Virus record (IMG/VR): IMGVR_UViG_3300028840_003497
Coordinates: 96,001-160,000 of that record
Origin: a virus
DNA: 64,000 nucleotides
Reading direction: 5' to 3' (one strand)
Part shown: positions 1 through 64,000 of the stretch, piece after piece
How the letters are laid out: every line of letters starts with the position of its first letter
Numbering within the stretch: position 1 is the stretch's first letter
Notes under the pieces: model-generated
Told to the model about the DNA's origin: nothing
Seen by the model: the letters and a program-made list of their open reading frames with translations, nothing else
Databases searched by the model: none
Program-made: the position numbers and the translations under genes

Positions 1-45
1 CCGGGCGTGTCAGCCCGGCTCCCCCTCATCCTCGGGAGCATCCTA

Positions 46-118
46 TAGCGGGAGCCGGACTCGAACCGGCGACTCTAGGCTTATGAGACCTAACGGCTAC
101 CAACTGCCACATCCCGCT
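46..118 (-). tRNA. tRNA-Met (CAT)
   Basis: Cloverleaf on minus strand: acceptor AGCGGGA/TCCCGCT+A, anticodon arm TAGGT-CTCATAA-GCCTA, T arm GCCGG-TTCGAGT-CCGGC. Met versus Ile2 identity not resolvable. Confidence 0.9.
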
Positions 119-167
119 ATGCCGACGGGCCTTCCACCCGCCTCGTCCGCTCAAAAACGGATCTCCC

Positions 168-316
168 GGTCCTATTTTGGGTGACCGAGCCGAATATCCC
201 CCATACCTCTTGTGGCTGAACCTCTCGGTCCGCCAGCCATGGGACGCGGCATGGTCACGCTACCCCAGAGCTAATCAACGCCTCCACCAGTACGAGTTTA
301 AGGTCATCCCAGGACC
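168..316 (-). ncRNA. Candidate structured ncRNA between tmRNA and tRNA-Met
   Basis: Ends pair (GGTCCT-GGG-A-TGACC with GGTCA-CCC-AAAAT-AGGACC); internal hairpin TGGCTG-GCG-GACC-GAGA-GGTT-CAGCCA. Confidence 0.45.
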
Positions 317-318
317 AT

Positions 319-693
319 TGGAGATGCCCGGGATCGAACCGGGGTCCATTGAAGCTTCATATGCGAATCGTCACGTGCATAGTCTGCCTTCGTTCAACCG
401 GGGACTTCCAGCAGACGAGTCATCCCAAGCTTACCCCGCTTTTGTTGTTCTCAGGAGGCCGCGAGGTGCCTCCACTGAGTTTGTCCGTGTAATTATGCCC
501 GCCTAGCTACTCAGACTCCTCACTAGGTGGACACCCATCAAGCAGCCTTGGCGACTGGAGTCACTTTGGCCTTCGGGAAGGGAATTACATTATTGGTAAT
601 TCATTTTTGAAAATCCTTTTTAACCCGCCGAACTTCCAAGGCGGGACACGCATCACACACTCCGTTCATCAATGTCGAAACCATATCATCCCC
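319..693 (-). ncRNA. ssrA: tmRNA
   Basis: 5' GGGGATGATATGGTTTCGAC and 3' GGACCCCGGTTCGATCCCGGGCATCTCCA give an Ala-type acceptor with G3.U70. Internal tag frame 597-538 reads TNNVIPFPKAKVTPVAKAA-stop. Confidence 0.95.
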
Positions 694-708
694 TAAATCA
701 AAAAAAAT

Positions 709-850
709 GCGCCGAGTGAATTTGCAAGAGACGATGCACGACGCTCTACCGTTGAGCCAATCCCCCGTAAATTGGGGGATCCAGGATTCGAACCTGGAAC
801 CTTCGGATTATCATTCCAAAATGCTGAAGTCTCTCTCTAGTTCTCAGCGC
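709..850 (-). ncRNA. YrlA-like Y RNA (circularly permuted tRNA-like domain)
   Basis: T arm (CCAGG-TTCGAAT-CCTGG) precedes a loop-closed acceptor-like stem (ATCCCCC/GGGGGAT) and then a D arm (GCTC-AACGGTA-GAGC), all inside terminal stems GCGCTGAG/CTCGGCGC and AGAGAC/GTCTCT. Confidence 0.7.
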
Positions 851-856
851 CAAGAG

Positions 857-1225
857 TTATACTGCCATTCTCACCTCGCGTTTGTCAACATCTTTTGTTC
901 TTTTATCCTTCATATAGGCACTGGCCTCATTAATCCAGGCCGACACCTCGTCGTCTGTCGCTCCGAACCTACGGGCATGAGCCTCGACCTTGGAAAGCCT
1001 CGGAGGGTTCGCCGTGTGCGGCTCCATGGCCGCGTAAGACACTCCACGCAGGAGTCCATAGGCCAGCAAGTTCTCACGGGCAGCTTGCCGCACCACCGTC
1101 TTCCGATGATGGTTGAGATTCCACTTCGCCTTGCCGCTGACCTTCGCGGCCTCTTCTCGGATTGTTCTCGCCTCGTCAGCGAGGTTTTTGATCTTTATTT
1201 TTAGATGAATCAGTCGTTCGTTCAT
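857..1225 (-). CDS. Hypothetical phage protein
   Basis: ORF 857..1258; start moved to ATG 1225 behind SD AAGGAGG. Confidence 0.7.
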   Translation of the reverse strand: MNERLIHLKIKIKNLADEARTIREEAAKVSGKAKWNLNHHRKTVVRQAARENLLAYGLLRGVSYAAMEPHTANPPRLSKVEAHARRFGATDDEVSAWINEASAYMKDKRTKDVDKREVRMAV

Positions 1226-1226
1226 T

Positions 1227-1351
1227 GTCTTCCTCCTTAGATTGTTAATAGACAGCACAAAGGAAGACTGTGGGGTGGGGCTCTAGCTCCGGCGCATTCA
1301 GGTAAAACGTGTCATGCCAACCAACGTAATCATGCAAATCTGGGGTGTCAA
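1227..1351 (-). promoter_or_regulatory. sigma70-type promoter plus leader uORF/anti-SD attenuator candidate
   Basis: TTGACA-N17-TACGTT, then ATG 1315 (MTRFT-stop); GTCTTCCT (1261-1268) is complementary to the SD region AGGAAGAC. Confidence 0.5.
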
Positions 1352-1355
1352 CCGC

Positions 1356-1544
1356 CTACTTGTTTTTTTTGAATGCATTTGTGATGGCTTTCTTTAGAGT
1401 CTCGGCATCGTCGTGCAATTCTTCTTTCAATTGACTATATTGCCATTCCGGCATTCTAAAAACACAGTTCAACCCGGCGATCTCCACACTCACAGCAAGG
1501 TACGTCTCTTGGGTTATAGTTCCTTGTTGTTCAATAATTTCCAT
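1356..1544 (-). CDS. Hypothetical protein
   Basis: 62-aa ORF with AGAAGGA upstream, on the coding strand. Confidence 0.55.
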   Translation of the reverse strand: MEIIEQQGTITQETYLAVSVEIAGLNCVFRMPEWQYSQLKEELHDDAETLKKAITNAFKKNK

Positions 1545-1605
1545 GGATCCTTCTTTGCTGTTTTTTCTTTACCATCTGCGCCACTCCGGGAGTCGAACCC
1601 AGGAT

Positions 1606-1678
1606 TGGCGAGAGCGGCGAGAGTCGAACTCGCAACTTCGGGATTGAAAGCCCTAGCCTGCCCGCGCAGAACGCTCTC
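1606..1678 (-). tRNA. Atypical tRNA, anticodon probably TTC (Glu), 4-nt D-loop, encoded CCA
   Basis: GAGAGCG/CGCTCTC+GCCA acceptor, D arm CTGC-GCGG-GCAG, loop CTTTCAA, T arm GCGAG-TTCGACT-CTCGC. Confidence 0.65.
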
Positions 1679-1943
1679 TTTTTCTCAGTTTTTCCCATTA
1701 TTCTCCATCTTGAGCTTTATGCTCTTGAGAGTATTTCCAATATCAAAACACTGCGCTAAAATTCCGACCAAGAATCCGATCACAGCATGCTCAAAGCCGC
1801 CCTCGTCAACAAAAACCGAGGCGACAAGAAGTACACTCCCACATAAGAGCAGCAGGATTTGCGATAACCTCCAAAGAATGTCTCGAACCATCCTGTTTAT
1901 TATCTTTCTGTTTATTATCTTTCTGTTTTTCATATCCAACCTC

Positions 1944-2399
1944 CTACTCAACCCTGATACTGAACTTCCCAAGAACCTCGTACTCGACATTGAACACAAT
2001 CTCCCCTTTGTCACTATTTGACGATTCCTCATCACAATCTACAGACATGGGCCGGACCATCCATATCTCATCGTCTGGAACTTGCTCGTTAACTATCACA
2101 GGAATGTCCAGCGCATCGCACACAGATTTAGAAGCCGCAAAGACACCCTTCTTGGATTCAATAAACCCAGACTCCTCCGCTGCATGAAGATGCTTCTCAA
2201 TGACATTCTTAATACGCATCTTTATTTCGTCATCGTATTCCATCTCTCCAACTCGACATTCATCCAGTGACTTCTTCAGACTCTTGGACAAATATGAAAA
2301 CAATCTGCTAACGTTCAGTTCATATGACGAAGATTCAAGCGTGCGCTGCCCCCACAATTTTTGAGATTCGTCAACCATCATAGGGAATCTCTGCGTCAA
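1944..2399 (-). CDS. Hypothetical protein
   Basis: ORF track; part of a tightly packed minus-strand run. Confidence 0.55.
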   Translation of the reverse strand: MTQRFPMMVDESQKLWGQRTLESSSYELNVSRLFSYLSKSLKKSLDECRVGEMEYDDEIKMRIKNVIEKHLHAAEESGFIESKKGVFAASKSVCDALDIPVIVNEQVPDDEIWMVRPMSVDCDEESSNSDKGEIVFNVEYEVLGKFSIRVE

Positions 2400-2577
2400 A
2401 GACTTGATCTCCGCAAACTTTACGCATTATCAAATAGATCGCACGCCGCATCCTCTTCTCGTTGCCACCCTTAACAGCCACCCCAAAAACAACCGGATCT
2501 TTCATCGTCTGCTCGACAATCTGATCCATCGAGTGTTCAAGGATCGGCCTGAGATACTTTTCCAAATCCATCAACAC
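2371..2577 (-). CDS. Hypothetical protein
   Basis: ORF overlapping its neighbours, with SD upstream. Confidence 0.55.
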   Translation of the reverse strand: MLMDLEKYLRPILEHSMDQIVEQTMKDPVVFGVAVKGGNEKRMRRAIYLIMRKVCGDQVFDAEIPYDG

Positions 2578-2798
2578 CCCTCCTTCTCTCTTGTTTTTTC
2601 CAGCAGCGAACAGATCACATCCGCGTGCGTCACGTTGCTACGTTCCAACTTGTCTACTCGATCAGACGCAGCAGCGAATATATTGTCTAGCTGCGCTTCC
2701 AACTTCTTAACCTCACGCCCCCTGGCGAGCCAACCGAACACAAACCCGATAACCAGCTCAATAACGACCCAGAGCACTGCAAGCAAAAACAAATTCAT
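2571..2798 (-). CDS. Small membrane protein
   Basis: N-terminal hydrophobic helix followed by a coiled-coil-like segment. Confidence 0.6.
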   Translation of the reverse strand: MNLFLLAVLWVVIELVIGFVFGWLARGREVKKLEAQLDNIFAAASDRVDKLERSNVTHADVICSLLEKTREKEGC

Positions 2799-3013
2799 AA
2801 CTTTACTGCCTCCCTAGCCTTGACGAACTCGACTGGAGTCCACATCCCACGTTGCGCACCGTCATACAGTACGAGACACGTTCCCTCGCTCACAAAGCAC
2901 TTTCTGATTACTTCTCCATCAACCTTAAGACCCATGAAACCATCGACGTGGACACGATCACCTTCGCTGAATCTAACTTCAATACTTTTCATAATCACTC
3001 CCAGATTAACCAA

Positions 3014-3220
3014 TGAACAAGGCAGGACTCGAACCTGCAATACAGCCTTTCACGTCAACGATATAACCGGCATGATGACGCTCCACGAAACGCAAACTAA
3101 AATAGAGTATCGCTGTAGCCTTATTCAGCACTCTATGACGACGGCCTTTATACGTTTTCATCCGTCCACGTTATCGCTGTCCCTCGTAGTTGGGGCGTTT
3201 ACCTGCTTCGCCACTTGTTC
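3014..3220 (-). ncRNA. tRNA-like RNA with a very large insertion replacing the anticodon arm
   Basis: Acceptor GAACAAG/CTTGTTC+A, D arm GCG-AAGCAGGTAAA-CGC, T arm GCAGG-TTCGAGT-CCTGC; total 207 nt. Confidence 0.7.
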
Positions 3221-3392
3221 CAATACCACCGTCGTACAACAACGCCGGGCAACCCCGGTGGCCCTCCTCATCCCGTCCAGTCGAGCGTCCCCGACCATGC
3301 TCTCCACGACCTCAGCCGTCGCCAAACCCGCGATACCCGAAGGCTTTCCTTGATCGCCACGCATATCACATAACCGAGAATCGCCCGGATTG

Positions 3393-3406
3393 CGAACTCA
3401 AGTTCG
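3393..3406. promoter_or_regulatory. Palindromic 14-mer CGAACTCAAGTTCG (copy 1 of 6)
   Basis: Exact copies also at 15285 and 35223, and reverse-complement copies at 40038, 42141 and 60203. Confidence 0.7.
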
Positions 3407-3432
3407 TTTCTCGGACTATCGTATTCCACATC

Positions 3433-4026
3433 TTAAAACCCCACATCTCCATCGGTGCCGAGGATCATCGATTTGTACTCTCCGAACCTCTTGCCAACCT
3501 CATCGACCAACGTCTCCAGCTGCTCCTCAAAGTCAGATCCGTCGGAAAGCCTCCTGGACGCAGAAACGTCCACTTTATTAGAATCCTTCCCCTTCTTTTT
3601 GAATGTTCCACCGTAGTCAAGCCAAATAGCCATCTTAACGCCTAGACCATTTAGGTTGATCGGACTGAACTCGCGGTCCTCTCCTCTTATGAAAGCTTCC
3701 TCCCGATCGAGCACTTCCTCTATGGCAGCCCGCATCCGAGAATAGGCTGCGTCGCGCTCCTCTTGAGATGGTTCACCCTCGATCCCCACTTTGATCCCAA
3801 TTGCAAACCGAGCAAATTCGAAATTCTTCAATGAAATAGTCCGTCCAGCATGAACCATCAAATTCTCTGTATCCTCGTCTGTCTGGATCGCAGGCTTCCC
3901 ATCACTCGTCACATCCTCTTTTACAAGTCTTGCCGGGTTTTTCCCAACAGTGTGAACAAGACCATCTTTACCCTCAACGATTTGTTTTCCCATCTCAGCC
4001 CCCCGCGACATCTTGCCGCGTTTCAT
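3433..4026 (-). CDS. Hypothetical protein
   Basis: 197-aa ORF on the coding strand. Confidence 0.65.
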   Translation of the reverse strand: MKRGKMSRGAEMGKQIVEGKDGLVHTVGKNPARLVKEDVTSDGKPAIQTDEDTENLMVHAGRTISLKNFEFARFAIGIKVGIEGEPSQEERDAAYSRMRAAIEEVLDREEAFIRGEDREFSPINLNGLGVKMAIWLDYGGTFKKKGKDSNKVDVSASRRLSDGSDFEEQLETLVDEVGKRFGEYKSMILGTDGDVGF

Positions 4027-4057
4027 TTAGACACATTACGCACTAAAGCGCGTTTAG

Positions 4058-4579
4058 TCAACAAGAATAAACGCCTACTTCCATCCAACCATCCTCTATT
4101 TCTTTTCTGAAGGACTCGTCCCGCAGTGCAACCTTGCCGCGTCGAGAAATGGCCATTTGCATGATCAATATCATTGAATCCGTAAAAAGCCGATCTCCGC
4201 GTTTCGATCTGATCGGCGTCATAGGAAGCAACCCAACCTTCGTCCAGTAGTTGATAGTGTCCACAGACCTGTTCAACCGCTGAGCCGTCACCGTCACAGT
4301 GTACGCCTGGCACATCTCCCCGTTGACCATCACATCCACGGGCTTACGAGGCCCTGTGGGGCGCGCTGGAGGCAACTTGCCTGCCGCACGCAGCTTCTCC
4401 CGCTCTTCCTTCTTCCTCCGCCTGTAATCCCGAGCCGCCGCCTTGGCTTTTTCTCGGTAACTCGGGTCAGTGTGGTATTTGTCGTGCCGCTTCTTAGAAA
4501 GCTCCGCCTTGTGATCCAGGTAATAGTCCTGAAAATACGCTTTTCGGCCATCTTTTGTATTATCGTCAGATCCCAGCAT
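4058..4579 (-). CDS. MerR-type HTH DNA-binding protein
   Basis: AYTVTVTAQRLNRSVDTINYWTKVGLLP...GDRLFT matches the MerR winged HTH pattern. Confidence 0.7.
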   Translation of the reverse strand: MLGSDDNTKDGRKAYFQDYYLDHKAELSKKRHDKYHTDPSYREKAKAAARDYRRRKKEEREKLRAAGKLPPARPTGPRKPVDVMVNGEMCQAYTVTVTAQRLNRSVDTINYWTKVGLLPMTPIRSKRGDRLFTDSMILIMQMAISRRGKVALRDESFRKEIEDGWMEVGVYSC

Positions 4580-4637
4580 GAATTCCCTCTCGCAGAAGAA
4601 TCACTTTAAACCCTACTCTGCATTTTCACAACATTAT

Positions 4638-7600
4638 TCAAAGCGTCCCCAGTTTCTTATAAAAACGCATCCTCCTCCGGTACTTTGGATTCAATTGAAC
4701 AATCATTTCGTCAACTACATCAACCACAATCGGCTGTGGTTTCTGCTTGCATTTCCCAGCACGCCAGGGACATGCCACCTCGCACTTTCCATCCTGCGGA
4801 AAGCACCACCTCTGAATACGACCCACTATTTGCTCAACATCGCTAATCGGAGTCGCCATCACCAGAACATCGATCGACGGAATGTCGAGGCCCTCCTCAC
4901 AATTATGCACAACAAAACCATCGCATAAAAAGTTAGACTCGCCCTCCATGGTAAAATCATAAACGTCCCTAGATCTAACACTTTCTACAGACACAACACG
5001 AACCCATAAAGCATCAGAATTAGACCACTCAAGCAACATTTCGTTATTGGTTGCATCTGCTACGGATTTCAACAGACTGCGATGGACACCGTTGCGATGA
5101 ATACTTCCACCCACCGGAACAGCCACGCTTCCTATGATATCTTTCTTTCGAAGACCCTGAGAACGCAAAACCCTCATCGCATGAATCCACTGCTCCTCTG
5201 GAATACGCAACCCAACTCCGTCTTCTGCTCTGTCAAGTTTGCACAGATCTGAAAGCATCTTCCTCTTTCGAGGCATCAAATAAGGACCAACAAAATCCAT
5301 CATTTTTTTAATCCAAAACATGCCAGCAACCTTAACAGTCCAATATCTCCTCCTTCTGACAGAATTAGAACGCTTCGCAGATCTAACAAAAGAAATAATC
5401 CCGTGCCCAAGTAACATATGTTGAACCTGATACGCCAATTTCCTACTTGAACTACAGTGAGAAATCTCAAGTTTTTTACGACCAACATTTCCATCGGTAT
5501 CTATAAGGGCCGCAATTAATGCACCGGCACTTTCTCGGTCACAAAACAGCAATCTATCCGACAACTTCTTCTCCCACGCCCGACATCCGTCCAAGCCATG
5601 ACTTTCGGCCAATTTGCGAAACTTAGACTTAACCCCACCACCATTCTTGCCACCCAAAACTACACGATATTTCCCAGGCTCCTTGTCCTTTTCGCATAAC
5701 GCTGCATTATATTCAGAAAGCAAAAACGACACATTATCCACAATATCTTTATCTATATTAAAAAAAGCAGCCTGACCACTAGCCAACTGAGAAGTGTTCC
5801 CATCGCCTATAAAATAACCCATCAATGCAGCCTCATTCACCTCCACATCACTTTTTCCGTCCAGTTGAGCATTGCCCGGAATCATAAGCCAATCCCCAAC
5901 CACAATCTCATCAGATCTCACCCACCCTCGCTGCGACATAACACGATGATCTCCGCTCACAGATAAAGACATCACAGATCTATTATCACCACCTCTCCCG
6001 CATGATATTTTAAGAACATCTTTCACCCCCGTTTTCCATGCCTTAACAATCTTATTCGGAACAAAATCTCCAACACCCTCCCTGTAAGATAACAGCCTAA
6101 CACCCTCCTCCCCGCACAAATCCCTTACGAAGAGAGGTTCGCCAGTATCGGCATCGACAACAATACTATCGCCATCAACACACATCTGTTTTGTAGCAAA
6201 AATAACATTCGCAGATTCGGCATGCGCCAACTCTTCGGACGTCCTGTTTTTGAGCTTCATCTCTCCTTTACGATGCAGAATATTCCCACGCTTCCCACGC
6301 TTCGTTTCCTTCCACACCTCGCCACTGAACCACTGCCCGGTGTAGAAATCGATCCTCGGAACGAAGTCCAAATCGAGCCCGAACAGAATGCCGCCAAGCT
6401 GCTCGGCCATCTCCTTGAGGTGTTCCAGCCGCTCACTGACGACCATGAGCTTCCGACCGGCCTGGACCGCCTTCACCATGTCGTCCACGATGTGCCGCGT
6501 CCTGAATTTGTCGGCAGCGAGCTGGTTAACGATCTGGCCACTGTTTAAATTGTCGATCGATACTTGGTACTTGCCACGGGAGATCCTCTTAAGAGTTGAA
6601 TCCGTGATAACCCTCCGCAGCTTCGGACGCATCATCTTCGTATGTACCGAGTATGTGATCGGAGATATGTGCTTAAAGAAAACGTCCTGCGAGCCGTCCT
6701 TGCGACGTGGAGTCGCCGTAACACCCAATCTCCATGCTGCCTTGAACCGAGGAATGATACCAGCCCACGATCCAGCCCCGACGCGGTGGCAATTATGAAC
6801 GACCGCCCCTGTTTCAAGGATGTAAGAAGGATGCCCAGAAACATTCAGGTTGTAAACACGGACTCGATCTCCCTCAGTACAGATGGCAAATCGCTCAAGA
6901 TCCTCTCGTTTGAGAACCTCAACACTTTCCACCCTAATCCCATTAAGCATCGACCTTTTTTTGCATCCTGCTCCCGACGACTGAGAAGTTTGTGTGACCG
7001 ACCGTCCACCTCCACAGCCACCATCCTCTTCCTGTTCGCCAAGTCCACTTTGTAGGACGCGGGATATCTGTCTGGATTCACGCGCTTGACCATCGTTCTG
7101 ATCGCCACCTCTGGCTTCCACCCTTTCCCGAGAGCATCCAAGAGCATCAATTGAGGAACGGTCATTCCGGTCCCGTTTCCACCCCTCACCGGAGGACGAT
7201 GCCCCATGCTCCTCAAAGAACGAGACACCTTCCTTCTCACCTTTTCTAATGACATCGGATTCGACACTTTCATCCGACGCGAAGCTTCCTCTCGCACCTG
7301 CGGATTCTTCTTGTGCCATTTTAATACAGCGTCGGAAAGCTTCTTCGTAAAAAGGCTGGAATTCTCCGACATCCATTTCCGCTGACAGGATGTCGAACAA
7401 AATCTTGTCCTCTTCTGCTTCGTCTCCACCACCCCGCAGTACTCGCACATCGCCTGCCGCTTGCGCCTCGCCGCTCCAGAACACTTCCTCGAACAATACT
7501 TCCGACCGGCCCTCACAGAATTCGGCTTCCTGCACATCTGACACGACTGAGTTTTTGCACGTCCCATATCTCCGCATCATACCAATGCACTCTGAGTGCG

Positions 7601-8531
7601 TCAATACAGAACACCCAGCAAGATCCTTGGCATGGACCCACCCATTGTTCGTCAAAAATGGATGTTCTGCTGTGCAAATTACCTCTGTACTATCAGCAAA
7701 CGAAACCACCCGTAAATCTGACACATCGATAAGCCTGCTCCCGACGCTTTTAACACGCCCGTGACCAACAGCATTCAGCACCACATCGCCATCACGAATT
7801 TCCTCGATGGGAACTTCTTCATCTGGCGTAAGAACATGAGTCCCCTTCACAAAACATTCGTCCGAGACTATTGTACCAAAGTGAGAGTACATCGATTCTG
7901 GATACTTGAACCCATCATCACGAGATAGAGACTGTAACAACGCGATAACGAAGTCCGGCGGATCCCCATTGCTCTCCAGCTCATCGAACTCGCAGCGCGA
8001 CTGCTTGATGATCCCCACACGCGCGTCCGGCATCATCCCGAGAATTCGATTCTTCCACTGCTGAACCAAGAAGTCTTTATGAACAAGGATCAGCGTTCTC
8101 CGCCCCATTCTCCGAGCAAACTCTAAAGCCATTATTGTCTTACCCGCACCAGGAGGAGCCTGAAGAAGAGCGCCGCCCCACTTCCTGTTCTCCAGGGCAA
8201 GTGCTAGTTCATCTAGAGCATCCGCCTGCTCAGCAAACGGACCCTCGGCTTTGAAATTCGTCTGAAGATCTTGCATGGGCTTGCCGTATGAGACGTCCAG
8301 AACCTCCTCATGATCCCCAGAACGTCGCTCCAGATAGTAGTATCTCGGAACACCGATGAGACCCCTTTCGTCGTCCTCCTCGAACAAAAAAATGGGTTTC
8401 GGATCCTCCTTGGTCTGGATGTCCGTCGTCTTCCGTGGCTGAATCGTCAGTTCCTGCTTGATATTGTCAACCTGATACTTGTTCAACTCATCAAGCTGGA
8501 GCCAAGCCATACCAGAAATAATAACCTTCAA
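4638..8531 (-). CDS. Superfamily 2 (DEAD/DEAH-like) helicase with two inteins
   Basis: Walker A APPGAGKT, DE|CH motif II, TATP motif III, EGLD motif V, QIVGRIQR motif VI. Confidence 0.92.
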   Translation of the reverse strand: MKVIISGMAWLQLDELNKYQVDNIKQELTIQPRKTTDIQTKEDPKPIFLFEEDDERGLIGVPRYYYLERRSGDHEEVLDVSYGKPMQDLQTNFKAEGPFAEQADALDELALALENRKWGGALLQAPPGAGKTIMALEFARRMGRRTLILVHKDFLVQQWKNRILGMMPDARVGIIKQSRCEFDELESNGDPPDFVIALLQSLSRDDGFKYPESMYSHFGTIVSDECFVKGTHVLTPDEEVPIEEIRDGDVVLNAVGHGRVKSVGSRLIDVSDLRVVSFADSTEVICTAEHPFLTNNGWVHAKDLAGCSVLTHSECIGMMRRYGTCKNSVVSDVQEAEFCEGRSEVLFEEVFWSGEAQAAGDVRVLRGGGDEAEEDKILFDILSAEMDVGEFQPFYEEAFRRCIKMAQEESAGARGSFASDESVESDVIRKGEKEGVSFFEEHGASSSGEGWKRDRNDRSSIDALGCSRERVEARGGDQNDGQARESRQISRVLQSGLGEQEEDGGCGGGRSVTQTSQSSGAGCKKRSMLNGIRVESVEVLKREDLERFAICTEGDRVRVYNLNVSGHPSYILETGAVVHNCHRVGAGSWAGIIPRFKAAWRLGVTATPRRKDGSQDVFFKHISPITYSVHTKMMRPKLRRVITDSTLKRISRGKYQVSIDNLNSGQIVNQLAADKFRTRHIVDDMVKAVQAGRKLMVVSERLEHLKEMAEQLGGILFGLDLDFVPRIDFYTGQWFSGEVWKETKRGKRGNILHRKGEMKLKNRTSEELAHAESANVIFATKQMCVDGDSIVVDADTGEPLFVRDLCGEEGVRLLSYREGVGDFVPNKIVKAWKTGVKDVLKISCGRGGDNRSVMSLSVSGDHRVMSQRGWVRSDEIVVGDWLMIPGNAQLDGKSDVEVNEAALMGYFIGDGNTSQLASGQAAFFNIDKDIVDNVSFLLSEYNAALCEKDKEPGKYRVVLGGKNGGGVKSKFRKLAESHGLDGCRAWEKKLSDRLLFCDRESAGALIAALIDTDGNVGRKKLEISHCSSSRKLAYQVQHMLLGHGIISFVRSAKRSNSVRRRRYWTVKVAGMFWIKKMMDFVGPYLMPRKRKMLSDLCKLDRAEDGVGLRIPEEQWIHAMRVLRSQGLRKKDIIGSVAVPVGGSIHRNGVHRSLLKSVADATNNEMLLEWSNSDALWVRVVSVESVRSRDVYDFTMEGESNFLCDGFVVHNCEEGLDIPSIDVLVMATPISDVEQIVGRIQRWCFPQDGKCEVACPWRAGKCKQKPQPIVVDVVDEMIVQLNPKYRRRMRFYKKLGTL
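4902..6182 (-). mobile_element. Intein (427 aa) with LAGLIDADG homing endonuclease
   Basis: Starts CVDGDS, ends VVHN|C; LMGYFIGDG and LIAALIDTDG motifs. Confidence 0.92.
6845..7567 (-). CDS. Zinc-finger plus Vsr/DUF559-like endonuclease nested in the +1 frame of the intein
   Basis: CxxC...CSxxC repeats; YKVDLA...VAVEVDGRSH...QDAKK...LMGLGWKVLRFSN. Confidence 0.85.
   Translation of the reverse strand: MGRAKTQSCQMCRKPNSVRAGRKYCSRKCSGAARRKRQAMCEYCGVVETKQKRTRFCSTSCQRKWMSENSSLFTKKLSDAVLKWHKKNPQVREEASRRMKVSNPMSLEKVRRKVSRSLRSMGHRPPVRGGNGTGMTVPQLMLLDALGKGWKPEVAIRTMVKRVNPDRYPASYKVDLANRKRMVAVEVDGRSHKLLSRREQDAKKGRCLMGLGWKVLRFSNERILSDLPSVLREIESVFTT
7576..7604 (-). promoter_or_regulatory. Internal sigma70-type promoter for the nested endonuclease
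   Basis: TTGACG-N17-TATGAT with extended -10 TG; the ATG starts 9 nt after the -10 box. Confidence 0.75.
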
Positions 8532-8594
8532 CCTTCAACCTCCAACAAACCGGACCGCGCAGTGACCAAAAGGCCACTGTCGATCCTTCATTTT

Positions 8595-9482
8595 CTAAAA
8601 TGGAAGATCTCCGTCATCCTGATTGTTTCCAGGACTGAATCTTCCACTACTATCCTGACCACCACCGTAACCGGCCCCCTCGGACCGAGCACCACCACCT
8701 TTTTGACCACTACCGCCACCCATTCCGACGATCTTTGCCATCGTCTCGTAGGAAAGCGGTCTACAAATGTCGTGCCAGTTGCTAATGGGTTCCACATTCA
8801 AGGCATCCGGATCCGCGCCGTGCTGCTGCAGGAATTTAACATAATCCTCTGGAGCAACCCGATCAATGTACTCCCAGGTCTCACCGATACCGGCCTCTTT
8901 ATCGCCGCTTCGGCTCGTATCCCAAACCGTACCCTCCAGACTCTTGCCACGTCGCTCTGCCTGCCACAACAGTTTCTTAAGGACGCCAGGACTCTTCTTG
9001 CTACCCTTCTTCGCGCCAAGAACAACCCGAGGGAAAGCGTCCTCGTGGATCGTGCCTTCCTTGTCCTCCCAAGTTCGATGATGGAGCTTGATACTTCCAT
9101 CATCCAGATACTCAACCTGACCCATGTCAATACCACTGAACATTCCAATGAACGAAGGCCAGTCGTCTCCACCCTCTTTCATGCAAAGCGGGCATCCTCG
9201 ATCATCAATGTTGTTCTTTGCCAAGCATAACGCGTTCCAGTACCCACAACCACGCCACTTGTATAGCCCGTGCTCGTAGTAAGAGAATGGAGATCCATCC
9301 AAAAACAAAAACCGATGTGTAACCGGCTTGCCAGGGAATAGTGGATTTTCCGAAGCGTCCTGCATCCTGAAGCGAAAACGGTAAAGTCGTTCCTCTTCCG
9401 AGAACTTGCCTCCGCCTTCTCCATCTCCGGTGTCTTCGTCGGGAGGAAGATCCCAACCTCTCTGTCCATAATTGCCAATCAT
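8595..9482 (-). CDS. Single-stranded DNA-binding protein (gp32-like)
   Basis: EH...C...CPLC Zn motif, Gly-rich linker, acidic DDGDLPF tail; located between two helicases. Confidence 0.7.
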   Translation of the reverse strand: MIGNYGQRGWDLPPDEDTGDGEGGGKFSEEERLYRFRFRMQDASENPLFPGKPVTHRFLFLDGSPFSYYEHGLYKWRGCGYWNALCLAKNNIDDRGCPLCMKEGGDDWPSFIGMFSGIDMGQVEYLDDGSIKLHHRTWEDKEGTIHEDAFPRVVLGAKKGSKKSPGVLKKLLWQAERRGKSLEGTVWDTSRSGDKEAGIGETWEYIDRVAPEDYVKFLQQHGADPDALNVEPISNWHDICRPLSYETMAKIVGMGGGSGQKGGGARSEGAGYGGGQDSSGRFSPGNNQDDGDLPF

Positions 9483-9600
9483 GTCTCTCTCCTTCTGTGC
9501 TCTTAGCACTAATTAAAGTCTTACAGATCTCTCTGAGATCAGGCGACTAACCTCCTGCGACTCGCGATAATGCACCATCCGTTGCCGTTTGTCAACAGGA

Positions 9601-12204
9601 TCAGAACGGCACTTCCTCACTATCCTCGTACTCATCCGTGTCGTCAGGGATCTCGTCATATTTCATCGAGTCGAAATCCCAGTCAGACAAAACCACATCT
9701 TTCGAAATCTGTCCTCGTCGGAGCTTGAGAGCTTTGAATTTCAAAACCTTGTCATCCCTGTCATCCTTCGACTGCTCCAACGCAAAGACAGCATGAGCAT
9801 CCTGGCCAATCTCGTCAGCAAGCGCAATCGTTCCCAGACGAGCACCTCCCCCTTTTTTCTCGCTCAACTCCGCTGTTCTGTTCTGTTGGGCAAATCCACA
9901 ACAAGCAAATCCAAGCCGTTTAGCAGCACTCTTCATCCACTCCAGAGCACCAATTGCTCTCTCTCGCCTGTCGCCACTGATTTTCAGATCATAGATAGAG
10001 TCTACGGCGACCATATCTGGCTGACACGCACGGATAGCTGCTTCGATGCCTTTTGGTGAAAGATCATCATCAGAATCCATGATCCACAGGTTCTTCAACG
10101 AGCGACTTTTTACAATAGTATTCTCAAGACTTGGAATAGCGAAATCCGATAACTGCCCATGAATAAGATCCTTGTAACTGACGTTCGCTTCGACCACGAA
10201 GAACCTCTCAGCAATCTCCTCTTTGCTCATCTCCGGAGACACGATGAGCGTACGATAACCTTCGGACCATGCGTGCCGGGCGGCAATAACCGCCACGAAT
10301 GTGTTGTGAACAACCATATCATTTGCCACGAACGCATGCCCATCCATAACCGTTAAATCGAACACCCTTTGGACACCGTCATATTTTATCGATTCAACTC
10401 TATCCCAATGATTAACTGTCAAATGTCTCAAGTGTTCTGCGTCAAACGCATCCAGGAAAGCTTCAAATATTCTTCTACTTACAGTTTTTCGTCTATACAA
10501 CTTATTAACGCTGATTCGAGTTGTCATACCTAAGACTGACGACATCGAATCATACCTAGCAACTCTTGGAGCATCAGGAAAACTATTCACTATTCTAAGC
10601 AACTCTTCCTTCAATACAGGTGTCACCGGTATATTGTCAATATTGGGATTAGTAGCATTCTCAAGCAACCCAACCTTGCTGCTTTTACCACCGACTATCG
10701 GGATATTGTTTTTGAACGCATCGTGGGATGTCGAGTAGATCCTGTACACCCAAGAATCAAACATCTCCCCGTTTAGCCTGACTGCTTTATACCGCACTCT
10801 CCCCTGTATCCCGAAGCGCAAGAACAATCGCTGCAACTGATCAATAAGCGTTTTAGATGCCAATCCCACTTCAGCAGTACAATGATCACGTCTGCCATTC
10901 TTGCCCTTGACAAGTGGAAATGACCCATCACAACTCCAAAATGCCCCGAGAAATTTCGCCAATGACTCATTATCATACTGAAATACTCTGTCTGGAATAG
11001 TCTTATTTTTAGACAATGATCTATCACACCCCCAACTATCCCACTTTTCCCAAAAGCTACGACCATTAATCCTGTAACGACCATCATCCTTTCCACGCGT
11101 CATCGGAACAAGTTCACTACCATATATTCGACAAAACCTTTGCACATGACCTATAATTACATTGTCAGCTTTTGTGAAGGTTGGTAGATCTTGCGTCACC
11201 CCACCATCTGCCAACATCATACCTATCAGCATGGATTCTTCATCTCTTACACTAATAGATTCAGTTGGCTCTGGAATCAATCCAGCAGACTCAACATAAT
11301 CTCCAACAACAAGTTCATCGGTTCTTTTCCATCCGTCAACAGTCATCATCGGATGCTCTGGCGTTTGAGACATCTCACGCCCACTATACAATCCAACCCT
11401 TAAACATTCCTTTGTTCCCATATCCAACCACGCATCTGGCGTAACAGGAACAATAGAGCCATCTGATTTTCTGGTAAGCACACAATCTTTGTCCTTTACA
11501 ATCTGTCCAATCGTCTTATACTTCCCCGTAGTTGAAATGTAGGATAATGTATCCATGTGTAGGCATTTGCCAACTCCGGGGCGGGCCACAAACATGGTCA
11601 GTGTCTTTGGCCACATCCCAGCTGTCATATGATCCAGTGTCGGCCATGGAAGCGGCACCCCACGATACCCTCCGGCAACCTTCTTGTACATATCCATTAC
11701 GCCGTCACCAAGAGCGGACATGGATTTTGGCATGCGCGTGCGCGCTAAATATTGGGAAGCCTCCACAATGGCCGTGACACCATTGGAAATCTCTTCCGGA
11801 TTCTCCTTTGTAAACGCGCTGGAAACCACATCCTGAGACACGTAGATGACATGACGAATCGCAGCAGCCTCACGAACAATTCCAGCGTAATGATCAACAT
11901 TAGCCACCGTGGCAACTGCATCAGTAAGATTCGCCAGAGCTATCCCCCCCCCGATCTTCTCTAGGTCGCCATTCTTTTTCAGGCGCTCCCCGAGAGTAAC
12001 GTGATCGACAGGCATGCCATCTGCATCCAAGGATGTCATCGCCTTGAAGATTCTGCGATGTGCTTCTACATAAAAATCCGCCTGCGTAATAACACCCTCG
12101 ATAACCCGAAGTGAATTATTATCCAGCAATATGGACCCCAGAACAGACACCTCGGCTTCATAATTGTAAGGCGGCACTCTCCCTCCAACATCAACCTCTT
12201 TCAA
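9601..12204 (-). CDS. dnaB: Replicative DNA helicase with intein
   Basis: N-terminal PPYNYEAEVSVLGSIL...DFYVEAHRRIF; ARPGVGK|T Walker A; SPEMS; IGQDA. Confidence 0.93.
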   Translation of the reverse strand: MKEVDVGGRVPPYNYEAEVSVLGSILLDNNSLRVIEGVITQADFYVEAHRRIFKAMTSLDADGMPVDHVTLGERLKKNGDLEKIGGGIALANLTDAVATVANVDHYAGIVREAAAIRHVIYVSQDVVSSAFTKENPEEISNGVTAIVEASQYLARTRMPKSMSALGDGVMDMYKKVAGGYRGVPLPWPTLDHMTAGMWPKTLTMFVARPGVGKCLHMDTLSYISTTGKYKTIGQIVKDKDCVLTRKSDGSIVPVTPDAWLDMGTKECLRVGLYSGREMSQTPEHPMMTVDGWKRTDELVVGDYVESAGLIPEPTESISVRDEESMLIGMMLADGGVTQDLPTFTKADNVIIGHVQRFCRIYGSELVPMTRGKDDGRYRINGRSFWEKWDSWGCDRSLSKNKTIPDRVFQYDNESLAKFLGAFWSCDGSFPLVKGKNGRRDHCTAEVGLASKTLIDQLQRLFLRFGIQGRVRYKAVRLNGEMFDSWVYRIYSTSHDAFKNNIPIVGGKSSKVGLLENATNPNIDNIPVTPVLKEELLRIVNSFPDAPRVARYDSMSSVLGMTTRISVNKLYRRKTVSRRIFEAFLDAFDAEHLRHLTVNHWDRVESIKYDGVQRVFDLTVMDGHAFVANDMVVHNTFVAVIAARHAWSEGYRTLIVSPEMSKEEIAERFFVVEANVSYKDLIHGQLSDFAIPSLENTIVKSRSLKNLWIMDSDDDLSPKGIEAAIRACQPDMVAVDSIYDLKISGDRRERAIGALEWMKSAAKRLGFACCGFAQQNRTAELSEKKGGGARLGTIALADEIGQDAHAVFALEQSKDDRDDKVLKFKALKLRRGQISKDVVLSDWDFDSMKYDEIPDDTDEYEDSEEVPF
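10303..11565 (-). mobile_element. Intein (421 aa) with LAGLIDADG endonuclease in the DnaB P-loop
   Basis: Starts CLHMDT, TPEHP block B, IGMMLADG/LGAFWSCDG, ends VVHN|T. Confidence 0.92.
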
Positions 12205-12231
12205 TATTCTACCTCCACTAATTTTGGAATT

Positions 12232-12882
12232 TCATATGTTACGAATTGCCTGCCGAGCTATCTCTTCGCGCTTATCCTCCCCGTACACATGGATAGCCAT
12301 AACATGCTCCTTGAGAGAATGTAGTGTGGACGGCTTGAGAATATCCGACATGGCTTCGCCCTTACCCTTGAGAACCGCATTGGTCGTGATGATCGTCACC
12401 AACTGATTCGCATTTCTCGTACGAATAAGTTCATCAAACAGACGCTCCCCGAAACCAGTTCGGTCCAGTGTGCCCTTGCCAAGATCGTCCAGCACAAGAA
12501 CATCAACCTTCATCGCACGATCCCAGTACGTATCATCTTCGTCAAAGTGATCCTTGCTAATTACAAGACTTTTCAGTGAAGCCGCCTCAATAAACATTAC
12601 CGTGCTGAATCTCCGACGGAACTCCTTGGCGATTATCGCCGCCATCGAAGTCTTACCAGTACCATTCGCTCCCCACAGAAGCATGCCGAGTCCCTGCTCG
12701 CGCATATCCTCCATTTTACGAATGTAACTCTTTAAGATATCGCGCGGGCTCTTCGACTCGCGCTCATCGGCAATATCCGAAACGCCATCACAGTCGACGT
12801 TCCAGTACCGCTTCGGAAGCCGCATCCGAACAAGATCATCCTTCGTTAATTTTCTACGTCTCAGTGTCACAACCTGACCCAT
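12232..12882 (-). CDS. DnaC/IstB-like AAA+ ATPase (helicase loader)
   Basis: GANGTGKT, VLVLDDLG, TIITTN; start moved to MGQVV. Confidence 0.88.
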   Translation of the reverse strand: MGQVVTLRRRKLTKDDLVRMRLPKRYWNVDCDGVSDIADERESKSPRDILKSYIRKMEDMREQGLGMLLWGANGTGKTSMAAIIAKEFRRRFSTVMFIEAASLKSLVISKDHFDEDDTYWDRAMKVDVLVLDDLGKGTLDRTGFGERLFDELIRTRNANQLVTIITTNAVLKGKGEAMSDILKPSTLHSLKEHVMAIHVYGEDKREEIARQAIRNI

Positions 12883-12887
12883 AATAA

Positions 12888-13457
12888 TCACCAGCCATGC
12901 CCAAACGCTTCGTCCTCCGGCTCCTTGTACTCGTCCGAATCGCTCCGCACCTGGGACACGCTCCTTGATGCTACAAACGGCAACCCGCGCTCCGCCATGG
13001 GGAAGATTCGGTCTCGACCACCCCAGAGAAGCTCGACTGTTGGAATCCCAGTCAAGCCACCCTGCCTGCTCTTGACCATCTCTTCCCAATTATCACAGAG
13101 GTAAAAGATCGCCTTCTTTACAAGTTCGCCTCCATACGCCTCTAACAACTTCTTCGCCAACACTCTCTGCTTCACACCCCACCATACTTGGCTTGATGGC
13201 AGTGTCACACTCCAACTGATGCGCTTCGTGATTGCCTCACGAAACCATCCCTGAACATGCTTAGATGTTAACACCTTCCCGAAGGTTTGTCCACATTCAG
13301 TGTTTTCTAGCTCTAACTCTGGCAGTCTGACCTTCGCCGATTTTGCATCCCTCTCGGCCTTTCGGGACCGCTTGGCAATCCTCGACTTCTCGGTCTCTGC
13401 CTTCACCTGTGGAATACGTTTTTTCAACGCACCAAGGCTAAACCTTTTTGTCATCAC
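12888..13457 (-). CDS. Hypothetical protein (possible replication initiation factor)
   Basis: Directly upstream of the dnaC-like and dnaB genes; function from context only. Confidence 0.55.
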   Translation of the reverse strand: MMTKRFSLGALKKRIPQVKAETEKSRIAKRSRKAERDAKSAKVRLPELELENTECGQTFGKVLTSKHVQGWFREAITKRISWSVTLPSSQVWWGVKQRVLAKKLLEAYGGELVKKAIFYLCDNWEEMVKSRQGGLTGIPTVELLWGGRDRIFPMAERGLPFVASRSVSQVRSDSDEYKEPEDEAFGHGW

Positions 13458-13701
13458 GACCCTCCATGACTGTAACCATATGACCCAACACTCGCCGCTT
13501 CATCCCCTTCACAAGAACGAGCAGTTCGACCCATGTCTCCTGGTAATCTCTACCAACCTCAACCTGACAACGATCCGAAAATTCCCGCGCCTCGTAGTCA
13601 TTCATGTCAGTAATTGTCTCACGCCAAGATCGCGCATCATGAACAATGCCGACCCCCCAAACAGTCCTTACTTTATCTCCGATGAAGATCGTGCGAGCCA
13701 A
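13438..13701 (-). CDS. Hypothetical protein
   Basis: ORF overlapping its neighbours. Confidence 0.55.
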   Translation of the reverse strand: MARTIFIGDKVRTVWGVGIVHDARSWRETITDMNDYEAREFSDRCQVEVGRDYQETWVELLVLVKGMKRRVLGHMVTVMEGRDDKKV

Positions 13702-14099
13702 CCTAATACCTCAAACTTCCTAGCCACTACAGGCCGAAGTATTTCATCATGATCCAACATCCACATAGGCGTCCGAAATGTCACCCGCGTCCAGGACCAC
13801 CCGTCAGCCCGCAGGATCGCCTTGCAAACCTCGTCGGCATCCAAACCCGGATGATTACTCACAACGGCACACACGGCCTCCTGTAGCCTGCAGATCCGAT
13901 CCTGCCAGGGCTGTCCTGCATCCTGATCCTCAATCGTTATCGTAACGCCATCTCCGAGTTCAACGAAGGGCCTGTCTGTCCCTGTCAAAAATCTCAGTTT
14001 CTGAACGGTCTGCCCCATTTCATAAAGAATCAACCCGCCCAGATCCAGATCAGAATCCTGGGACATAACGATAGAAACACCTTCGTTTGTCACTTCCAC
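13668..14099 (-). CDS. Hypothetical protein
   Basis: ORF on the coding strand. Confidence 0.55.
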   Translation of the reverse strand: MEVTNEGVSIVMSQDSDLDLGGLILYEMGQTVQKLRFLTGTDRPFVELGDGVTITIEDQDAGQPWQDRICRLQEAVCAVVSNHPGLDADEVCKAILRADGWSWTRVTFRTPMWMLDHDEILRPVVARKFEVLGWLARSSSEIK

Positions 14100-14485
14100 C
14101 TCTGCTTCGCTTGCTGAAAGACATCCGCTGCATGCCGTGAAGAAATATCGTCATCGTACAGCGCCCAGTTCAATAGGGCTGTCACATACATTGTTCCCTC
14201 TTCACCGAGATCCTCCCCCCATTTCTCCGCCACAAAACTATGATGATACAACCCGGTCAGATTCCCTGGGTACATCGTGTAGCAACGACCATCGCGTCTC
14301 ATGATCGACAACGTTACACCACCACCAATGACTTTTTTTATCTCATCGGAAACCGGTGTCGCGAGCAACTGGTAAACCAACCCGTTTCCCGGTGCCCAGC
14401 GGATCATTGACGTAGGACCAGTGACCTGCGCCTCTACTTTTCCCTCCGGTGGAACATTTAATTTGATCAAATTATTGCTTTCCAT
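14090..14485 (-). CDS. Hypothetical protein
   Basis: ORF with SD GGAGGAGG. Confidence 0.65.
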   Translation of the reverse strand: MESNNLIKLNVPPEGKVEAQVTGPTSMIRWAPGNGLVYQLLATPVSDEIKKVIGGGVTLSIMRRDGRCYTMYPGNLTGLYHHSFVAEKWGEDLGEEGTMYVTALLNWALYDDDISSRHAADVFQQAKQRWK

Positions 14486-14557
14486 TCAACCTCCTCCCGG
14501 ATCCCCCGGGTGATCTTGGTTTAACAATGGAGATGATCGCTCAATCTGCGATCAGAG

Positions 14558-14872
14558 TCAACTTCCGGATGCCCTATTCTTGGGAGAACCTCTAGCATTG
14601 TCCTCCTCCGTCACGTAATCCAAGTCTATCTTGATTCTATACTTGCCAGCTATAGCAGCCAGAAACGCTCGCAACGATGAAGCCACGTATCCATTCCTTC
14701 CTACAACCTGACCGACATCTTTTGGATTAGTGTACAACTCCGCCGTAATCCTGTACGGACCAGGGCGAATATTCACTTCTACATCGTCCGGATGATCCAC
14801 GAAGTGGCGAACAATCCCGACAACTTCTTGAACCGCTAATATAATTTCTGGCCCAACCCGTGTGCTACCCAT
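14558..14872 (-). CDS. khpA: KH-domain RNA-binding protein (KhpA/UPF0109-like)
   Basis: IVRHFVDHPDDVEV...DVGQVVGRNG (GxxG) pattern. Confidence 0.8.
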   Translation of the reverse strand: MGSTRVGPEIILAVQEVVGIVRHFVDHPDDVEVNIRPGPYRITAELYTNPKDVGQVVGRNGYVASSLRAFLAAIAGKYRIKIDLDYVTEEDNARGSPKNRASGS

Positions 14873-14881
14873 GACAACCTC

Positions 14882-15199
14882 TCAAAAACCGACGTCTCTT
14901 TTCATCTCCGCCTCATGCTCACGTCTTGCCTCAACAAGTCTAGATGCTTCTTCCATAGAGATGCCACGAGATCTTAGACCGTTAGTTCTGCGCGCCCGAG
15001 CCCGCGCCGCATGCAACTCTTTAACCTGCTGGCTGTATCTCTTAAAAATCCGACGCAGTTTCATTTTGACATCAGCAGGAATATTACCCTCGGACTCAAA
15101 ATACATGCGTGTCCTATCGATAAAATCCCGCGTTTTAGGTGTAACCTTGATACTTCGAAGATCTCTGAGAATCTCCCCAACAGTCATCGTCTCAAACAT
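14882..15199 (-). CDS. Hypothetical protein
   Basis: ORF downstream of a TTGACA promoter at about 15257-15262. Confidence 0.6.
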   Translation of the reverse strand: MFETMTVGEILRDLRSIKVTPKTRDFIDRTRMYFESEGNIPADVKMKLRRIFKRYSQQVKELHAARARARRTNGLRSRGISMEEASRLVEARREHEAEMKRDVGF

Positions 15200-15341
15200 G
15201 TCAACCTTTCAGCATTCTGATCAGACCCTCCCTTTATAAACCATAACGATGACCGTTGTCAAACGCGAGCTGGTCGGAGTCTTGCGAACTCAAGTTCGCG
15301 GGAATATTCGACTCAATTGTTAGGGTAAGTATTGGGAGGGG

Positions 15342-16388
15342 CTAGAGGACTGTCTCGACCTGGATCGCGTTATCAACCAAGAATCCGTTCAAAATCCCGG
15401 CGGCCTCAGTGATCATCTTGGCACTCTGCCCAAAGAGAGTGCTCCTGAATCGGTTGCCCTGCTTCGTCAGTTCGTCCTTGCCTCGGCTGCTGCGCTTGAA
15501 ATTCGTGTATTCGGTGACCGCGTTAAATGCCGCGTAGCCAGTTCCTGCGACACCAGGAATGTCCTGCCCCCTGCCGGTAACAGCGAGGCTCAGCAGCTCG
15601 TTCCTGGCCTTTTCTGCGCGAGTATTACGTTTACCATCTGGCGGGTCCGGGATCAGTTGTTTTCCGAAATCTTCCCACATCGTCGAAGTCATGTTCATCC
15701 GGGAGAGGGCCTTCATGAAATTGTCGGTCCGCTTGCTGCGCTCGTGAGCCTGGCTAATCGCCTGCTGCGCGGCCTCGATCTTCTCCTTCATCGTCTGGGT
15801 ATGCCGGATCCGGATTTCCTTCATAACGTTCTCCTCGCGCGCCGCATCAATAAGAGCCATCCTGATTGTGTTGTAGCAAGCAATCCGAATGTCCGTCTCG
15901 CCGATCCGAACTGAGAAGGTCCCGTCAAATGCGCTGACCAACATCAGGTACTTCTTATGGACGTCTCCGGGCACAATCTCGCTCTCGTCGAACTCGGCCT
16001 GGATCCAGATCACCTTGCCGTCCTTAAAGGAACCCGCGCTGTGGTACTTGAGTGCGCCCGCTTCGATCAGTTTGTCCACAAAATCGAAGGCTTCATAGTT
16101 CTGCAAAGGGGTCCAGCCAATTCCTACAACCCCGAGCGGAGCCTCGTCGGTCTCGCGCATGATCATCTTGTGAGTACCAACCAAGACCTCGCGCATCGGG
16201 GTGGCCGGATCGGGTGTGAAGCTCAGTGGACGCTCAACGACCTTCCAATCCAGATCCGCCTCACGCATGAGGTCCTGTGCAGTCTTTACCTCCTCTTCAC
16301 TAACGTCCACACCGGTCCCTTGCCATGGCATCTCGATCACGATGTCGTCGGTCTTTTGTGTTAATTTTTTTTCGATTTCTTTTGTCAT
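15342..16388 (-). CDS. DUF932 family phage/plasmid protein
   Basis: PW.G.G, LDWKV, PLQNYEAFDF, SAGSF, RIACYNT, IRHT, AFNAVTEY motifs. Confidence 0.88.
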   Translation of the reverse strand: MTKEIEKKLTQKTDDIVIEMPWQGTGVDVSEEEVKTAQDLMREADLDWKVVERPLSFTPDPATPMREVLVGTHKMIMRETDEAPLGVVGIGWTPLQNYEAFDFVDKLIEAGALKYHSAGSFKDGKVIWIQAEFDESEIVPGDVHKKYLMLVSAFDGTFSVRIGETDIRIACYNTIRMALIDAAREENVMKEIRIRHTQTMKEKIEAAQQAISQAHERSKRTDNFMKALSRMNMTSTMWEDFGKQLIPDPPDGKRNTRAEKARNELLSLAVTGRGQDIPGVAGTGYAAFNAVTEYTNFKRSSRGKDELTKQGNRFRSTLFGQSAKMITEAAGILNGFLVDNAIQVETVL

Positions 16389-16524
16389 GATTGGCTCCTT
16401 TTTTCTCCGGCATCTTACCGGGATCGTTTACGGCCTAAAAACAGCTTAAATCCGAAGCACTGCATAGTCAACCATAATTAGGGCGTTTTTAAAACTAATC
16501 AAAAATAACTGCGTATTTAAAAAA

Positions 16525-17115
16525 TCACACAGGAGTTGTGGATATCATAAACGACGTGAATATCTCAGGATCATTGAGATCGAATTCGAATTCGGCCCCA
16601 CGGACAGCGACAATCCCGGACAGTTCACCGACCTCAGATCGGTCGACGCGCACGCGAAAACCTTTCATCTCTCGGAATTCCCCATGCTCTCCAGTTATCA
16701 AGTATTCGTCCTCTACCACGAACTTGCGTTCACCGAATTTATCGAACCACCCGATCACATCCTCTGGGGAATCTCCGTACCCGCAGGTCAGCAAGCAAAC
16801 CGCGTGGCGCATCAGGGCGTTCACAAAATCATCAAAGTGCTGGAGGCAAGACATAACTACCATTTCATCGACCATCTTAATCGACCCTGCGAGACGCCAC
16901 TCCTCTCCCCAGTCTATAATCGATCCATGGACCTTCTCCTGGATTTCTCCGTTGAAGTCGAAGATGATCACATTCGTATTATCGTACTCAAACCGAGGCT
17001 TCCAATAGATATCAATGGCCTCGTCAGTCCGAACCCCCTTGATCCACAGACCTCTTCGACTTCGAGCCAAATACTCCGATGGCCCGAGTCCGTTCGCTAT
17101 TTCTGACTTTTTCAT
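16525..17115 (-). CDS. Hypothetical protein
   Basis: ORF with SD GGAGGAGG. Confidence 0.65.
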   Translation of the reverse strand: MKKSEIANGLGPSEYLARSRRGLWIKGVRTDEAIDIYWKPRFEYDNTNVIIFDFNGEIQEKVHGSIIDWGEEWRLAGSIKMVDEMVVMSCLQHFDDFVNALMRHAVCLLTCGYGDSPEDVIGWFDKFGERKFVVEDEYLITGEHGEFREMKGFRVRVDRSEVGELSGIVAVRGAEFEFDLNDPEIFTSFMISTTPV

Positions 17116-17390
17116 ATTCCTCCTCCGTCAGAACATCAGTGCGCCACACGTATCGAAAGATCCCCATTAAATATACACAGACAGCTTTTACATCCGGACC
17201 CGGACGTCTGTTGCTCTTCTCCTCCATCCGGTCCAGATGAGATCTGATCTTCTTTGTATAAGCTGGCTTTTTACAAGGCGTAAATCTAGGAATCTTCCTG
17301 ATCCCCTTCTCTCGATTGATCACGAAGTTCATATCTTTGGCCGTCCATAAATCTATTTTCATCTTATCAATATTGGACAGCACCCCACCA

Positions 17391-18464
17391 CTATTTCTTT
17401 TGGGATTCACGATCTTTCCGCATTTTCTCGCGCATTTCATCCAGATCGTTCTTGGCCTCCTCCTCGGACTTGGCCTCCTTCTCAGCATCCTTTTCTACTT
17501 CCTCGTCACTCTTTTGCTGATCGATCATGCGCTGCTCAAGGGTATCGACTGCAGACGAAACCGAGGCGATACGCTTACGCTTCATCTCTTCGACGCCCAT
17601 TGCCATAAACTCTGGCATCATAACGTTCTCCTCGTCGCCATTCGGAGACTCGTCGACAACACCCATTTCATTTTCCAACTCATCCTGGTCGTTCTCCGGT
17701 CCGTTCGTGTTGATTCGATTCTCACTTGGATCTTCATCCGGAATCCCGCCAAGAAGTCGTTCTAACATCGAAGCCTTCTCCAGGATGTTACCGATCTTGA
17801 CTTTCGCCATGTTCGACCACACAGCACCTTCCTCCTCCGTCGGGACCGATCCGATGCGACCAACATCTCCATCCGGCATCGCGTTCCCGGCCTCCTCGTA
17901 GGAACTCGCTGCCTCAGCCAACGATCCGAATACCTGTGTAACATCCCCATCTTTAATCACGAACACATCCAATTCTTCTGCACTAACAGTGAATTTCTCT
18001 AATGCGTCCTCGCGCTGCAATTCCTGCATCGCCTTCGGGATCATGCCGATTGGAAATGTCGCCCCCGGAGGAAGCACCCAAAGGTGCGCCTGATGATCGG
18101 CGATCTGACCCATGCGGCGCATCTCGGACGGAAACAGTTCGACACCCTCCGCCATTCCGCTGAGCAACTCACTCTTGATAGCCTGCTTTTCGGCCCACGG
18201 AATCTCAATTTTTTTCCTGTCATGACGAGCAATGATGAGGTGGATAACTTCCATCGGCTGCGGACGACCATCAGGCCCTGGAACAGAGAACGCATCCGAC
18301 ATTGTCTTCTTCAGAAAAACGCCGTATTTATTGTTCTCGAACGTGGCGATGACTCCCATCTCCTCAGCCCCCTCCGGATTCTTGATCCGAAAGAACTCCG
18401 TCATTGGACCACTCATCTTGTTGCGATCGATCCTGTGAACTTTTCTTGTTTTTTTGCCAGCCAT
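17391..18464 (-). CDS. Hypothetical protein with acidic C-terminus
   Basis: 357-aa ORF with SD GAAGGAG. Confidence 0.7.
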   Translation of the reverse strand: MAGKKTRKVHRIDRNKMSGPMTEFFRIKNPEGAEEMGVIATFENNKYGVFLKKTMSDAFSVPGPDGRPQPMEVIHLIIARHDRKKIEIPWAEKQAIKSELLSGMAEGVELFPSEMRRMGQIADHQAHLWVLPPGATFPIGMIPKAMQELQREDALEKFTVSAEELDVFVIKDGDVTQVFGSLAEAASSYEEAGNAMPDGDVGRIGSVPTEEEGAVWSNMAKVKIGNILEKASMLERLLGGIPDEDPSENRINTNGPENDQDELENEMGVVDESPNGDEENVMMPEFMAMGVEEMKRKRIASVSSAVDTLEQRMIDQQKSDEEVEKDAEKEAKSEEEAKNDLDEMREKMRKDRESQKK

Positions 18465-18657
18465 TATTCTTCTCCTTCAATATCCATGCGCTCACATTCG
18501 AGCGTTGTGATTCTCTTCGTCATCAGAAAGTTTCCGTTCTTCTCATTCTCCCAAAGGATCTGAAACATCCGAACTTTCTTCCTCATGGACAGCCATGAGA
18601 TCAGGGTACCAACAAGCATTCCCCCAGCGAACAATCCCACATTTAAAACCCAGTACA

Positions 18658-19191
18658 TCACTTGTCTTTCATCTCCTCGGACCACCGTACAAGATTACGA
18701 CGTAGAATCATCGCAGAAGCGTGCAATGGACCCCTCTGAAAAGTCGGCCCCGATTCACCTGTTTCCGGGTTTACACCGCATATCTGAGGACAATACCCCG
18801 ACGGATACCCTTCCACCATAATCCACTCATCTATAATTGTGCCAATACCAGCCTTCCCTGTCTGAAGCAGGTTTGATGCCATCCGGCACTCGTTCTCTAC
18901 CCAAGACCGCGCCAAATCAAATCTGGTTGTTTCCAAATTGACCATATGCTCGGACTTGGGGAGATCTTCAACTATCCCGCGACCATGCGATAGAGTTATG
19001 TCTATCCGAACAATACGCCCCTTGAACCACGCAGTTTTCAGATAAAGATCATGCTGTCCGATTTCGATCTTTGCACTAATACCAGAGAGTCCGACCCCGC
19101 GCATCGCAGCATCGATCTCCCGCCATTCCTTGTTTTCCGAAAGGGACGGTCCATCTGCAAGCAATTCCTGTAACTTGTTTTCTTGGTTCAT
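18658..19191 (-). CDS. Stand-alone protein resembling the class II ribonucleotide reductase C-terminal (TSCPD-like) domain
   Basis: KIEIGQHDLYL...RIDITLS...ASNLLQTG pattern; weak resemblance. Confidence 0.4.
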   Translation of the reverse strand: MNQENKLQELLADGPSLSENKEWREIDAAMRGVGLSGISAKIEIGQHDLYLKTAWFKGRIVRIDITLSHGRGIVEDLPKSEHMVNLETTRFDLARSWVENECRMASNLLQTGKAGIGTIIDEWIMVEGYPSGYCPQICGVNPETGESGPTFQRGPLHASAMILRRNLVRWSEEMKDK

Positions 19192-19514
19192 ATCTGTGGA
19201 ACCTCTCTTATATCCTCTGGGACATTTTTCATAGCCTCAAGAAACATCCGTGTGGCCTCACACTCCCCTACAACTCCAACCAGCGCGTTCATCGCACCCA
19301 TATAGCGTCTCATAAACTGAAGGCAGTTCTGTTCCAGCATCCCGTGCCTGAGACGAATATACTCTACCGATAACATGTGGGATATTTGTCCATGATTCGC
19401 TGGATCATCGAGGCCAAGGATTTTCTTGGCAGTGTCCGGAATTTGTTCAATCCGGGCCTCTATATAATCCTGCGGCTCCATCGTCGCAATATTCGGTTTT
19501 CCATCAGTCATCAA
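19188..19514 (-). CDS. Hypothetical protein
   Basis: ORF on the coding strand. Confidence 0.55.
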   Translation of the reverse strand: MMTDGKPNIATMEPQDYIEARIEQIPDTAKKILGLDDPANHGQISHMLSVEYIRLRHGMLEQNCLQFMRRYMGAMNALVGVVGECEATRMFLEAMKNVPEDIREVPQI

Positions 19515-19532
19515 ATATCAGCCTTCAACAAC

Positions 19533-19602
19533 AAAAAAACTGCCGACTGCCCGGGTTCGGATGTGGGGGGGGACATCCGGGAGACCCGGGTCAGCCGGGC
19601 AG
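19533..19602 (-). terminator. Long-hairpin intrinsic terminator candidate
   Basis: Interrupted stem CTGCC-CGGCTG-A-CCCGGGT...CGGATGT-C8-ACATCCG...ACCCGGG-CAGTCG-GCAG followed by T7. Confidence 0.7.
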
Positions 19603-19607
19603 CAAGA

Positions 19608-20459
19608 CTAAATCTCGTTAGACTGCGCTCCTAGCTGCCGAGCCCACCGAGTTATTTTAGCATCATACCATTCACAACGGTAACCACGCCAGTATAACCA
19701 TGGCCTTTTCGACTTAAAAATGCGCCCTCTCTTCCTCATTGCATAAGCCGCCTCCGTAGCGCTCCCACGAACAGACAGCATATTCGCAAAATCCCGTGGG
19801 TTCGAATAAAACCTCGACAGCAATTGCGCCGTCCCGAGATCGAACCCCGATTTATTGTAATACGTGTTCATGTCTTCATTCTGAACCACGGCAAGAATCT
19901 CATCCTCTGTGTGCGATATGCATCGCTTCTTCTTCTTAAGGATCCCTAGCCGATATGCCGTCTTCCTCGGATGCGTGCCGAGAGCACATCTGTCGAACTG
20001 AGACTCGTTTCGGATCGTCCCGGCCAACCCCCAAGGATTAAGAGTGAACCCTGCATCATCGGATTCATCGGAGACCTCGTCAGCGGCTCTCACAATTTCA
20101 TATGCATAGAACAGCGCCCTATCCTCGATCTCCTTTTCTCCATCCATCAACTCTCCGCACTCCCACCATCCATCCTTTTTATAATTGGCAATACCATCTG
20201 CCAAACGACCAATGATCTGCAATTGATGCTTGCTCAGTGGATCAATGGTTACCTTCTCTTGTCCTGTATCTTTCTTCACATTCGCCAATGTTACAGGAAG
20301 CTCATCTGGTTCAAAAATATCGCTCCCACAAAACGGCACATAATCTCCCCCTCGATCCTGCGCCTCCAAAACAATATCAGAACTCGGCCACGCCACGGCA
20401 GCCAATGCTCCGATGGCCAATATAGAGGCCATTACAATCAATCTAATAATCTTTTTCAT
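19608..20459 (-). CDS. Membrane-anchored/secreted lysozyme-like (SLT-like) protein
   Basis: N-terminal hydrophobic segment; IRNESQFD and DLGTAQL resemble lytic transglycosylase motifs. Confidence 0.5.
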   Translation of the reverse strand: MKKIIRLIVMASILAIGALAAVAWPSSDIVLEAQDRGGDYVPFCGSDIFEPDELPVTLANVKKDTGQEKVTIDPLSKHQLQIIGRLADGIANYKKDGWWECGELMDGEKEIEDRALFYAYEIVRAADEVSDESDDAGFTLNPWGLAGTIRNESQFDRCALGTHPRKTAYRLGILKKKKRCISHTEDEILAVVQNEDMNTYYNKSGFDLGTAQLLSRFYSNPRDFANMLSVRGSATEAAYAMRKRGRIFKSKRPWLYWRGYRCEWYDAKITRWARQLGAQSNEI

Positions 20460-20544
20460 CTCTTCCTCCTCGCCAGACACTGCACAATCCAATAAATGTT
20501 CCGGCTTTAGAACAAGACATTATACCCTTTATCTCTATTAATCG

Positions 20545-21018
20545 TCAAAAGTCCCCTCGCAGAGAATCCACAGTATGGCTCCCGCATCTCGGACAGACAT
20601 GATTTTCTTTCTGATCCAACGTCTGAGGCTCTGGGGAATCCAGACCGTTCCACCCGCATTCTTCTACCTCCAAGCGGAGATGTTTGCACGTCTCCCGGAA
20701 CTTAAACCCAGGGCATGTGCATCCTATTTCTCCCTGAACAAAAGACCCGCTAACCTCGTACATAGTTTCTGGATCCGACGAAGACGGAATAGAAATCACA
20801 AACGTCTTTCGATCAGCTTGGCACGCCTGGAACGTCCTTATCTTACGTTGATGATCCTCTTCTTTTTTTACAGTATCAAACACCTGGTCCTCCCTGCCGC
20901 AATCCTCGCAGCCATCGATCAACATACTGCCGTCTTTACACCGATTTGTCAACAGCATCCTCCGGATCAATCCCATAGATCTTACACGATCCTTTTGCAA
21001 AAATAATAGCCCGTTCAC
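20545..21018 (-). CDS. SWIM zinc-finger protein
   Basis: CTCPGFKFRETCKH plus C-terminal CPRCG; true start probably downstream. Confidence 0.75.
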   Translation of the reverse strand: MNGLLFLQKDRVRSMGLIRRMLLTNRCKDGSMLIDGCEDCGREDQVFDTVKKEEDHQRKIRTFQACQADRKTFVISIPSSSDPETMYEVSGSFVQGEIGCTCPGFKFRETCKHLRLEVEECGWNGLDSPEPQTLDQKENHVCPRCGSHTVDSLRGDF

Positions 21019-21367
21019 ATTGCTTCTTTGTGAATCGCCCGATGTGACAATCGCTCTCCGTCATCCGCATATGAGATTGCAACTTACGATACGCTCCCCC
21101 GCGCGAGAGGTTCCCTGTCTTCCATAAAGCATCGAACCAACGATGCAATTCCCTCCTGGCATCGCGAGTTTCCTTATTAGCCGGAATCCCCAGCGGAGAT
21201 CCGTCAGGATGACACCCGTGGAAACACTTGCATTTAGGAAAGTTGTCACAGCTATAAAAACGTCCACTCCTCATGTCAACAAGATGCATCTGCCCACCGC
21301 ACTGTGGACACTCCAATACCGTCTCGCCATCATTCGACTCACCAGTAAACGCATTAACTATCCTCAT
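20936..21367 (-). CDS. DUF3268-like zinc-finger protein
   Basis: CPQCG...C...C..GCHP...PLG.PAN...H..FD.LW...CHIG.F...QC. Confidence 0.8.
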   Translation of the reverse strand: MRIVNAFTGESNDGETVLECPQCGGQMHLVDMRSGRFYSCDNFPKCKCFHGCHPDGSPLGIPANKETRDARRELHRWFDALWKTGNLSRGGAYRKLQSHMRMTESDCHIGRFTKKQCERAIIFAKGSCKIYGIDPEDAVDKSV

Positions 21368-23046
21368 TAATTTCTCATCGACAGCTTGAATAACTGACTA
21401 CCGCGTGCAAACAAGACCTCATTTCCACGTTTAAACAGACGCATATCGCCTCCTATCATCGGATCCGAGATGCGCTTCACACCGTCTACTGTCGGCGTCG
21501 CCCCGAAGAGTACCAGATCCTCCACCTCGTCGATATGAGCACAGACCCCCTTGTCCAGGGTCACGAAGTTGATCCCGGAGTAGGCGACGTCCTCGTCCTT
21601 CCAAAACAGGATCGCATTCACGTAATCGCGCTCGAAACGATAGACAAACTTGTCGTACTGGCCGTTCTTCGTACCGATCACAATCATCACCCGGTGATCA
21701 TGTTTGGCATCAACAATCCGGTACCCGTCCAACTCTTTTAGCCGAACCTGATTACACATCTGCGATCCAGGAAACACCGAGGCATACCAGGATCCCAGCA
21801 TGTTTTGGATCGCCACTCCATCAAACAGTTGTGTTGCCATCGGCATCACATTCGCCACAGGATGTGGGAAGACCTGCGTGTTATTCCCGACCTTCCTGAT
21901 CATCAACTCGATCACGTTCTCGTCGTAATGAATGTAAAAACGGCCATCGTAGGCCATCATTGATTGACAGGGCGCACGTTGCCCCACAGGGAGCAGCGTC
22001 TTTGCATTGACCAAGTATGCCTCCCCACCTTCACGTCGCCCGTACAAGGGATCCTGATCGCTCGTGTGGCCGAAACATCCGTCCCCCTGGATGGAGAACG
22101 GTGTCCCTCGATCCTTCGTGAGGCACACGACAGACCCGTCCATCGCAATAAGGTCGAACCCATCAATCCTATCGTATCGAAAGATATTCCGTTCGAGGCC
22201 GAACACCTCGGATATCTTGAGTCGGTCCGTACTCGAAATATTTCGAGGAGCTACAAAGACCACCCCCAATCCTAAACCCTTCGGCGGAGGCACCCGACGA
22301 CCATCCTCGAACACTGCCTTATACCAGCGCCTGTACGCCTCCGGGATCGTCTCGAAGCTCGGGACCATCTTCGGGACCTTCACGTCGTCGTTGAACACCG
22401 AGAGGTTCTGCAGCATCCGATCTGCCATCTTCTTCACCGACGGGTGCTTGCCCTTAAACGGATGAATCCCGGTGAACAACTGAAATGTCACAATGCCCCA
22501 GGAAAACCAGTCGGTCTCCCGCGTCCAACTCTTGGCCTGCCAGTCCCGGATGCTGTCCATGATCGCCGTCGCCGGATAACTCTTAGTCTGATAACTATCG
22601 ACATCGATCCAGAAAACATCGCTCCCTTTCAGAAGCAGATTCATCTCGTTCAAATCGACCACTAGAACATCGGCGGAGTGGATCCCCTCTAATCCGTCCT
22701 GCATATCGCGGACGATACCGAACACATCGTCGGGGCCGATTCCATTCCTCTTCTTGTACGCCTTCGTGAATAACTGACAAATGGGGGACGCATCCTTCAC
22801 AAATCTCATCGAATATCCAACCGGTTTGTTGCGTGAATCCAATAGCACATTGAGAGGCTTTATGACGTTCTTGTTTCTGATCTTCGACAACTCCTCGATT
22901 TTTTGCTCTGGGATCATTTTTTTTGGGTTTGCATAGATCTTGTATGCCGTGCTGCCACGGACATACACACTACCTTCGCCACCCGAACCCACAAAATCAC
23001 GCTTCGACAGACTAACCTGACCGCCCCCCAGGATCTTGATTTTCAT
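21367..23046 (-). CDS. Ser/Thr protein kinase (TerY-P triad type)
   Basis: GSGGEGSVY, AYKIY, DLNEMN, IDVDSYQ, TDWFS, GIHPFKG. Confidence 0.9.
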   Translation of the reverse strand: MKIKILGGGQVSLSKRDFVGSGGEGSVYVRGSTAYKIYANPKKMIPEQKIEELSKIRNKNVIKPLNVLLDSRNKPVGYSMRFVKDASPICQLFTKAYKKRNGIGPDDVFGIVRDMQDGLEGIHSADVLVVDLNEMNLLLKGSDVFWIDVDSYQTKSYPATAIMDSIRDWQAKSWTRETDWFSWGIVTFQLFTGIHPFKGKHPSVKKMADRMLQNLSVFNDDVKVPKMVPSFETIPEAYRRWYKAVFEDGRRVPPPKGLGLGVVFVAPRNISSTDRLKISEVFGLERNIFRYDRIDGFDLIAMDGSVVCLTKDRGTPFSIQGDGCFGHTSDQDPLYGRREGGEAYLVNAKTLLPVGQRAPCQSMMAYDGRFYIHYDENVIELMIRKVGNNTQVFPHPVANVMPMATQLFDGVAIQNMLGSWYASVFPGSQMCNQVRLKELDGYRIVDAKHDHRVMIVIGTKNGQYDKFVYRFERDYVNAILFWKDEDVAYSGINFVTLDKGVCAHIDEVEDLVLFGATPTVDGVKRISDPMIGGDMRLFKRGNEVLFARGSQLFKLSMRN

Positions 23047-23171
23047 CTCAACCCCTTGTCAGGATGTTCGATCAGGACAAACTTTGAAATATCATCTTGA
23101 AAATGATTCCCGTATTCTGGGCTGTCGTCGATCATCAGATCAATCTCGTATTCCTTGCAAATCTTCGCCTT
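23043..23171 (-). pseudogene. C-terminal fragment of a HAD-family phosphatase
   Basis: Frame reads KAKICKEYEIDLMIDDSPEY...; its stop overlaps the kinase ATG; no N-terminal DxD motif. Confidence 0.6.
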
Positions 23172-23484
23172 CCCCATGAATTAAGATTTCACCAGGATCC
23201 GGACGATAACTCTCCAGCCACTCCAGGTAATACCGATAAAAATAAGGACACTTGCTCCGAAGGAAGTCTATCTCGTCCTTGGTGAACTTGAGTTCGCAAT
23301 ATGCCTGAATCTGTTCCTTGAGCCGATCCACGAAGGATGACCCCCAAGGCGTCTCGCCCCTGTCGATGAAACGGTATTCGACAACCGCGTCCGGGAAGAG
23401 CCGGAACACGGCGTTCTGCATGCTAAATTTATAGAGATCATCGTCTAAAAGGCTACTAATAATACAACTATCAATATTGCTCAT
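23140..23484 (-). pseudogene. pncB: Nicotinate phosphoribosyltransferase, N-terminal fragment only
   Basis: IISSLLDDDLYKFSMQNAV...YRFIDR...LKFTKDEIDFL; stops after 114 aa. Confidence 0.8.
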
Positions 23485-23488
23485 TTTG

Positions 23489-24094
23489 TTAACACTCCAC
23501 GCCAAACTCGCGCTCGGCCATCCTCTGGTTGTCGATCGGAATCAGAGCACCAAGATTCGATTCGTAAAGCGCCACGTAGACATCCCCTGCCCACTCCCCC
23601 AGTGCATTGTACGGCATATTGGCGATATAGAATAGCTGGCTCATCGAGTGCTGCCCGGTCGGACCTGAGTGGCAAAGAACACCCTCCACGAATTCCGTCG
23701 CGTTCCCGAAGTCCACCTCCTTATGCATCTCATCCTTCGAGTACGACGGGAGCGGCTTGACTATGTGCATCTGCTCCCTGAACCGGTTACCACCCTCGTC
23801 GTAGTCGGCGTCGTCCCCGACGTAAATGTACGGCCCATTGGCTTCGAACTGCCATCTGGTTGGATCGAAGATCGTCCCGTCCGGCATCAGCACCCAGCCA
23901 TGAACAACAAGGGTCTTGTTACCACACCGCTCGTCCCACGGAGATCCATCCTCGATGTACCCGAGAAAGTGCCCGTAGACCGGATGCCCATCGACAACCC
24001 CGGCCTTTACGCACTCGCACGCAATCCCGTAACACTGAGCCACCCAGTCCTCGACCGGAATACCAATTTCCTCCGCCACTTTGTTAATATCCAT
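23489..24094 (-). CDS. Hypothetical protein
   Basis: Own promoter near 24160; C...HGW...DPT pattern suggests a papain/transglutaminase-like fold (weak). Confidence 0.6.
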   Translation of the reverse strand: MDINKVAEEIGIPVEDWVAQCYGIACECVKAGVVDGHPVYGHFLGYIEDGSPWDERCGNKTLVVHGWVLMPDGTIFDPTRWQFEANGPYIYVGDDADYDEGGNRFREQMHIVKPLPSYSKDEMHKEVDFGNATEFVEGVLCHSGPTGQHSMSQLFYIANMPYNALGEWAGDVYVALYESNLGALIPIDNQRMAEREFGVEC

Positions 24095-24160
24095 TTGTAT
24101 CCTCCCGCCGTCATCTCGACGGCTATCTTACAGACACCTTAGTCCGTCCAGTAGCGTTTG

Positions 24161-25051
24161 TCAACCTACATGAACCGCTCCCATAGACAGATCGTCGTCG
24201 TGGCTCCACCCGCGCTTCTCACATTCGCGCAGGAAGCCCTGCATTCGCCGCTTAACGAACTCTCCCTTGTACCCTTTGAACTCCATCATCTCGCGGACCA
24301 CGTCCAGCCAGGGAACGCTCTGGCGATCCTGATCGACGAAGCTTTTCACTCCGTCCGAAAATACAGCCACTGTCTCGATGAAATCATCATCGTCCACGCA
24401 ACCCGGATCTTCGCCATCGGTCGTCAGATCCCTCACCCCATCCGGATATCCCCGGAAATAATCCTGGCGGAACAAGTCCAGATCGTTGCTCCAGAAACAT
24501 CTCTCGTCTTGCTCAATCGTGTCTCCGTTCTCGTGAACGTAGTCCACCCTCCACCCCTTCTCGGGATCCTCTCGCATCCTCTGCTGGACCGCCATCAAAC
24601 GGGACCGGCTCAAAAAATAGGACGGGTAGAGAGGAAATCCCGACGGTGAAACGATGTCAAAAATCGCGATCCCTCCTAAATGCATCCGGAACGCAATCGT
24701 CCCGTCGCCCATCCCGAAAACGTTAATCCTGTGATCGACAAACACCCCGAGCAACGTCGCATCAAGCATCTCCTCCGGCATCCCCATTAGACGCTGGATC
24801 GCAGCTGCCGAAGCGACGATATGACGCATGTCATGTGCGTCCTCGATTCCGAGCCGCCGCAGAAGAAACTGCTCCGCCGAAGACACAATCACCCGGGCTC
24901 CCACATCCGAGTCCTGGCTACCGGAACACCCGTCCGACACGAAGGCATACCCGAGCCCCTTTGCGCGCCCGGCAACCTCCCCAGATCTCGCGTAGTCCTC
25001 GCAGACCTTGTGCGAGTGCCCTATCGTAAATGCGTGATCAGCTTGCATCAA
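24161..25051 (-). CDS. PP2C-family phosphatase
   Basis: GHSH..CED, VSDGCSG, GMGDG, FSDG, DDLS. Confidence 0.88.
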   Translation of the reverse strand: MMQADHAFTIGHSHKVCEDYARSGEVAGRAKGLGYAFVSDGCSGSQDSDVGARVIVSSAEQFLLRRLGIEDAHDMRHIVASAAAIQRLMGMPEEMLDATLLGVFVDHRINVFGMGDGTIAFRMHLGGIAIFDIVSPSGFPLYPSYFLSRSRLMAVQQRMREDPEKGWRVDYVHENGDTIEQDERCFWSNDLDLFRQDYFRGYPDGVRDLTTDGEDPGCVDDDDFIETVAVFSDGVKSFVDQDRQSVPWLDVVREMMEFKGYKGEFVKRRMQGFLRECEKRGWSHDDDLSMGAVHVG

Positions 25052-25605
25052 CCACCTCCGTTGGCGGCCAGGACCTTCAGGTACTCGACCACCTTCTCGT
25101 CGGTCCAGGCATGAATACCAGTTTCCAACTTGGTAACGTTCTCATCCGGAAACAGTTCTCTACCGCTCTTCTCGATCAGCGTGTCCTTCCAATCGATACT
25201 CGTCACCCTCTTGCGGTCGCCGATCTCTATGTGACCGAGGCGTGTCATCACCTTGAACCATGGTCTGTGGAGGCAGCACGAATTGGGGCAGTAGCCGTTC
25301 GGTAGTTCCTCCATAAAAATTGGACCAAGCCCAGCATCGAGAAACATCCCCATGAACCGATCTCGCATCGCCTTCTTCTTGACCTCCGTCTCCGGGTCCA
25401 ACATCACCGTCGTAGCTTCCAAACCTTCTAAGAGAGCACTCCTGGCTTCACGGAGAGTATTCCAGTCAGCGTCATTATCCAATGAACGCTGTGACATCTT
25501 CACGTAGATCATCACGCCTATCATGTCAGATCCTAAGCGCTCCTCGTAGGTGGCCAATTCGTACCCATCGTCCAGTGGCCTCGCAGGGTCAAGTCCAGCA
25601 CGCAT
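25048..25605 (-). CDS. Hypothetical protein
   Basis: ORF coupled to both neighbours by overlapping start/stop codons. Confidence 0.65.
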   Translation of the reverse strand: MRAGLDPARPLDDGYELATYEERLGSDMIGVMIYVKMSQRSLDNDADWNTLREARSALLEGLEATTVMLDPETEVKKKAMRDRFMGMFLDAGLGPIFMEELPNGYCPNSCCLHRPWFKVMTRLGHIEIGDRKRVTSIDWKDTLIEKSGRELFPDENVTKLETGIHAWTDEKVVEYLKVLAANGGG

Positions 25606-26360
25606 CAGATACTCAGCGACGTTGGCTGCGACGCTCCTCCTGTGCCCAACGCCTGACTTTGAGCACTAATGCTCTTGCTTACAAACTCGGCCAACTTAGC
25701 GAGCGTCTTTGCATTGGCATCTTTGGTCTCGACATACTGAGTAATGCCAGCCGCATCTTTGAAATCATTCAAGTACTTGTCAATGTCTGGGTAACTGCCC
25801 ACGCCCACGCCGACAAGGATCGACACCATGCTCTCTGTCGCCTCGGATCTGGTCGCATCAATCAACGCTTTTTTGACCGCGCTTGCGCTCACCGCCGAAC
25901 TGTTGTCGTCTCCGTCCGTGAGGATGAAGACGATGCTGTTCACCGCGAAATCGCTGTCGGTGAGACTCTTGGCGTAGTCGACCGCCGAGAGGACCGCGTT
26001 CTCCGACGCATCGAACAGGGCTGTCCCGCCTCCGCAATTCAGGATCCCGTCGTAGTCTCCGATATTGCAGTTTTCCAACAGCTTGTATCCGTGAATCTCA
26101 TCCATCCGCTGGTTAAATGTCACCAGTCGGATCATCAGGTTGTCAGCCCTTGGCGAGAGTTTACAAGCATTGACGATCTCCTGAATCGCCTTCTCCAGAT
26201 CGACACTGAACCGATCAACACTCCCGCTCACATCCACGATTAGATCGACGGTAGTGTACTCGGTCGCACCCAACTCATCGATCCTGGTCGCGCTGTATCC
26301 GAAGGAAGTGTTCGGGAGCGACTTCTCCTCCATCATGGATTCATCATTTAGTTTCGGCAT
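25605..26360 (-). CDS. von Willebrand factor A (TerY-like) protein
   Basis: MIDAS DVSGS, GGTALFDA, LTDGDDN; LAEFVSKSISAQSQ tail. Confidence 0.88.
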   Translation of the reverse strand: MPKLNDESMMEEKSLPNTSFGYSATRIDELGATEYTTVDLIVDVSGSVDRFSVDLEKAIQEIVNACKLSPRADNLMIRLVTFNQRMDEIHGYKLLENCNIGDYDGILNCGGGTALFDASENAVLSAVDYAKSLTDSDFAVNSIVFILTDGDDNSSAVSASAVKKALIDATRSEATESMVSILVGVGVGSYPDIDKYLNDFKDAAGITQYVETKDANAKTLAKLAEFVSKSISAQSQALGTGGASQPTSLSI

Positions 26361-26444
26361 ATTCTTATCCTTTCCACAGGCTCATCTGGAACCATTTTAA
26401 AATTTTCAGACCTAAATTTTAATCCGCCACCGACGTTTTAAAAT

Positions 26445-27245
26445 TTACCTCAAAACCTCTGCCGCCGTTGTCGTCCGCATCCCTCTCCCTGTCATCTCCG
26501 TGATGAAATCATCCTGAAGGCTCTCGAACCCTGGGACCGGGCTCGTGCCATCAGTCAAGAGCACGAACTTGGCAATGTAACTGTCATCCGAGAATCCGTT
26601 GGCGATGTCGAGAACAGTATTGGCCAGGCAATGTGAGCCAGCCTCTCCGGCGATCAACACCTCATCTGCATCCTCCAGAGTCTGGATCAGTCGAGTGTTC
26701 AACTGCGTGCTCGGGTCGCCTGGATCGGGCACCTCGGCCTTCACACCCGAGTAGTGCTCGGTCCAGATATTTGATCCCTTGGACACGAAATCAATAATCG
26801 CCGGACTATCCTTAACCCAAAGATCCAGAGCTTCCCGGATCGGCTCGACGATGCAGGCCCCCGGAGTCCCGATCATGCAGTGTGGCGGCCAGATACAGAG
26901 AGGGTATCGCCCACTGAACTCCAACCCCTTCGCGTACTCGATCATCTTGCGAGTAAAGGATGGCCGCACCGGCGTCCAATTGCCCTCCTCGATGTCCTTT
27001 GCTGTGATGATCGTAAAAGGATCCGGAGGGTTGCCGTCCTTGTCGCGCCACATCAATGGATGGGCAACGTCGAGGAGGTGATGCTGGTCCAGTGTGACGT
27101 GGATATCCTCCAGCTTGCTCCCGAGCCGAACAATCATATCAGCCACTCGCTGCATGTCCGCGTCCGCGCCAGGCACGGACAAAGCCCCCGCCGGGTCTGC
27201 GAAGTCAAATTGAGGGTCTATCAATAATAAATGCACCTTCTTCAT
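26445..27245 (-). CDS. pncA: Nicotinamidase (isochorismatase family)
   Basis: IDPQFDF, GALSVPGA, D.H, WPPHC, KG, EHYS, GEAGSHC. Confidence 0.88.
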   Translation of the reverse strand: MKKVHLLLIDPQFDFADPAGALSVPGADADMQRVADMIVRLGSKLEDIHVTLDQHHLLDVAHPLMWRDKDGNPPDPFTIITAKDIEEGNWTPVRPSFTRKMIEYAKGLEFSGRYPLCIWPPHCMIGTPGACIVEPIREALDLWVKDSPAIIDFVSKGSNIWTEHYSGVKAEVPDPGDPSTQLNTRLIQTLEDADEVLIAGEAGSHCLANTVLDIANGFSDDSYIAKFVLLTDGTSPVPGFESLQDDFITEMTGRGMRTTTAAEVLR

Positions 27246-27387
27246 TTCATCACTCCTTTGCCGGACTGTCATCGTCCGGATCGTTATCGTTATCCGCCGT
27301 TTTCCCTACTGGTTCTTCTGGTCTGCCCATCTTGTCCTCCTTCTCGCCATCTCGGCAAGTATCATGCAGCCACTGCTGTATTACCTA

Positions 27388-28080
27388 CTAATCCGCGTTA
27401 GTCAACTTCTTTCTGGCAACAAAAACGAGCGTCTTCCCGTTGTTGAACTTGTCATACTGCACCTCTTCAAAATGCTCATGAAGCGTCAACATAAAACTCT
27501 GCGGAGGTATCCATTGGAATGTCGACTTGTGAGTATCAGCACCACACTTCTGCAGATGGACTATCTTGTCGCCAACCATCCACACTTCCTCAGAGTACCT
27601 GCGCCCATCTATCTGATACTCGTACCGGCTCGGAGCATCCCCTGGCCTCTGAATGAAGGTGTTAAAAACGAACGATCCAGTGTCTTTCAGCCCCTTAGAT
27701 ATCCTCTCAACAGCATCCTCATTCCACCAGTAGTTCACCGCCTGCTGACAAATCGCCAAATCAAACTCGCCGGTCCCTAGAAAAAAATTGGTCTTACTGC
27801 AGCGCGTGAGATCGGAAACAACACACCGGTCAGGAGCGTTCTCCATTTTCTTGGCCCGGCTCATCATTTTTCTTGAGATATCAACAGCAAGGACAAACTT
27901 TGCCCCTAGCTCTTTCGCTCGCACGCTCGCACGCAACCCTCCAGCACACAAATCCACCATTATCTTCCCACTTATTGGACCTGCAGCTAAAAGTAAATCG
28001 TCTACCGGCCTCTTGAGGAACCGAGCATACATTCGATCATACTCATCCCCACACATTTTAGAAAAATCGTGTACTCCCAT
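27388..28080 (-). CDS. Class I SAM-dependent methyltransferase
   Basis: VDLCAGG, AVDIS, FDLAIC motifs. Confidence 0.8.
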   Translation of the reverse strand: MGVHDFSKMCGDEYDRMYARFLKRPVDDLLLAAGPISGKIMVDLCAGGLRASVRAKELGAKFVLAVDISRKMMSRAKKMENAPDRCVVSDLTRCSKTNFFLGTGEFDLAICQQAVNYWWNEDAVERISKGLKDTGSFVFNTFIQRPGDAPSRYEYQIDGRRYSEEVWMVGDKIVHLQKCGADTHKSTFQWIPPQSFMLTLHEHFEEVQYDKFNNGKTLVFVARKKLTNAD

Positions 28081-28082
28081 GA

Positions 28083-29306
28083 TTACCTCACCACCAGAAA
28101 TTCACCGTGCCCAGCAATCGTGAATCGAATTTGGCCATTTTCATTCCACTCGACCGGGAAATCCCTGTCAGTATCTCGCACCGTCCCAGGTTGAGCATAT
28201 GGAAGAGTATGCATCGGCGTCATCCTCCTCTTGTCATGCTCATGCCAGTGTATCACGGCATTAGCTTCCGGGACCTTTTTAAAGATCCTGTCAATCAGCG
28301 GCGCATTGAGAGATGCCTTGTTGATTTTAATTCTTTTGCTCGTGTATTTGTTCTCAGGGACCACCAGCGTCCTATCTTTGTGATCAACTCGACAAACCAC
28401 CGTCCAGTCTAGCAGTTGAGTCTTTCCCCTCGCTGAGATCACGAATCGCCCAGTATTATCAGCCACCCGTACCGCAACACATCCAAAGAATATACCACTC
28501 TCCTGCTTGCCGAGTTCCAAATCACATCGGTAACGCGCGACCTCCTCAATGAGCCGCTTGGCCGCATCCCGCACCGGCTCCTCTTTCGGGAGTCCGGGAT
28601 GGTCTTCATAACAGAACTCTCTCCTATCCGAAATTGACTTATAGTGCTCGTCCGTTGCCATGTCGAAAATAATCTGGGCAAGGTCCTCGACGAAGAACTC
28701 GCCTCCTTCCGGCGTAACTCCAAACCTCTTATGAAGGTCCGTCGCGTCGTTGGCAAAAACGAGATTCGCCTTGGACTCGCGCTGTGTCAGTTGCGCGGCC
28801 CGGATAAGAGAATCATGATCGACCCCGCTGAGCAGCTTGAACCCGATCAGTTTCGTCTTTGGAGCGTGCTTCCGAACCGTATTGATAACCCTCGGAGCGA
28901 TCCGCATAAGGACCGGCACCGGATCTCCCTCCTCGTAATTGTGAGAAGGAAACTTGCCATCCTGTAGCGTCAGCTCCTGCCACCTTTTGTCCAGTATCAG
29001 ATTCGCTACCGCCGCCCCCAAGACAACCGCATCGCACGATTTCGACAATAACTGGACTTTCTCCATGTAGTCGTCGAACCCGGAATGCTTCACCCATTCC
29101 ACACCCTCTAATTGAGCATCATACCTTGGAAGATCGCTGGCGAGGTAATTAACCCGAGCACCCAGTTTGCTCAGAGAATGAGCAAGACTCAACATCCAAC
29201 CGCCTTTGAATTTGTTTGTGATAAGCTTGACCGCGTCCAGTTTGGCCGCTACAGCTCCGCCTGTGACCAAAATACGTGGCCTACTCATCGGATGCATCCT
29301 CATCAT
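28083..29306 (-). CDS. CoaB-like ligase domain fused to a class II aldolase-like domain
   Basis: ILVTGG...DAVKLITNKFKG, LGAAVAN, LIGFKL, VFAND; C-terminal ISARGK, AVIHWH, GHG. Confidence 0.7.
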   Translation of the reverse strand: MMRMHPMSRPRILVTGGAVAAKLDAVKLITNKFKGGWMLSLAHSLSKLGARVNYLASDLPRYDAQLEGVEWVKHSGFDDYMEKVQLLSKSCDAVVLGAAVANLILDKRWQELTLQDGKFPSHNYEEGDPVPVLMRIAPRVINTVRKHAPKTKLIGFKLLSGVDHDSLIRAAQLTQRESKANLVFANDATDLHKRFGVTPEGGEFFVEDLAQIIFDMATDEHYKSISDRREFCYEDHPGLPKEEPVRDAAKRLIEEVARYRCDLELGKQESGIFFGCVAVRVADNTGRFVISARGKTQLLDWTVVCRVDHKDRTLVVPENKYTSKRIKINKASLNAPLIDRIFKKVPEANAVIHWHEHDKRRMTPMHTLPYAQPGTVRDTDRDFPVEWNENGQIRFTIAGHGEFLVVR

Positions 29307-29871
29307 CGCTCAAAGCAGCATCCGGGTTCACATAGCCGTTCTCGTCGCGCTCAGCGACTCCTTCGCCGGGATCTCCACCACCGGACTGCGGAACATCGAT
29401 CCAATACTTGATTTTTCGACCGACATGCTCCTTGTCCACGATTAAACGATTCCCAGGGCGATCCACATAAAGATCCCGTAAACCGCTGGAAATAACCCTA
29501 TGAACCTGCCAGTCGTGATACCCCTCGGTCTCGCTCGGAAACACCGACCGAAACCTCTCCACCATATCCTCCGTCAGGGATCGGTTCGAATACCCAACAT
29601 TCTCCATCTGCATGAACCGCAGAAGAGCATACCGACGGTCGGCCCTATCAAACATTTTCTTCGAACGCCTCACGTCGTTCCGTGGAGGAGAATGCTCCGT
29701 GGTATCTGGCACACCGTCAATACCAACCTCTGCCTCCATCTCCTCGATGTCCTTGATCCGACGATCTATATCCTCGATCGCCACCACATGTTCGGATCTC
29801 TCCCGAAGAAGATCCTTCTTCTTTTTCTGAAAATACTCGCTCGCAATCATGGTCGCCTCCCCTCGTCGCAT
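29281..29871 (-). CDS. Hypothetical protein
   Basis: ORF on the coding strand. Confidence 0.55.
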   Translation of the reverse strand: MRRGEATMIASEYFQKKKKDLLRERSEHVVAIEDIDRRIKDIEEMEAEVGIDGVPDTTEHSPPRNDVRRSKKMFDRADRRYALLRFMQMENVGYSNRSLTEDMVERFRSVFPSETEGYHDWQVHRVISSGLRDLYVDRPGNRLIVDKEHVGRKIKYWIDVPQSGGGDPGEGVAERDENGYVNPDAALSDDEDASDE

Positions 29872-29894
29872 CCTGCGACGTATCTGGGAAGAAA

Positions 29895-30194
29895 CTAGCT
29901 TATCAGTCCAGCAGCCCTCATTACTGCCTCGCTGTCGTCGAATTCTAATTCCGACTTCTGCGCCAGTTCTTCATCTGTTTTAATCTCAATCTCTGTTTTG
30001 AGAACATTGTCCCACACCATCTTAGAAATATCCGCCTCCACTTTCTTGTGACAAGCGGGACAAAATCGCAATTGAATCCTCTTCTCTTCGTTGTCCGCGC
30101 TGTACACACTCACATTAATAGAAAGCATTTCATCACGCGGAACCCACTTTCTACATTCCCCTCGACAAAATCCGTACTTGGTATTTGTGCTCAC
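29895..30194 (-). CDS. Small zinc-binding hypothetical protein
   Basis: CRGEC and CPAC pairs. Confidence 0.55.
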   Translation of the reverse strand: MSTNTKYGFCRGECRKWVPRDEMLSINVSVYSADNEEKRIQLRFCPACHKKVEADISKMVWDNVLKTEIEIKTDEELAQKSELEFDDSEAVMRAAGLIS

Positions 30195-30508
30195 TTTTGT
30201 TTCCTCTCCAGTGTCCGAGAAATATTTGCCAACTCCCTGGCGATCTTCTCCAATGCCTTAACCTCACGCCGCCGCAACGCGCTCTGCCGCGCATCTTTAT
30301 CCCTCTGGCAAATCATAGCCTCCGGAGCACCAAGTCTGTCACAAGCCTGCGCTTGCACATCTGGAACTGAGCACTGATTCATTAATATTCCAACAATCAT
30401 CGCCACGCCCAGAATAGTCCACACCACCTTGAGAGGAAATGGAAATCCCCGAGGCTCATCCTCCCATGGTCTTACAAGCTTTTTAATCCGAGTTGATCGC
30501 ATCCTCAC
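30191..30508 (-). CDS. Membrane protein
   Basis: Single hydrophobic helix. Confidence 0.55.
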   Translation of the reverse strand: MRMRSTRIKKLVRPWEDEPRGFPFPLKVVWTILGVAMIVGILMNQCSVPDVQAQACDRLGAPEAMICQRDKDARQSALRRREVKALEKIARELANISRTLERKQK

Positions 30509-30578
30509 CTCCTGGCATCTCGCCTGGCATCTACTAGAACATTACGCCACGACGCTGCATTTGTCAACAAGATGCAAA

Positions 30579-30887
30579 CTACTTATAGAGCCCCAAAACG
30601 TCCTCAAACTTGATAACCACAAATTCATCATCATCAACAATAACGTTTGTTCCAGTAAACGTCCCCACAACAACTGTGTCTTTGGCCTTGATTCCATCAA
30701 CATCAGGTCCGACAGCTATAACCTTGGCCGTGTTCGGGGGCTTCTTGGCCGATCCAGGGATATACAGTCCGCCCGCCGTCTTCGTCTCCTCGGTGTCCAC
30801 CTCATCCTTCAGAATCAGAACGTTGTCATGCAACGGCTGAAACGATGGCCCCTTGTTTTTGGAAACTTTCTTCTTCTTGTCAGTCAT
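30579..30887 (-). CDS. groES: Co-chaperonin GroES
   Basis: FQPLHDNVLI, TAGGLYIP, VIAVGP, EDVLG. Confidence 0.93.
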   Translation of the reverse strand: MTDKKKKVSKNKGPSFQPLHDNVLILKDEVDTEETKTAGGLYIPGSAKKPPNTAKVIAVGPDVDGIKAKDTVVVGTFTGTNVIVDDDEFVVIKFEDVLGLYK

Positions 30888-31089
30888 CTGTTCTGCTCCT
30901 TCCATTCTTTGCACTTCATACCCAATTTCATAACGCGCCTACGGTCGTCAGGCGTCAACATCGACCTCACCGTCTGGCAACCTTTCTTCTTTCTAGCATC
31001 AGCCATAAACAACAAATCATCCACTGTCAGAGCCTTGTCTCCAAATTGCTCGGCCAAATCAAACGCTTCGAGCATTCCTATTCCACCCA

Positions 31090-31350
31090 TTATTTCCCCC
31101 GGATAATCAACATCTGACCGGTCATCAAACGCTGATCCGTAATCACGGAGATGTTATTTTCATCATCCCAATCGTACGCAAACACAGCATCAGAAATGCC
31201 TTCGATAATAGGCGCTCCAGCCTTGATAGCTGTCCCGATTGCAATACTGATTTGCTTCTCACAATCCTCTCGCGACAACCCCTGAAACGGTTTAGCTGCA
31301 TGCTCCGCCCACATTCGAACCATCTCTTCTGTTTCATTGCTCATTGGCAA
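31090..31350 (-). CDS. Hypothetical protein
   Basis: ORF with SD. Confidence 0.5.
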   Translation of the reverse strand: MPMSNETEEMVRMWAEHAAKPFQGLSREDCEKQISIAIGTAIKAGAPIIEGISDAVFAYDWDDENNISVITDQRLMTGQMLIIRGK

Positions 31351-31876
31351 AAGAAACCTCCCTTCTTAAGAAGTTCCTCCTCGTCCGGATTGATCTCCAC
31401 GACACATCTCGGAAACTCCCAAAACATCATCCCGGCAACAATCGGACCAAACAGATCCCCATCTTCCATCCGCAACATAGGGAATGGTTCGACATCCAAA
31501 ACTTCAAGCTCGACAATATGACCACAAAAATGCATCAATTTCATCACTGCTCCCGCCATCTTCGGCGATATCTAGAGTGAGAGTCTTACCACGTAGAATT
31601 GAATTTATCAACCATTTTCGATGTAGCCCGGATTAATCCAACGCTCCACCGTTTCAAGTTCCTCTTTGTCCGCAACAAATTCAGTCACACCGGCATCATG
31701 CTTATCGGCAATCAGATCAGCTCGATCCCGCGTCGTAAAGATACCAAACACCGTCATCTCCGCAACTTCAATCTCACCAGTGCGAGTCTCCTCCTGCGAA
31801 GCCTTGCTAACTAGAAAAAGTTCCATCAATATCCTCCGTCTAAATCCTACAGCAGCCAAGCCGCGAAAGCAATATC

Positions 31877-32983
31877 CTACATTGACCTGACACATCGAAC
31901 CTTCTTAGTAACCAAAAGATTATAGTTTAGACTAGTCAAACCAGTCTCGAAATCCATCATATTACTCGTGCCCCCATCCATCCAGTATGTCCCTGTATCC
32001 ATGCCAAACAACTCTCCGCAATCACTCCCAGTACATGATCCACACTCATACTGACCACCAACCGGAATATGTGTGCATTGTAATACACCCCACAAACGAT
32101 GAAACAAGTGATACATCTCATTAGATTTAGGAACTCTCCACCCGGTAACACCACCCATATTCAAACCGGCACAATATGATTCTACCGCATTCCTATTCAT
32201 CTCAATCGGAGAAGGAGGATCCTGCCAACACAAATCCGGCCAACTTTCTGGGTAGTCTTGATGATACCCGTCTATCCTATCCATGAACCGTCCCCCCGCA
32301 CAGTCTAGGTCGTCTCCCGTGCCGCCATCACTATCCGTGTCCGTGTCCGTATCGGCATCAGAGTCTGCGTCACCACCTCCAGAGATGTCGCAACAAAAGT
32401 CAGTACCAGGACAAATCTGCTCAGGATGTTCAATGCCTTGCGATACGCACCAAGCTTGACTCGGTCCACAAAAGTACTCACAAGGAACGTCGGTGTCACT
32501 ATCGGAATCGGAATCGGTATCCGCATCTGAATCAGAGTCGCTGTCGGAGTCACTATCGGTATCAACATCTAGATCCATCCCTCCGTCTTCTTCACCCCCT
32601 GCGTCCTCACAACCCGCTTCCACGTCCGTCTCCCACTCCGTAGAAGTGTCCCCACCATCGGTATACCCTGTCTCAGTGTCTTCCTCCGTGTCGCTATCCG
32701 TGTCCGTGTCGGTATCGGTGTCTGCATCCAGATCACCATCCGAATCACTATCACTATCAGTATCGCCGTCAATATCAGTGTCGCCATCTCCATCTCCATC
32801 TCCATCAGAGTCCGTGTCACTATCCGTGTCGGAATCGGTATCCGCGTCGGTGTCTAGATCAACACCGGCATCCTCCATGCCGCTCTCGTTAGACTGCCAG
32901 ACGCCTCCATCTCCAACGTCAAAACTGCCACCATCTCTGCCGCATGCCGAAATCAAAATCGCAATTAAAAACAACCGCCTCAT
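31877..32983 (-). CDS. Lipoprotein with D-(T/S/G/A) repeats and a C-terminal DUF1566-like domain
   Basis: Lipobox ISAC; long DTDSD tracts; LCWQ...YC..L..GG...WRVP...E...YW...VRCVR. Confidence 0.8.
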   Translation of the reverse strand: MRRLFLIAILISACGRDGGSFDVGDGGVWQSNESGMEDAGVDLDTDADTDSDTDSDTDSDGDGDGDGDTDIDGDTDSDSDSDGDLDADTDTDTDTDSDTEEDTETGYTDGGDTSTEWETDVEAGCEDAGGEEDGGMDLDVDTDSDSDSDSDSDADTDSDSDSDTDVPCEYFCGPSQAWCVSQGIEHPEQICPGTDFCCDISGGGDADSDADTDTDTDSDGGTGDDLDCAGGRFMDRIDGYHQDYPESWPDLCWQDPPSPIEMNRNAVESYCAGLNMGGVTGWRVPKSNEMYHLFHRLWGVLQCTHIPVGGQYECGSCTGSDCGELFGMDTGTYWMDGGTSNMMDFETGLTSLNYNLLVTKKVRCVRSM

Positions 32984-33071
32984 CGTCACCTCCTTGGACA
33001 TGTTTGGAAAAATGTCCATCCTGTAACAATGATTAAGCTATTAAGTTAGTTTGTCAACTATCTTTAGAGAA

Positions 33072-33527
33072 TTAGCGAGCGGCTGCTGGCTTCTTACCAC
33101 TGGAACGCCGTCGCTTCTTGCTTGCTGTCCGATTTTCATTCCTGGCCGGATTCATGGCATTTGGTCGGTTCTTTTTCTTAGGAGGAGCCATCCGCCACCC
33201 CTTCCTTCCGATCATCGTGTATCTGTATCTATTCCGCAGACGCTCCCACACGAATTTACCCTTGCTCTTCGCGTAATAGAGCTGCATATAAATGCGCTTT
33301 TCAACGTTGAAATATTTGTAAACCGGACCTGGAACCTGGGATCGTTTGCTCTTGCTCTCCTGCCAAAAACGGACAAAGAGCGTCATTGTCGGCTCATCGT
33401 ACCCAATAGAATGAACATTCGAACTACTAAAATCCGAGTCCATCACTGGAAGGGTTTTCATTATAGCCTGCTTCTGTTCAATTAACTCACGCATTGCTCC
33501 GAAAATGATCCTATCAAAAGCAACCAA
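33072..33527 (-). CDS. KTSC domain protein
   Basis: SSNVHSIGYD...LFVRF...YKYFNV...AKSKGKF. Confidence 0.85.
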   Translation of the reverse strand: MVAFDRIIFGAMRELIEQKQAIMKTLPVMDSDFSSSNVHSIGYDEPTMTLFVRFWQESKSKRSQVPGPVYKYFNVEKRIYMQLYYAKSKGKFVWERLRNRYRYTMIGRKGWRMAPPKKKNRPNAMNPARNENRTASKKRRRSSGKKPAAAR

Positions 33528-33626
33528 TAATCACAAGAAAAAGAACCATTCAATACGTCTGCTTATACTGGCCGAGGAGGGTCGGCCTAACCATACCCTC
33601 CTGGATGGGTGGGAATGTTGGGATTG

Positions 33627-34199
33627 CTATGCTGTCTCGATCTCTGGCTCCTCGTCCGCTACGACACCGATCTCGATGTCCGCCGGTGTGGCCGCCTCGA
33701 TCTCCGAGACGTTGCCCTTCCAGGTAACCTTGCCCTTGCTCGGGATACGTGGGAGGCTGTTTTTAAACTCCGAAAAAATGGCTTTGATCTTGCCGTCGGG
33801 GTCGATCTCCTCGACCTTGGCCTTGCGAGCAGCCTTGGCCTCCTCTTTATCCTCGTCGCTCCCCGTCCAGTCGACGAGGTAGTCGCTGGCAACCTTCTCG
33901 ATCAGCTTGGTAGCCGCGTCTCGCGTGATACCAGCGTGGTGGAGGACCATCGTCAGGAAGTCTGCATTGAGGATCGAAGCAGTCGGCGCGATTTCATGGG
34001 CCTCGCCGATCTTCATCGTCCCTGTTATATGGACCGTGGTGTCGATCTCATACTCGCCCGGGTTCAAAGCCTCGCGTGCTTCTTTGGCGACCTTGCTTCT
34101 CCCGCTGACGAGCTTCGTGATTGCGATTGTTGTTGCGTTTTTCATCTTGTAACCTCCCGCCAGGATCTTCCTGGCCATCTTGGTTTCCCCTGCTAACAT
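33627..34199 (-). CDS. Hypothetical protein
   Basis: ORF behind a GTTGACAAAC promoter at about 34224-34233. Confidence 0.65.
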   Translation of the reverse strand: MLAGETKMARKILAGGYKMKNATTIAITKLVSGRSKVAKEAREALNPGEYEIDTTVHITGTMKIGEAHEIAPTASILNADFLTMVLHHAGITRDAATKLIEKVASDYLVDWTGSDEDKEEAKAARKAKVEEIDPDGKIKAIFSEFKNSLPRIPSKGKVTWKGNVSEIEAATPADIEIGVVADEEPEIETA

Positions 34200-34294
34200 C
34201 TACATCATGCTCACTGCCGAGGCGTTTGTCAACCTAATAACCCGACAATTCGTCGACTCATTCCAGGTCTGAATAGACTTGAGTTTTCGGGTGT

Positions 34295-34909
34295 TTACAG
34301 GCGAATCATGGACACCATGCGGAATGATTTAGATTTCTTTCTCCTCTTCCACCATTTGATCGCAACCTTAGACGTGCCAGTGATGACACCACCACGCTTC
34401 ACGACCTTCCCAGCGATGATCAAATGCTTCTCGGCAATACGCCGATCAGCCTTTCCTATTGAGTAGCTCTTGAGAATGTTAGCGAGGCTCTTCGGAGGCA
34501 GAAGCTTGCCGGTGAAAAAGAAGAACATCTCCATTGTCGCCCGGTACGCATCAGCCTCGTAGTAAGCCCGGCTCGCATCGCTCGTGAGATACTTCATCGG
34601 CTGACTCGGATCGCGGTCGGCCTGGACAACATGCTGACACTCGTGAACACACGTTGCGATCTGATTAATCAGCTGCGCCTGGGATCCATCCCCGATCTCG
34701 AACGGAACGTATACGCATCTCCACCCGCCGACAATGACCGTCGTCGTGTAGCTTCTCAGAAAGTCATCCTTGGTCTGAACACCCATCAGGTCGAGCGCCC
34801 ACCCAATGGCCCTCATCTCCTGAGCATCGCCCTTCTGCACGATCTTAAAATCGTATTTCTTGGCCATATACTTCCAAAAAGACTCGACATCTTTTCCTGT
34901 CACTTTCAT
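34295..34909 (-). CDS. Putative zincin metallopeptidase
   Basis: HECQH (HExxH) with downstream YEADAY. Confidence 0.65.
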   Translation of the reverse strand: MKVTGKDVESFWKYMAKKYDFKIVQKGDAQEMRAIGWALDLMGVQTKDDFLRSYTTTVIVGGWRCVYVPFEIGDGSQAQLINQIATCVHECQHVVQADRDPSQPMKYLTSDASRAYYEADAYRATMEMFFFFTGKLLPPKSLANILKSYSIGKADRRIAEKHLIIAGKVVKRGGVITGTSKVAIKWWKRRKKSKSFRMVSMIRL

Positions 34910-35217
34910 CAGTTACCTCCATCCCCGGCATCCGGATCGCCAGCACACTCATCCGCCGGGAGGCACGAGTGAAGTCCGTCATCTGGATCGACGCAACACG
35001 TCCATTCTATCCCAATACCAAAATCCTCGATCTCTCCGCAGTCTGCTTCTATTTCCCAGTCTGTTTCCGTGTTGCAAATCTCGACACTATCACCATTGCA
35101 TCTGGTTGCATCTGATTCACATCCATCATGACACCCTGAGATCGTCACAACCAACACGAAAATGAGACCAACCAAAACAAACACTTCTCTCATCACATTT
35201 TTCATTGCACAACCCAT
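34909..35217 (-). CDS. Small Cys-rich lipoprotein
   Basis: Signal peptide ending ISGC; multiple Cys; DAG tail. Confidence 0.6.
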   Translation of the reverse strand: MGCAMKNVMREVFVLVGLIFVLVVTISGCHDGCESDATRCNGDSVEICNTETDWEIEADCGEIEDFGIGIEWTCCVDPDDGLHSCLPADECAGDPDAGDGGN

Positions 35218-35227
35218 TTCTACGAAC

Positions 35228-35863
35228 TCAAGTTCGCTTCTTTAATACCGACAAACCGCTCCTAGCCGGTGCAGCCTCTTCAATATAATCCCGAATGTCT
35301 TTTTCGTCCAGTTCGAGACCTGTCTGATCCCAGCCTGGACATTTATCTCTGGCAAATATCTCCACCCTCGGAATATCTCCAAACAGATCCACAATCCGAT
35401 TCCGAACTTCTGGAGGTTTAGCCGAGTGCCGAATCATCGGAGACATGACAACCGAATGCACACTGGCCGACTTACGCTCCAGCTTACCCTTCAGTCCAAG
35501 CAAAACAAATTCACAATTACTACGCGAATAATGCCCCATCCCAGTAAACAAACCACCCGACTTGCTATTAGTCTTCACCCAAACAAAAACAACCCCCTTG
35601 TAGTCAAACCCCCAGTTCTGCAGCAGACGAATACCGTTCAGCATAAACGGGCCTGTTACCCACAAAAAATGAGCGCAATTTTCAGCGGCCAGATCCCCCA
35701 CGCGCAACAACATCAAATCTCTCATGCTCAATGTTGCATAGTGATGATCGGCTCCCCTCTTGCCACCTTTGTCCGAGTAAGACCAAGGGCAATCACTCAA
35801 TATCACGTTGAACTTTCCCAACTCAGATCCACCCTTTCTTCTCGGCCCACGAGGAATAGACAA
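35228..35863 (-). CDS. MT-A70 family adenine methyltransferase
   Basis: DCPW, HYATLS, FLWVT, WGF.Y, WVK, HSAKP, EIFAR. Confidence 0.9.
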   Translation of the reverse strand: MSIPRGPRRKGGSELGKFNVILSDCPWSYSDKGGKRGADHHYATLSMRDLMLLRVGDLAAENCAHFLWVTGPFMLNGIRLLQNWGFDYKGVVFVWVKTNSKSGGLFTGMGHYSRSNCEFVLLGLKGKLERKSASVHSVVMSPMIRHSAKPPEVRNRIVDLFGDIPRVEIFARDKCPGWDQTGLELDEKDIRDYIEEAAPARSGLSVLKKRT

Positions 35864-36039
35864 TCAAAGTCCCATCATGTCCTTTACCGTAAACCTCGGA
35901 ATCGTCATGGATCGCAAACTTCGGAACCCATTCTGGTTCGTCAAAATCTGGAGCCTCAACCAGGATAGCCTTACCACTGTCACGGATAACCTCCGCACTC
36001 TCAATCTCGTGTATCATTCGAATAACCCTCCGGCATTGA

Positions 36040-36204
36040 TCATTTCTTAATCTTTCTCACCGCGAATCGACTCGTCAACACACGGTACCTGTCCTCAAAT
36101 TCAACGAGGATGCTGTTCATCTTCCCACGAGCAAGCACCCGACACTTCTGGCCCTTGCGATCTCCCAACTTGGCCCTCCAGAACCATACATACGGATACT
36201 CCAT
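36040..36204 (-). CDS. Small hypothetical protein (below ORF-track cutoff)
   Basis: MEYPYVWFWRAKLGDRKGQKCRVLARGKMNSILVEFED...; fills the gap between neighbours. Confidence 0.55.
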   Translation of the reverse strand: MEYPYVWFWRAKLGDRKGQKCRVLARGKMNSILVEFEDRYRVLTSRFAVRKIKK

Positions 36205-36480
36205 CAGACCGCTGTTTTTTTCGCTTTGATTTCTCTATCCGCCATAAAATTCTTCATATACCTCCTCGATGCTGCCTTGGCACCCATCGCTGTGGGAGAT
36301 CTCACAAACAACCGAGCACTACTATCCGAATCGATAAACAACATACTAGAACGTTGAATATCCGGATATGGATCATCGTAGATCTCGCGCGGCAATTTTA
36401 CCGTTCCATCCACAAGGTTACAAACGATACAGAACCAAGGGTCGAGCTTCTTGTTTTGCAGCTTCGAAAACGTGCCCATA

Positions 36481-37047
36481 TCACACTCTGCCTCCACGTG
36501 ACTTTTCCAACAAAAACTGCTGAATTGTCATTTCTAATTCCTGATTAGTATTAACCTTCCAGAGCCGTTGTTTCCCTTTCGCCGGAATCGGACTAGGGAA
36601 TATTGACACGTCCGAAAGATGCCAGTGAGCCATGCCAGGAACTCCCCATCTGGGAAAATCGTCATGTTCCACTTTCTCTATTACAGCCGTTCCAACAATA
36701 GCCCCCTTCACCAGCCTTTTACATTGAGGCGACAATTCCCGATCATCATCCAGCAAGTACATCTCGCACACACCGCCCAGAGAGTTGTTCGTCGGAATAA
36801 ATGACATGTAGTCCATGTATTCACCGAACATCCATCCCCAGCCTTCACGAGACGCCATGTTGCCAACGGACTTCAGCCCGGACCTCATCGCAGACATTCC
36901 TGGTCTACCCCCCACATGCGCGCCCGCATGTAACGCAATCCTCTCCCCAATAAAACCAGCAGGAGGAGTCCAGCTTCGATTCTCCACGGTCTTCCCCAAA
37001 TACTGAATCGCCCATATCCACTCCGGCCAGATCGTAAGCGCTCTCAT
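36481..37047 (-). CDS. ASCH domain protein
   Basis: MRALTI..W...I...GKTVENRSW...IALHAG...GAIVG...KGKQRLW. Confidence 0.85.
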   Translation of the reverse strand: MRALTIWPEWIWAIQYLGKTVENRSWTPPAGFIGERIALHAGAHVGGRPGMSAMRSGLKSVGNMASREGWGWMFGEYMDYMSFIPTNNSLGGVCEMYLLDDDRELSPQCKRLVKGAIVGTAVIEKVEHDDFPRWGVPGMAHWHLSDVSIFPSPIPAKGKQRLWKVNTNQELEMTIQQFLLEKSRGGRV

Positions 37048-37418
37048 TCGGCACCTCTATCCACATGTTCTCCATCTTTCAAATTTTTCAGATTATTATC
37101 GTCCATCAGTTTGCTCTCACTCTGAGCGCCTCATTGACGCAACTCCCCGCCATCTTTTTCCAGGCGTCACGGTCCCGTTCCGAGCAGTCGAGTGCGTGCT
37201 CGATCTCCGGGCACGTCCTCGACATCTGGCATGAGTGCAGGTCTGCCTGACACTTGTCGGACACATCTCCAGCGGCGTACTCATACACACGCGCAGCATC
37301 CAGCTGGTCCCTCAACTCGTCCCTCTGACGAACCGCGAAGAACGCGAGCACCGACTCCACACAGAGCATTATCGAAACAACTAGCAACATCCACCACGGA
37401 ACACATCTTTTCATTCAT

Positions 37419-37967
37419 TCACTCCCAAGGGCAATCCACCTGTTTCACCCAGTCATTCCTCTGCAGATCCCATTGCAAACTTGCCGTCCCGAGGAAAGTA
37501 GGACTCCCTCCCGGAGCAACAGATGCCGGGTCCATATCCATGAATTCTTTATACATGCCTTCGCATCGCTGTAGGTATGTTGCCATAAATTCCGAGCAAA
37601 ACAACTCACCTTTTTTGTGTAGCGGATTCACAATCCTTCTTCCAAATACACGCCACATGTAAAGCTTAGCCAAGAACCCAGCAACGCCATCCCAATCGTA
37701 CTTATCTCCAACGAGATACCTGACACGAGACATGCCACTGGCCAGGTCCAACTTGAAGAAATCGTAGCACTCCACGTAGCTGTACTCGACTCGCTCAGCC
37801 GGGATCTTTACGACACCGCGTTCGTCAACCTGGACCGCCCACCAACCACCCCATTCACCCGAGGTATACGCTAGGAACGCGTGGTTTACATTGCTGCGAG
37901 TAATCTTCCGGATCGCCTTTCCGTACCACTTGTCAGAAGCTGACAAACATACAAGAACTTTGCTCAT
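37419..37967 (-). CDS. Permuted papain-like amidase (YiiX/YebB-like NlpC/P60)
   Basis: N-terminal NHA, GDKYDW, C-terminal FCSE. Confidence 0.75.
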   Translation of the reverse strand: MSKVLVCLSASDKWYGKAIRKITRSNVNHAFLAYTSGEWGGWWAVQVDERGVVKIPAERVEYSYVECYDFFKLDLASGMSRVRYLVGDKYDWDGVAGFLAKLYMWRVFGRRIVNPLHKKGELFCSEFMATYLQRCEGMYKEFMDMDPASVAPGGSPTFLGTASLQWDLQRNDWVKQVDCPWE

Positions 37968-37968
37968 T

Positions 37969-38187
37969 CTATTCCTCCTGGTTGATCGCCTTCAGAAGAG
38001 CCTGATAAGCGATATTGAAGTTCTTGTGACGAGCTACTTGGCCTCCAATATAGTCGTCACAGATCTCCATTTTACCAGTTGGAATATGGGTAAGTCTAAC
38101 GAAACAACTCTCGTCACAAAGATTACTCGAAGGGCGACACCATTCGATCTTCAGATCCTTATCTGGAATACGCTCAGACGAGATCAT
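37969..38187 (-). CDS. Peptide release factor domain-3-like miniprotein lacking the canonical GGQ loop
   Basis: IPDKDLKIEW.R...VRLTHIPTG...C......HKN...A...L; SD GGAGG. Confidence 0.6.
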   Translation of the reverse strand: MISSERIPDKDLKIEWCRPSSNLCDESCFVRLTHIPTGKMEICDDYIGGQVARHKNFNIAYQALLKAINQEE

Positions 38188-38245
38188 TCTCCAACCTCCT
38201 CTGCAACTCCGGAACCTCGACCCACCCGTGACCGCGCATGAACTC

Positions 38246-38773
38246 TCATCTCTCATTCCATTTCCGCCAGCAGGCCACGCATAGATGATTCGTCTCGCCA
38301 CTAACTATCTTATCTATCAGTTCTTTGAGAGCGTCAGGATTAGACTCAAACCTGAACATTATTCCGTGGCTGATATGGCGTGTCACATGATCCCCGCAGT
38401 CTGGACACTTCCATCCTATCGAATATCCACCATCCCCTGCGCGACCTGTCTCGATCTCATTCAGCTTCTCCTTCGGACCGGTCCACCCAAAAGGCCACTC
38501 GTCATGGATTATTTCCTCCTCACGACCGGCCCTATCGCGAACATGCCTCTTAAATCGCGCAAGCCCTTTCCGAGACACCCGATCCGCCATGTCAGCCATG
38601 CTGGTTGGCATCGCAGATCGGCCCAATTCGCGCCTGCGATCTTCCTCGGAACGAACCTTCCACTCGATTTCCCGGATCCGGGCCATCGCACTTTTGCGCT
38701 CGTTCTCCGGAGTTTTAGGATGATCAGCGAGCGAACGAAGCGCCGACAATTTCTGACGTGTCGCTCGCCTCAA
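38246..38773 (-). CDS. Hypothetical protein
   Basis: N-terminal L..LADHP.T...ER..A motif also seen inside 53025..53597; two CxxC pairs. Confidence 0.6.
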   Translation of the reverse strand: MRRATRQKLSALRSLADHPKTPENERKSAMARIREIEWKVRSEEDRRRELGRSAMPTSMADMADRVSRKGLARFKRHVRDRAGREEEIIHDEWPFGWTGPKEKLNEIETGRAGDGGYSIGWKCPDCGDHVTRHISHGIMFRFESNPDALKELIDKIVSGETNHLCVACWRKWNER

Positions 38774-39375
38774 GGCTCCTCTTTCTCCAAATCAATACCG
38801 GCCACTTCAAGAACCGAATCAACAAAAATGCTCATCGCCGCATCAAATACATCTTCTGACAGTTTGTATTCGCCACGGCCAAGCCAGTAGTCAGACCCAC
38901 GCTGGTCGAGAAAATCCACCCGTCGATCGATCATTGTCCGATTCGTAAATTTAGGCCAATTTTGTTCCAACATGAGAACTGTCTCTATCATTTCATCATC
39001 TATCCGACGCACGGCCCCATTCTCACCCTTGGCATAGATCGGAAACGTAACCTCATGCTGCTCCTCCTTACCATCTACCCCGATTACCCGAACCATCACC
39101 GGATCAGGCTCCAGATTCAACTCCAGCGCCTCTAGTGTGCCAGCCAGTTCGCCCTGCAACCTCTTGGCCCGATCCAAACAGCCTCGCCGATCTTCAGGGC
39201 TTAGATTCGCACACACGGCCTCTCCCAGAGCACCCTTCGCCGCATCAAGAACCCGGCTCAAACGCTCCAGATCTATTGTTTTGTCCTGGGGCTCTTCTTC
39301 GGTACCAGGCATCGGAACCACTTTTTCATCAACCATATCAATCTCCTGTCTGCGATGAAGCGAGGACGATTCCAC
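38770..39375 (-). CDS. Hypothetical protein
   Basis: ORF on the coding strand. Confidence 0.6.
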   Translation of the reverse strand: MESSSLHRRQEIDMVDEKVVPMPGTEEEPQDKTIDLERLSRVLDAAKGALGEAVCANLSPEDRRGCLDRAKRLQGELAGTLEALELNLEPDPVMVRVIGVDGKEEQHEVTFPIYAKGENGAVRRIDDEMIETVLMLEQNWPKFTNRTMIDRRVDFLDQRGSDYWLGRGEYKLSEDVFDAAMSIFVDSVLEVAGIDLEKEEP

Positions 39376-39977
39376 TCTTCAGGCCGACCCATTTTACATC
39401 CACATCAACACCCGTGGAGATCGCCCTCGCAATACCCTCGGATTGAAAATGTGATATAGCCATATTCATCTGAAAACGATCCAGATCAGACGCCTTCTCC
39501 GGACTCATCATTTTGACCTCTTCGTACAATTTAATCGCTCGCGCGGAAACATTCTCTAAGATCTCCATGTAAGCCGCATCCGCATATTCGGTTTTGAATT
39601 TCATATTAATTCTTTTCTATTCCGTCCCTGGCTTGCAAACGCAGTCCATCGAGCCGTTGCCGACCATCTTGTTAATGAGCTTCAAACTCTCAATTTCTCG
39701 ATCCATCTTCTCGATCATCCGATGGTACCGAGTGTTATTTTCCCGATCACGCTCTTCCCGTAAATTGTTCCCCTTGATCAAAAACGCACTATAAGCCCCG
39801 ATAATGATCACCGCCGAAAACCAAATAAAGAACCACTTGATCCACGGCCCGAAATCGATCGCCAACCAATCACCCCGGACCCACCGCCACCGATTACTAT
39901 TGTCTTTGTTTTTCATCTTGCTCCTCCTCGACATCAACATCGAGTATCATGCGAACATGCTACCGTTGTGCGCTGCG

Positions 39978-40283
39978 TTAGTCAACTTCATCTTCGTTCG
40001 GTCTAACCAAACGCAACCCCGGTCGCTCCTTCTCCTGCGAACTTGAGTTCGTGGCCAAGTCTGGAACCCAGCATTTCTCAAAGATCCTCCCGGCAATATC
40101 CAGAGCATCCCGGGACACTAACCGCAGCCTGTGGGCCAACTGAAAAAGAGCCTCCTCCGCTGTGTCCGACGTACACACTATCCGAAACGAATCCGACCCA
40201 GCCAGATCGCGCATGGTCACGCGAGCGAAATGATGCCCGTCGCTCTCGCGATCGAACTCCTCCAACTGGATCTCATGCTTCAT
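39978..40283 (-). CDS. Hypothetical protein
   Basis: ORF on the coding strand. Confidence 0.5.
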   Translation of the reverse strand: MKHEIQLEEFDRESDGHHFARVTMRDLAGSDSFRIVCTSDTAEEALFQLAHRLRLVSRDALDIAGRIFEKCWVPDLATNSSSQEKERPGLRLVRPNEDEVD

Positions 40284-41653
40284 TTCACATCTTGCCTATC
40301 GCTCACATTCACACTGATCCTCACTTCTCTTTTCGCAGCAACATTTTCACAAAACGCACGCTCATGCTCAACAGAAAATAACAAAAGCATGCCTCCAACA
40401 CCCCCAGATCAAAACGAATCATCTGGCCAGCAAATACCATTCCAACACAAAACCACAGCCACTCTTTTACGTTCATCGCGAACCTTCCAAAATCCTGCGT
40501 ATTTCTTTATCGTACTCTCGTTTTTCTCTCTGGGATTTCTTATCAATACGCCTGTGATCCAACATAATTGAAATCGGAAGCCATATTGCCGCGATGAGAT
40601 ACGCTGCCATAAAAGCCAAAGCGCAAAGTGTGTCGTCATTCATTTCGTCACATCTGCTTTCTCTCCAACATGAACCTCCGTCAATCCCCAACGCTCAACC
40701 CCTGCTCTTTCCGCCGAGTGATATTGGAACGCCCATTTGTCTCCGAAATGCTCAACCATCTTCTCTCTGGCACTTCTGTGTGTCCCATGAAACACCACAT
40801 AGCATCTGTCCATCCTCCTGCCGTCGTGGATGTGATTGTAACCAAAAGTAAAAAACCAATCCCGCCCTGCATTCTCTTCGGTCTCTTCAACCTCTTTCAA
40901 TATTTGGCAGTACCAGCAGTCATCCCCCGAACACCTGGACATGGTTCCGTTTCCCATATACTTCTCGCCCTTGAATTCTTCCATCGAATCTCCTACTGCT
41001 CGCCGAGGTCTTAATCTCGGACTCTTCAATAATGCAAACTTACCCAAAAGTTCCCCAAATGCAAAACCCACCAATTTCCGTCATACCAAGTGTAGTAGCA
41101 TCCAAACTGAGGTATTCTCTGAAGGCCACAACAAAGCTCTCCGAGACTCAGAATCGACCAAATGTGCTCAATCTTCTCCATCGCTCAAATCCGTCTTGCG
41201 AGCCCACATTTGTATATAATTGCCGATCTCGTCCCGACTGGACGAATAAAACTCCCAGCCACACCCCCTGAGCAATGATTCGGCAGATGTCTTAAAATGC
41301 ACACCAAGATCTTCGATAACATGAGTCGTGCCGTCATAGTATTCTTCAACCAATGCAATCGCTACCTTTCTCGCATCTAGAACAGTAAGACCACTATTCA
41401 CGACCTTTATTCGCTCACTTTTCTTCGCCATTTCATCTCCATTCTATTCTATCGGCTTAGAGCCTCACAGTATTTACCCCACAACTCGTGGGACAATTCT
41501 TGTTCAGCCTCTGTCATCAGCAAGCTCGAATTCGAACCTTGAAAAATAGCCGCTTCATGGCCTTGATCCTCGCAGAATTTCAAAAACGCTGCAGCTTCGT
41601 CAATGTCGCTATCGATTAGTAACGTCATTTCAATCTCCTATTTTGGTATCCAT

Positions 41654-41911
41654 CTAGTCGTTCTCCAGCCTGCTGACCTCCAGCCGAACGAGGAGTTGCC
41701 GCTTAGCTTCCGCCAGATCAGCCTCCAGGGCCGTGACCTCGCCGAGTGCCCTGACCAGCGCGCTACTCTTCTCGCGCCCGAGGGCACCGAGAGCCCCGCT
41801 TTCGAGAACGTCAACCAGATCAAAACTAACACTAACAAGGACTTCCCTGTCGCCTTCGTCTCGCCTGTCACAAACTTTAACCGTTGCCATCTTGAACCTC
41901 CTCCCGGCCAT
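41654..41911 (-). CDS. Hypothetical protein
   Basis: Behind a GTTGACAAAC promoter; SD GGAGGAGG. Confidence 0.6.
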   Translation of the reverse strand: MAGRRFKMATVKVCDRRDEGDREVLVSVSFDLVDVLESGALGALGREKSSALVRALGEVTALEADLAEAKRQLLVRLEVSRLEND

Positions 41912-42186
41912 CGCAGCCGGTATCCTTGGGTTGTCAGTAACATAAACCAGCTTGCGGCGTTTGTCAACCCTGTTACGGACTTAAATGGGTGTGTTGACCC
42001 ATATAGTATTCCTCTCTGCTTCTTTCCTGAATTTTAAGCGGAGGCAATATATGGCGTGCCATCCCGGCTCAAGTCAAGTCATCATTTTCATATTCGACAT
42101 TACCCCCTGATTACGCATAGTTAGTGGTTGGATGTAATCGCGAACTTGAGTTCGTTCAAGATGGTCCGAGATGTTATTCTCTCGAA

Positions 42187-43194
42187 TTAGCGGTTGATTC
42201 TCAGCTGCGTTGTCAGTTGCGACCACGCGTACAATTCGCGCATAGCAAATTTCTCCAGATCGGACCATGGCGTCCCCCGGACCTCAGTCGCCTCGTATGC
42301 AGCCCGAGCCTCTTCCTTCAGTTGCTCGGCCCACTCCTCGATCTCGGCTGCCGAGTACTTGCCCTGCTTCACATCGAGAATCTCCTGCGCGTAGGTCAGC
42401 GGGAACTTCAACTCGCCAGTCTCCATCAGTTCCTTGCCGCTCATCAGGAGGTGGATCAGGTTCGACGCGAACTTCGTGTCGTAGCCAAACCGCGTAAAAA
42501 GGACCACCCGGCTCGTCGCATTGTCCAGCCGGTGCCGGATCATCTTCTTGGCCTTCTTTACGGACACCCCGCGCTCAAAGGAGAGGTCGCCGCATCTGAC
42601 GTGCTTGCCTTTGCCCTCCCAGGTAAACGGTGGATGCTTCCCCTCATTGGTGCCGATCTCGACAGGGTCGATCAGCATGACAATCTCGGCCATGACTCGA
42701 TGTTCGTCCTCCTTGTCCAGGATCTCTAGCCCTCGCAGAAGGTCCTTATAGTTCGCGGGCTTGATCCGCATCTTGTGAAGCTGGGCATCAGCATAAGCAA
42801 CGAATCGTCGGTACGCACCCTTGTGGACGATCTTGTCCTTCAGGGCCAGCATCCGGTCCGCAAACCCATGCTCGTCCCGGAACAGGATGTTCTCCTCATT
42901 CACAAAGATCGTGTGGATAAAGTTCGGGTTATTCTCCATCACGGTCTTCACGAACTTTCGATAGTCGTGGATCTTATAGTCGATCGCATCCTTCGTGTTG
43001 CGCCCGGTGTCGTCCTTGTCCACCTTCCCCAGATCGACCTCATCGCACCGCTGAAACCCGAAGATCGTCTCGTCCGGCGGCATAAAAATCCCAAAATAAT
43101 CCTCGTCGCTGTCGGGAGTGCTCGTGCCAAAAAGGTGAGATCCCACCCGTATTTTCAGAATCGCGTTGTCCTGTGCCCATTTGCTGAAGTCCAT
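42187..43194 (-). CDS. Pol-beta superfamily nucleotidyltransferase (RNA-repair-associated type)
   Basis: VGSHLFGTSTPDSDEDYFGIF, NNPN, GYDTKFA. Confidence 0.85.
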   Translation of the reverse strand: MDFSKWAQDNAILKIRVGSHLFGTSTPDSDEDYFGIFMPPDETIFGFQRCDEVDLGKVDKDDTGRNTKDAIDYKIHDYRKFVKTVMENNPNFIHTIFVNEENILFRDEHGFADRMLALKDKIVHKGAYRRFVAYADAQLHKMRIKPANYKDLLRGLEILDKEDEHRVMAEIVMLIDPVEIGTNEGKHPPFTWEGKGKHVRCGDLSFERGVSVKKAKKMIRHRLDNATSRVVLFTRFGYDTKFASNLIHLLMSGKELMETGELKFPLTYAQEILDVKQGKYSAAEIEEWAEQLKEEARAAYEATEVRGTPWSDLEKFAMRELYAWSQLTTQLRINR

Positions 43195-43267
43195 GTCTCC
43201 TCCTATCTATTACTGACAGTTTATTTTTAATCATTTACCAACACACCCATCCGCATCCAACCCGCCA

Positions 43268-43708
43268 TCATGATCCAGATATAATCTTGTCCCTGTGTAC
43301 TGTATACTCCGGGTCATCATCGCCTGAAGCCAAGCCCAGATTGGCCTCGGCCCACTCCAGAGCTTTTTCCAGCCGCTTAATCCTAGTCTCCCTATTAGCC
43401 AACATGATCTTCATGCTGGCAATACGATGAATATCAGTCGGTAACAACAGACCATACTCACGCTTGGCTGCATCTGTAAGCCGAAGAAACCTCGATCGAA
43501 CAACTGACTTGTCTGCAGGGATTACATACCCCTTCTTCTCAAAAGCCTTCACATAATCGTGTACCGCATTTGTCGACGAGATACCCAGGGCCTTCCCCAT
43601 CTCCCGCCACGTAGGAGGAACCTCATGCTTTTGCATAAAATAGACAATAAAATCCATCATCAACCTCTGCCTGTCAGTCAACTGGCCTAACGCCTTCGAT
43701 CCATTCAT
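43268..43708 (-). CDS. LexA-like DNA-binding-domain repressor (no peptidase domain)
   Basis: LTDRQ...FI......PPT.REMG.ALGISSTNAV...KKGY. Confidence 0.85.
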   Translation of the reverse strand: MNGSKALGQLTDRQRLMMDFIVYFMQKHEVPPTWREMGKALGISSTNAVHDYVKAFEKKGYVIPADKSVVRSRFLRLTDAAKREYGLLLPTDIHRIASMKIMLANRETRIKRLEKALEWAEANLGLASGDDDPEYTVHRDKIISGS

Positions 43709-44060
43709 TTTAGTCCTCCAAAATTCGCACACTTGCTATGGCATCATAGTTACTGTCTTCTTCTAGAGTATCCCAGTATTTCCAACTATCCTCTGGACCG
43801 CCGGGAATGAGTTCTACTATCTCACCCCAGCCATCATTGTTTTTATCAATCTCCAACGGCAAACTGGCAGGCTCATACACCTCTCGCGCCTGTTCTACTC
43901 CCCAGCATTGACCAGTCCACCACTGTCCATTCGTGTTTTCGATTGCTACTTTCATTTTCTAACCTCTCTTCCGGCATCGCGCCGGACATCTTTAATTGCT
44001 GTCAGTATGTTAAGCTATCGCACAGGTTTGTCAACTTGTTTCCTCGATAAAAATAAAAGG

Positions 44061-44089
44061 TTGACTAACGGGGCTGTAGGCTTTAACGT
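44061..44089 (+). promoter_or_regulatory. sigma70-type promoter of the plus-strand island
   Basis: TTGACT-N17-TAACGT, divergent from a minus-strand TTGACA at about 44029-44034. Confidence 0.65.
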
Positions 44090-44136
44090 ACCCATCAGGC
44101 AAAACGATACTCGGGAAGATCCCGGGAGGAGATTTC

Positions 44137-45594
44137 ATGAAAAACACTGACGAACAACAGGCCATCATCAACTCAACACCGTCCACTGGGGGATCGCTTC
44201 TAGTCACGGCCTTCGCCGGTACCGGGAAGACCTTCACCCTCCAGAAGTACGCGGAGGAGCGTCCTGCGGACAAGATTCTATACGCCGCGTTCAATAAAGC
44301 GATCCAACTGGAAGCCGAGCGGAAAATGCCGATGAACGTGACCAGCAGGACAACGCACTCACTGGCCTATCGCGCGTGCGCGCTACCCTATCAGAAGGCC
44401 GGGCTCCTGCGCGGATACATCCCGCTATGGGGAGTTGCCAAAATACTGGAGACCAACATCGTGATCGCAAACTTCGCGCTCTCCGTAGTCAATAACTTCA
44501 TCGCATCGCCAGATCCGAAGATCACAAGCGCCCACATCGGGCAGGAGATCCACGATTACTACGAACAGGCTGATCACATGCCACCATTTGTAGAGATGGC
44601 GAGAATGATCTGGGACGACATGAAGAGCCTTGGCCAGCGAAGTCTCCCGATGACACACGACGGGTACCTGAAACTCTTCCAGCTCTCCGGCCCCGATCTA
44701 CGCTTCGACTACATCCTGCTCGACGAGGCCCAGGACACCACGCCATGCGTCTGGGATATTATGACCAACCAGAGCTGCCGGAAAATAGTCGTGGGCGATG
44801 AACACCAAGCGATCTACTCCTGGCGAGGTGCCACTGATGCCTTGAAACTCGTCGAAGATGCCGAACACCTTTATCTCACCCAGAGCTTTCGATTCGGACC
44901 CGAGATCGCAGCACTGGCCACCACCATGCTGCAGCGATTCAGAGGAGAGAAAAACAAACTCCTTGGATTGGAGTCGATCCCTACAAAGATCCATACAGGA
45001 GGCCGCCCGGAGAAAAGAACCATGATCTGCCGGGGCAACATGCAAATATTCCGATCCTCCGCCACCGAGTGCCAATTTGGAGAGAAGAGTCTGGGTTTCG
45101 TAGGAGGAGACCACCGTAATTACCGCTTCCAGACCGTACTCGACGCTTACCACGTCTTCGATGATCAGCCCGAAATGGCCAAGGATGCACTCATCAAATC
45201 CTTCGAGACATTCGAAGATCTCCTGGAGTTTGCTGGCAAAACCAAGAACAATGAATTAGAAGGAGCCTGCCAACTGGTAGAAGAGTACGGTGCAAGGATC
45301 CCCATCATATTCCACGAAGTAAAGAATAGAGACGTTGGTGCTAAGTTTGGAGACCTAGCGTTTGCCACCGGCCACAAGGCCAAGGGGATGGAATTCCCGG
45401 TCGTCGAAATTGGATCAGACTTCAGCGCCCGGATCGAGGCCCACCAGAAGAACCCGAAAGAGGGCATCATGAATTCCCACGAGATGAACCTGCTATACGT
45501 AGCCATCACCAGGGCCACAGAGCACCTATACCTCTCACCCAGTATTGTGGACTTCATTCAGCACGGAACCATCAAAAAGGAGGGACAGCTATGA
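44137..45594 (+). CDS. UvrD/Rep-family (SF1) helicase
   Basis: AFAGTGKT, TTHSLA, LLDEAQD, VGDEHQAIY, SFRFG, HKAKGMEF, YVAITRA. Confidence 0.93.
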   Translation: MKNTDEQQAIINSTPSTGGSLLVTAFAGTGKTFTLQKYAEERPADKILYAAFNKAIQLEAERKMPMNVTSRTTHSLAYRACALPYQKAGLLRGYIPLWGVAKILETNIVIANFALSVVNNFIASPDPKITSAHIGQEIHDYYEQADHMPPFVEMARMIWDDMKSLGQRSLPMTHDGYLKLFQLSGPDLRFDYILLDEAQDTTPCVWDIMTNQSCRKIVVGDEHQAIYSWRGATDALKLVEDAEHLYLTQSFRFGPEIAALATTMLQRFRGEKNKLLGLESIPTKIHTGGRPEKRTMICRGNMQIFRSSATECQFGEKSLGFVGGDHRNYRFQTVLDAYHVFDDQPEMAKDALIKSFETFEDLLEFAGKTKNNELEGACQLVEEYGARIPIIFHEVKNRDVGAKFGDLAFATGHKAKGMEFPVVEIGSDFSARIEAHQKNPKEGIMNSHEMNLLYVAITRATEHLYLSPSIVDFIQHGTIKKEGQL

Positions 45595-45884
45595 GTGCAG
45601 ACAACTGGGCGCTTTGCCCACGGTGCAAAGAGAGGGACATCGAGAGACTCCGCACTGCGGTCGAGATGGTCAAGAAATCGTACGGCAAAGTCCCCGAGGA
45701 AGAGTACATGCAGATGAAGGAGGATCTCGCCAAGGCAGATCCGGGAAACGCCACCGACCCCACACTGCGCGAGGACTACGAAATCGGAATCGGGAAGGAC
45801 GGAATGTTCTCGATAACCTTCCGGGCAAGCTGCAAATGCGGCTTCAGGTTCACGTTCTCGTTCAAGGAGAAGGTGTTAACATGA
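45591..45884 (+). CDS. Small zinc-binding protein
   Basis: CPRC...CKCG; ATGA overlap with the helicase stop. Confidence 0.7.
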   Translation: MSADNWALCPRCKERDIERLRTAVEMVKKSYGKVPEEEYMQMKEDLAKADPGNATDPTLREDYEIGIGKDGMFSITFRASCKCGFRFTFSFKEKVLT

Positions 45885-45963
45885 AAACTTGATATGATTC
45901 GCCTTTAGAGCGATCATGTCTTTAGATGCGGCGCAAGATGCGTCACTGTTGAAAGGATGCAAG

Positions 45964-46647
45964 ATGTACAGAGTAAATGTAGAGTTGAACGGTTGCACGG
46001 ATGTTGGAGGCAGCGACCTCCTGATGCATAACGACAATTTGACGTGGCGGGATGAAATGGATTTGTGGTTACAAGAACCCTTAAACAAGAATTCCAGCAG
46101 GGCCGGGGATGATCGTTCTCCAGCATGGCGCTGGCTCGGTTACTGCTACCACGACGGCGAAGTCGTAGGAATCCCAAGCGACAACCTGATGACCTGTATG
46201 CGGGGCGGAGCAACAATGATCAACGTCCCAGGCAAAGGCAAGAAGACATATAAAGCTCAGAGCCAGAGCGGACTCTTGGTTAACGAGATTCTGTGGCCAA
46301 TCACAGTCAATGACGGCCAGATCATCAAATGGGAAGATATTGCTTCCTTGGCAAATGAAGAGGACTTTAATAAACACGTTGCCCGCGCCAACGAGCTAGG
46401 GATCGAATTGTTCGTCAAATCGGTGAGGATCGGGCAGTCCAAGAACATTCGAGTGCGCCCGAGGTTCAAAAACTGGAAAGCGAAAGGATCAATAACGGTC
46501 CTGGACGACACCATCACAATCGATCTATTGAAACGATTTCTGGAATGTTCTGGAATGTTATGCGGACTCTGCGATTGGAGACCGTCATCGCCGAGATCAC
46601 CTGGACCGTTCGGAAAATTCGTCGCCACGGTTACGAAGGCTAAATAG
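45964..46647 (+). CDS. RAMP/Cas7-like protein associated with the GGY-NN array
   Basis: N-terminal strand ending LLMH, IPSDNL..CMRGGA (compare the RAMP IPGSSLKG..R motif), RVRPRF, terminal Gly-rich loop GMLCGLCDWRP...GPFGKF. Fold inferred, not searched. Confidence 0.65.
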   Translation: MYRVNVELNGCTDVGGSDLLMHNDNLTWRDEMDLWLQEPLNKNSSRAGDDRSPAWRWLGYCYHDGEVVGIPSDNLMTCMRGGATMINVPGKGKKTYKAQSQSGLLVNEILWPITVNDGQIIKWEDIASLANEEDFNKHVARANELGIELFVKSVRIGQSKNIRVRPRFKNWKAKGSITVLDDTITIDLLKRFLECSGMLCGLCDWRPSSPRSPGPFGKFVATVTKAK

Positions 46648-46657
46648 GTAGACGCAT

Positions 46658-46973
46658 GGATCTGGGTAAGGCTAGGCCAGGCTTGGCGTGGCATGGCAAG
46701 GCGAGGATCGTGGCAAGGCGAGGCATGGCGCGGCAAGGCGAGGCGCGGCGAGGAACGTGGCAAGGCGAGGCATGGCAAGGCGGGGCTGGGCAAGGCGAGG
46801 ATCGTGGTAAGGCTAGGCGTGGCTTGGCAAGGCTGGGCATGGCGAGGAACAGGGTAAGGTGTGGCAAGGCAAGGCGGGGCAAGGCATGGCGAGGAACATG
46901 GCAAGGCAAGGCAAGGCGCGGCATGGATCGTGGTAAGGCAAGGCTAGGCGTGGCCGGGCAAGGCGAGGAACGT
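46658..46973 (+). repeat. Phased GGY-NN pentamer array: 7 units delimited by GGAWC-NN
   Basis: Delimiters at 46658, 46705, 46752, 46799, 46846, 46893, 46925, 46967; units hold 8,8,8,8,8,5,7 pentamers. Confidence 0.95.
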
Positions 46974-47015
46974 GGAAAACATCATGGAGTACAACAGTAT
47001 CAACGGAGGAGTACA

Positions 47016-47501
47016 ATGAACGAAAACAAGAAAGATGGCCTGTTTTTCGGAGGAGTCCCCACCGATGGAGACATCCGTCTCCTGGAAAATGAGTACGGAA
47101 TTCCTGAAATCGGCAAGATTATACCCTACGAGGAGGTGGCTGCCGTCATCAAGTATGACAAGGATTCGTCACGGTTTAAAACAGTGACACAGCGCTGGCG
47201 AAAGAAGATCGAGCGCGACCACAACGTCATCATTGGCACCGAACGCGGGATCGGTTTTGTCGCACTCGACAACGCCTCTCGTGTTGATCTGGGATCCGAC
47301 AAATTCAAATACGGCATGAAATCTGTTCGACGCGCGAACAAGGTCGTCTCTTCAACCGACCACTCAGATCTTACTGATGATCAAGTTCAAGTCGCCCACC
47401 ACGTACGACACGTCACCGCCGCACTGGTCGGAGCGGCCAGAATGGAGTCGAAAAAACTTCGGGCTCAACTTCCCATGCCTGTCCAGCAGAACAGAAAGTA
47501 G
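47016..47501 (+). CDS. Hypothetical accessory protein downstream of the array
   Basis: ATG 47016 behind SD GGAGGAG; 161 aa, basic. Confidence 0.75.
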   Translation: MNENKKDGLFFGGVPTDGDIRLLENEYGIPEIGKIIPYEEVAAVIKYDKDSSRFKTVTQRWRKKIERDHNVIIGTERGIGFVALDNASRVDLGSDKFKYGMKSVRRANKVVSSTDHSDLTDDQVQVAHHVRHVTAALVGAARMESKKLRAQLPMPVQQNRK

Positions 47502-47577
47502 AACAAATCCCCGAAGTAGTAGGAGGGGTCAGATTATAATTATCATGGATTTAATCGAAAAAGGAAAGATCGCACGA

Positions 47578-48201
47578 TCAGAATCGAAGTCTTGCCTCCT
47601 TCGTCTTTTTGATCCCTATACGAACAGCCTCATCCGCATCGTCCAACACCTCAGCAAGAAGAGCGATATTGCGATGCAGCCTGTCGCGGTAGTCGAGTTG
47701 ATCCTCGGTGGCAGACTGCCAGTCCCCTTTGATCCCGCACTCGATCTGAACTAACCTTGCAACATTCGCAATCTCACGATGGAACACAGATTTGTTCTTC
47801 GACCTCCGGTAGAGAGCCCCGCACATTAGATTATAACTGTCCCCGCTATCGTTCCTGTACCGAATCAAATGATCGTACAACCACTGGTAGACTTCGATCT
47901 TCAACTTCGGACTGATCGCCAAGGCCATGTCGATAAACAACATCGGATGAACCCAGGTGTGCTTCCCGCGTCCGCGACCGGCGATCTTGACTTCTCCAAA
48001 CCTATCCTCCAACTCCCTGATAAACTCCTTCGTTCCTTCGAGCTGAAACCAATGAGACATCTTAAACGGAGACATCCCGTTCATGATGCGCCACTTATTC
48101 CCGGCACGAACCAAATCAGTCGCGCTGAACATCTCCGACTTGCTCTTTTGGGATATCTCCTCCCCGAAAAGCTGTCGCCTCATAATTACCTCTGTTTTCA
48201 T
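47578..48201 (-). CDS. KilA-N domain DNA-binding protein
   Basis: FSATDL, TKEFI.EL, GRG...HTWVHP...D.A..ISP. Confidence 0.85.
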   Translation of the reverse strand: MKTEVIMRRQLFGEEISQKSKSEMFSATDLVRAGNKWRIMNGMSPFKMSHWFQLEGTKEFIRELEDRFGEVKIAGRGRGKHTWVHPMLFIDMALAISPKLKIEVYQWLYDHLIRYRNDSGDSYNLMCGALYRRSKNKSVFHREIANVARLVQIECGIKGDWQSATEDQLDYRDRLHRNIALLAEVLDDADEAVRIGIKKTKEARLRF

Positions 48202-48302
48202 GATATTAACTCCTTTTGAAATGGCGTCTTTTTTAGAACAATAAAGGAGCTTTTATAAAAGTCAACACAATAACGGCGCTAATCTCGCCATTTCCAAGAT
48301 AG

Positions 48303-48389
48303 TGGGCCGGGAAGGATTCGAACCTCCGAAGGGACTAGCCCGCCGGATTTACAATCCGGTGCCTTTGAACCGCTTGGCGATACCGACCC
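48303..48389 (-). tRNA. tRNA-Tyr (GTA)
   Basis: CCGGA-TTGTAAA-TCCGG; long variable arm. Confidence 0.9.
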
Positions 48390-48390
48390 A

Positions 48391-48482
48391 TGGTGCGCGG
48401 GGCGGGATTCGAACCCGCCCTGTCTCTGAAGTGTTACCCCGGGGCCTGAACCCGGTGCCTTTACCAGCTTGGCTACCCGCGC
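48391..48482 (-). tRNA. tRNA-Leu (CAG)
   Basis: CCGGG-TTCAGGC-CCCGG; long variable region; CCA encoded. Confidence 0.88.
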
Positions 48483-48483
48483 A

Positions 48484-48557
48484 TGGTGATCCCGACTGGA
48501 GTCGACCCAGTGTCTCCGGCTCTTCAAGCCAGCGCTAAACCCCTCAGCTACAAGACC
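48484..48557 (-). tRNA. tRNA-Phe (GAA)
   Basis: CTGGC-TTGAAGA-GCCGG; atypical T-loop GTCGACT; CCA encoded. Confidence 0.8.
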
Positions 48558-48558
48558 A

Positions 48559-48641
48559 TGGACGGATCGAAGCACATCTGCGCATTTTACATTGCCGTCG
48601 AACTGAATCGTCGGTTGCTGCCGTGTGAAATCCGATCCGTC
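48559..48641 (-). ncRNA. Candidate 83-nt small RNA within the tRNA cluster
   Basis: Terminal stem GACGGATCGG/TCGATCCGTC, sequence ends in CCA; no cloverleaf. Confidence 0.45.
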
Positions 48642-48644
48642 TTG

Positions 48645-48718
48645 TGCGCGAGCTGGGAGTCGAACCCAGAACCACAGACCCCTCAAGCCTGCTCCTCTTC
48701 CAGTTGGGATACTCGCGC
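48645..48718 (-). tRNA. tRNA-Leu (GAG), short variable loop
   Basis: CAGGC-TTGAGGG-GTCTG. Confidence 0.85.
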
Positions 48719-48724
48719 ATATAT

Positions 48725-48797
48725 TACGACTGAGTGGATTCGAACCACCAACTTTCGGTTCTTGAAACCGACGCCTCTTCCGTTGGGCCACAGTCGC
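48725..48797 (-). tRNA. tRNA-Leu (CAA), short variable loop
   Basis: TCGGT-TTCAAGA-ACCGA. Confidence 0.88.
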
Positions 48798-48798
48798 T

Positions 48799-48874
48799 TG
48801 GTGCGCCCCCTCGGATTCGAACCGAGCCTGAACCGGGCTTAAACCGGATCCCTCTTCCACTGGGGTAGGGGCGC
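48799..48874 (-). tRNA. tRNA-Leu (TAA), short variable loop
   Basis: CCGG-TTTAAGC-CCGG; CCA encoded. Confidence 0.85.
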
Positions 48875-48880
48875 ATATAG

Positions 48881-48956
48881 CAAGTGCGGAAGGATTCGAA
48901 CCTTCAACCTTTGGATTTGGAATCCAACGCTCTGACCAAATTGGAGCCACGCACCC
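48881..48956 (-). tRNA. tRNA-Trp (CCA)
   Basis: TTGGA-TTCCAAA-TCCAA. Confidence 0.9.
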
Positions 48957-48961
48957 ATAAG

Positions 48962-49045
48962 CGGAGGTAGAAAGATTCGAACTTTCAAGCCAGTTTCCCG
49001 ACCACAGTTTAGCAAACTGCTGCGTTACCATTACGCTATACCTCC
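48962..49045 (-). tRNA. tRNA-Ser (GCT)
   Basis: GCAGT-TTGCTAA-ACTGT; long variable arm; G73. Confidence 0.9.
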
Positions 49046-49049
49046 CTTG

Positions 49050-49122
49050 AGTCTCGGGCCGGGTTCGAACCGGCGTCCTTCTTGGGTTGCAACCAAGTGC
49101 CTCGCCTCTTGGCTACCGAGAC
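49050..49122 (-). tRNA. tRNA-Cys (GCA)
   Basis: CTTGG-TTGCAAC-CCAAG; U73. Confidence 0.9.
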
Positions 49123-49196
49123 GTTTGCGGAGAGAGGGAACCGATGGATTTATCCAGTTAAGGCTAATCACCATTTTGCTGAGAACCATCTCCATT

Positions 49197-50138
49197 CTAT
49201 TGAACCCCTTTCTTTAACCATTTCCTTATAGCATTATCAGAAACCCCATACTTCCTCCCAGCCGCACAATATCCATTCTTATCAACAAACTTTTTAACTT
49301 CATCAAGTATCGGTCTTGGGACTTTCCGCTGCGCAACACTAGCAGCACGTCTTCTCTTTTCACTTTTCAAATCAGAACGATAACACTCTACAGAACAATA
49401 CTTTTGCCCAGTTTTGTAAGGGAAAGCATTGCTACACATAATACACGAAACAATCTTTCTTTTTCTTTCTGATAAACGATCAGCAATAATCAAACCCTGT
49501 TCCCGCACATACCTCCTAACTGCAGCCTGATTCCTTGGACTGTTTTTACGTCCAAGTTTATCAAGAACCTCCCCAATAGAAGAACTGTTTTTAACAATCA
49601 ATCTAAGAATGTCATCAGTATACATGTCAATCCATGACTCTCTTTTTCTTCTTCCTTTATGAACCAATGCTCTGTTTTTGAAATTTTTAACTCCATAATT
49701 ACTAGTTTGAGAATGACAATTAGGACAAAGAAACCTCAAATTCCCTTTGATATTATTAAACGGATCCCCGTCAATGTGATCAACTTGAAGAGTGATCTCA
49801 TTACCCATCCACTCCGATAATCCACAACATGCACAAACATATTCTACGCCTGATTCAATAAGAGCCCTTCGCAAAGCATACGCATGCTCTCGGGAACCGT
49901 CTTTTCTGGATAAAACATCAGAAGGACTACGCTTATTGACAGAAATCCTGCCTTTGTTCCAACCCCCTCTTCCAGAAGCAAAATGAGAAAAATCAACACC
50001 ATGTCTAACTGCCATTCTCTTCGCATGGGCTTGAGAAGAACCATGAGTAGAACTTTCAAAAATCCTACAGACATCAGCCCATGTGGCCGATTCAGCCACA
50101 GCCTTTTCCAGTCTCTCTTTCGTATATTTCGATTCCAA
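49197..50138 (-). CDS. Free-standing HNH homing endonuclease
   Basis: CACCG...LQVDHIDGD..NN...NLRFLCPNCHSQT; AT-rich; TTG start behind GGAGG. Confidence 0.9.
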   Translation of the reverse strand: MESKYTKERLEKAVAESATWADVCRIFESSTHGSSQAHAKRMAVRHGVDFSHFASGRGGWNKGRISVNKRSPSDVLSRKDGSREHAYALRRALIESGVEYVCACCGLSEWMGNEITLQVDHIDGDPFNNIKGNLRFLCPNCHSQTSNYGVKNFKNRALVHKGRRKRESWIDMYTDDILRLIVKNSSSIGEVLDKLGRKNSPRNQAAVRRYVREQGLIIADRLSERKRKIVSCIMCSNAFPYKTGQKYCSVECYRSDLKSEKRRRAASVAQRKVPRPILDEVKKFVDKNGYCAAGRKYGVSDNAIRKWLKKGVQ

Positions 50139-50199
50139 AACAGCCTCCGTATGGTAATGCAAAATATTGCACCAAATACAATACCATACATAATGGTAA

Positions 50200-50237
50200 A
50201 CGACCAAGGTGACGCTATGCCATTCAGCCACACCCCA
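50200..50237 (-). pseudogene. 5' half of a tRNA gene
   Basis: TGGGGTG-TG-GCT-GAATGGCAT-AGC-GTCACCTTGG with no adjacent 3' half. Confidence 0.5.
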
Positions 50238-50419
50238 TAAGGGTTATGACCTAACTAAAATATGAGGATAAATATAGATGTAGGGACGAACACCACAACC
50301 GAGCGGTCGTAGTGGCAGGGATCGCGATCATCGGGACATTTTTTTTGATGGGCTGTTCCATTTGTCGTCTCCTGCAAACCAGTGTCGGCTATGTTCGCCA
50401 GAAAAGTCAAGAGGAAAGT

Positions 50420-51073
50420 TTAGTCGTCCTTCGATCCATCCTCTTCCTCCCAATACTTCGCCGGGTCCTTCCAGTCAGGATAACACTCCTTGAGCCACTT
50501 CTTACACGCCGCTATCTGCTCCTTGTCAATGGCTATCGATGCCTGGTAGTCTTCCTTGCCCTCGGCGCTCACGGGCGTGTCCACGGGATCCACAGAGAAC
50601 ACCGGGGTGCCGACGTCAAGAACCTGGTACTGAATCTTGGTCAAAAACGCGCCCGGCATCTTTTGAAAGTCATCAAAATTCTGCTCAACAGAAAACCGAT
50701 TGCACAATACAATAAAAGCGCTACGGTCGTAGAACGCAGCTTTATAAAAAACCTTGGCCCTCTCACGCCCCTTGTCATCCACCAACCTATTCCACATCGA
50801 ATGGTCTGTTGGCTTCTTCTTCCAACCTTCAGGCAATTCCACGGGCCGGAAGATGGGATCGTGCGGGTATGGCTCACCGAGCTTGATTCCCCAGCCCACC
50901 AAAACATCATCCATCTCCTTGCCAGCACCAGTGTTCACCGCCGCAGGAAGATCTGCGCTGTTCACAAAACTCTGTTGACCCCTGGCCTCTTGATTCTCGA
51001 TAGCCCCAGATGGACTGTTTGTGATCAATCCCTCCAAAAAGACCATCTCACCGTCTTCTTTTCTTGTTTTCAT
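50420..51073 (-). CDS. Hypothetical protein
   Basis: ORF coupled to the upstream gene. Confidence 0.7.
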   Translation of the reverse strand: MKTRKEDGEMVFLEGLITNSPSGAIENQEARGQQSFVNSADLPAAVNTGAGKEMDDVLVGWGIKLGEPYPHDPIFRPVELPEGWKKKPTDHSMWNRLVDDKGRERAKVFYKAAFYDRSAFIVLCNRFSVEQNFDDFQKMPGAFLTKIQYQVLDVGTPVFSVDPVDTPVSAEGKEDYQASIAIDKEQIAACKKWLKECYPDWKDPAKYWEEEDGSKDD

Positions 51074-53028
51074 TATTCATCCTCCTTCGGCCCGTTTTTG
51101 TTACCGACCGTCTTGTTTCCAGCGTGGTATTCTTCCGCCATAAGCAGCATCGGAGCCCACTTTAGATACTCTGCACGCGTTCGAGGATCGTCGAAAAACA
51201 TTCGAAAGTCCCCCGGTTTGTACGCGCTCACATTCATCAACCTCGACTCCGGACAAGTGACAGACGAACGGATCCATGGGCTCCGCTCCTTGCCCCATCC
51301 AGAAGAATCGTAGCCCTGGCGCTCCCGGTACCAATGAAATGTCGCCTTGCGCGCCCGTGGCATGAACTTTACCACCTCGGCCAATTCTCCAGGTCCATCA
51401 TTCCCGTACGGAGAGTACAAATCAACGTTGCTGTAATCGCCCCTGATTCGCCAGTCCCTTGACCGTCGATCGTTTTCCTTCTTAGCCTCCCTCCTCATCC
51501 AATATCGTTCCTGTCCGATCGTTACAGATCCCACCTGAAGCGACTCGTTTAGATGCATACGGTACTTCTCGAAGTCAGGCTTCTCTCCGGCAACCAGTGC
51601 CCGGTCCTGATCAAACACCAACCTGATCCCCGCACGGAACCCGTCGTCCGTCCAGACCCGCCAGGGAGGGTGCGGGTGCAAGATCTCCGAGCGATCCAGT
51701 ATGCCCTGAAGGACCATCACCACCCGGTTATGATCTTCGACATCCTTCTGGATATTCGCCACCATGTCGTCATAATAAATATCTTCCGGTCTAAATAATC
51801 GATAATCGCTGCTCGTTTTAGATGGTCCAAAGCCGGGCCAAGACAAATCATTGTCTCGATCAAGCTTCTCATCTTCCGTCGCAGCATTCCATGCACGTTC
51901 ATTATTTCTCCACTCCCGGATCTTGCGAGCGTCCTCGTCTCGAATAGCCTTATATTCATTGTCGGAGATGAACCCTCCTACCCTCCCAAAATCGTCAACT
52001 TTGACCCACATCTTCTGCCCGCTGGATATTAATTGCCTATCGCTATCAGGAAAGAGCTTTTCCCCAAATTCTATCAGGGTATTGACTCGCCAGATCTGAT
52101 CACCATTCCGGATGTACAAGAAAGTCACGTTGTCCATCTTCTCCGACGCCATGATACTAATAAAGTCCGATATCGTTTTACCGCTTCGGTGCTTCCTCTT
52201 CCGGCGCACACGGAATGCCACCAAACACCGCTGGAACGGTAGCAGCCGATCAACCACCCCATCTTCCAGTAGCCAATTATCAAAGTCGTCGATGTCCCTA
52301 AAATCCATCCCGCCGTGCTTGTAATTGGCAAGACACTCCTCATCCATGTAGTGGCGACGCTGGACCAGTCTCACCGGCTCGCTCAGATCCGCTGGATCCC
52401 CATCGCGGATCTTTACAGCGTCCTCGCTAATCCCGGCGTACAAATCGACAGCGAGGATCCTCCGGTCCACACGATCGATCATTGCGTTCATTTCACTTCG
52501 CTGACCCCGCAAAGGAATCGACTCAGCCTTGAGCCACTCCTCCATGCTCTCGGCAGTCTTTTCTATTTCCTTGAACAACCCCGGGATCTTGTCATCTTTA
52601 GCCTTGACCAGGGACTCGCGATACTCCGGCATCGGCTCGCCAGTTCGAACAGACAGGGCCTCCGTATCGGATCCCTCGCCGATAGCCAACGACGGAGCCA
52701 CACCGAGCCGAGACGTGAGCAATTGGAGCTCTTCCGTCAACTCGCCTATCCTCGCCCGACACGTATCCGCGTTCTTGCGAATGATAACCAGCGCATCTGG
52801 GACGTACTCACAGCAGCCCCAGAAATCGTCGAAATGGATCCGTATGTGCCCACCGCCTGTGCTCACAATTTTGACATAGTTAGATCCGACGTGAGTAACG
52901 CACCCTAGCCACCTATCGTCTTCCTCATCGGTAACCCAGTACCACTTACCTATCTCCGGATCATCATCCGACTTCTTCCGTGGCATCTTGTTCGACTCCG
53001 GTTTATGGACTGTAATATCATCACTCAT
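51073..53028 (-). CDS. Large hypothetical phage protein
   Basis: About 650-aa ORF; start moved to MSDDITV behind AGGAGG. Confidence 0.75.
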   Translation of the reverse strand: MSDDITVHKPESNKMPRKKSDDDPEIGKWYWVTDEEDDRWLGCVTHVGSNYVKIVSTGGGHIRIHFDDFWGCCEYVPDALVIIRKNADTCRARIGELTEELQLLTSRLGVAPSLAIGEGSDTEALSVRTGEPMPEYRESLVKAKDDKIPGLFKEIEKTAESMEEWLKAESIPLRGQRSEMNAMIDRVDRRILAVDLYAGISEDAVKIRDGDPADLSEPVRLVQRRHYMDEECLANYKHGGMDFRDIDDFDNWLLEDGVVDRLLPFQRCLVAFRVRRKRKHRSGKTISDFISIMASEKMDNVTFLYIRNGDQIWRVNTLIEFGEKLFPDSDRQLISSGQKMWVKVDDFGRVGGFISDNEYKAIRDEDARKIREWRNNERAWNAATEDEKLDRDNDLSWPGFGPSKTSSDYRLFRPEDIYYDDMVANIQKDVEDHNRVVMVLQGILDRSEILHPHPPWRVWTDDGFRAGIRLVFDQDRALVAGEKPDFEKYRMHLNESLQVGSVTIGQERYWMRREAKKENDRRSRDWRIRGDYSNVDLYSPYGNDGPGELAEVVKFMPRARKATFHWYRERQGYDSSGWGKERSPWIRSSVTCPESRLMNVSAYKPGDFRMFFDDPRTRAEYLKWAPMLLMAEEYHAGNKTVGNKNGPKEDE

Positions 53029-53597
53029 GCACACAGCCTCCTTGGAACCTTGATATAGTTGTCCGCAGCGTACTGAGCTACCTCCAACCACCCCTCCACT
53101 TCCTCTTTGTTATCGGCGTAGACACACAGGATCTCGCGACCCCAAACCTTCCACTTGCCGAGGAGTCCACCGGCCTGTACATCCATATTATCCAGAAACA
53201 GTTGCGTTCTGTCGATCGTCAGAAACCCCACATCCGGATCGCCTTCTATCTTAACACCAATCTCCGTGACCCTCTTCTGGGCATTCCTGCGCTCGTTGGT
53301 ATTGGTATTCGGATGGTCGATCAGATTCCGGAGTTTCCGGAGCAGAACCACCTCGGGCGTCGGAACAACCGGCTCGTCCTTGACCCGGTACGCACCGTGC
53401 CCGCTGTAAACGAAGCAATGTTTCCTGTACCGACGAGGGAGCATGTGAAAGTCAACCTCGAACATCGTCAGAGTCCTGGTCTCCATCAGATCGTCTTGCG
53501 AGGGAGACGCATCCGGATCGAACACCAGCATAGCATCTCTGTCTGGAGAAATATCTTGATTAAGGTGTGGCATCGGTAATTTTTTGAAGTGTATCAT
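53025..53597 (-). CDS. Hypothetical protein
   Basis: ORF overlapping both neighbours by 4 nt. Confidence 0.6.
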   Translation of the reverse strand: MIHFKKLPMPHLNQDISPDRDAMLVFDPDASPSQDDLMETRTLTMFEVDFHMLPRRYRKHCFVYSGHGAYRVKDEPVVPTPEVVLLRKLRNLIDHPNTNTNERRNAQKRVTEIGVKIEGDPDVGFLTIDRTQLFLDNMDVQAGGLLGKWKVWGREILCVYADNKEEVEGWLEVAQYAADNYIKVPRRLCA

Positions 53598-54049
53598 CCT
53601 CTTGCCGCCTTTTGAATAGCCATCCGGACATTGAACCGATCAGCATACATTTCCACCGAAATCTTATCTTCCAGCGAGACACTGTCGTCCGCCCACATTC
53701 GCTCGAATAAAAGTTTCACACAATTGTCGTCGATACTGTTCGGATCTTCGATGTCACAATCCTCTACGAATTCCATGACTAAACGGCGAACTAGGACCAC
53801 AAAACCATTCCCCATCATCTCTTCTCCTTCTTGAGATGATCCCTGAGAACATCCCCAAGACTCGTCTTCACGACAGTCTTCTTTACTCTCCTGCGAAGAC
53901 GCTCCCGCTTGTCGTCTTTCTCAAACTCGCGGTCCAGAATCTTTTGAAACTCGTCATCCTCAGATACTTTTTTTAACATTCTCTTCACCTCCTGCCGAGA
54001 TCGTCCCGGCCATCATGGTGTACTATAAAGCTTTGTGCGCGTTTGTCAA

Positions 54050-54388
54050 CTAGGAAATTCGGGCGACGTAACGGGCGTACTTGTAACCCTCGGTGCTGAT
54101 GAGATAGTGCTTGTCGCTCGGATCCACGACGACGAAGGACATGCTGGGGGGCTCGCGGTCGAAGTTCGCAGCGGCAGGAGCTTTCGGCCACTCGGCATAG
54201 ACCTCCTGCCATGGGACACGTTTCAGCTTGGAGACCATATTCTTGTCCATCTTTTCGAGTTTATTCGGATCGATCTTCGGGGCGTGGCCCCATCTCGTGA
54301 CCTTGCTTCCCATCTTGTCGAGGATGCTGTCCGGCAACTGTCCACGAATAAGCGCCTCATCCATTTTTCTCTCGATTAACTTCTTCAT
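54050..54388 (-). CDS. Putative head-internal protein (MKKLIERK family)
   Basis: Shared N-terminal motif. Confidence 0.6.
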   Translation of the reverse strand: MKKLIERKMDEALIRGQLPDSILDKMGSKVTRWGHAPKIDPNKLEKMDKNMVSKLKRVPWQEVYAEWPKAPAAANFDREPPSMSFVVVDPSDKHYLISTEGYKYARYVARIS

Positions 54389-54397
54389 AATAACCCC

Positions 54398-54763
54398 CTA
54401 CGACGTGACCATCTGAACGATCACTGGATTGGTCGGATCCGTCGTCCCAGGGGTACCGGGGGCCGTCACAACCGCAAACGAAAGCGCCGCAAAGTCAAGC
54501 CCATCCGGACAGACAATCTGTCTCCGCTGATTGACGGGAACCTTGAAAATAAAGTCCGGGTCCGACGTGCCAACTGTCGGAGCCGCGTCGTCGTATATCT
54601 TCAGATACGCCACGTCCGCCGGGTTGCCACGATTGTCAATGTCCAACATGTAAAGGGTTCCGGCTGCCCCCGTGACGTTCGTCTCAGGCGTCGCGTTGGC
54701 TTCCGTGTCCTTGATTAATTTAGTCCCGACTGGCGAGACCTGTGTCGATACTGAAAGTGTCAT
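54398..54763 (-). CDS. Putative virion structural protein
   Basis: T/P/G/V-rich, beta-like composition; in the late region. Confidence 0.5.
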   Translation of the reverse strand: MTLSVSTQVSPVGTKLIKDTEANATPETNVTGAAGTLYMLDIDNRGNPADVAYLKIYDDAAPTVGTSDPDFIFKVPVNQRRQIVCPDGLDFAALSFAVVTAPGTPGTTDPTNPVIVQMVTS

Positions 54764-54818
54764 ACCTTACCTCCAAGACCCATGGCACCATCGCCACGTT
54801 TCTTCTCTATGAATTCCT

Positions 54819-55136
54819 TCACATCTTTTTCCCTGTATCGGGATCAATCCCGCTCAGAACCATCCTCTGTGTCTCCAGGATCATCAGCATATCGTCCGCT
54901 GCTTCGGAGATCGTTCTGAAAAGTACTGCCACCTCTTCTCCGTCTCCATCCGGCATATCGAACAAATTCTTGTTCTTCTTGAATCGGCTGTACTTGTCGT
55001 CCGCCCATGATCCTACATCATCAACCTTGTCCATCAGCTTCTGGAGCCGCTTGGCCTCTTTAGGATCCGGATCAGAAAAAGCGTCCGGGCCAACTTTGCG
55101 TTTTTCTTCCAATTTTTTCTAGATAATTTTCTTCAT
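54819..55136 (-). pseudogene. MKKII*KK family gene with in-frame TAG at codon 6
   Basis: SD GGAGG, then ATG AAG AAA ATT ATC TAG AAA AAA TTG GAA. Confidence 0.7.
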
Positions 55137-55145
55137 AGTACCCTC

Positions 55146-55412
55146 CTATTTCAGCAGCCCCTCGAACTGATCGAGCAAGATGCCAGCTTCGTTAAGATGA
55201 TCAATCGCCGTAAGCAGGTTGCCATCCAATTCCTGAAGATCCATAGAGTCCATCCCCCACTTCACACGTCCCGCACGGTCGACCTGACCCTGCACAAACT
55301 TGGCGTCCGATGCAGCTCTCTTCACGCGCTCCGAGAGCTTGGAGACCGTCTTGGCAAACGACCCGGCGCGAGCCTCCGCCAGACCCTCTTTTTTCTCGAT
55401 AATTTTCTTCAT
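55146..55412 (-). CDS. Putative head-internal protein (MKKIIEKK)
   Basis: Shared N-terminal motif. Confidence 0.6.
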   Translation of the reverse strand: MKKIIEKKEGLAEARAGSFAKTVSKLSERVKRAASDAKFVQGQVDRAGRVKWGMDSMDLQELDGNLLTAIDHLNEAGILLDQFEGLLK

Positions 55413-55702
55413 TATTTACTCCTCTGATCAACGTTTTCCGCCCAGTCACGAAGCGTCTGATTCGCATCTTTGAGCGTCTTGATCGCAGAATTGATCTTGG
55501 TCTCCAATGCAGACGCTTCCTTGTCTGGAACCTTCCATTTAGATCGCGCTCGCAAGCTCATGTTCGAGATCACCGAGGAAGCCTCACTGGCAGCCTCCTT
55601 AAGACGATCAGCTGTTTTCTCGATATCCTTACCAAGATTCGTGGTAGACATGGAAACACGATGTCCTGCTTTGCGAGACTTCTTCTCTATCAGTTCTTTC
55701 AT
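55412..55702 (-). CDS. Putative head-internal protein (MKELIEKK)
   Basis: Shared N-terminal motif; resembles 55146..55412. Confidence 0.6.
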   Translation of the reverse strand: MKELIEKKSRKAGHRVSMSTTNLGKDIEKTADRLKEAASEASSVISNMSLRARSKWKVPDKEASALETKINSAIKTLKDANQTLRDWAENVDQRSK

Positions 55703-56304
55703 TATTTCCTCTTCATTTCTGCCTGAACGGTAACCGTCAATGGAACCCACACCTCGGTCCTTCCGCTCGGCCACTTGCGCCGCGTAGGATCGATCATCGT
55801 GCCACTCGTACGAATACCAGCAATTTTCACGTTTGGTTTAGTCCATGATTTACGCTCGCTCCATCCAACGACTCGCCACACCCAGTTGTCAGGATCTCCA
55901 AACCACTTGTGCAACTGCTGCCCCAGAGTCTTGGTCGCGCCTTTTACGCTCGTTCCAAACGCGTCTTTCATGGCCTTGACGTTCTTGGAGTCTGTCCCTG
56001 CGATGTTAAAGTAGTGGTTAGAGGATGCCGCATCAATAGTCGCCCCTGCACCTCCACCCTTGCCGGGCTTTAACTCCAGATCAAACTTAAAAATCGTCCC
56101 ACTCTTCGTGTCCTTCTTTTTGAGACGTTTGATGTTGATATCGCCATCAAATCCAGCTTTGATCGCGGGCTTACCACCAGTCGATTTGTCACCGTTAGGA
56201 AGAATGCCCTTTGACAAAAAATTCTTCGCCTGATCGTATTCCTTACCCTCCATCAACGGTTCCACGCCGATGAACTGACCGAGTTTTTCCATGAGTTTTT
56301 TCAT
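55702..56304 (-). CDS. Putative head-internal protein (MKKLMEK)
   Basis: Shared N-terminal motif. Confidence 0.6.
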   Translation of the reverse strand: MKKLMEKLGQFIGVEPLMEGKEYDQAKNFLSKGILPNGDKSTGGKPAIKAGFDGDINIKRLKKKDTKSGTIFKFDLELKPGKGGGAGATIDAASSNHYFNIAGTDSKNVKAMKDAFGTSVKGATKTLGQQLHKWFGDPDNWVWRVVGWSERKSWTKPNVKIAGIRTSGTMIDPTRRKWPSGRTEVWVPLTVTVQAEMKRK

Positions 56305-56313
56305 AACAGACTC

Positions 56314-56715
56314 CTAATTCATACCAACATAATAGCCGAGTTTCGTCCACCCTGTCTTGCCATAGACATCCTTGACCATCTGAATCGCAGCAACCGTTGA
56401 TGCCTCTCGGACCGGCGTGTCATCAGCTCCAACAGTATCATACTTCCTATGAACCGGAGATATGATTTTAGTGTAAAGCTTCCCAGCAATGGGTCCGGCG
56501 ACTTTCGTGTCGTACTCCGGAATCTTCGCCAGTTTTGAACGAATGGCTTTCTTGAATTTCGCCATGGCCGAATTGAGTTCCGACACTGCCTTGGAGACAA
56601 GAACTTCCTCTTGCTTATCCTCCGGCTCGTACAACCCCCAGAATTTCCAATCCGCCTTCGGAATCCAGCCCTTCTGGGACTCTTCTAATTTTCTGTCGAT
56701 TAGTTTACGCATCAC
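56314..56715 (-). CDS. Putative head-internal protein (MRKLIDRK)
   Basis: Shared N-terminal motif. Confidence 0.6.
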   Translation of the reverse strand: MMRKLIDRKLEESQKGWIPKADWKFWGLYEPEDKQEEVLVSKAVSELNSAMAKFKKAIRSKLAKIPEYDTKVAGPIAGKLYTKIISPVHRKYDTVGADDTPVREASTVAAIQMVKDVYGKTGWTKLGYYVGMN

Positions 56716-56996
56716 GACATTCCATGTTTTTTGAGAAGCGTAGCGACGGATTTCCCAGTCGCGTCCGTCTCCCTGGTAATCACCATCCGGACAAACGCCT
56801 TGTTGTTTTTTGAATCGAATGTCATCGACGCCTCGTCTTCACCGGCATCGATATACACCTCGTCGGTGGCCCGATGAACCCGACGGAACCGCTCTGCCTT
56901 TAACTCCTGCCGGACACGCTCCGCCGTCTTCTCATCATCGGCCCACCTGTCCTCGCGGCTTATCTTTTCGATTAAATCTCTCATGAAATCCTCCAT
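56712..56996 (-). CDS. Putative head-internal protein (MRDLIEK)
   Basis: Shared N-terminal motif. Confidence 0.55.
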   Translation of the reverse strand: MEDFMRDLIEKISREDRWADDEKTAERVRQELKAERFRRVHRATDEVYIDAGEDEASMTFDSKNNKAFVRMVITRETDATGKSVATLLKKHGMS

Positions 56997-57034
56997 GTTT
57001 TCAAGAGCTTACAACCCTGAAAGGTGTTTGTCAA

Positions 57035-57433
57035 CTATCTCTCCCGCTCCTGCCAGGCCCTGGAAATCTTGCGTGAAATCTCCCGAACTTCATCGGCAGC
57101 ATCACCCAACCCCTCCTTCTCCAGGAGATGAATAGTCCACCCCAGTAGCGAACCTGGATCGTATTTATTCAGTTTAGGCTGAGATTTCTCTACCAACAAT
57201 TCGCCGGTCGCACTCTCAATGACAATATCCCCGCTCCACCGATGGCCGTTCTCGCATTCATTCCCGTGCCCTCGCCGGAACTGATCCAAGCTGTGAGGAA
57301 GAACTCTGGATGAGCAACGACACCCAGACACTTTGGCCCCTCCACAAACAGGACATCCGACTTTCTCGACCTTCGAATTTTCGATGCTCACTAAATCAGA
57401 CATCTTCTCAGAAAGTAGTCTTATGGTGTTCAT
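57035..57433 (-). CDS. Zinc-binding hypothetical protein
   Basis: CPVCG..CRC...CENGH.W. Confidence 0.6.
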   Translation of the reverse strand: MNTIRLLSEKMSDLVSIENSKVEKVGCPVCGGAKVSGCRCSSRVLPHSLDQFRRGHGNECENGHRWSGDIVIESATGELLVEKSQPKLNKYDPGSLLGWTIHLLEKEGLGDAADEVREISRKISRAWQERER

Positions 57434-59148
57434 AATTTCCTCGTCGCCACAAGTGCCAACTTGCGCGCGTTCTTGGCTTTCTTTAGATCCTTGGCCGACT
57501 GGGAGTGTATTGCAACACGGAACGACTCAGCGGCCTTCTCGTGACTCTCAGCGGCCTCTAGTGCCATCTCAGCATCGACACCGTTTTTGTTCTTGGCCTG
57601 TTTCCGGAGGTAGATCGCGTCCTGCTCGTGCCAGCCCATCATCTGCTCGGCCTCGCGAAGCTTCTTGCTCGACACGCCCTCACAGAACACGGCCAAATTC
57701 TCGGCCAGAATCTCCAATTCATTCTCAGGACCCACACTCTCACGTATTGCGCTCCGCAACCGATCTACATGCGGACCCTTGAGCCGACCAAGGACGTAAA
57801 ACGCGAAGTTCTCGGCGAATTCTTCCTCAGCATTCCGCGACGCGTAGTCAGTAGAAAATTCTGCCTTCTTAAAATTTCGTGCCCACTGCCTACGCTGCGC
57901 GCCGCTCATAAACCTAGCCCAATACCTGTGCGCCATCTCGTGCAGGAGGTCCTTCGCTCCCACACCGGCGTACATAAAATCCTTGGGTTTGGAGTAGATA
58001 TGAATCTTATCAGCCCCTGGTAAATAGGCTGCTGACGCCTGCCATGTCTTTCCTGTCTGACCACCAAGCCACGATTTCGCTGCATCCTTGCCGATCTTGC
58101 GCTGCCCCTTGGAACGGCCTTTCACAACGATTACACCGTACCACAACTTTCCAAACCCCTTCTTATTTAAGAGTTTCTGAGTCCGGATTGCCTCCTTAAC
58201 ATACTGATGCAGTTGCTTCGGACTGCGCTGAACGTCCTGGCCACCTTTTTTCGCATTCGCTGGATTCATCTCTATCGGAAGCGTATCCAGAACTAAAGTA
58301 ACCTTTCCGATCTTCGCCTCTGGAAGCGCCTCGTAAAAACCAGAAAGTTTCACACCATCCTTGTTTAGACTATCCTGCGCCTTCTTCATAGGAAGGAGTA
58401 TTTCTTTCTCTATCTTCTTGAGTTGGTTGAAAATCTCATCAAGAAGTACGCGATCAACACGCTTTACTTTATCCCTGGTCCGTTGGAACAACGCGCGCCA
58501 GAAAGACTGCCCATCCTCCGCAGTTATTTTTTCGAAATCATTGCACCCCTTGGACATATAATCTGCAATTCCCCAGATCATGTTTTCGACATCGTCTATC
58601 TTATAAATCAAACGCGCCTGGAAATTTCGCAAATCGTACGCTTGGACAGTCCCATCCGTATTCATCATGGCGTATTGGCCACCGTACTCTTTGTGATCCT
58701 TTGTCTTTTTTCCAGATCCTTTATATGGCCAAAAACCCTGAACATATAGCAAATTGTCACGGAGCCTCCGGATCCGGGTGATCCCCTCGGCCAGAAATTT
58801 GTACGCATCACAAATGTGCTTCCGATCGTAATAATCCATGTCTGGGAGGGCCTTCTTCTCGCCCTTTTTCCACTGCAACCACCATTTCCGAACGCCTTTG
58901 ATCCACTCCTGAGTTATCTTTTCCTCGATCAGCACTCCCATCGTGCCGGGCTCAGCGGCCTCCGCCTTGGAAATCCAACAATCGAAATCCGGGCTCTTGC
59001 ATACGTTTTTGTAAATGGTGGTCACCAAAGAGTAGAACTTATCGGGATCGCTCTTTTCGAGCCCCGCACCATATTCCTTTGCAACGATACCCTTCGCCTT
59101 TTTCCAGGCTTTTTCTCCGTCCGGCGTTCTTACAAAATTAGCTGGCAT
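57430..59148 (-). CDS. Multidomain protein with zincin metallopeptidase domain
   Basis: LLHEMAH...STDYA...EEFAE.F. Confidence 0.75.
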   Translation of the reverse strand: MPANFVRTPDGEKAWKKAKGIVAKEYGAGLEKSDPDKFYSLVTTIYKNVCKSPDFDCWISKAEAAEPGTMGVLIEEKITQEWIKGVRKWWLQWKKGEKKALPDMDYYDRKHICDAYKFLAEGITRIRRLRDNLLYVQGFWPYKGSGKKTKDHKEYGGQYAMMNTDGTVQAYDLRNFQARLIYKIDDVENMIWGIADYMSKGCNDFEKITAEDGQSFWRALFQRTRDKVKRVDRVLLDEIFNQLKKIEKEILLPMKKAQDSLNKDGVKLSGFYEALPEAKIGKVTLVLDTLPIEMNPANAKKGGQDVQRSPKQLHQYVKEAIRTQKLLNKKGFGKLWYGVIVVKGRSKGQRKIGKDAAKSWLGGQTGKTWQASAAYLPGADKIHIYSKPKDFMYAGVGAKDLLHEMAHRYWARFMSGAQRRQWARNFKKAEFSTDYASRNAEEEFAENFAFYVLGRLKGPHVDRLRSAIRESVGPENELEILAENLAVFCEGVSSKKLREAEQMMGWHEQDAIYLRKQAKNKNGVDAEMALEAAESHEKAAESFRVAIHSQSAKDLKKAKNARKLALVATRKL

Positions 59149-59160
59149 TTCTCTTTTTTC

Positions 59161-59541
59161 TTACCCTTTCAAGAGCCCTTTTATTACAGCTTTTAATATC
59201 ACGCCGAGAGCACTTCCAACAACAGAAAAGAAATCCTTAGCCCTGGATTTCTCGTCAGCTTCCATGTTTTGCAGCAGCGCCAGAGCGTCACTACGAGCCT
59301 TCAAGGAGGCAAATGACAGGTCCGGCGACTTCCCGTTGCTCAAATCATCAACGGCCTTCTGGACGCGCTCCACGCCCTCCCAGCCGTACTTCTCGACGGC
59401 ATCGCCCAGCATATCCACCACGGCGCGCTTCCAGGGTTCGTCCATCTGGCTCTGGAGCTTGTCCATTGCCTCTTCGGCCTTCTTCATTCCGACAACACCC
59501 GCGCTCCTAACCATATTCTTTAACAGTTTATCCCACTCCAT
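59161..59541 (-). CDS. Hypothetical protein
   Basis: SD GGAGGT; amphipathic C-terminus. Confidence 0.65.
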   Translation of the reverse strand: MEWDKLLKNMVRSAGVVGMKKAEEAMDKLQSQMDEPWKRAVVDMLGDAVEKYGWEGVERVQKAVDDLSNGKSPDLSFASLKARSDALALLQNMEADEKSRAKDFFSVVGSALGVILKAVIKGLLKG

Positions 59542-59720
59542 GGATTACCTCCCCTTTTTGAACTTCTTCTCGAACGGGGCCTTGCCGGGACACCGGACAA
59601 GCACCGTTTCGCTATCGATTTTTTTCACATCACAACGTGGATACCGCTGCTTGGCGTAATTCACCATCGGATTGCACCCGCTCAGCATCACCACTAGGAC
59701 CATCGCCAATAAACGCATCA

Positions 59721-60185
59721 TCACTCTCCCGCGTCGACTCCTGCATCCCCACCGTAGTCAAGTTCGTCCGGGATCGGTTGAGGCTCGCTAATACCTTTTT
59801 CCGCCTTCGGACAGAGCGACGAAACATCAGGAATCTCCGGTGGCTCCTTCGGCGGGCGCTTCTCATGGAGTCCACCAAGGTATTCCATAAAAAGAAGATG
59901 ATACTTCATCCGGTACTGCACTACGAGAATCGTCTCGGCGAGATTCTGGCACTCCTCAGATGTAAAGCCCCGGACGCCGAGCACCTCGTCGCAGACACAG
60001 TACTCATCGATCATTGCCATGCCACGCTCCACCTGTTCAGTGGCAGCCGCCTCCATGAAGTTGACCTCCGCAGAGTAAACCTCTGAATCCCGGACAGACC
60101 CGGAACAGCTTAACAAGACTATAGCAACTAGAATCGTCGCAATCAAAATACCCAGTTCGCGGAAGCACTGATCGTACATCCTCAT
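59721..60185 (-). CDS. Lipoprotein
   Basis: Hydrophobic signal ending LLSC; DAGVDAG tail. Confidence 0.65.
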   Translation of the reverse strand: MRMYDQCFRELGILIATILVAIVLLSCSGSVRDSEVYSAEVNFMEAAATEQVERGMAMIDEYCVCDEVLGVRGFTSEECQNLAETILVVQYRMKYHLLFMEYLGGLHEKRPPKEPPEIPDVSSLCPKAEKGISEPQPIPDELDYGGDAGVDAGE

Positions 60186-60223
60186 CGGACACCTCCCTCC
60201 CGCGAACTTGAGTTCGTCGCGGG

Positions 60224-60466
60224 TTATGAAATCGTGCCCGGGGCTGTACCGCTCCCGGGCTCCACGTCGGTCACCTCGACCTCCGTGTTGGCGACTAAAT
60301 AATCAATAATCGCCGCCGCCTCCAGATTGATCGCTTTCGCATCATCCTTCAGTGGATATTTCTTTCCCCATGCCTCTTTCCGGGCATCTGCAATTTTCCC
60401 GGCGAGACCTGTTCCTTTCATCGCATCTCCAGCTTCAAGCGCCATCAGATTTCTCAACTTTCGCAC
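60224..60466 (-). CDS. Hypothetical protein
   Basis: Small ORF in the structural region. Confidence 0.5.
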   Translation of the reverse strand: MRKLRNLMALEAGDAMKGTGLAGKIADARKEAWGKKYPLKDDAKAINLEAAAIIDYLVANTEVEVTDVEPGSGTAPGTIS

Positions 60467-60755
60467 TCTTGAGGGCTTCCTCTAACAACTTCAGGGCCGT
60501 GCTCATCGCCTGCGCTGCAGACCCACCATGGGCAGCAGCGAGCACCTCAAACGCGTCCCAGGTTGCCCTCGGCATCATCACCATAATCAACTCATCGGGA
60601 TTGGGATCCTCGTCCCCTTCACCCGACAGAGGCCGTATTTCTCGCTCAGGAAATTCCACTTCTTCACGATCCTTGTAGCCGTCGCCCGGCTTCGGATCCT
60701 TCGACTTAGAACCCTGACGTTCGATTACACGCCCCTTTTCAGCTTTCATCCCCAT
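60435..60755 (-). CDS. Hypothetical protein (possible ribbon-helix-helix)
   Basis: C-terminal strand-helix-helix pattern; weak. Confidence 0.45.
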   Translation of the reverse strand: MGMKAEKGRVIERQGSKSKDPKPGDGYKDREEVEFPEREIRPLSGEGDEDPNPDELIMVMMPRATWDAFEVLAAAHGGSAAQAMSTALKLLEEALKSAKVEKSDGA

Positions 60756-61522
60756 CCGTCTAGTCCGTTCTTACTACGATTACCACCAGGAGCAGGAGGA
60801 TCGGCCTCGGTACTATCCCAAATGCTTCCAGGGTATTGAAATTTAGGATCCTGATTAAAACCAGCCTGAATAATAACATTATTGATCGGATCCTGCACGA
60901 CCTGCTTAAAAGTCAGCGACACCGACGCCCGTCGCGGAGTGCCATCTGGGAAGGCCAGGATGTAGTTTACATCGCAAGCAGTCATCACCGCATAAATCAC
61001 ATCGCTCGCATCGGTGTCTGAAATCCGCGATCCAGGAACTGATAAAATCGCAATAGGAGGCGGGAATACCGACCGGTAACCCTCAACATCCTTATAGCTT
61101 GGATAGCAAAACGCGCGCAGGTATTTAATTTCTGCCGCGACATCCACGTTGTATGGGCGATTATCCTTTAAATACTCAGAGTTCGGTGTATTGAGCTGGA
61201 AAGGATCAAGGATCGTCTCAAACGTATTCCGATCACTGACCGGCTTCATGAACCGATGGAAGTGAACTTCGAATGTGATCGTGCGACCACCATTACTGGC
61301 CCACTGCGCGAGCGAGTGCGACGCACCAGGGATGTCTTTAAAATTCCACCCGATCTCAATCGTGTCAGCGATCGACTCCGGCCAAAACTGAAAAGTTCTT
61401 TCCGGGAGCATCACTGTCTGATCTGTTGGGCTCACTCCGGCGATGGACATGGCTTTGTAATCCATGCCCTCTGGGCCGTACAGCATAGCCTCAGTTAACG
61501 CTCCTATAACTCCAAATGCCAT
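60746..61522 (-). CDS. Contractile tail tube-initiator/baseplate-type protein
   Basis: FQF.PESI.D...GGRTITF...F.DG.P.RA.VSLTF.Q pattern. Confidence 0.65.
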   Translation of the reverse strand: MAFGVIGALTEAMLYGPEGMDYKAMSIAGVSPTDQTVMLPERTFQFWPESIADTIEIGWNFKDIPGASHSLAQWASNGGRTITFEVHFHRFMKPVSDRNTFETILDPFQLNTPNSEYLKDNRPYNVDVAAEIKYLRAFCYPSYKDVEGYRSVFPPPIAILSVPGSRISDTDASDVIYAVMTACDVNYILAFPDGTPRRASVSLTFKQVVQDPINNVIIQAGFNQDPKFQYPGSIWDSTEADPPAPGGNRSKNGLDGWG

Positions 61523-61531
61523 CAGCTACCC

Positions 61532-62089
61532 CTATTCATATTCCATATGGCCTGAGATTAACGATACCACAAACGCAGCGAATTCGTCAGGTTGCATATC
61601 TCGTACACCCTGCTCAACGATACTCATGTTAACTTCGCTGAATTTTCTCGGCGGCTGTGCGATACCCTCTGTTGCCTTAATATCTCTCGCTGCAGCCCTG
61701 GCCGCAATAATCCTCATCGGCAATGGAACCGGAGCGTCCTCCGTCTTGGTAACAGGGGCAGTCGGAACCGGCCCAACAACCTCACCATCACCCAACTCGT
61801 CGAGCTGCGTGGCAATTCCATCACGGATCGTTGTGATCGATATGATCATCGAATCCAACTCTGCACTTGCCGTCGGATCTTCGTCCTCATACGCATCGCC
61901 CTCTTCCGTCTTGAAATTCTCGAACAAAATAATACTGGCGTCGAGTCTACTTTTAAGACCCTTTGCGATCAACTTCGAAATCGACTTCCGCCGAGTGAAC
62001 GAGTGCAGCAGGGAAGGAAGCACTTCCACCTCTGACAACACCTGCTGCTTGCTCGTCTGCCCCGTGATTTTTTTGTACTTAATACTCAT
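61532..62089 (-). CDS. Hypothetical protein
   Basis: Start moved to MSIKYKK, just after the upstream stop. Confidence 0.6.
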   Translation of the reverse strand: MSIKYKKITGQTSKQQVLSEVEVLPSLLHSFTRRKSISKLIAKGLKSRLDASIILFENFKTEEGDAYEDEDPTASAELDSMIISITTIRDGIATQLDELGDGEVVGPVPTAPVTKTEDAPVPLPMRIIAARAAARDIKATEGIAQPPRKFSEVNMSIVEQGVRDMQPDEFAAFVVSLISGHMEYE

Positions 62090-62090
62090 C

Positions 62091-64000
62091 TCAGTACCCC
62101 ATGATATTCGGCACTCGGAACAACCAACCACGCCCGGCACCCGTCGCTGTGTTTTGCTCAGGAGCGAACCAGATATTCTCACCATCAAATGCCGGATCAG
62201 CATAGATGTCATTCACCCCGGACCACGCAATATCAGGAACAATGCCTGCATGAAAATCGCGAACTATCGTCTCAAGAGGTTGGCCTCCAGCTGGAGACAC
62301 TGGCCAGTTTTGATTGGCACGCTGAACACCCAGTTTGGCAATAACATAGGTTTCATCCACTTCATCCCAGATCGGTGCCCAAATATTCTTCCCGTCAAAA
62401 CAGGCACCTCCGATGTACGAATTTGGATAAGCAGTCGGCAGGAAATTCTTAACTTGCAGAGTCGCGCCCAACGCCACAGAGCGCTGCATTGCGACCCCAA
62501 TCTCGCCAGCATTGTCACCTTGCCCAACAGCCCACACATTGTACCCGTCATAGTAAAGGCCCCTCGCGTGTGTGTACAACGCGGCATAATAGTACATTCC
62601 CCAGTTTGGAGTATTTACTGTCTGAAAGTCGCTAATGTTCAACTGGTAGATGTACTTAGCATTCAGCTGAGCACCTGTGTTTTCGTAAGTGGAAAAATAA
62701 ACATTCTGACCATCAGACACCATCGGACCCATCGCATAAGTAGGATTCAAGAGAGCGGGACCGCTGCCAGTAGTGCAGTCGCCACAGCCGAAACTCATAA
62801 TAGCCCCATCGGCCTTGCGTATCTTGCGTAGGCCAGCAGTCGCAGGAGTTCCGCCAAACAGATTCTGACCACTTGCGTTCGCTGCCAAATAGCTATCGTC
62901 GATGCATATCAAACGGTTCCTTTTGTCGTACCACGGAGCCGCGCTAAATGACGGACCCACCTGTGCTCCTGCTGCGGGCCACGACGAATCAAGTGTCGTG
63001 CCAAACCCAAATTTATAAACACGACTATCGCTGAGATTGCCTGCATCCGTGACTCTGATATAGACATCCTCACCATCGACGGCAATATCATCATATACCC
63101 ACGCGCTTGTTGGAGCAGGAAGAGATGCTATATAATCGTACTCCGTCAATGTCCTCGTCACAGGATCGTACCATCCAACCCTGTCCAGAGTTATCGGCGT
63201 CAACGAACTACGCATGAGCATGACAAGAGTCGTCGAATCACCAAGACGCCAAGGAATGATCTTGTCAATGGCATAAGGGTTCAGCAACGAGTCAGCAATA
63301 TAGTGAGAATTCAGATAAGCATACGAAACTGCGTCATTGCGGGATAAGACATGCAAATGCTGTGTGAGATCTTCGTCGCGCATATTTTCGGACGCGGTTC
63401 CACGCACCCGACGATGCAGCGAATTAAGCACTGCCTGGGCATTCAAATCTTCGTCAATATCTTCCGCCAAGGGCCACAACGGTGGCGCTTCTTTGTGCTG
63501 AGATATTACCTCGATAGAGTGCGGCTGAACGTTCACCGGAGAAGCCTGAACCGGAGCCTGATCCGTGGTTGAAAAAGTTGTCTTCTTATAACCAGTTACC
63601 AAGAAATCCTGTGCTGCCTGATCTTCAGTGAAAAAAGAAATCTCCAAGACCGGGTTGTTGTAAAAACCCTCAGAGTCAGCGTCTGTAGATGGTCTCATAG
63701 CTGTCGCACCACCCGTTAGCCATAACCTAAAAACGCGCAGACCACCTTGATCCTCCTCGAAATAGGCTGGCTCCCACTCGTGTTTATTAGGGTGCAAAAG
63801 ACCGTCGTAATCGGAGGCGAGTTTGAAGTATTTACTCGCATCACTAGAGTCCCCACCTTTTCCGACATACCAATCTCCGGTTAAAGTAACCTTAACCGGA
63901 TTCGATCCAAGGGGGTCTATGTTAATCAGTTCGCTGGCAGGCTCCGCGACATACTTATTTGCTACATCATCCATCGTAGCAAACGGATTCGATGTATCCG
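62091..64000 (-). CDS. Putative tail fibre/virion protein, 5'-truncated by the window edge
   Basis: Frame stays open to the window end (DTSNPFATM...); repeated DG..IW beta-propeller-like motifs. Confidence 0.6.
   Translation of the reverse strand, partial: DTSNPFATMDDVANKYVAEPASELINIDPLGSNPVKVTLTGDWYVGKGGDSSDASKYFKLASDYDGLLHPNKHEWEPAYFEEDQGGLRVFRLWLTGGATAMRPSTDADSEGFYNNPVLEISFFTEDQAAQDFLVTGYKKTTFSTTDQAPVQASPVNVQPHSIEVISQHKEAPPLWPLAEDIDEDLNAQAVLNSLHRRVRGTASENMRDEDLTQHLHVLSRNDAVSYAYLNSHYIADSLLNPYAIDKIIPWRLGDSTTLVMLMRSSLTPITLDRVGWYDPVTRTLTEYDYIASLPAPTSAWVYDDIAVDGEDVYIRVTDAGNLSDSRVYKFGFGTTLDSSWPAAGAQVGPSFSAAPWYDKRNRLICIDDSYLAANASGQNLFGGTPATAGLRKIRKADGAIMSFGCGDCTTGSGPALLNPTYAMGPMVSDGQNVYFSTYENTGAQLNAKYIYQLNISDFQTVNTPNWGMYYYAALYTHARGLYYDGYNVWAVGQGDNAGEIGVAMQRSVALGATLQVKNFLPTAYPNSYIGGACFDGKNIWAPIWDEVDETYVIAKLGVQRANQNWPVSPAGGQPLETIVRDFHAGIVPDIAWSGVNDIYADPAFDGENIWFAPEQNTATGAGRGWLFRVPNIMGY

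Follow-up and report, generated by a model that had tools for sequence, protein, structure and literature searches.

The DNA analyzed here (the window) is a stretch of 64,000 nucleotides, positions 96,001 to 160,000 of the IMG/VR virus record IMGVR_UViG_3300028840_003497. Its minus strand contains an ORF of 1297 open codons (4638..8531) that encodes the precursor of an SF2 (ResIII/DExH) helicase with two inteins. Intein 1 (355 aa; helicase residues 226–580) occupies positions 6792..7856 (minus strand, as for all elements of this intein given below) and is inserted into motif II of the helicase, where the junctions read SDE|C...HN|CHRV. Its N-terminal splicing lobe (residues 1–96; 7569..7856) includes block B, T-A-E-H (7662-7673), and is matched by Pfam Hint_2 (28.9 bits; cut-off 28.4). 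The C-terminal lobe (residues 305–355; 6792..6944) comprises blocks F and G with the terminal H-N, and the codon of the +1 Cys follows directly (6789-6791). All residues expected of a class-1 intein (Cys1, T62-A-E-H65, H354-N355 and the +1 Cys) are present and invariant in a 4-sequence alignment; across the lobes, the invariant positions of this alignment are C1, T62 and H65 (N-terminal) and V334, N336, L337, Y345, H354 and N355 (C-terminal). The Intein_splicing profile matches both ends of the element (25.9 bits for the intein alone, 73.7 bits for the whole protein), and both lobes are modelled by AF2 with a pLDDT of about 90 (87–95 and 89–93, respectively). The intein-free orthologue L025 (516 aa) reads SDEAHRVGAGSWA across the SDE|CHRV site, with no insert, and is colinear with the predicted spliced helicase (515 aa). 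Residues, profile matches and modelled lobes bear out the earlier description of an intein with normal splicing blocks in the helicase DECH motif. Judged by its sequence, the element is a contiguous class-1 intein (HINT fold) in the DExH box, and splicing is predicted. The other two inteins of the window, located in the same helicase (4902-6182) and in DnaB (10303-11565), both carry an in-frame LAGLIDADG_3 domain, in line with the earlier statement that their endonucleases are in frame.

Within intein 1, an ORF encoding 240 aa in the +1 frame (6845..7567) is present as claimed in the earlier note. It starts with an ATG located 3 codons downstream of a TGA in the same frame and ends with a TGA at 6845-6847. 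Analysis of its product revealed a match to Pfam DUF559 (E 1.8e-12, 47.6 bits; cut-off 20.6). The catalytic core (nuclease residues 171–236; 6860..7057) contains D175, E186, D188, H192, D201 and K204, four of which (D175, E186, H192 and D201) are invariant, and two (D188 and K204) nearly so, in a 50-sequence alignment of the nuclease. The profile of this family matches the DUF559 structure 3hrl (4e-11) and I-Bth0305I, 3r3p (3e-5), and for the +1 product 1940 cluster representatives match at E<=1e-3. The AF2 model of the 240-aa protein (pLDDT 93) gave as best Foldseek matches 3r3p (I-Bth0305I; probability 1.00, TM 0.65 on the target), 3hrl and Vsr (1cw0). Since none of the matches reached E<=0.001 (the top E-values were 5e-3 to 6e-2), the fold assignment rests on this ranking together with the family profile search.

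Two zinc-ribbon-like CxxC...CxxxC motifs (C9–C29 and C41–C61; 7385..7543) are found in the N-terminal part of the nuclease, and the second is invariant across the family. Their FCS/MYM-type profile matches are weak (zf-FCS_1, E 0.004, under the cut-off). Thus, from the earlier claim of Zn fingers joined to a Vsr/DUF559-type nuclease, the nuclease part stands, by Pfam and by fold, and the zinc-finger part is weakly supported. No solved structural match was found for the N-terminal DNA-binding part, which is composed of the two motifs and a helical region. The sole PHROG match (an “HNH endonuclease” family) covers residues 4–92, the zinc-finger part; since the catalytic domain belongs to DUF559, this match was not taken to indicate an HNH nuclease. 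According to the profile matches and the model, the +1 product is a Vsr/EDxHD-type (DUF559, I-Bth0305I-like) endonuclease, for which site-specific cleavage is predicted.

The intein and nuclease frames are both open across 723 nt, in agreement with the more than 700 nt reported earlier. In the intein frame, residues 97–304 (6945..7568) form a stop-free, E/G/S/R-rich linker that is predicted to be disordered. Searches of Pfam and PHROG gave no family match in this middle part, as anticipated from its lack of motifs, and residues 100–303 have a pLDDT of 20–35, which is partly a depth effect, since the intein-frame model was built on only 4 sequences. When the nuclease codons were shuffled synonymously, a mean of 12.35 stops was expected in the intein frame, compared to 0 observed, and a stop-free intein frame was obtained in 0 of 5000 shuffles. 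The third frame contains 15 stops, compared to 11.6 expected from the same shuffles. In eleven other loci there were likewise no stops in the intein frame (4.7–14.6 expected). The stop-free intein frame over the nuclease ORF is far beyond chance, and this strong stop avoidance, with the predicted disorder, agrees with the proposed role of a passive linker. A stretch of about 100 nt (6845..6944) encodes both the last ~33 nuclease residues and the first strands of the C-terminal splicing lobe, i.e. two confidently folded segments simultaneously, as indicated by the AF2 models and alignments. The nuclease TGA (6847-6845) falls across Leu337/Asn338 of V-Y-N-L-N-V, inside block F and not just before it, as had been thought.

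Comparison of the region with 50,697 phage records by blastn gave no match, so its relatives are visible at the protein level only. The same +1 offset was found in the phage loci CP-T1, 159E43-1b, MR14, 1.088.O, phi673, 104E43.1, 1.027.O and K391, as well as in L005, L013, L014, L031, L032, L033 and L035, and the intein/+1-nuclease layout is present in 75 of the 80 best IMG/VR relatives. Its cultured carriers are phages of Vibrio (CP-T1, Nahant), Pseudomonas and Corynebacterium, and the offset is always +1. Nearly all close relatives are located in inteins whose insertion site is likewise of the type hhhDE|CH. Locus L006 has one in-frame stop, L015 shows a frame change, with the N-extein, IntN and nuclease in a single frame, and L034 is a free-standing member of the nuclease family. 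A further locus (L007), in which DUF559 is the in-frame C-terminal domain of an intein-free helicase, was set aside as a different architecture.

The selection acting on the two frames is most clearly seen in close pairs of Vibrio phages, in which substitutions within the overlap concentrate at the wobble position of the nuclease frame. In the pair L004 and L018, the differences at intein-frame positions 1/2/3 number 32/3/0 of 260 in the overlap, compared to 19/9/71 and 59/35/197 in the flanks. The closest relatives of the window nuclease are only 45–51% identical to it, and the evidence for the window copy is therefore a coarser codon-phase signal: seen against L013 and L014, with counts of 122/99/88 in the overlap and 134/98/184 in the flank. 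Amino acid identity across the overlap between the window and L013 is 51% in the nuclease frame, 35% in the intein frame and 31% in the third frame. Conservation of the intein frame here does not exceed that of the third frame, which is non-coding. The comparison of both frames across homologues, which had been proposed as a check, indicates relaxed constraint in the intein frame and purifying selection in the nuclease frame, which on this evidence encodes a real protein family.

Empty-site alleles (L025, L020 and L021) and, at this same position, a mini-intein allele (L023, Vibrio phage K453) were also identified; among cultured Vibrio phages, empty-site, mini-intein and full alleles of one gene coexist. 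At wobble positions, the exteins of the relatives diverge by 47–49%, IntN by 4.6% and the nuclease gene by 12.3%. Far less diverged than the exteins, intein and nuclease form a single unit of inheritance and transfer, a signature of mobility in these relatives.

Inspection of the region upstream of the nuclease ORF revealed a putative sigma-70-like promoter, TTGACG-17-TATGAT with a TG extension (7576..7604), which ends 8 nt before the ATG and whose -35 hexamer overlies conserved Val-Leu-Thr codons of the intein. A promoter-like site with the same position and spacing occurs in L013 and L014, and none was found at the matching position in the more distant L031, L032, L033, L035 or L005; the site is claimed just for the closest clade (the window, L013 and L014). 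A GGAG lies 2 nt from the ATG in the window, compared to the SD spacing of 5–8 nt in the genes of this phage, and other members have SD-like GAGG/GGAGG 6–9 nt upstream of the nuclease ATG. With these signals, the nuclease may be expressed separately from the helicase.

We consider it very probable that intein 1 is an intein with a dual-coding center of about 720 nt, which gives disordered filler in the helicase frame and, in the +1 frame, a homing endonuclease expressed separately for homing. In the helicase frame, the middle part would be translated as disordered filler, free of sequence constraint save for stop avoidance; a stop-free filler would be needed because the two splicing lobes must be made in one chain to excise the intein. 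The +1 frame would provide a complete zinc-finger and Vsr/EDxHD-type homing endonuclease gene with its own ATG and stop, and the nuclease would be made as a separate protein, most likely from the internal promoter-like site on a nearly leaderless mRNA. In helicase alleles that lack the intein, the enzyme may cut close to the SDE|CHR codons, and repair of the cut would copy the intein and nuclease gene into these alleles (homing).

Several other explanations were weighed. Since the record is a metagenome-derived viral contig, an in-frame intein nuclease could have been displaced by two compensating indels introduced by sequencing or assembly, a case for which the earlier note had allowed. What was found is that at least 12 loci sequenced independently, cultured phages among them, have the same +1 offset, besides the 75 of the 80 best IMG/VR loci, and such errors are excluded because the layout recurs in many independent genomes. 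Moreover, the stop located 3 codons ahead of the start codon and the position of the nuclease TGA inside block F leave no simple junctions to mend, and the intein frame is stop-free far beyond chance; the probability of an artefact is negligible. It is very unlikely that the ORF is a decaying relic, i.e. a once-functional nuclease, in frame or free-standing, now carried as inert cargo with frames still open through recent ancestry. The homing-cycle model does predict decay of an endonuclease once fixed, the SD spacing in the window is poor and the nearest nuclease relatives are too distant to gauge recent selection on the window copy. However, a decaying gene would accumulate stops in its own frame, and this ORF is full length, retains every invariant catalytic and zinc-binding residue and is modelled with high confidence; the codon-phase signal persists even at 45–51% identity, and close pairs within this nuclease family show clear purifying selection.

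Programmed +1 ribosomal frameshifting from the helicase frame, resulting in an N-extein-IntN-nuclease fusion, is an unlikely route to the nuclease. The single-frame arrangement of the metagenome locus L015 and the weak SD spacing in the window would fit it, and the Arg codons CGG-AGA just before the ATG are of a type that could in principle favor a +1 shift. In contrast, the nuclease frame of the window, L013, CP-T1 and the Vibrio lentus phages has a stop 1–3 codons ahead of the start, so that a shift site would have hardly any space; a slippery motif common to the loci was not seen, and the conserved ATG is preceded by promoter-like or SD-like signals. A real, separately expressed nuclease might also serve mainly in a role other than homing, such as excluding or degrading competing phage genomes or acting on another target locus, as the existence of free-standing family members (L034) would permit. 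This is unlikely, given that nuclease and intein move as one unit far less diverged than the exteins, that almost all close relatives are found in inteins at hhhDE|CH sites, and that empty and occupied alleles coexist within one phage group.

An extension of the homing endonuclease reading is tentative and, taken as a whole, more doubtful than not: the intein/+1-Vsr-like module would be ancient and monophyletic, specialised for Walker-B/DExH-box DNA (hhhDE|CH) and able to jump from one P-loop NTPase gene to another, unrelated one (several helicase families, SNF2-type enzymes, terminase, clamp loader), with the ~100-nt shared-codon stretch acting as a lock and, in the window clade, the nuclease produced from the internal promoter on a leaderless mRNA. 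If the lock is real, deletion of the nuclease gene would be costly, and the decay phase of the homing cycle would be slower.

An overlapping out-of-frame endonuclease in an intein is already known (Gorbalenya 1998; Gogarten-lab preprints 2025/2026). Non-canonical actinobacteriophage inteins have the endonuclease in another frame or antisense (Gosselin, Arsenault, Gogarten et al., bioRxiv 10.1101/2025.01.02.630785) and, as here, combine a contiguous intein, an unstructured in-frame middle and a complete overlapping endonuclease ORF; invasion of the intein by a free-standing gene was proposed for them in the same preprint. One nuclease of that set is Vsr-like/EDxHD-like, but its gene lies on the antisense strand; an out-of-frame gene on the same strand is also described, but it occupies frame 3 and is endonuclease VII-like. 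The host genes also differ (DNA polymerase, minor capsid, terminase and thymidylate synthase, compared to helicase motif II), and the present Vsr-like gene is in the sense-strand +1 frame, mostly in non-actinophages. The cyanobacterial dnaX intein, whose LAGLIDADG endonuclease lies in a +2 ORF (Phillips, DeSimone, Gogarten, bioRxiv 10.64898/2026.09.14.751524), was first proposed to have an out-of-frame endonuclease by Gorbalenya (1998). It resembles our case in the low omega of the endonuclease frame, the relaxed intein frame with a disordered in-frame linker and the coexistence of empty, mini and full alleles; it differs in nuclease type (Vsr/EDxHD here), frame offset, host gene and location (bacterial chromosomes, not phages).

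In fractured genes, split inteins surround a free-standing Vsr-like or GIY-YIG endonuclease gene (Dassa et al. 2009, PMC2677866). The same nuclease family is placed between two intein lobes in phage replication genes, and the nuclease gene extends at its 3′ end into the C-terminal intein coding sequence, by 6–69 bp compared to ~100 nt here. However, a fractured host gene consists of two ORFs that need trans-splicing, whereas the helicase frame is continuous over 1297 codons; the present intein stays in one piece because the host frame passes through the nuclease gene without a stop. L006 and L015, with one in-frame stop and a frame change, respectively, look like intermediates. I-Bth0305I, the founding EDxHD homing endonuclease (Taylor et al. 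2011, PMC3239194; PDB 3R3P), shares the catalytic-domain profile and predicted fold and is also phage-borne and tied to an intervening sequence, but it is encoded in a group I intron of recA and does not overlap an intein. The ShiLan-type out-of-frame HNH insertions in phage DNA methylases (Arsenault et al. 2025, PMC11855218) similarly hide an endonuclease ORF over a stop-free in-frame insertion in a phage gene; they have no splicing domains, unlike the bona fide intein described here.

None of the papers found describes a sense-strand +1 Vsr-like gene within an intein. As to its origin, we infer that a free-standing gene invaded a mini-intein, which is compatible with L034, with the mini-intein allele and with the split or fused forms L006 and L015. 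Vsr/EDxHD-type endonucleases, known from split inteins (Dassa 2009) and antisense actinophage ORFs, also ride contiguous inteins, and in viral contigs this nuclease subfamily occurs predominantly as a sense-strand +1 overlap (75 of 80 loci). Gene callers handle such loci poorly: they report either one long “helicase”, missing the nuclease (CP-T1 and Nahant phages), or the nuclease, losing the helicase (L013 and L014). Because cultured Vibrio phages hold the empty-site, mini-intein and full alleles, homing, splicing through ~200 residues of filler and expression of the overlapping gene are directly testable. The family represents a clean natural case of long dual coding, in which one of the two frames is constrained just to avoid stops.

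The source genome (IMG/VR virus record; 176,267 bp, flanked by direct terminal repeats) encodes an SF2 helicase (ORF of 1297 codons, 4638..8531, minus strand; Pfam ResIII, E 8.9e-18) that contains two inteins. Intein 1 (355 aa; 6792-7856, minus strand) is located in helicase motif II (SDE|C...HN|CHRV) and carries the signature residues Cys1, T-A-E-H in block B, a terminal His-Asn pair and a +1 Cys. Comparison of its middle part with Pfam and PHROG yielded no match. In the structural model of the intein frame, built from a shallow alignment of four related inteins, pLDDT was about 90 at both ends (residues 1-95 and 305-355) and 20-35 in the middle (residues 100-303). The second helicase intein (427 aa; 4902-6182, minus strand), whose site is empty in the related loci L013, L024 and L025, contains an in-frame LAGLIDADG_3 domain, as does the DnaB intein (421 aa; 10303-11565, minus strand). 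The window also contains an antisense pair, in which a 306-codon open frame (8310-9230, plus strand) lies opposite a 304-codon ORF (8595-9509, minus strand); the plus-strand frame may be a chance antisense ORF.

Read one base later than the intein frame, the DNA of intein 1 encodes P0001, a 240-codon ORF (7567..6845, minus strand) with its own ATG, located three codons downstream of a TGA in the same frame, and its own TGA. The earlier note described this ORF correctly except for one slight error: the stop codon (6847-6845), placed there before block F, falls within it, across Leu337/Asn338. In the structural model of the intein frame, confident folding of the C-terminal splicing lobe begins with strands encoded by the final ~100 nt of the nuclease gene (6845-6944), and this stretch is predicted to be dual-coding in the full sense.

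P0001 matched Pfam DUF559 above the curated cut-off (E 1.8e-12), and an exhaustive phmmer search retrieved 1940 cluster representatives at E<=1e-3, nearly all of 160-330 aa. An alignment of 50 family members revealed invariant residues D175, E186, H192 and D201, nearly invariant D188 and K204, and an invariant CxxC...CxxxC motif, all present in P0001. The family profile matched two solved structures, the DUF559 protein 3hrl (4e-11) and 3r3p (3e-5), which is the catalytic domain of homing endonuclease I-Bth0305I. The AlphaFold2 model of P0001 (mean pLDDT 93) ranked 3r3p, 3hrl and Vsr (1cw0) first in Foldseek, with modest E-values. The DUF559 match, the conserved residues, the profile matches and the fold together identify P0001 as a zinc-finger plus Vsr/EDxHD-type endonuclease.

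Avoidance of stop codons was assessed by permuting synonymous codons 5000 times in a way that preserved both the encoded nuclease and its codon usage. Over the nuclease ORF, the intein frame contains no stops, compared to an expected mean of 12.35, and none of the 5000 shuffles was stop-free. Since the third frame contains 15 stops (11.6 expected from the same shuffles), it shows no such avoidance. Eleven other loci likewise lack intein-frame stops (4.7-14.6 expected).

Substitution patterns were compared between L004 and L018, a close pair of Vibrio phage loci. In the overlap, differences at intein-frame codon positions 1/2/3 numbered 32/3/0 of 260, compared to 19/9/71 and 59/35/197 in the flanks. 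Since intein position 1 is the wobble position of the nuclease, this pattern shows purifying selection on the nuclease protein. The same phase shift is visible between the window and L013, one of its closest relatives (overlap 122/99/88; flanks 134/98/184 and 98/82/145). Over the overlap, the window and L013 share 51% of amino acids in the nuclease frame, compared to 35% in the intein frame and 31% in the third; the intein frame is conserved there no better than non-coding sequence.

The +1 layout recurs widely. Forty phage records matched P0001 in tblastn, each beneath a CDS annotated as "helicase" or similar, and the match was +1 to an annotated, fully open CDS in CP-T1, 159E43-1b, Pseudomonas MR14, 1.088.O, Corynebacterium phi673, 104E43.1, 1.027.O and K391. 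An identical arrangement was found in the metagenomic helicase loci L005, L013, L014, L031 and L032. Among the 80 best IMG/VR relatives (of 277 confirmed), the nuclease is +1 to an open frame in 75, and these frames end in xxHN[C/S/T] directly past the nuclease stop; the junctions are almost always hhhDE|C...N|CH or SNF2-like variants. Inteins with a +1 Vsr-like gene also occur in a terminase-like gene adjoining a portal gene (L033:1075-3348) and in a clamp-loader-like gene (L035:1810-3927; junction IIMDE|CHALT). Residues 1-95 of the terminase-like intein are among the most similar to those of the window (global score 143, compared to 2-31 for unrelated inteins). These hosts and this similarity suggest that inteins of this type may switch exteins.

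Compensating sequencing errors are ruled out by the occurrence of one offset across independent genomes. Synthesis of the nuclease by frameshifting is unlikely, because in many members a stop in the nuclease frame lies 1-3 codons ahead of the ATG. Separate expression is what we infer from the upstream sequences. In genes of the window phage, GGAG precedes the start codon by 5-8 nt; at the nuclease ATG, the distance is only 2 nt. A sigma-70-like site with a TG extension (TTGACG-17-TATGAT; 7604-7576, minus strand) ends 8 nt ahead of this ATG, and sites at matching position and distance are present in the closest relatives, L013 (TTGACC-17-TATAGT) and L014 (TTGACT-17-TACCAT); the intein-frame residues beneath the -10 hexamer differ between them. 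This arrangement would fit production of the nuclease from a nearly leaderless transcript. More distant members lack a promoter-like site at the matching position and instead have GAGG or GGAGG 6-9 nt ahead of the nuclease ATG.

The DUF559 match, stop avoidance, recurrence and codon-phase selection confirm an intein with an endonuclease in an overlapping +1 frame. The earlier note's interpretation is supported: the nuclease frame is under selection, and the middle part of the intein frame is unconserved yet stop-free, as expected of a passive linker. In that interpretation, a free-standing endonuclease gene would have invaded a mini-intein and would be expressed separately.

Gorbalenya reportedly proposed in 1998 that out-of-frame or antisense endonuclease genes exist within inteins. 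Among described examples, actinophage inteins carry antisense genes of LAGLIDADG and Vsr-like type as well as frame-3 endonuclease VII-like genes (bioRxiv 10.1101/2025.01.02.630785), and a cyanobacterial dnaX intein carries a +2 LAGLIDADG endonuclease gene (bioRxiv 10.64898/2026.09.14.751524). Out-of-frame HNH insertions that lack splicing domains have also been described (PMC11855218). In "fractured genes" (Dassa et al. 2009), a nuclease gene of the same family as that of the window lies between intein halves, overlapping the downstream part by 6-69 bp. Literature searches turned up no Vsr-like gene placed +1 on the sense strand of a contiguous intein, and none of these helicase hosts. On sequence grounds, the element is a member of a recently described kind of intein, for which nuclease expression, splicing and cleavage are predicted.

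Two variant loci look like steps towards such fractured genes. In L006 (3800-4621), hosted by a large methylase/SNF2-type gene, one in-frame stop (3991-3993) directly follows the N-terminal intein lobe; in L015 (420-2890), the N-extein, N-lobe and nuclease share a single frame, and the C-lobe and C-extein are in the -1 frame. These variants may represent intermediates on the way to split inteins; alternatively, they may be errors.

The helicase site is occupied differently among relatives of the window phage. In L025 the site is empty (SDEAHRVGAGSWA), and the protein has 516 aa, compared to 515 aa for the spliced product of the window. The sister phage L024 (N-extein 79% identical) carries a different intein at the same site (L024:3909-5234; Ser1, 442 aa), containing a +1-frame LAGLIDADG_2 endonuclease ORF (L024:4042-5142; Pfam E 1.8e-21) and no intein-frame stops (14.2 expected).

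The element belongs to a large, mostly unannotated family. On the metagenome contigs of L013 (2938-4720) and L014 (3073-4747), gene callers picked up the nuclease ORF and lost the surrounding helicase; in GenBank phage records, conversely, the annotation consists of a single long helicase CDS and omits the nuclease. Wobble positions of L004 and L018 have diverged by 47-49% in the exteins, by 4.6% in the N-terminal lobe of the intein and by 12.3% in the nuclease gene; such a pattern is the signature of an intein and nuclease that recently moved together between diverged alleles. In the group of ~60-kb Vibrio phages, empty sites (L020, DEAHHC; L021, DECHHV), a nuclease-free mini-intein of 146 aa inserted at the same DE|CH site (phage K453, L023:1604-3724) and the full element (L004, L018 and L019) exist side by side, which makes this group a ready experimental system.

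What the first reader, a model, noticed from the sequence alone, without database searches (positions are those of the whole stretch)
44061..47501. The array locus sits in the only plus-strand island, together with a UvrD-like helicase and a Zn protein
Seen: every other credible gene in 64 kb is on the minus strand. These four genes and the array lie behind one divergent TTGACT-N17-TAACGT promoter. Knowledge: type IV CRISPR systems pair a Cas7 filament with a helicase (DinG) and lack a Cas3-type nuclease. Inference: the SF1 helicase and the 97-aa and 161-aa proteins may be effectors or processing factors, or the helicase may be an unrelated neighbour.
Basis: partly seen in the sequence, partly recalled or inferred. 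Interest (0 to 1): 0.7.

Follow-up and report, generated by a model that had tools for sequence, protein, structure and literature searches.

The report
Phage VIPR system beside unrelated helicase
The plus-strand island holds a VIPR system, a CRISPR-related RNA-guided DNA-silencing module first described in 2026 preprints, sitting next to a helicase and a small cysteine-rich protein that show no conserved link to it, so this is a new example of a known kind.

Summary
The island is real. In the whole 176-kb phage genome, the helicase, the 243-aa gene and the 161-aa gene are almost the only plus-strand ORFs with a positive coding score.

The "array" (46665-46971) is not a CRISPR array. It has seven back-to-back units, typically eight GGYNN pentamers followed by GGAWC-NN. 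The 243-aa gene (true start probably 45964, 227 aa) is a Vipr protein. It has a Cas7/Csm3-like fold (Z 10-11), and its family profile matches the solved SUSP1 Vipr (PDB 36pp, E 3e-16) with the RNA-contact residues kept. The 161-aa protein is a distant Vap1 homologue with a winged-helix domain. Together they form a VIPR system (bioRxiv 10.64898/2026.04.26.720920).

The helicase link fails from both sides:
- Of 80 related Vipr loci, 0-1 carry an SF1 homologue and none carries the 97-aa protein.
- Of seven distinct relatives of the helicase (62-81% identity), none has vipr, vap or an array nearby.

The 97-aa protein travels with the helicase, as the closest relative shows. Co-transcription could not be tested, and no natural target was found above shuffled controls. 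This scan has already met VIPR systems in other genomes. Verdict: new member of a known kind.

The parts
44061..44089 (+).
   Evidence: Present in the sequence. The -10 hexamer matches 3/6 and the motif was not reported by the scan.
44137..45594 (+). SF1 UvrD/Rep/PcrA-like DNA helicase, 485 aa; a neighbour, not part of the VIPR module
   Evidence: PF00580, PF13361 and PF13538; phrog_1967 at 1.6e-82. Relatives at 62-81% identity lack VIPR. Homologues occur in 285 phage records.
45591..45884 (+). 97-aa CxxC...CxC protein; its start overlaps the helicase stop by 4 nt (ATGA); it travels with the helicase
   Evidence: No family hit. A 51%-identical homologue lies directly after the 81%-identical helicase in L090. 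Found in 0 of 80 Vipr loci. Weak homologues in Gordonia and Tsukamurella phages.
45889..45917 (+). Promoter-like TTGATA-N17-GATCAT between the 97-aa gene and vipr
   Evidence: 9/12 matches; the count of sites is not above shuffled expectation.
45964..46647 (+). vipr: single-RRM RAMP (Cas7-like) protein, 227 aa from M at 45964; the ORF could also start at 45916, giving 243 aa
   Evidence: Start inferred from 23 homologues. phrog_4652, which is the SUSP1-like Vipr family. AF2 model pLDDT 91.8. Foldseek and VIA top hits are all Cas7-family subunits, mostly Csm3 and type VII Cas7, Z 10-11. The family profile hits PDB 36pp 'SUSP1 Vipr protein' at E 3.3e-16.
46665..46971 (+). vrRNA array: 7 back-to-back units, typically 8 GGYNN pentamers plus GGAWC-NN (47 nt; units 6 and 7 are shorter); 52 GGYNN in all (47 GGC, 5 GGT)
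   Evidence: The same punctuation (RA-GGAAC-NN) recurs across 80 related loci.
47016..47501 (+). vap1-like accessory gene, 161 aa, GGAGGAG ribosome-binding site upstream; winged-helix domain plus long helical hairpin
   Evidence: phrog_5926 at 7e-5, which is the SUSP1-like Vap1 family (5e-75). hhalign against SUSP1-like Vap1: E 2.3e-5, probability 76%. AF2 model pLDDT 92.1. Weak wHTH fold matches. Adjacent to Vipr in 56 of 80 loci.

Best explanation
Window 45964-47501 is a complete VIPR (Viral Interference Programmable Repeat) cassette in a 176-kb uncultivated phage. It comprises vipr, a compact array of seven vrRNA units, and a vap1-like winged-helix gene.

The mechanism below is inferred by homology to the characterised SUSP1 and P. 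fulva systems; none of it is shown here. The array is transcribed and cut into short vrRNAs. One Vipr protomer binds each GGYNN repeat and forms a helical filament. The GGY bases are flipped out, and the NN dinucleotides pair with double-stranded DNA while skipping every third target base. The bound gene, probably in a competing phage, prophage or satellite, is silenced, with Vap assisting.

The SF1 helicase and the 97-aa cysteine protein upstream are a separate two-gene unit. That unit already occupied this divergent plus-strand slot in related phages. The VIPR cassette appears to have been inserted downstream of it. The genes may still share a read-through transcript, but they are not a conserved functional set.
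For: Identity as VIPR:
- Fold of the 227-aa protein: AF2 pLDDT 91.8. Every leading Foldseek match and all 50 VIA-align rows shown are Cas7-family subunits, Z 10-11 over about 162 residues.
- The profile of 24 homologues hits PDB 36pp 'SUSP1 Vipr protein' at E 3.3e-16.
- SUSP1 contact residues H17, R138, D177 and W178 (from 10.64898/2026.04.26.720927) align to H22, R165, D204 and W205, which are invariant or nearly so.
- The array has 52 phased GGYNN pentamers on the coding strand.
- The 161-aa protein matches the Vap1 family phrog_5926 and has a wHTH-like fold.
- About 72 of 80 related viral loci carry same-strand GG-pentamer arrays beside the Vipr homologue, and 56 of 80 carry the Vap homologue.
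- No self-target in the phage's own genome, as the preprint reports for its systems.

Helicase not linked:
- An SF1 homologue occurs in 1 of 80 Vipr loci (weak, partial); the 97-aa protein in 0 of 80.
- Seven distinct relatives of the helicase (eight loci, L084-L091; 62-81% identity), with up to 7 kb of flank or to the contig end, have no vipr, vap or array.
- Several of them (L084/L085, L087, L089) keep the minus-strand RlaP nucleotidyltransferase next to the plus-strand helicase, as in the window.
- The closest VIPR relative (Vipr 74%, Vap 77%; L092/L093) has different downstream neighbours.
Against: - No expression data, so vrRNA ends and processing are unknown.
- No natural target was found.
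- The units carry only 8 repeats (16 coding bases, the first NN always AA, the last usually GA), below the 9-16 reported for the studied clades. They also lack the roughly 40-nt pseudoknot tail of SUSP1 vrRNAs.
- SUSP1 K33 is not conserved; the window has Q37 there.
- No plus-strand terminator is predicted between the helicase and vap, so co-transcription, and with it some functional coupling, is not excluded.
- The preprint states that VIPR types III-V have helicase or nuclease accessories.
- L092/L093 are cut inside vipr, so what lies upstream of vipr in the closest VIPR relative is unseen.
Confidence: 0.82

Rival explanations
1. The helicase and the 97-aa protein are lineage-specific accessories of this VIPR system. 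They would be co-transcribed with it and help DNA unwinding or target clearance, as DinG does in type IV CRISPR and as helicase vaps may do in VIPR types III-V.
For: Same strand, tight spacing, and no predicted plus-strand terminator in 44137-47501. These are the only plus-strand genes in the genome. The preprint mentions helicase vaps. Earlier notes of this scan report DinG-linked VIPRs elsewhere (not checked here).
Against: SF1 homologue in 0-1 of 80 Vipr loci. None of seven distinct close helicase relatives carries VIPR. The helicase already sits on the plus strand next to RlaP in relatives without VIPR. The 97-aa gene pairs with the helicase in L090, where the next gene is not vipr. A promoter-like site lies between the 97-aa gene and vipr. 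This helicase family is common in phages of many kinds (285 records).
Confidence: 0.08
2. The locus is a degenerate or type IV-like CRISPR-Cas system, with the repeats forming a CRISPR array.
For: The Cas7-like fold includes a match to type IV-A3 Csf2, 8s35_E.
Against: There is no repeat-spacer structure. The array is made of phased 5-nt units with a 7-nt punctuation. No other cas-like gene was recognised in the island. The helicase is SF1, not DinG. The PADLOC and NCBIfam libraries gave no hit for the RAMP protein. The protein family matches the solved Vipr by sequence.
Confidence: 0.01
3. The repeat is not a guide-RNA array. It would be either the coding N-terminal extension of a 281-aa ORF (46656-47501) or a DNA-level element such as iterons or an R-loop origin.
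For: The repeat region is open in several frames and is in frame with the 161-aa gene. It is G-rich on the non-template strand. It lies near replication and recombination genes in many phages.
Against: A 5-nt period cannot be kept by selection on a protein. Homologues of the 161-aa protein start at the internal ATG, which has a strong ribosome-binding site. Arrays move freely to positions before, between or after the two genes, yet always stay on their strand. Such arrays are shown experimentally to give Vipr-bound RNAs in SUSP1 and P. fulva.
Confidence: 0.02

Closest known systems
VIPR type II systems of Escherichia phage SUSP1 and a Pseudomonas fulva prophage (bioRxiv 10.64898/2026.04.26.720920, 10.64898/2026.04.26.720927, 10.64898/2026.10.15.759431; PDB 36pp)
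   Same: Phage-encoded. A single small RAMP protein with the G-loop motif GDWRP and the conserved His and Arg RNA contacts. GGYNN tandem-repeat RNA genes on the same strand. A vap1-family winged-helix accessory gene next to vipr.
   Different: This Vipr is 227 aa rather than about 190-200 aa and is only distantly similar (about 25% identity by tblastn). The vrRNA units are shorter (8 repeats) and abut each other through a 7-nt GGAWC-NN punctuation, instead of each carrying a roughly 40-nt pseudoknot tail. All units lie between vipr and vap. SUSP1 K33 is not conserved.
VIPR 'staggered arrays' (fig. S18 of 10.64898/2026.04.26.720920)
   Same: Back-to-back vrRNAs in which the end of one marks the start of the next, going by the figure legend.
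   Different: The figure is not held, so the type and the exact punctuation could not be compared. The assignment is tentative.
Class 1 CRISPR backbone subunits (Csm3, type VII Cas7, type IV Csf2)
   Same: RRM core, thumb and glycine-rich loop; Z 10-11. Filament-on-RNA logic.
   Different: No CRISPR repeats or spacers, no Cas5, Cas6 or large subunit, a 5-nt rather than 6-nt register, and a phage rather than a host immune locus.
Type IV CRISPR-DinG, and the helicase-linked VIPRs noted earlier in this scan
   Same: A RAMP filament lying near a helicase gene.
   Different: Here the helicase is SF1 UvrD/Rep-like, not the SF2 DinG/XPD type, and the adjacency is not conserved in relatives of either gene.

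Membership tests
VIPR system | Vipr protein: single-RRM RAMP fold with thumb and glycine-rich loop | tested here: met
   AF2 model pLDDT 91.8. All leading Foldseek and VIA matches are Cas7-family subunits, Z 10-11, rmsd 3.3-3.8 A over about 162 residues. C-terminal G-loop reads G-L-C-DWRPSSPRSPGPFG.
VIPR system | Sequence homology to an experimentally characterised Vipr | tested here: met
   Profile A1 against PDB 36pp_D 'SUSP1 Vipr protein': E 3.3e-16, profile positions 3-214 against chain residues 2-186. Both proteins hit phrog_4652.
VIPR system | vrRNA-contact residues (SUSP1 H17, R138, D177, W178; K33 for the skipped base) | tested here: met
   H22, R165, D204 and W205 are invariant or nearly so and align to the four contacts. 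The K33 equivalent is Q37 and is variable in this clade, so 4 of 5 are kept.
VIPR system | At least 4 tandem YNNGG/GGYNN repeats flanking vipr on the same strand, with GGY conserved and NN hypervariable | tested here: met
   52 GGYNN pentamers (47 GGC, 5 GGT) in 7 units. All 16 dinucleotides are used across the clade. It is the only such array in 176 kb.
VIPR system | Adjacent vap accessory gene | tested here: met
   The 161-aa protein hits phrog_5926 (Vap1 family) at E 7e-5. hhalign against SUSP1-like Vap1 gives E 2.3e-5, probability 76%. wHTH-like fold. It co-occurs with Vipr in 56 of 80 loci.
VIPR system | vrRNAs are expressed and form an RNP with Vipr | not testable with these tools
   Needs small-RNA sequencing and a pull-down.
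VIPR system | Natural targets that match under the 1-nt skip rule, with no self-target | tested here: inconclusive
   No self-match above shuffled guides. Exact-pattern scans of viral contigs with 5 guides gave 47 to more than 117 hits each, and convergence at up to 2 mismatches did not clearly exceed shuffled controls (110 against 82-106).
VIPR type II, SUSP1 clade | Each vrRNA ends in a conserved tail of about 40 nt with a pseudoknot | tested here: not met
   Units abut through a 7-nt GGAWC-NN. The locus is therefore filed as VIPR with a vap1-like gene but not as a member of the SUSP1 clade. The paper's type could not be assigned because its figures are not held.
Helicase-associated VIPR (types III-V) or type IV CRISPR-DinG | A helicase gene conserved next to the RAMP gene across the clade | tested here: not met
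   An SF1 homologue in 1 of 80 Vipr loci (weak). None of seven distinct helicase relatives has VIPR. An unrelated SF2 ResIII/DEAD helicase occurs within 6 kb in 13 of 80 loci, among recombination genes and at varying positions.
CRISPR-Cas (any type) | Repeat-spacer array plus a cas gene set | tested here: not met
   The array consists of 5-nt phased units. PADLOC, NCBIfam and Pfam gave no Cas family hit for the RAMP, 97-aa or 161-aa proteins.

The most novel reading that the evidence does not exclude
In this phage lineage the VIPR cassette was captured into the helicase operon. The SF1 UvrD-like helicase, with its 97-aa cysteine partner, would then act as a newly recruited accessory, for example by stripping or extending the Vipr R-loop triplex. 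That would be an independent, SF1-based origin of helicase-assisted RAMP targeting. Separately, the 8-repeat units with a 7-nt punctuation may be a minimal vrRNA form with an unknown processing route.
Probability: 0.06. Interest if true: 0.55.

Novelty: new member of a known kind. Interest (0 to 1): 0.27.

Why it matters
VIPR is a newly described kind of RNA-guided DNA recognition and a proposed ancestor of CRISPR RAMPs. This locus adds a divergent member from a large uncultivated phage, belonging to a clade with at least 713 metagenomic homologues. It has a very compact array format: units of about 47 nt with an RA-GGAAC-NN punctuation that is shared across the clade. For the specific claim under review, the result is a useful negative. 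Adjacency on the genome's only plus-strand island does not make the helicase part of the system, so it should not be annotated as a VIPR or type IV-like effector.

Tried and rejected
- CRISPR reading: rejected on the anatomy of the array.
- Before the fold result and the paper I considered iterons or an R-loop origin, a CsrA/TRAP-like protein sponge, and a coding repeat. I dropped them.
- Target search, own genome with the array masked: best matches 13-14 of 16, no better than shuffled guides.
- Target search, 261 guides from all loci against a 1.1-Mb mini-database: real equals shuffled.
- Target search, exact 1-nt-skip patterns of guides U1-U5 in viral contigs: 110, 68, more than 117, 47 and more than 117 hits. 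The U1 hits cluster in three unrelated abundant phage families (nozzle protein, DUF2201, T4-like portal). This fits chance plus database redundancy.
- Convergence of two guides on one locus was not clearly above shuffled controls.
- The search for related loci with the helicase in viral contigs found nothing.
- Rfam scan of 43500-49300: only tRNAs, no ribozyme in the array.
- No terminator-like fold after vap.
- Complex prediction for Vipr plus Vap returned 'no answer'. It counts neither for nor against binding.
- The paper's supplementary files are not held, so the VIPR type could not be assigned.
Full report
**Setting.** The window is bases 96001-160000 of a single 176,267-bp contig. Its features are those of a large phage:
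- a nine-tRNA array and a tmRNA;
- DnaB-like and SNF2-like helicases, an HNH endonuclease and a nucleotidyltransferase;
- a LexA-DBD protein and a KilA-N protein flanking the island.

**The observation.** GC skew is negative in every 2-kb bin except 44-48 kb. I trained a codon-usage score on the long ORFs of the genome. Only four plus-strand ORFs of 100 aa or more score positive: 44137-45594, 45916-46647, 46656-47501 and a doubtful 114-aa ORF at 54035-54379. Their scores (0.06-0.09) are well below the median for minus-strand genes (0.22). So the island is real and unusual.

The scan reports a leftward promoter-like site at 44034-44007 and a rightward TTGATA-N17-GATCAT at 45889-45917, which lies between the 97-aa gene and the next gene. 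Neither class of site is more frequent than in shuffles, and no plus-strand terminator is predicted inside the island. Whether there is one transcript or two cannot be decided from sequence.

**The array.** TRF finds periods of 5, 47 and 94 nt at 46664-46975. Parsed in register, the array has seven abutting units, typically eight GG[C/T]NN pentamers followed by GGA[A/T]C plus 2 nt. Units 6 and 7 have five and seven pentamers. In all there are 52 GGYNN pentamers (47 GGC, 5 GGT). This is not a repeat-spacer array. It is the only such tract in the genome.

**A conserved module.** A blastn of the region matched only the array, in Mycobacterium phages (for example BobaPhett) and in cyanophage Cy-LDV1. 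In both, the gene next to the array is a homologue of the window's 243-aa protein and shares a C-terminal G-x-G-DWRPS-x-P motif. The protein has 713 unnamed homologues of about 220 aa. Their alignment places the start at 45964, giving 227 aa, and shows invariant H22, GDDR, RVR163-165 and GDWRP.

Among 80 related loci from viral contigs, about 72 have GG-phased pentamer arrays next to the homologue, essentially always on its strand. A homologue of the 161-aa protein is adjacent in 56. The order of genes and arrays varies. Across these loci, 425 pentamer runs most often end in RA-GGAAC-NN before the next run begins.

**Identity.**
- The AF2 model of the 227-aa protein (pLDDT 91.8) matches only Cas7-family backbone subunits: Csm3, type VII Cas7, Cas7-11 domains and type IV Csf2. 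The best Foldseek E-value is 1e-4, and VIA-align gives Z 10-11 over about 162 residues.
- A literature search found bioRxiv 10.64898/2026.04.26.720920. It describes VIPR systems: a phage-encoded ancestral RAMP (Vipr), vrRNAs made of alternating GGY/NN motifs, and an accessory vap gene. The NN dinucleotides recognise double-stranded DNA while skipping one target base per repeat. Natural targets are rival phages and satellites.
- The companion structure paper gives the SUSP1 RNA contacts as H17, R138, D177 and W178.
- The profile of the window's family hits PDB 36pp 'SUSP1 Vipr protein' at E 3.3e-16. In that alignment the four contacts fall on H22, R165, D204 and W205. K33 is not conserved.
- phrog_4652 and phrog_5926 are the Vipr and Vap1 families of SUSP1-like Ounavirinae. 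The window's proteins hit them at 2.5e-17 and 7e-5.
- The profile of the 161-aa family aligns to SUSP1-like Vap1 (hhalign E 2.3e-5). Its model (pLDDT 92.1) is a winged-helix-like domain followed by a long helical hairpin, with weak matches to PurR, GntR and OmpR DNA-binding domains. This agrees with the paper's description of type II vaps.

The locus is therefore a VIPR system with a vap1-like gene. It differs from the studied SUSP1 clade in three ways:
- a larger, distant Vipr;
- 8-repeat units, below the 9-16 reported;
- a 7-nt punctuation in place of a roughly 40-nt pseudoknot tail.

The legend of fig. S18 ('staggered arrays') may describe this format, but the figure is not held.

**The helicase question.** The helicase is an SF1 UvrD/Rep/PcrA-like protein of phrog_1967. 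That family occurs in 285 phage records with many hosts. Its stop overlaps the start of the 97-aa CxxC...CxC gene.

*From the Vipr side.* One of 80 loci has a weak partial SF1 hit, and none has the 97-aa protein. The commonest further neighbour is an unrelated SF2 ResIII/DEAD helicase, in 13 of 80 loci. It lies at varying positions among YqaJ, ERF and PDDEXK recombination genes. This reflects the early replication and recombination region where these cassettes sit.

*From the helicase side.* Seven distinct relatives (eight loci, L084-L091) at 62-81% identity have no vipr, vap or array within the DNA available. In L084/L085, L087 and L089 the helicase is again the plus-strand gene beside a minus-strand RlaP nucleotidyltransferase, as in the window. 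The closest relative, L090, keeps the helicase plus a 51%-identical 97-aa gene, followed by a gene that is not vipr.

*The closest VIPR relative.* L092/L093 (Vipr 74%, Vap 77%) has a different downstream context. Its upstream side is cut inside vipr.

So the helicase and the 97-aa gene form an older resident pair, and the VIPR cassette is a mobile insertion next to it.

**Targets.** None of the guides matches the phage's own genome better than shuffled guides do, as expected for VIPR. With only 16 specified bases per guide, database scans give chance-level numbers of hits:
- The U1 hits fall in three unrelated abundant phage protein families.
- Five guides show no convergence clearly above shuffled controls.

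The rival element and the host remain unknown.

**Verdict.** The island and its contents are real. The RAMP-plus-array idea is right, but it corresponds to a system already published in 2026, and this scan has met that system repeatedly in other genomes. The helicase and the 97-aa protein are best read as unrelated neighbours. This is a new member of a known kind, of modest interest.

Noticed in passing
L001:3974-5455 (Mycobacterium phage BobaPhett) and L002:4356-5941 (Cyanophage Cy-LDV1): Both isolates carry VIPR-like modules: a Vipr homologue (BobaPhett gp52; Cy-LDV1 g34) plus GGC-pentamer arrays. The neighbouring gene belongs to a different family, phrog_15946 (gp53; g33), rather than Vap1/phrog_5926, so it may be a second vap family. 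BobaPhett gp51 is annotated as a CDS inside the array and is probably spurious.
   Followed up: partly
L003-L082 (80 viral contigs): Clade-wide array grammar. Runs of 5-23 GGYNN pentamers (mode 8) mostly end with NN = AA or GA, followed by GGAAC (41%) or GGATC (8%) plus 2 nt, and then the next run starts. Arrays occur before, between or after vipr and vap, and some loci have up to four.
   Followed up: partly
L017/L018, L046, L051, L064-L066, L072, L076, L082 and others: An SF2 ResIII/DEAD helicase of about 550 aa lies within 6 kb of vipr on the same strand in 13 of 80 loci, directly after vap in L017/L018. YqaJ, ERF and DUF3799/PDDEXK genes are nearby. I did not resolve whether it is a true vap in a sub-clade or just the phage recombination module.
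   Followed up: partly
L084:1929-6812: In a related phage (helicase 62% identical), the genes next to the helicase include a Gad1 (anti-Gabija) homologue and a TnpB/OrfB_IS605 gene. This suggests the slot around the helicase is an accessory or counter-defence hotspot.
   Followed up: no
window 9601-12204 (-): An 867-aa DnaB-like helicase whose family matches are split (residues 9-212 and 625-861), with an unrelated stretch of about 400 aa between them. This could be an intein or another insertion.
   Followed up: no
window 44137-47501: The island genes have clearly lower codon-usage scores (0.06-0.09) than the genome's minus-strand genes (median 0.22). This fits either opposite-strand mutational bias or recent acquisition.
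   Followed up: no
window 54035-54379 (+): The only other plus-strand ORF of 100 aa or more in the genome with a positive coding score (114 aa). I did not examine it.
   Followed up: no
window 48302-49122 (-) and 319-693 (-): A tight array of nine tRNA genes (Tyr, 4 Leu, Phe, Trp, Ser, Cys) with an 86-nt gap at 48558-48643, and a phage-borne tmRNA.
   Followed up: no

What the first reader, a model, noticed from the sequence alone, without database searches (positions are those of the whole stretch)
45964..47501. RAMP/Cas7-like gene + phased GGY-NN array + accessory gene: candidate non-CRISPR programmable RNA-guided system
Seen: 10 nt after the stop of a 227-aa gene, an array (46658-46973) begins that parses with no indels into 7-nt delimiters GGA(A/T)C-NN and 52 pentamers GG(C/T)-NN. 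Units 1-5 are exactly 47 nt, unit 6 is 32 nt and unit 7 is 42 nt. NN strings: U1 AA TA CA TT GT AT AA GA; U2 AA GA AT GC AA GA GC GA; U3 AA GA AT AA GG TG AA GA; U4 AA TA GT TT AA TG AT GA; U5 AA GT AA AA GG AA AT GA; U6 AA AA AA GC AT; U7 AA AA TA GT CG AA GA. The first NN is always AA and the last is GA in 6 of 7 units, while the middle differs in every unit. Variation confined to fixed positions is unlike microsatellite slippage. Knowledge: RAMP/Cas7 proteins polymerise along guide RNA with a fixed step and end in a Gly-rich loop, and this protein has such motifs. Inference: each unit is a guide RNA, one subunit binds each GGY, and the dispersed NN pairs spell a non-contiguous target code, possibly against competing phages or host genes. 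No cas1/cas2 or CRISPR array is in the window. I recall phage RAMP + GGY/NN loci being described recently under the name VIPR, but I cannot verify that here.
Basis: partly seen in the sequence, partly recalled or inferred. Interest (0 to 1): 0.97.

Follow-up and report, generated by a model that had tools for sequence, protein, structure and literature searches.

The report
Phage VIPR guide-RNA silencing system
This uncultivated 176-kb phage carries a complete VIPR system, a CRISPR-related RNA-guided DNA-silencing system first described in 2026 preprints, so it is a new example of a known kind, with an unusually compact, tail-less guide array.

Summary
Ten bases after a 227-aa gene lie seven units built from 52 in-register GGY-NN pentamers. 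Eight 7-nt GGAWC-NN delimiters bracket them (46658-46973), and a 161-aa gene follows.

- **Protein:** it matches the solved SUSP1 Vipr (E 1.8e-8). It keeps the residues that hold the two guanines and folds as a Cas7-type RAMP (pLDDT 97; Csm3 Z 10.8).
- **Downstream gene:** it is a distant vap1 homologue.
- **Relatives:** among 100 related loci, 97 carry same-strand GGY-NN arrays and 87 a vap homologue. Loci with identical Vipr proteins carry different NN strings.
- **Delimiter:** the 7-nt junction recurs 136 times in 80 viral relatives. The paper text I could read does not describe it, and I could not see the figures.
- **Targets:** none was found. Exact 1-nt-skip matches in viral contigs were no more frequent than for a permuted control, and there was no self-targeting.

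Expression and processing are untested. This scan has already noted VIPR loci in at least 72 other genomes.

Verdict: a real, new member of a known kind, of modest interest.

The parts
45964..46647 (+). vipr gene: a 227-aa single-RRM RAMP protein, the guide-RNA-binding filament subunit
   Evidence: phmmer matches PDB 36pp 'SUSP1 Vipr protein' at E 1.8e-8. PHROG phrog_4652 matches at E 2e-17, the same family as Felixounavirus wV8 gp95. AlphaFold2 with 115 sequences gives pLDDT 97.4. The best PDB folds are all Cas7/Csm3/Cmr4, at Z 10.8. H22, R165, C200, D204, W205 and R206 align with SUSP1 H17, R138, C173, D177, W178 and R179. Homologues begin at about residue 12-15, which favours the 45964 start over 45916.
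46658..46973 (+). vrRNA array: seven tail-less guide units (8, 8, 8, 8, 8, 5 and 7 GGY-NN pentamers), each bracketed by a 7-nt GGAWC-NN delimiter
   Evidence: Parse. Periods 5 and 47. The same junction occurs 136 times in 80 related viral loci, with consensus GGC-RA | GGAAC-RN | GGY-NN. The motif also precedes the first unit and follows the last unit of such arrays. No Rfam family matches.
46658..46664 (+). First delimiter, GGATCTG. The others are at 46705, 46752, 46799, 46846, 46893, 46925 and 46967.
   Evidence: It carries a purine at the position that is a pyrimidine in every guide pentamer, plus two extra bases that shift the 5-nt register.
47016..47501 (+). vap gene: a 161-aa accessory protein, a distant member of the vap1 family
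   Evidence: phrog_5926 matches at E 7e-5, and the same PHROG matches wV8 gp94 at 7e-76. hhalign of 49 clade members against wV8 gp94 gives probability 88% and E 3e-6 over 101 columns. A homologue lies next to vipr in 87 of 100 related loci. There is a GGAGG ribosome-binding site 6 nt upstream of the ATG.
45889..45917 (+). Weak sigma-70-like promoter match upstream of vipr (TTGATA-17-GATCAT)
   Evidence: 9 of 12 matches, no more sites than in shuffled sequence. This is a candidate only.

Best explanation
The locus is a VIPR (Viral Interference Programmable Repeat) system of a lytic-type, uncultivated 176-kb phage. It has three parts in one + strand unit: vipr, a vrRNA array and a vap1-like gene.

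By analogy with the characterised SUSP1 and P. fulva systems, the array is transcribed and Vipr protomers polymerise on it, one per pentamer. Each GGY is flipped into protein pockets and each NN is presented for pairing. The filament then pairs with double-stranded DNA that reads NN-x-NN-x..., skipping one target base per pentamer, and blocks transcription there. Vap assists.

Each of the seven units would specify a 15-24-bp footprint, that is 10-16 read bases. The NN composition fits mRNA-sense codon positions 1-2, so the skipped base would fall on the wobble position of a protein-coding target.

My own inference concerns the delimiter. This array has no long 3' tail or pseudoknot. Its 7-nt GGAWC-NN delimiter places a purine where the published pocket excludes purines and shifts the register by two bases. 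I propose that it ends one filament and starts the next, dividing one transcript into seven independent guides. Whether the RNA is also cut there is not known.

The targets are unknown. A competing phage, satellite or prophage of the unknown host is the most likely kind.
For: - **Family membership:** direct sequence match to the solved SUSP1 Vipr. Full-length 25% identity to the Felixounavirus Vipr. The residues the cryo-EM paper names for G1/G2 recognition and the Y pocket are conserved. The Cas7-type fold is modelled with high confidence.
- **Conserved module:** 97 of 100 related loci have same-strand GGY-NN arrays and 87 of 100 have a vap homologue. The arrays sit before vipr, between vipr and vap, or after vap.
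- **Guide-like variation:** loci with 99-100% identical Vipr proteins share none of their 4-7 NN strings, for example L039, L041 and L042.
- **Delimiter:** 136 junctions share one consensus, and the motif brackets the arrays at both ends.
- **Codon fit:** NN dinucleotides fit sense codon positions 1-2, at +19.7 bits for all 52 and +10.1 bits for the inner 38. The same model is the best for 148 of 318 guides from relatives.
- **No self-targeting** under the 1-nt-skip rule, as the paper reports for its systems.
- **Mechanism** is taken from the papers.
Against: - Nothing here shows transcription, processing or binding.
- No natural target was found. Exact 1-nt-skip matches in IMG/VR gave 33 to at least 54 independent families per unit, against 57 for a permuted control, with no convergence between units.
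- The units are short, 5-8 pentamers against 9-16 in the characterised systems. The first NN (AA) and last NN (GA) are nearly constant, so only about 12 bases per unit may be free.
- The delimiter-as-filament-stop idea rests on a structural statement about a 25%-identical homologue.
- One reading frame through the array is open and in frame with vap.
Confidence: 0.9

Rival explanations
1. The array is translated. ORF 46656-47501 would give Vap a Gly/Arg/Lys/Ala-rich N-terminal extension of about 120 aa, and the 5-nt pattern would be a by-product.
For: One of the three frames through the array has no stop codon and is in frame with the vap ATG. Permuting the pentamers leaves the vap frame open in only 5.5% of trials.
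Against: - The period is 5 and unit lengths differ by multiples of 5, not 3.
- Some frame stays open in 17% of permutations.
- Vap homologues are 141-186 aa in all but one locus (214 aa) and start at the position of the 47016 ATG. In many loci vap directly follows vipr, and the array lies elsewhere.
- Eight of 73 arrays in relatives have stops in all three frames.
- vap has its own GGAGG ribosome-binding site, whereas the ATG at 46656 has a poor one.
Confidence: 0.03
2. The array is one long vrRNA or scaffold rather than seven guides. The GGAWC-NN motifs would be tolerated irregularities inside a single filament of about 60 protomers that reads one long composite target or none.
For: No processing signal, ribozyme or terminator is detectable inside the array. 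The paper notes frequent internal degeneracy of vrRNAs.
Against: The junction has a fixed consensus over 136 occurrences and also brackets the first and last units. The 2-nt register shift would break the 5:3 guide-to-target geometry described by cryo-EM. Unit lengths in relatives cluster at 7-12 pentamers, like single published guides.
Confidence: 0.05
3. The array is a decaying or orphan repeat tract such as a slippage-prone microsatellite, and the neighbouring genes work without it.
For: No target was found for any unit. The NN set is low in diversity: AA makes up 19 of 52.
Against: All 52 pentamers keep GGY with no indel. Variation is confined to the NN positions. The gene-array linkage is near-universal in the family. 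The NN composition is codon-like rather than random.
Confidence: 0.02

Closest known systems
Type II VIPR systems of Escherichia phage SUSP1 and the Pseudomonas fulva prophage (bioRxiv 10.64898/2026.04.26.720920; structures in 10.64898/2026.04.26.720927; infection biology in 10.64898/2026.10.15.759431)
   Same: A lone Vipr RAMP protein of the same PHROG family, with the same guanine-binding residues. A vap1-family accessory gene. Canonical GGY/NN repeats on the same strand. Phage-encoded. No cas genes and no CRISPR array.
   Different: - Only about 25% protein identity.
- The array lies between vipr and vap.
- Guides have 5-8 pentamers rather than 9-16.
- There is no ~40-nt 3' tail or pseudoknot. 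Units are instead separated by a 7-nt GGAWC-NN delimiter. For contrast, one search shows the tails in Felixounavirus wV8.
- Host and targets are unknown.
Staggered vrRNA arrays (fig. S18 legend of 10.64898/2026.04.26.720920); probable example Mycobacterium phage BobaPhett
   Same: Both are tail-less, head-to-tail arrays in which a break in the 5-nt register marks the border between guides.
   Different: The published legend describes a 1-nt overlap. In BobaPhett the slip is -1, a 4-nt unit. Here the border is a conserved 7-nt motif that shifts the register by +2. I could not see the figure, so I cannot tell whether this form is also drawn there.
Class 1 CRISPR Cas7 backbone (Csm3/Cmr4/Csf2) with crRNA
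   Same: The same RRM + G-loop + thumb fold (Z 8-11). One subunit binds per fixed step of the guide, and the thumb interrupts guide-target pairing periodically.
   Different: The step is 5 nt with three bases withdrawn, rather than 6 nt with one. There are no Cas5, Cas6, Cas10 or Cas1/2 partners. The guides are genome-encoded repeats, not acquired spacers. Sequence identity is about 10-15%.

Membership tests
VIPR system | Vipr protein: sequence homology to characterised Vipr proteins | tested here: met
   PDB 36pp SUSP1 Vipr, E 1.8e-8. phrog_4652 is shared with the wV8 Vipr. BLASTP E 2e-16 over residues 15-223.
VIPR system | Single-RRM RAMP fold with G-loop and thumb | tested here: met
   The model has pLDDT 97.4 and pTM 0.91. 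The top structural matches are Csm3, Cmr4, Cas7-11 and type VII/IV Cas7, at Z up to 10.8 with 153 residues aligned at 3.3 A.
VIPR system | Residues that hold G1, G2 and the Y pocket (SUSP1 H17, R138, C173, D177, W178, R179) | tested here: met
   They align with H22, R165, C200, D204, W205 and R206. H22, R165, D204 and R206 are invariant or nearly invariant in 115 clade members, and W205 is invariant in the 16 closest. The residue roles come from the paper.
VIPR system | Adjacent same-strand tandem GGY/NN (YNNGG) repeats, at least four units, with conserved GGY and variable NN | tested here: met
   52 pentamers. 97 of 100 related loci have such arrays. NN strings differ between loci with identical Vipr proteins.
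VIPR system | Minimal locus without cas genes or a CRISPR array | tested here: met
   No Cas1 in the 176-kb genome, with positive controls ringing. No CRISPR-like repeats in the window. Only vipr and vap are conserved neighbours.
VIPR system | vrRNAs are expressed and co-purify with Vipr | not testable with these tools
No RNA data were available.
VIPR system | DNA targeting by the 1-nt-skip rule, with identifiable natural targets | tested here: inconclusive
   There is no self-target. Exact matches in IMG/VR are at the level of a permuted control. The NN composition does fit codon positions 1-2 with the skip at wobble.
VIPR type II (vap1-associated) | vap1-family accessory gene | tested here: met
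   phrog_5926 at E 7e-5. hhalign against wV8 gp94 gives probability 88% and E 3e-6. Plain BLASTP finds nothing, so the relationship is distant.
VIPR type II (vap1-associated) | vrRNA of 9-16 repeats followed by a conserved ~40-nt 3' tail (a pseudoknot in the SUSP1 clade) | tested here: not met
   Units of 5-8 pentamers are separated by only 7 nt. The wV8 arrays show the tails. The type therefore cannot be assigned from the text available.
VIPR type II (vap1-associated) | Placement in the type II clade of the published Vipr phylogeny | not tested
   The paper's trees, tables and accession lists are not held.

The most novel reading that the evidence does not exclude
A large, mostly environmental Vipr clade (749 clusters at 50% identity) may use a guide-array grammar that has not been described. 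It has no structured 3' tail. Instead, a conserved 7-nt punctuation mark (GGC-RA | GGAAC-RN) ends one Vipr filament, by placing a purine in the pyrimidine pocket, and shifts the register by two bases. One transcript would then carry many independent short guides, possibly without any RNA cleavage. If so, guide boundaries would be set by filament assembly rather than by a processing nuclease. That would be a simpler biogenesis route than any CRISPR or published VIPR system, and a compact way to multiplex programmable repressors.
Probability: 0.3. Interest if true: 0.55.

Novelty: new member of a known kind. Interest (0 to 1): 0.3.

Why it matters
VIPR is a very recent discovery, and only type II systems from E. 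coli and Pseudomonas phages have been studied at the bench. This locus places a complete system in a large uncultivated phage. It belongs to a clade found in viral contigs and in MAGs of many phyla. Its compact array is a natural example of seven guides packed into 316 nt with 7-nt separators. That bears on how vrRNA boundaries are defined and on how small a multiplexed VIPR guide cassette can be. It does not change the picture of what VIPR is.

Tried and rejected
- **Single-sequence structure prediction** was useless (pLDDT 31.7). The alignment-based model replaced it.
- **Pfam** finds nothing for vipr or vap. **Rfam** finds nothing for the array.
- **Target search, local:**
  - Own genome under 0-3-nt skip rules: only the array itself at skip 3, and nothing above shuffles at skip 1.
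  - 274 guides from relatives against this phage: the same as shuffled guides.
  - This array against 100 related VIPR loci: nothing above shuffles.
- **Target search, IMG/VR exact scans:** U1 gave 110 stretches in 52 families, U4 68 in 49, U2 more than 117 in at least 54, U3 47 in 33, and U5 more than 117 in at least 39. A permuted-U1 control gave 91 in 57. Hits lie in unrelated viruses of 24-65% GC.
  - A tempting U1 match to KYQFVIND in a 970-aa ORF of AT-rich marine viral contigs, which I guessed (untested) to be a podovirus tail protein, is no more than the control yields.
  - U6 (10 read bases) was too short to scan.
- **Host:** not inferable. The nearest phage record is an uncultured 485-kb phage at 30% identity over one protein.
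- **Helicase as accessory gene:** the UvrD-like gene upstream is absent from all 80 related viral loci.
- **Vap function:** the PDB profile search and the protein atlas gave nothing usable.
- **Vipr-Vap complex prediction:** no verdict. It is not used as evidence either way.
- **RNA fold of the array:** z = -3.8. The pairs come from the GGC periodicity and not from a discrete element.

Full report
**1. The observation**

- A 227-aa gene (45964-46647, + strand) ends with TAG.
- Ten bases later, at 46658, an array begins that parses without any indel. It has eight 7-nt delimiters, GGA(A/T)C-NN, and 52 pentamers, GG(C/T)-NN. They form seven units of 47, 47, 47, 47, 47, 32 and 42 nt and end with a delimiter at 46967-46973.
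- The first NN of every unit is AA. The last is GA in six of seven units.
- With this window's composition, 52 GGY triplets in register have a probability near 1e-86.
- Tandem Repeats Finder reports periods of 5 and 47.
- It is the only such array in the genome.
- A 161-aa gene with a GGAGG ribosome-binding site follows at 47016-47501.

**2. Where it lies**

The window is bases 96001-160000 of a 176,267-bp IMG/VR virus record that has direct terminal repeats and is rated complete.
- The genome carries tRNAs and a tmRNA-like gene and a DnaB gene with an intein.
- It has no close cultured relative, so the host is unknown.
- Most genes are on the - strand. The block 44137-47501 (UvrD-like helicase, a 97-aa ORF, then the three elements of interest) is on the + strand.

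**3. The protein is a Vipr**

- phmmer against PDB sequences gives one hit, 36pp 'SUSP1 Vipr protein', at E 1.8e-8.
- The protein belongs to phrog_4652, the PHROG of the Felixounavirus wV8 Vipr (E 1e-96). It aligns with that protein over residues 15-223 at 25% identity.
- The cryo-EM preprint names SUSP1 H17 and D177 (G1), R138 and W178 (G2), and C173 and R179 (Y pocket). These align with H22, D204, R165, W205, C200 and R206 here. H22, D204, R165 and R206 are invariant or nearly so among 115 clade members, and W205 is invariant among the 16 closest.
- With that alignment, AlphaFold2 gives pLDDT 97.4 and pTM 0.91.
- Foldseek and VIA-align both return only Cas7-family chains at the top: Csm3, Cmr4, Cas7-11, type VII and type IV Cas7, at Z up to 10.8.
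- The family is large, with 749 clusters at 50% identity. It occurs in viral contigs and in MAGs of many phyla.

**4. The accessory gene is a distant vap1**

- The 161-aa protein matches phrog_5926 at E 7e-5. The Felixounavirus gene that follows vipr matches the same PHROG at 7e-76.
- A profile of 49 clade members aligns with that gene at hhalign probability 88% and E 3e-6. Plain BLASTP does not detect the relationship.
- In SUSP1, vap1 is needed alongside vipr during natural infection.
- A homologue sits beside vipr in 87 of 100 related loci. The upstream helicase is not linked to vipr.

**5. The array behaves as a guide array**

- Among 100 related loci (80 viral, 20 genomic), 97 carry GGY-NN arrays, essentially always on the vipr strand. 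They lie before vipr, between vipr and vap, or after vap.
- Loci whose Vipr proteins are 99-100% identical often share no NN string at all. L039, L041 and L042 are an example, with 5-7 guides each and none shared.
- That is the signature of a programmable, fast-turning-over guide, as the discovery paper reports for its clades.

**6. The delimiter**

This array differs from the characterised type II systems. In those, each vrRNA ends in a structured tail of about 40 nt (the wV8 locus).
- Here the units are separated by only 7 nt.
- The same junction occurs 136 times in the 80 viral relatives, with consensus GGC-RA | GGAAC-RN | GGY-NN.
- The motif also precedes the first unit and follows the last unit of such arrays. 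Units bounded by it hold mostly 7-12 pentamers.
- Some relatives use variants such as GGAATNT or GGGACNN, or longer spacers.
- The paper's text mentions type II arrays, 'staggered' arrays with a 1-nt overlap, ribozyme-interspersed arrays and single vrRNAs. It does not contain the string GGAAC. Its figures and tables are not available to me.
- Mycobacterium phage BobaPhett shows what I take to be the staggered form, a -1 slip.

My inference is as follows. The cryo-EM paper says the Y pocket sterically excludes purines. The junction pentamer GGA-WC has a purine at that position, and the two extra bases break the 5-nt register. The junction should therefore end one filament and let the next begin. 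This is inference, not a result.

**7. Not a coding sequence**

One frame through the array is open and in frame with vap.
- Permuting the pentamers leaves some frame open 17% of the time, and the vap frame open 5.5% of the time.
- Against translation: the period is 5. All but one vap homologue are 141-186 aa (one is 214 aa), and they start at the same position. In many loci vap directly follows vipr. Eight arrays in relatives are closed in all three frames.

**8. Targets**

I applied the published 1-nt-skip rule.
- There is no self-target.
- Relatives' guides do not hit this phage above shuffles.
- This array does not hit related VIPR loci.
- Exact scans of IMG/VR for U1-U5 gave 33 to at least 54 independent families each, against 57 for a permuted control. 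Hits were in unrelated viruses and did not converge between units.
- The NN dinucleotides do fit mRNA-sense codon positions 1-2 better than any other phase or strand. The score is +19.7 bits, or +10.1 bits without the terminal NN. The same holds for the clade: it is the best model for 148 of 318 guides, or 110 of 318 without the terminal NN.
- The targets are therefore probably protein-coding genes read with the skip at wobble, as published. Which genes they are remains unknown.

**9. Comparison and verdict**

The locus meets every sequence-level criterion for VIPR membership.
- Its accessory gene points to the vap1-associated type II.
- Its array does not have the type II tail, so I do not assign a type.
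- Expression, processing and binding are untested.
- This scan has already noted VIPR loci in at least 72 other genomes.
The punctuated, tail-less array is the only part that may add something new.

Noticed in passing
L083:2502-2753 (Mycobacterium phage BobaPhett NC_051636.1, about 37847-38098): A GGC-NN array with 4-nt (-1) register slips lies upstream of gp52, a 248-aa phrog_4652 Vipr (E 3.8e-58), next to the repressor, Rha and excisionase genes. Part of the array is annotated as the CDS gp51. About 21 related mycobacteriophages gave the same blastn hit.
   Followed up: partly
window 44137-45884 (+): A UvrD-like helicase (485 aa) overlaps by ATGA a 97-aa ORF with Cys pairs (CPRC...CKCG). Both are co-oriented with vipr in a + strand island among - strand genes. 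The helicase is not linked to vipr in 80 relatives.
   Followed up: partly
window 46656-47501 (+): An open reading frame runs through the whole array in frame with vap. The permutation P is 0.055 for that frame and 0.17 for any frame. Another agent of this scan noted a stop-free frame in a different VIPR array.
   Followed up: yes
window 48302-49122 (-), 45-119, 319-693 and 1606-1678: A cluster of nine tRNA genes lies just downstream of the KilA-N gene. There are also two further tRNAs and a tmRNA-like gene with an atypical tag peptide.
   Followed up: no
window 9601-12204 (-), 21367-23046 (-) and 42187-43194 (-): A DnaB helicase interrupted by an intein with a LAGLIDADG domain, a protein-kinase-like gene, and an RlaP-like nucleotidyltransferase of the RNA-repair pathway.
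   Followed up: no
L002:3650-3930 and L039:4150-4480: Within the same Vipr clade the separators between units vary. Some are 7-nt GGAAC-RN, some are GGAATNT preceded by GAGCGA, and in the closest relative (55% identity) they are spacers of about 20-28 nt containing GGGYCC-CAATGG. This suggests a series running from tailed to tail-less guides.
   Followed up: partly
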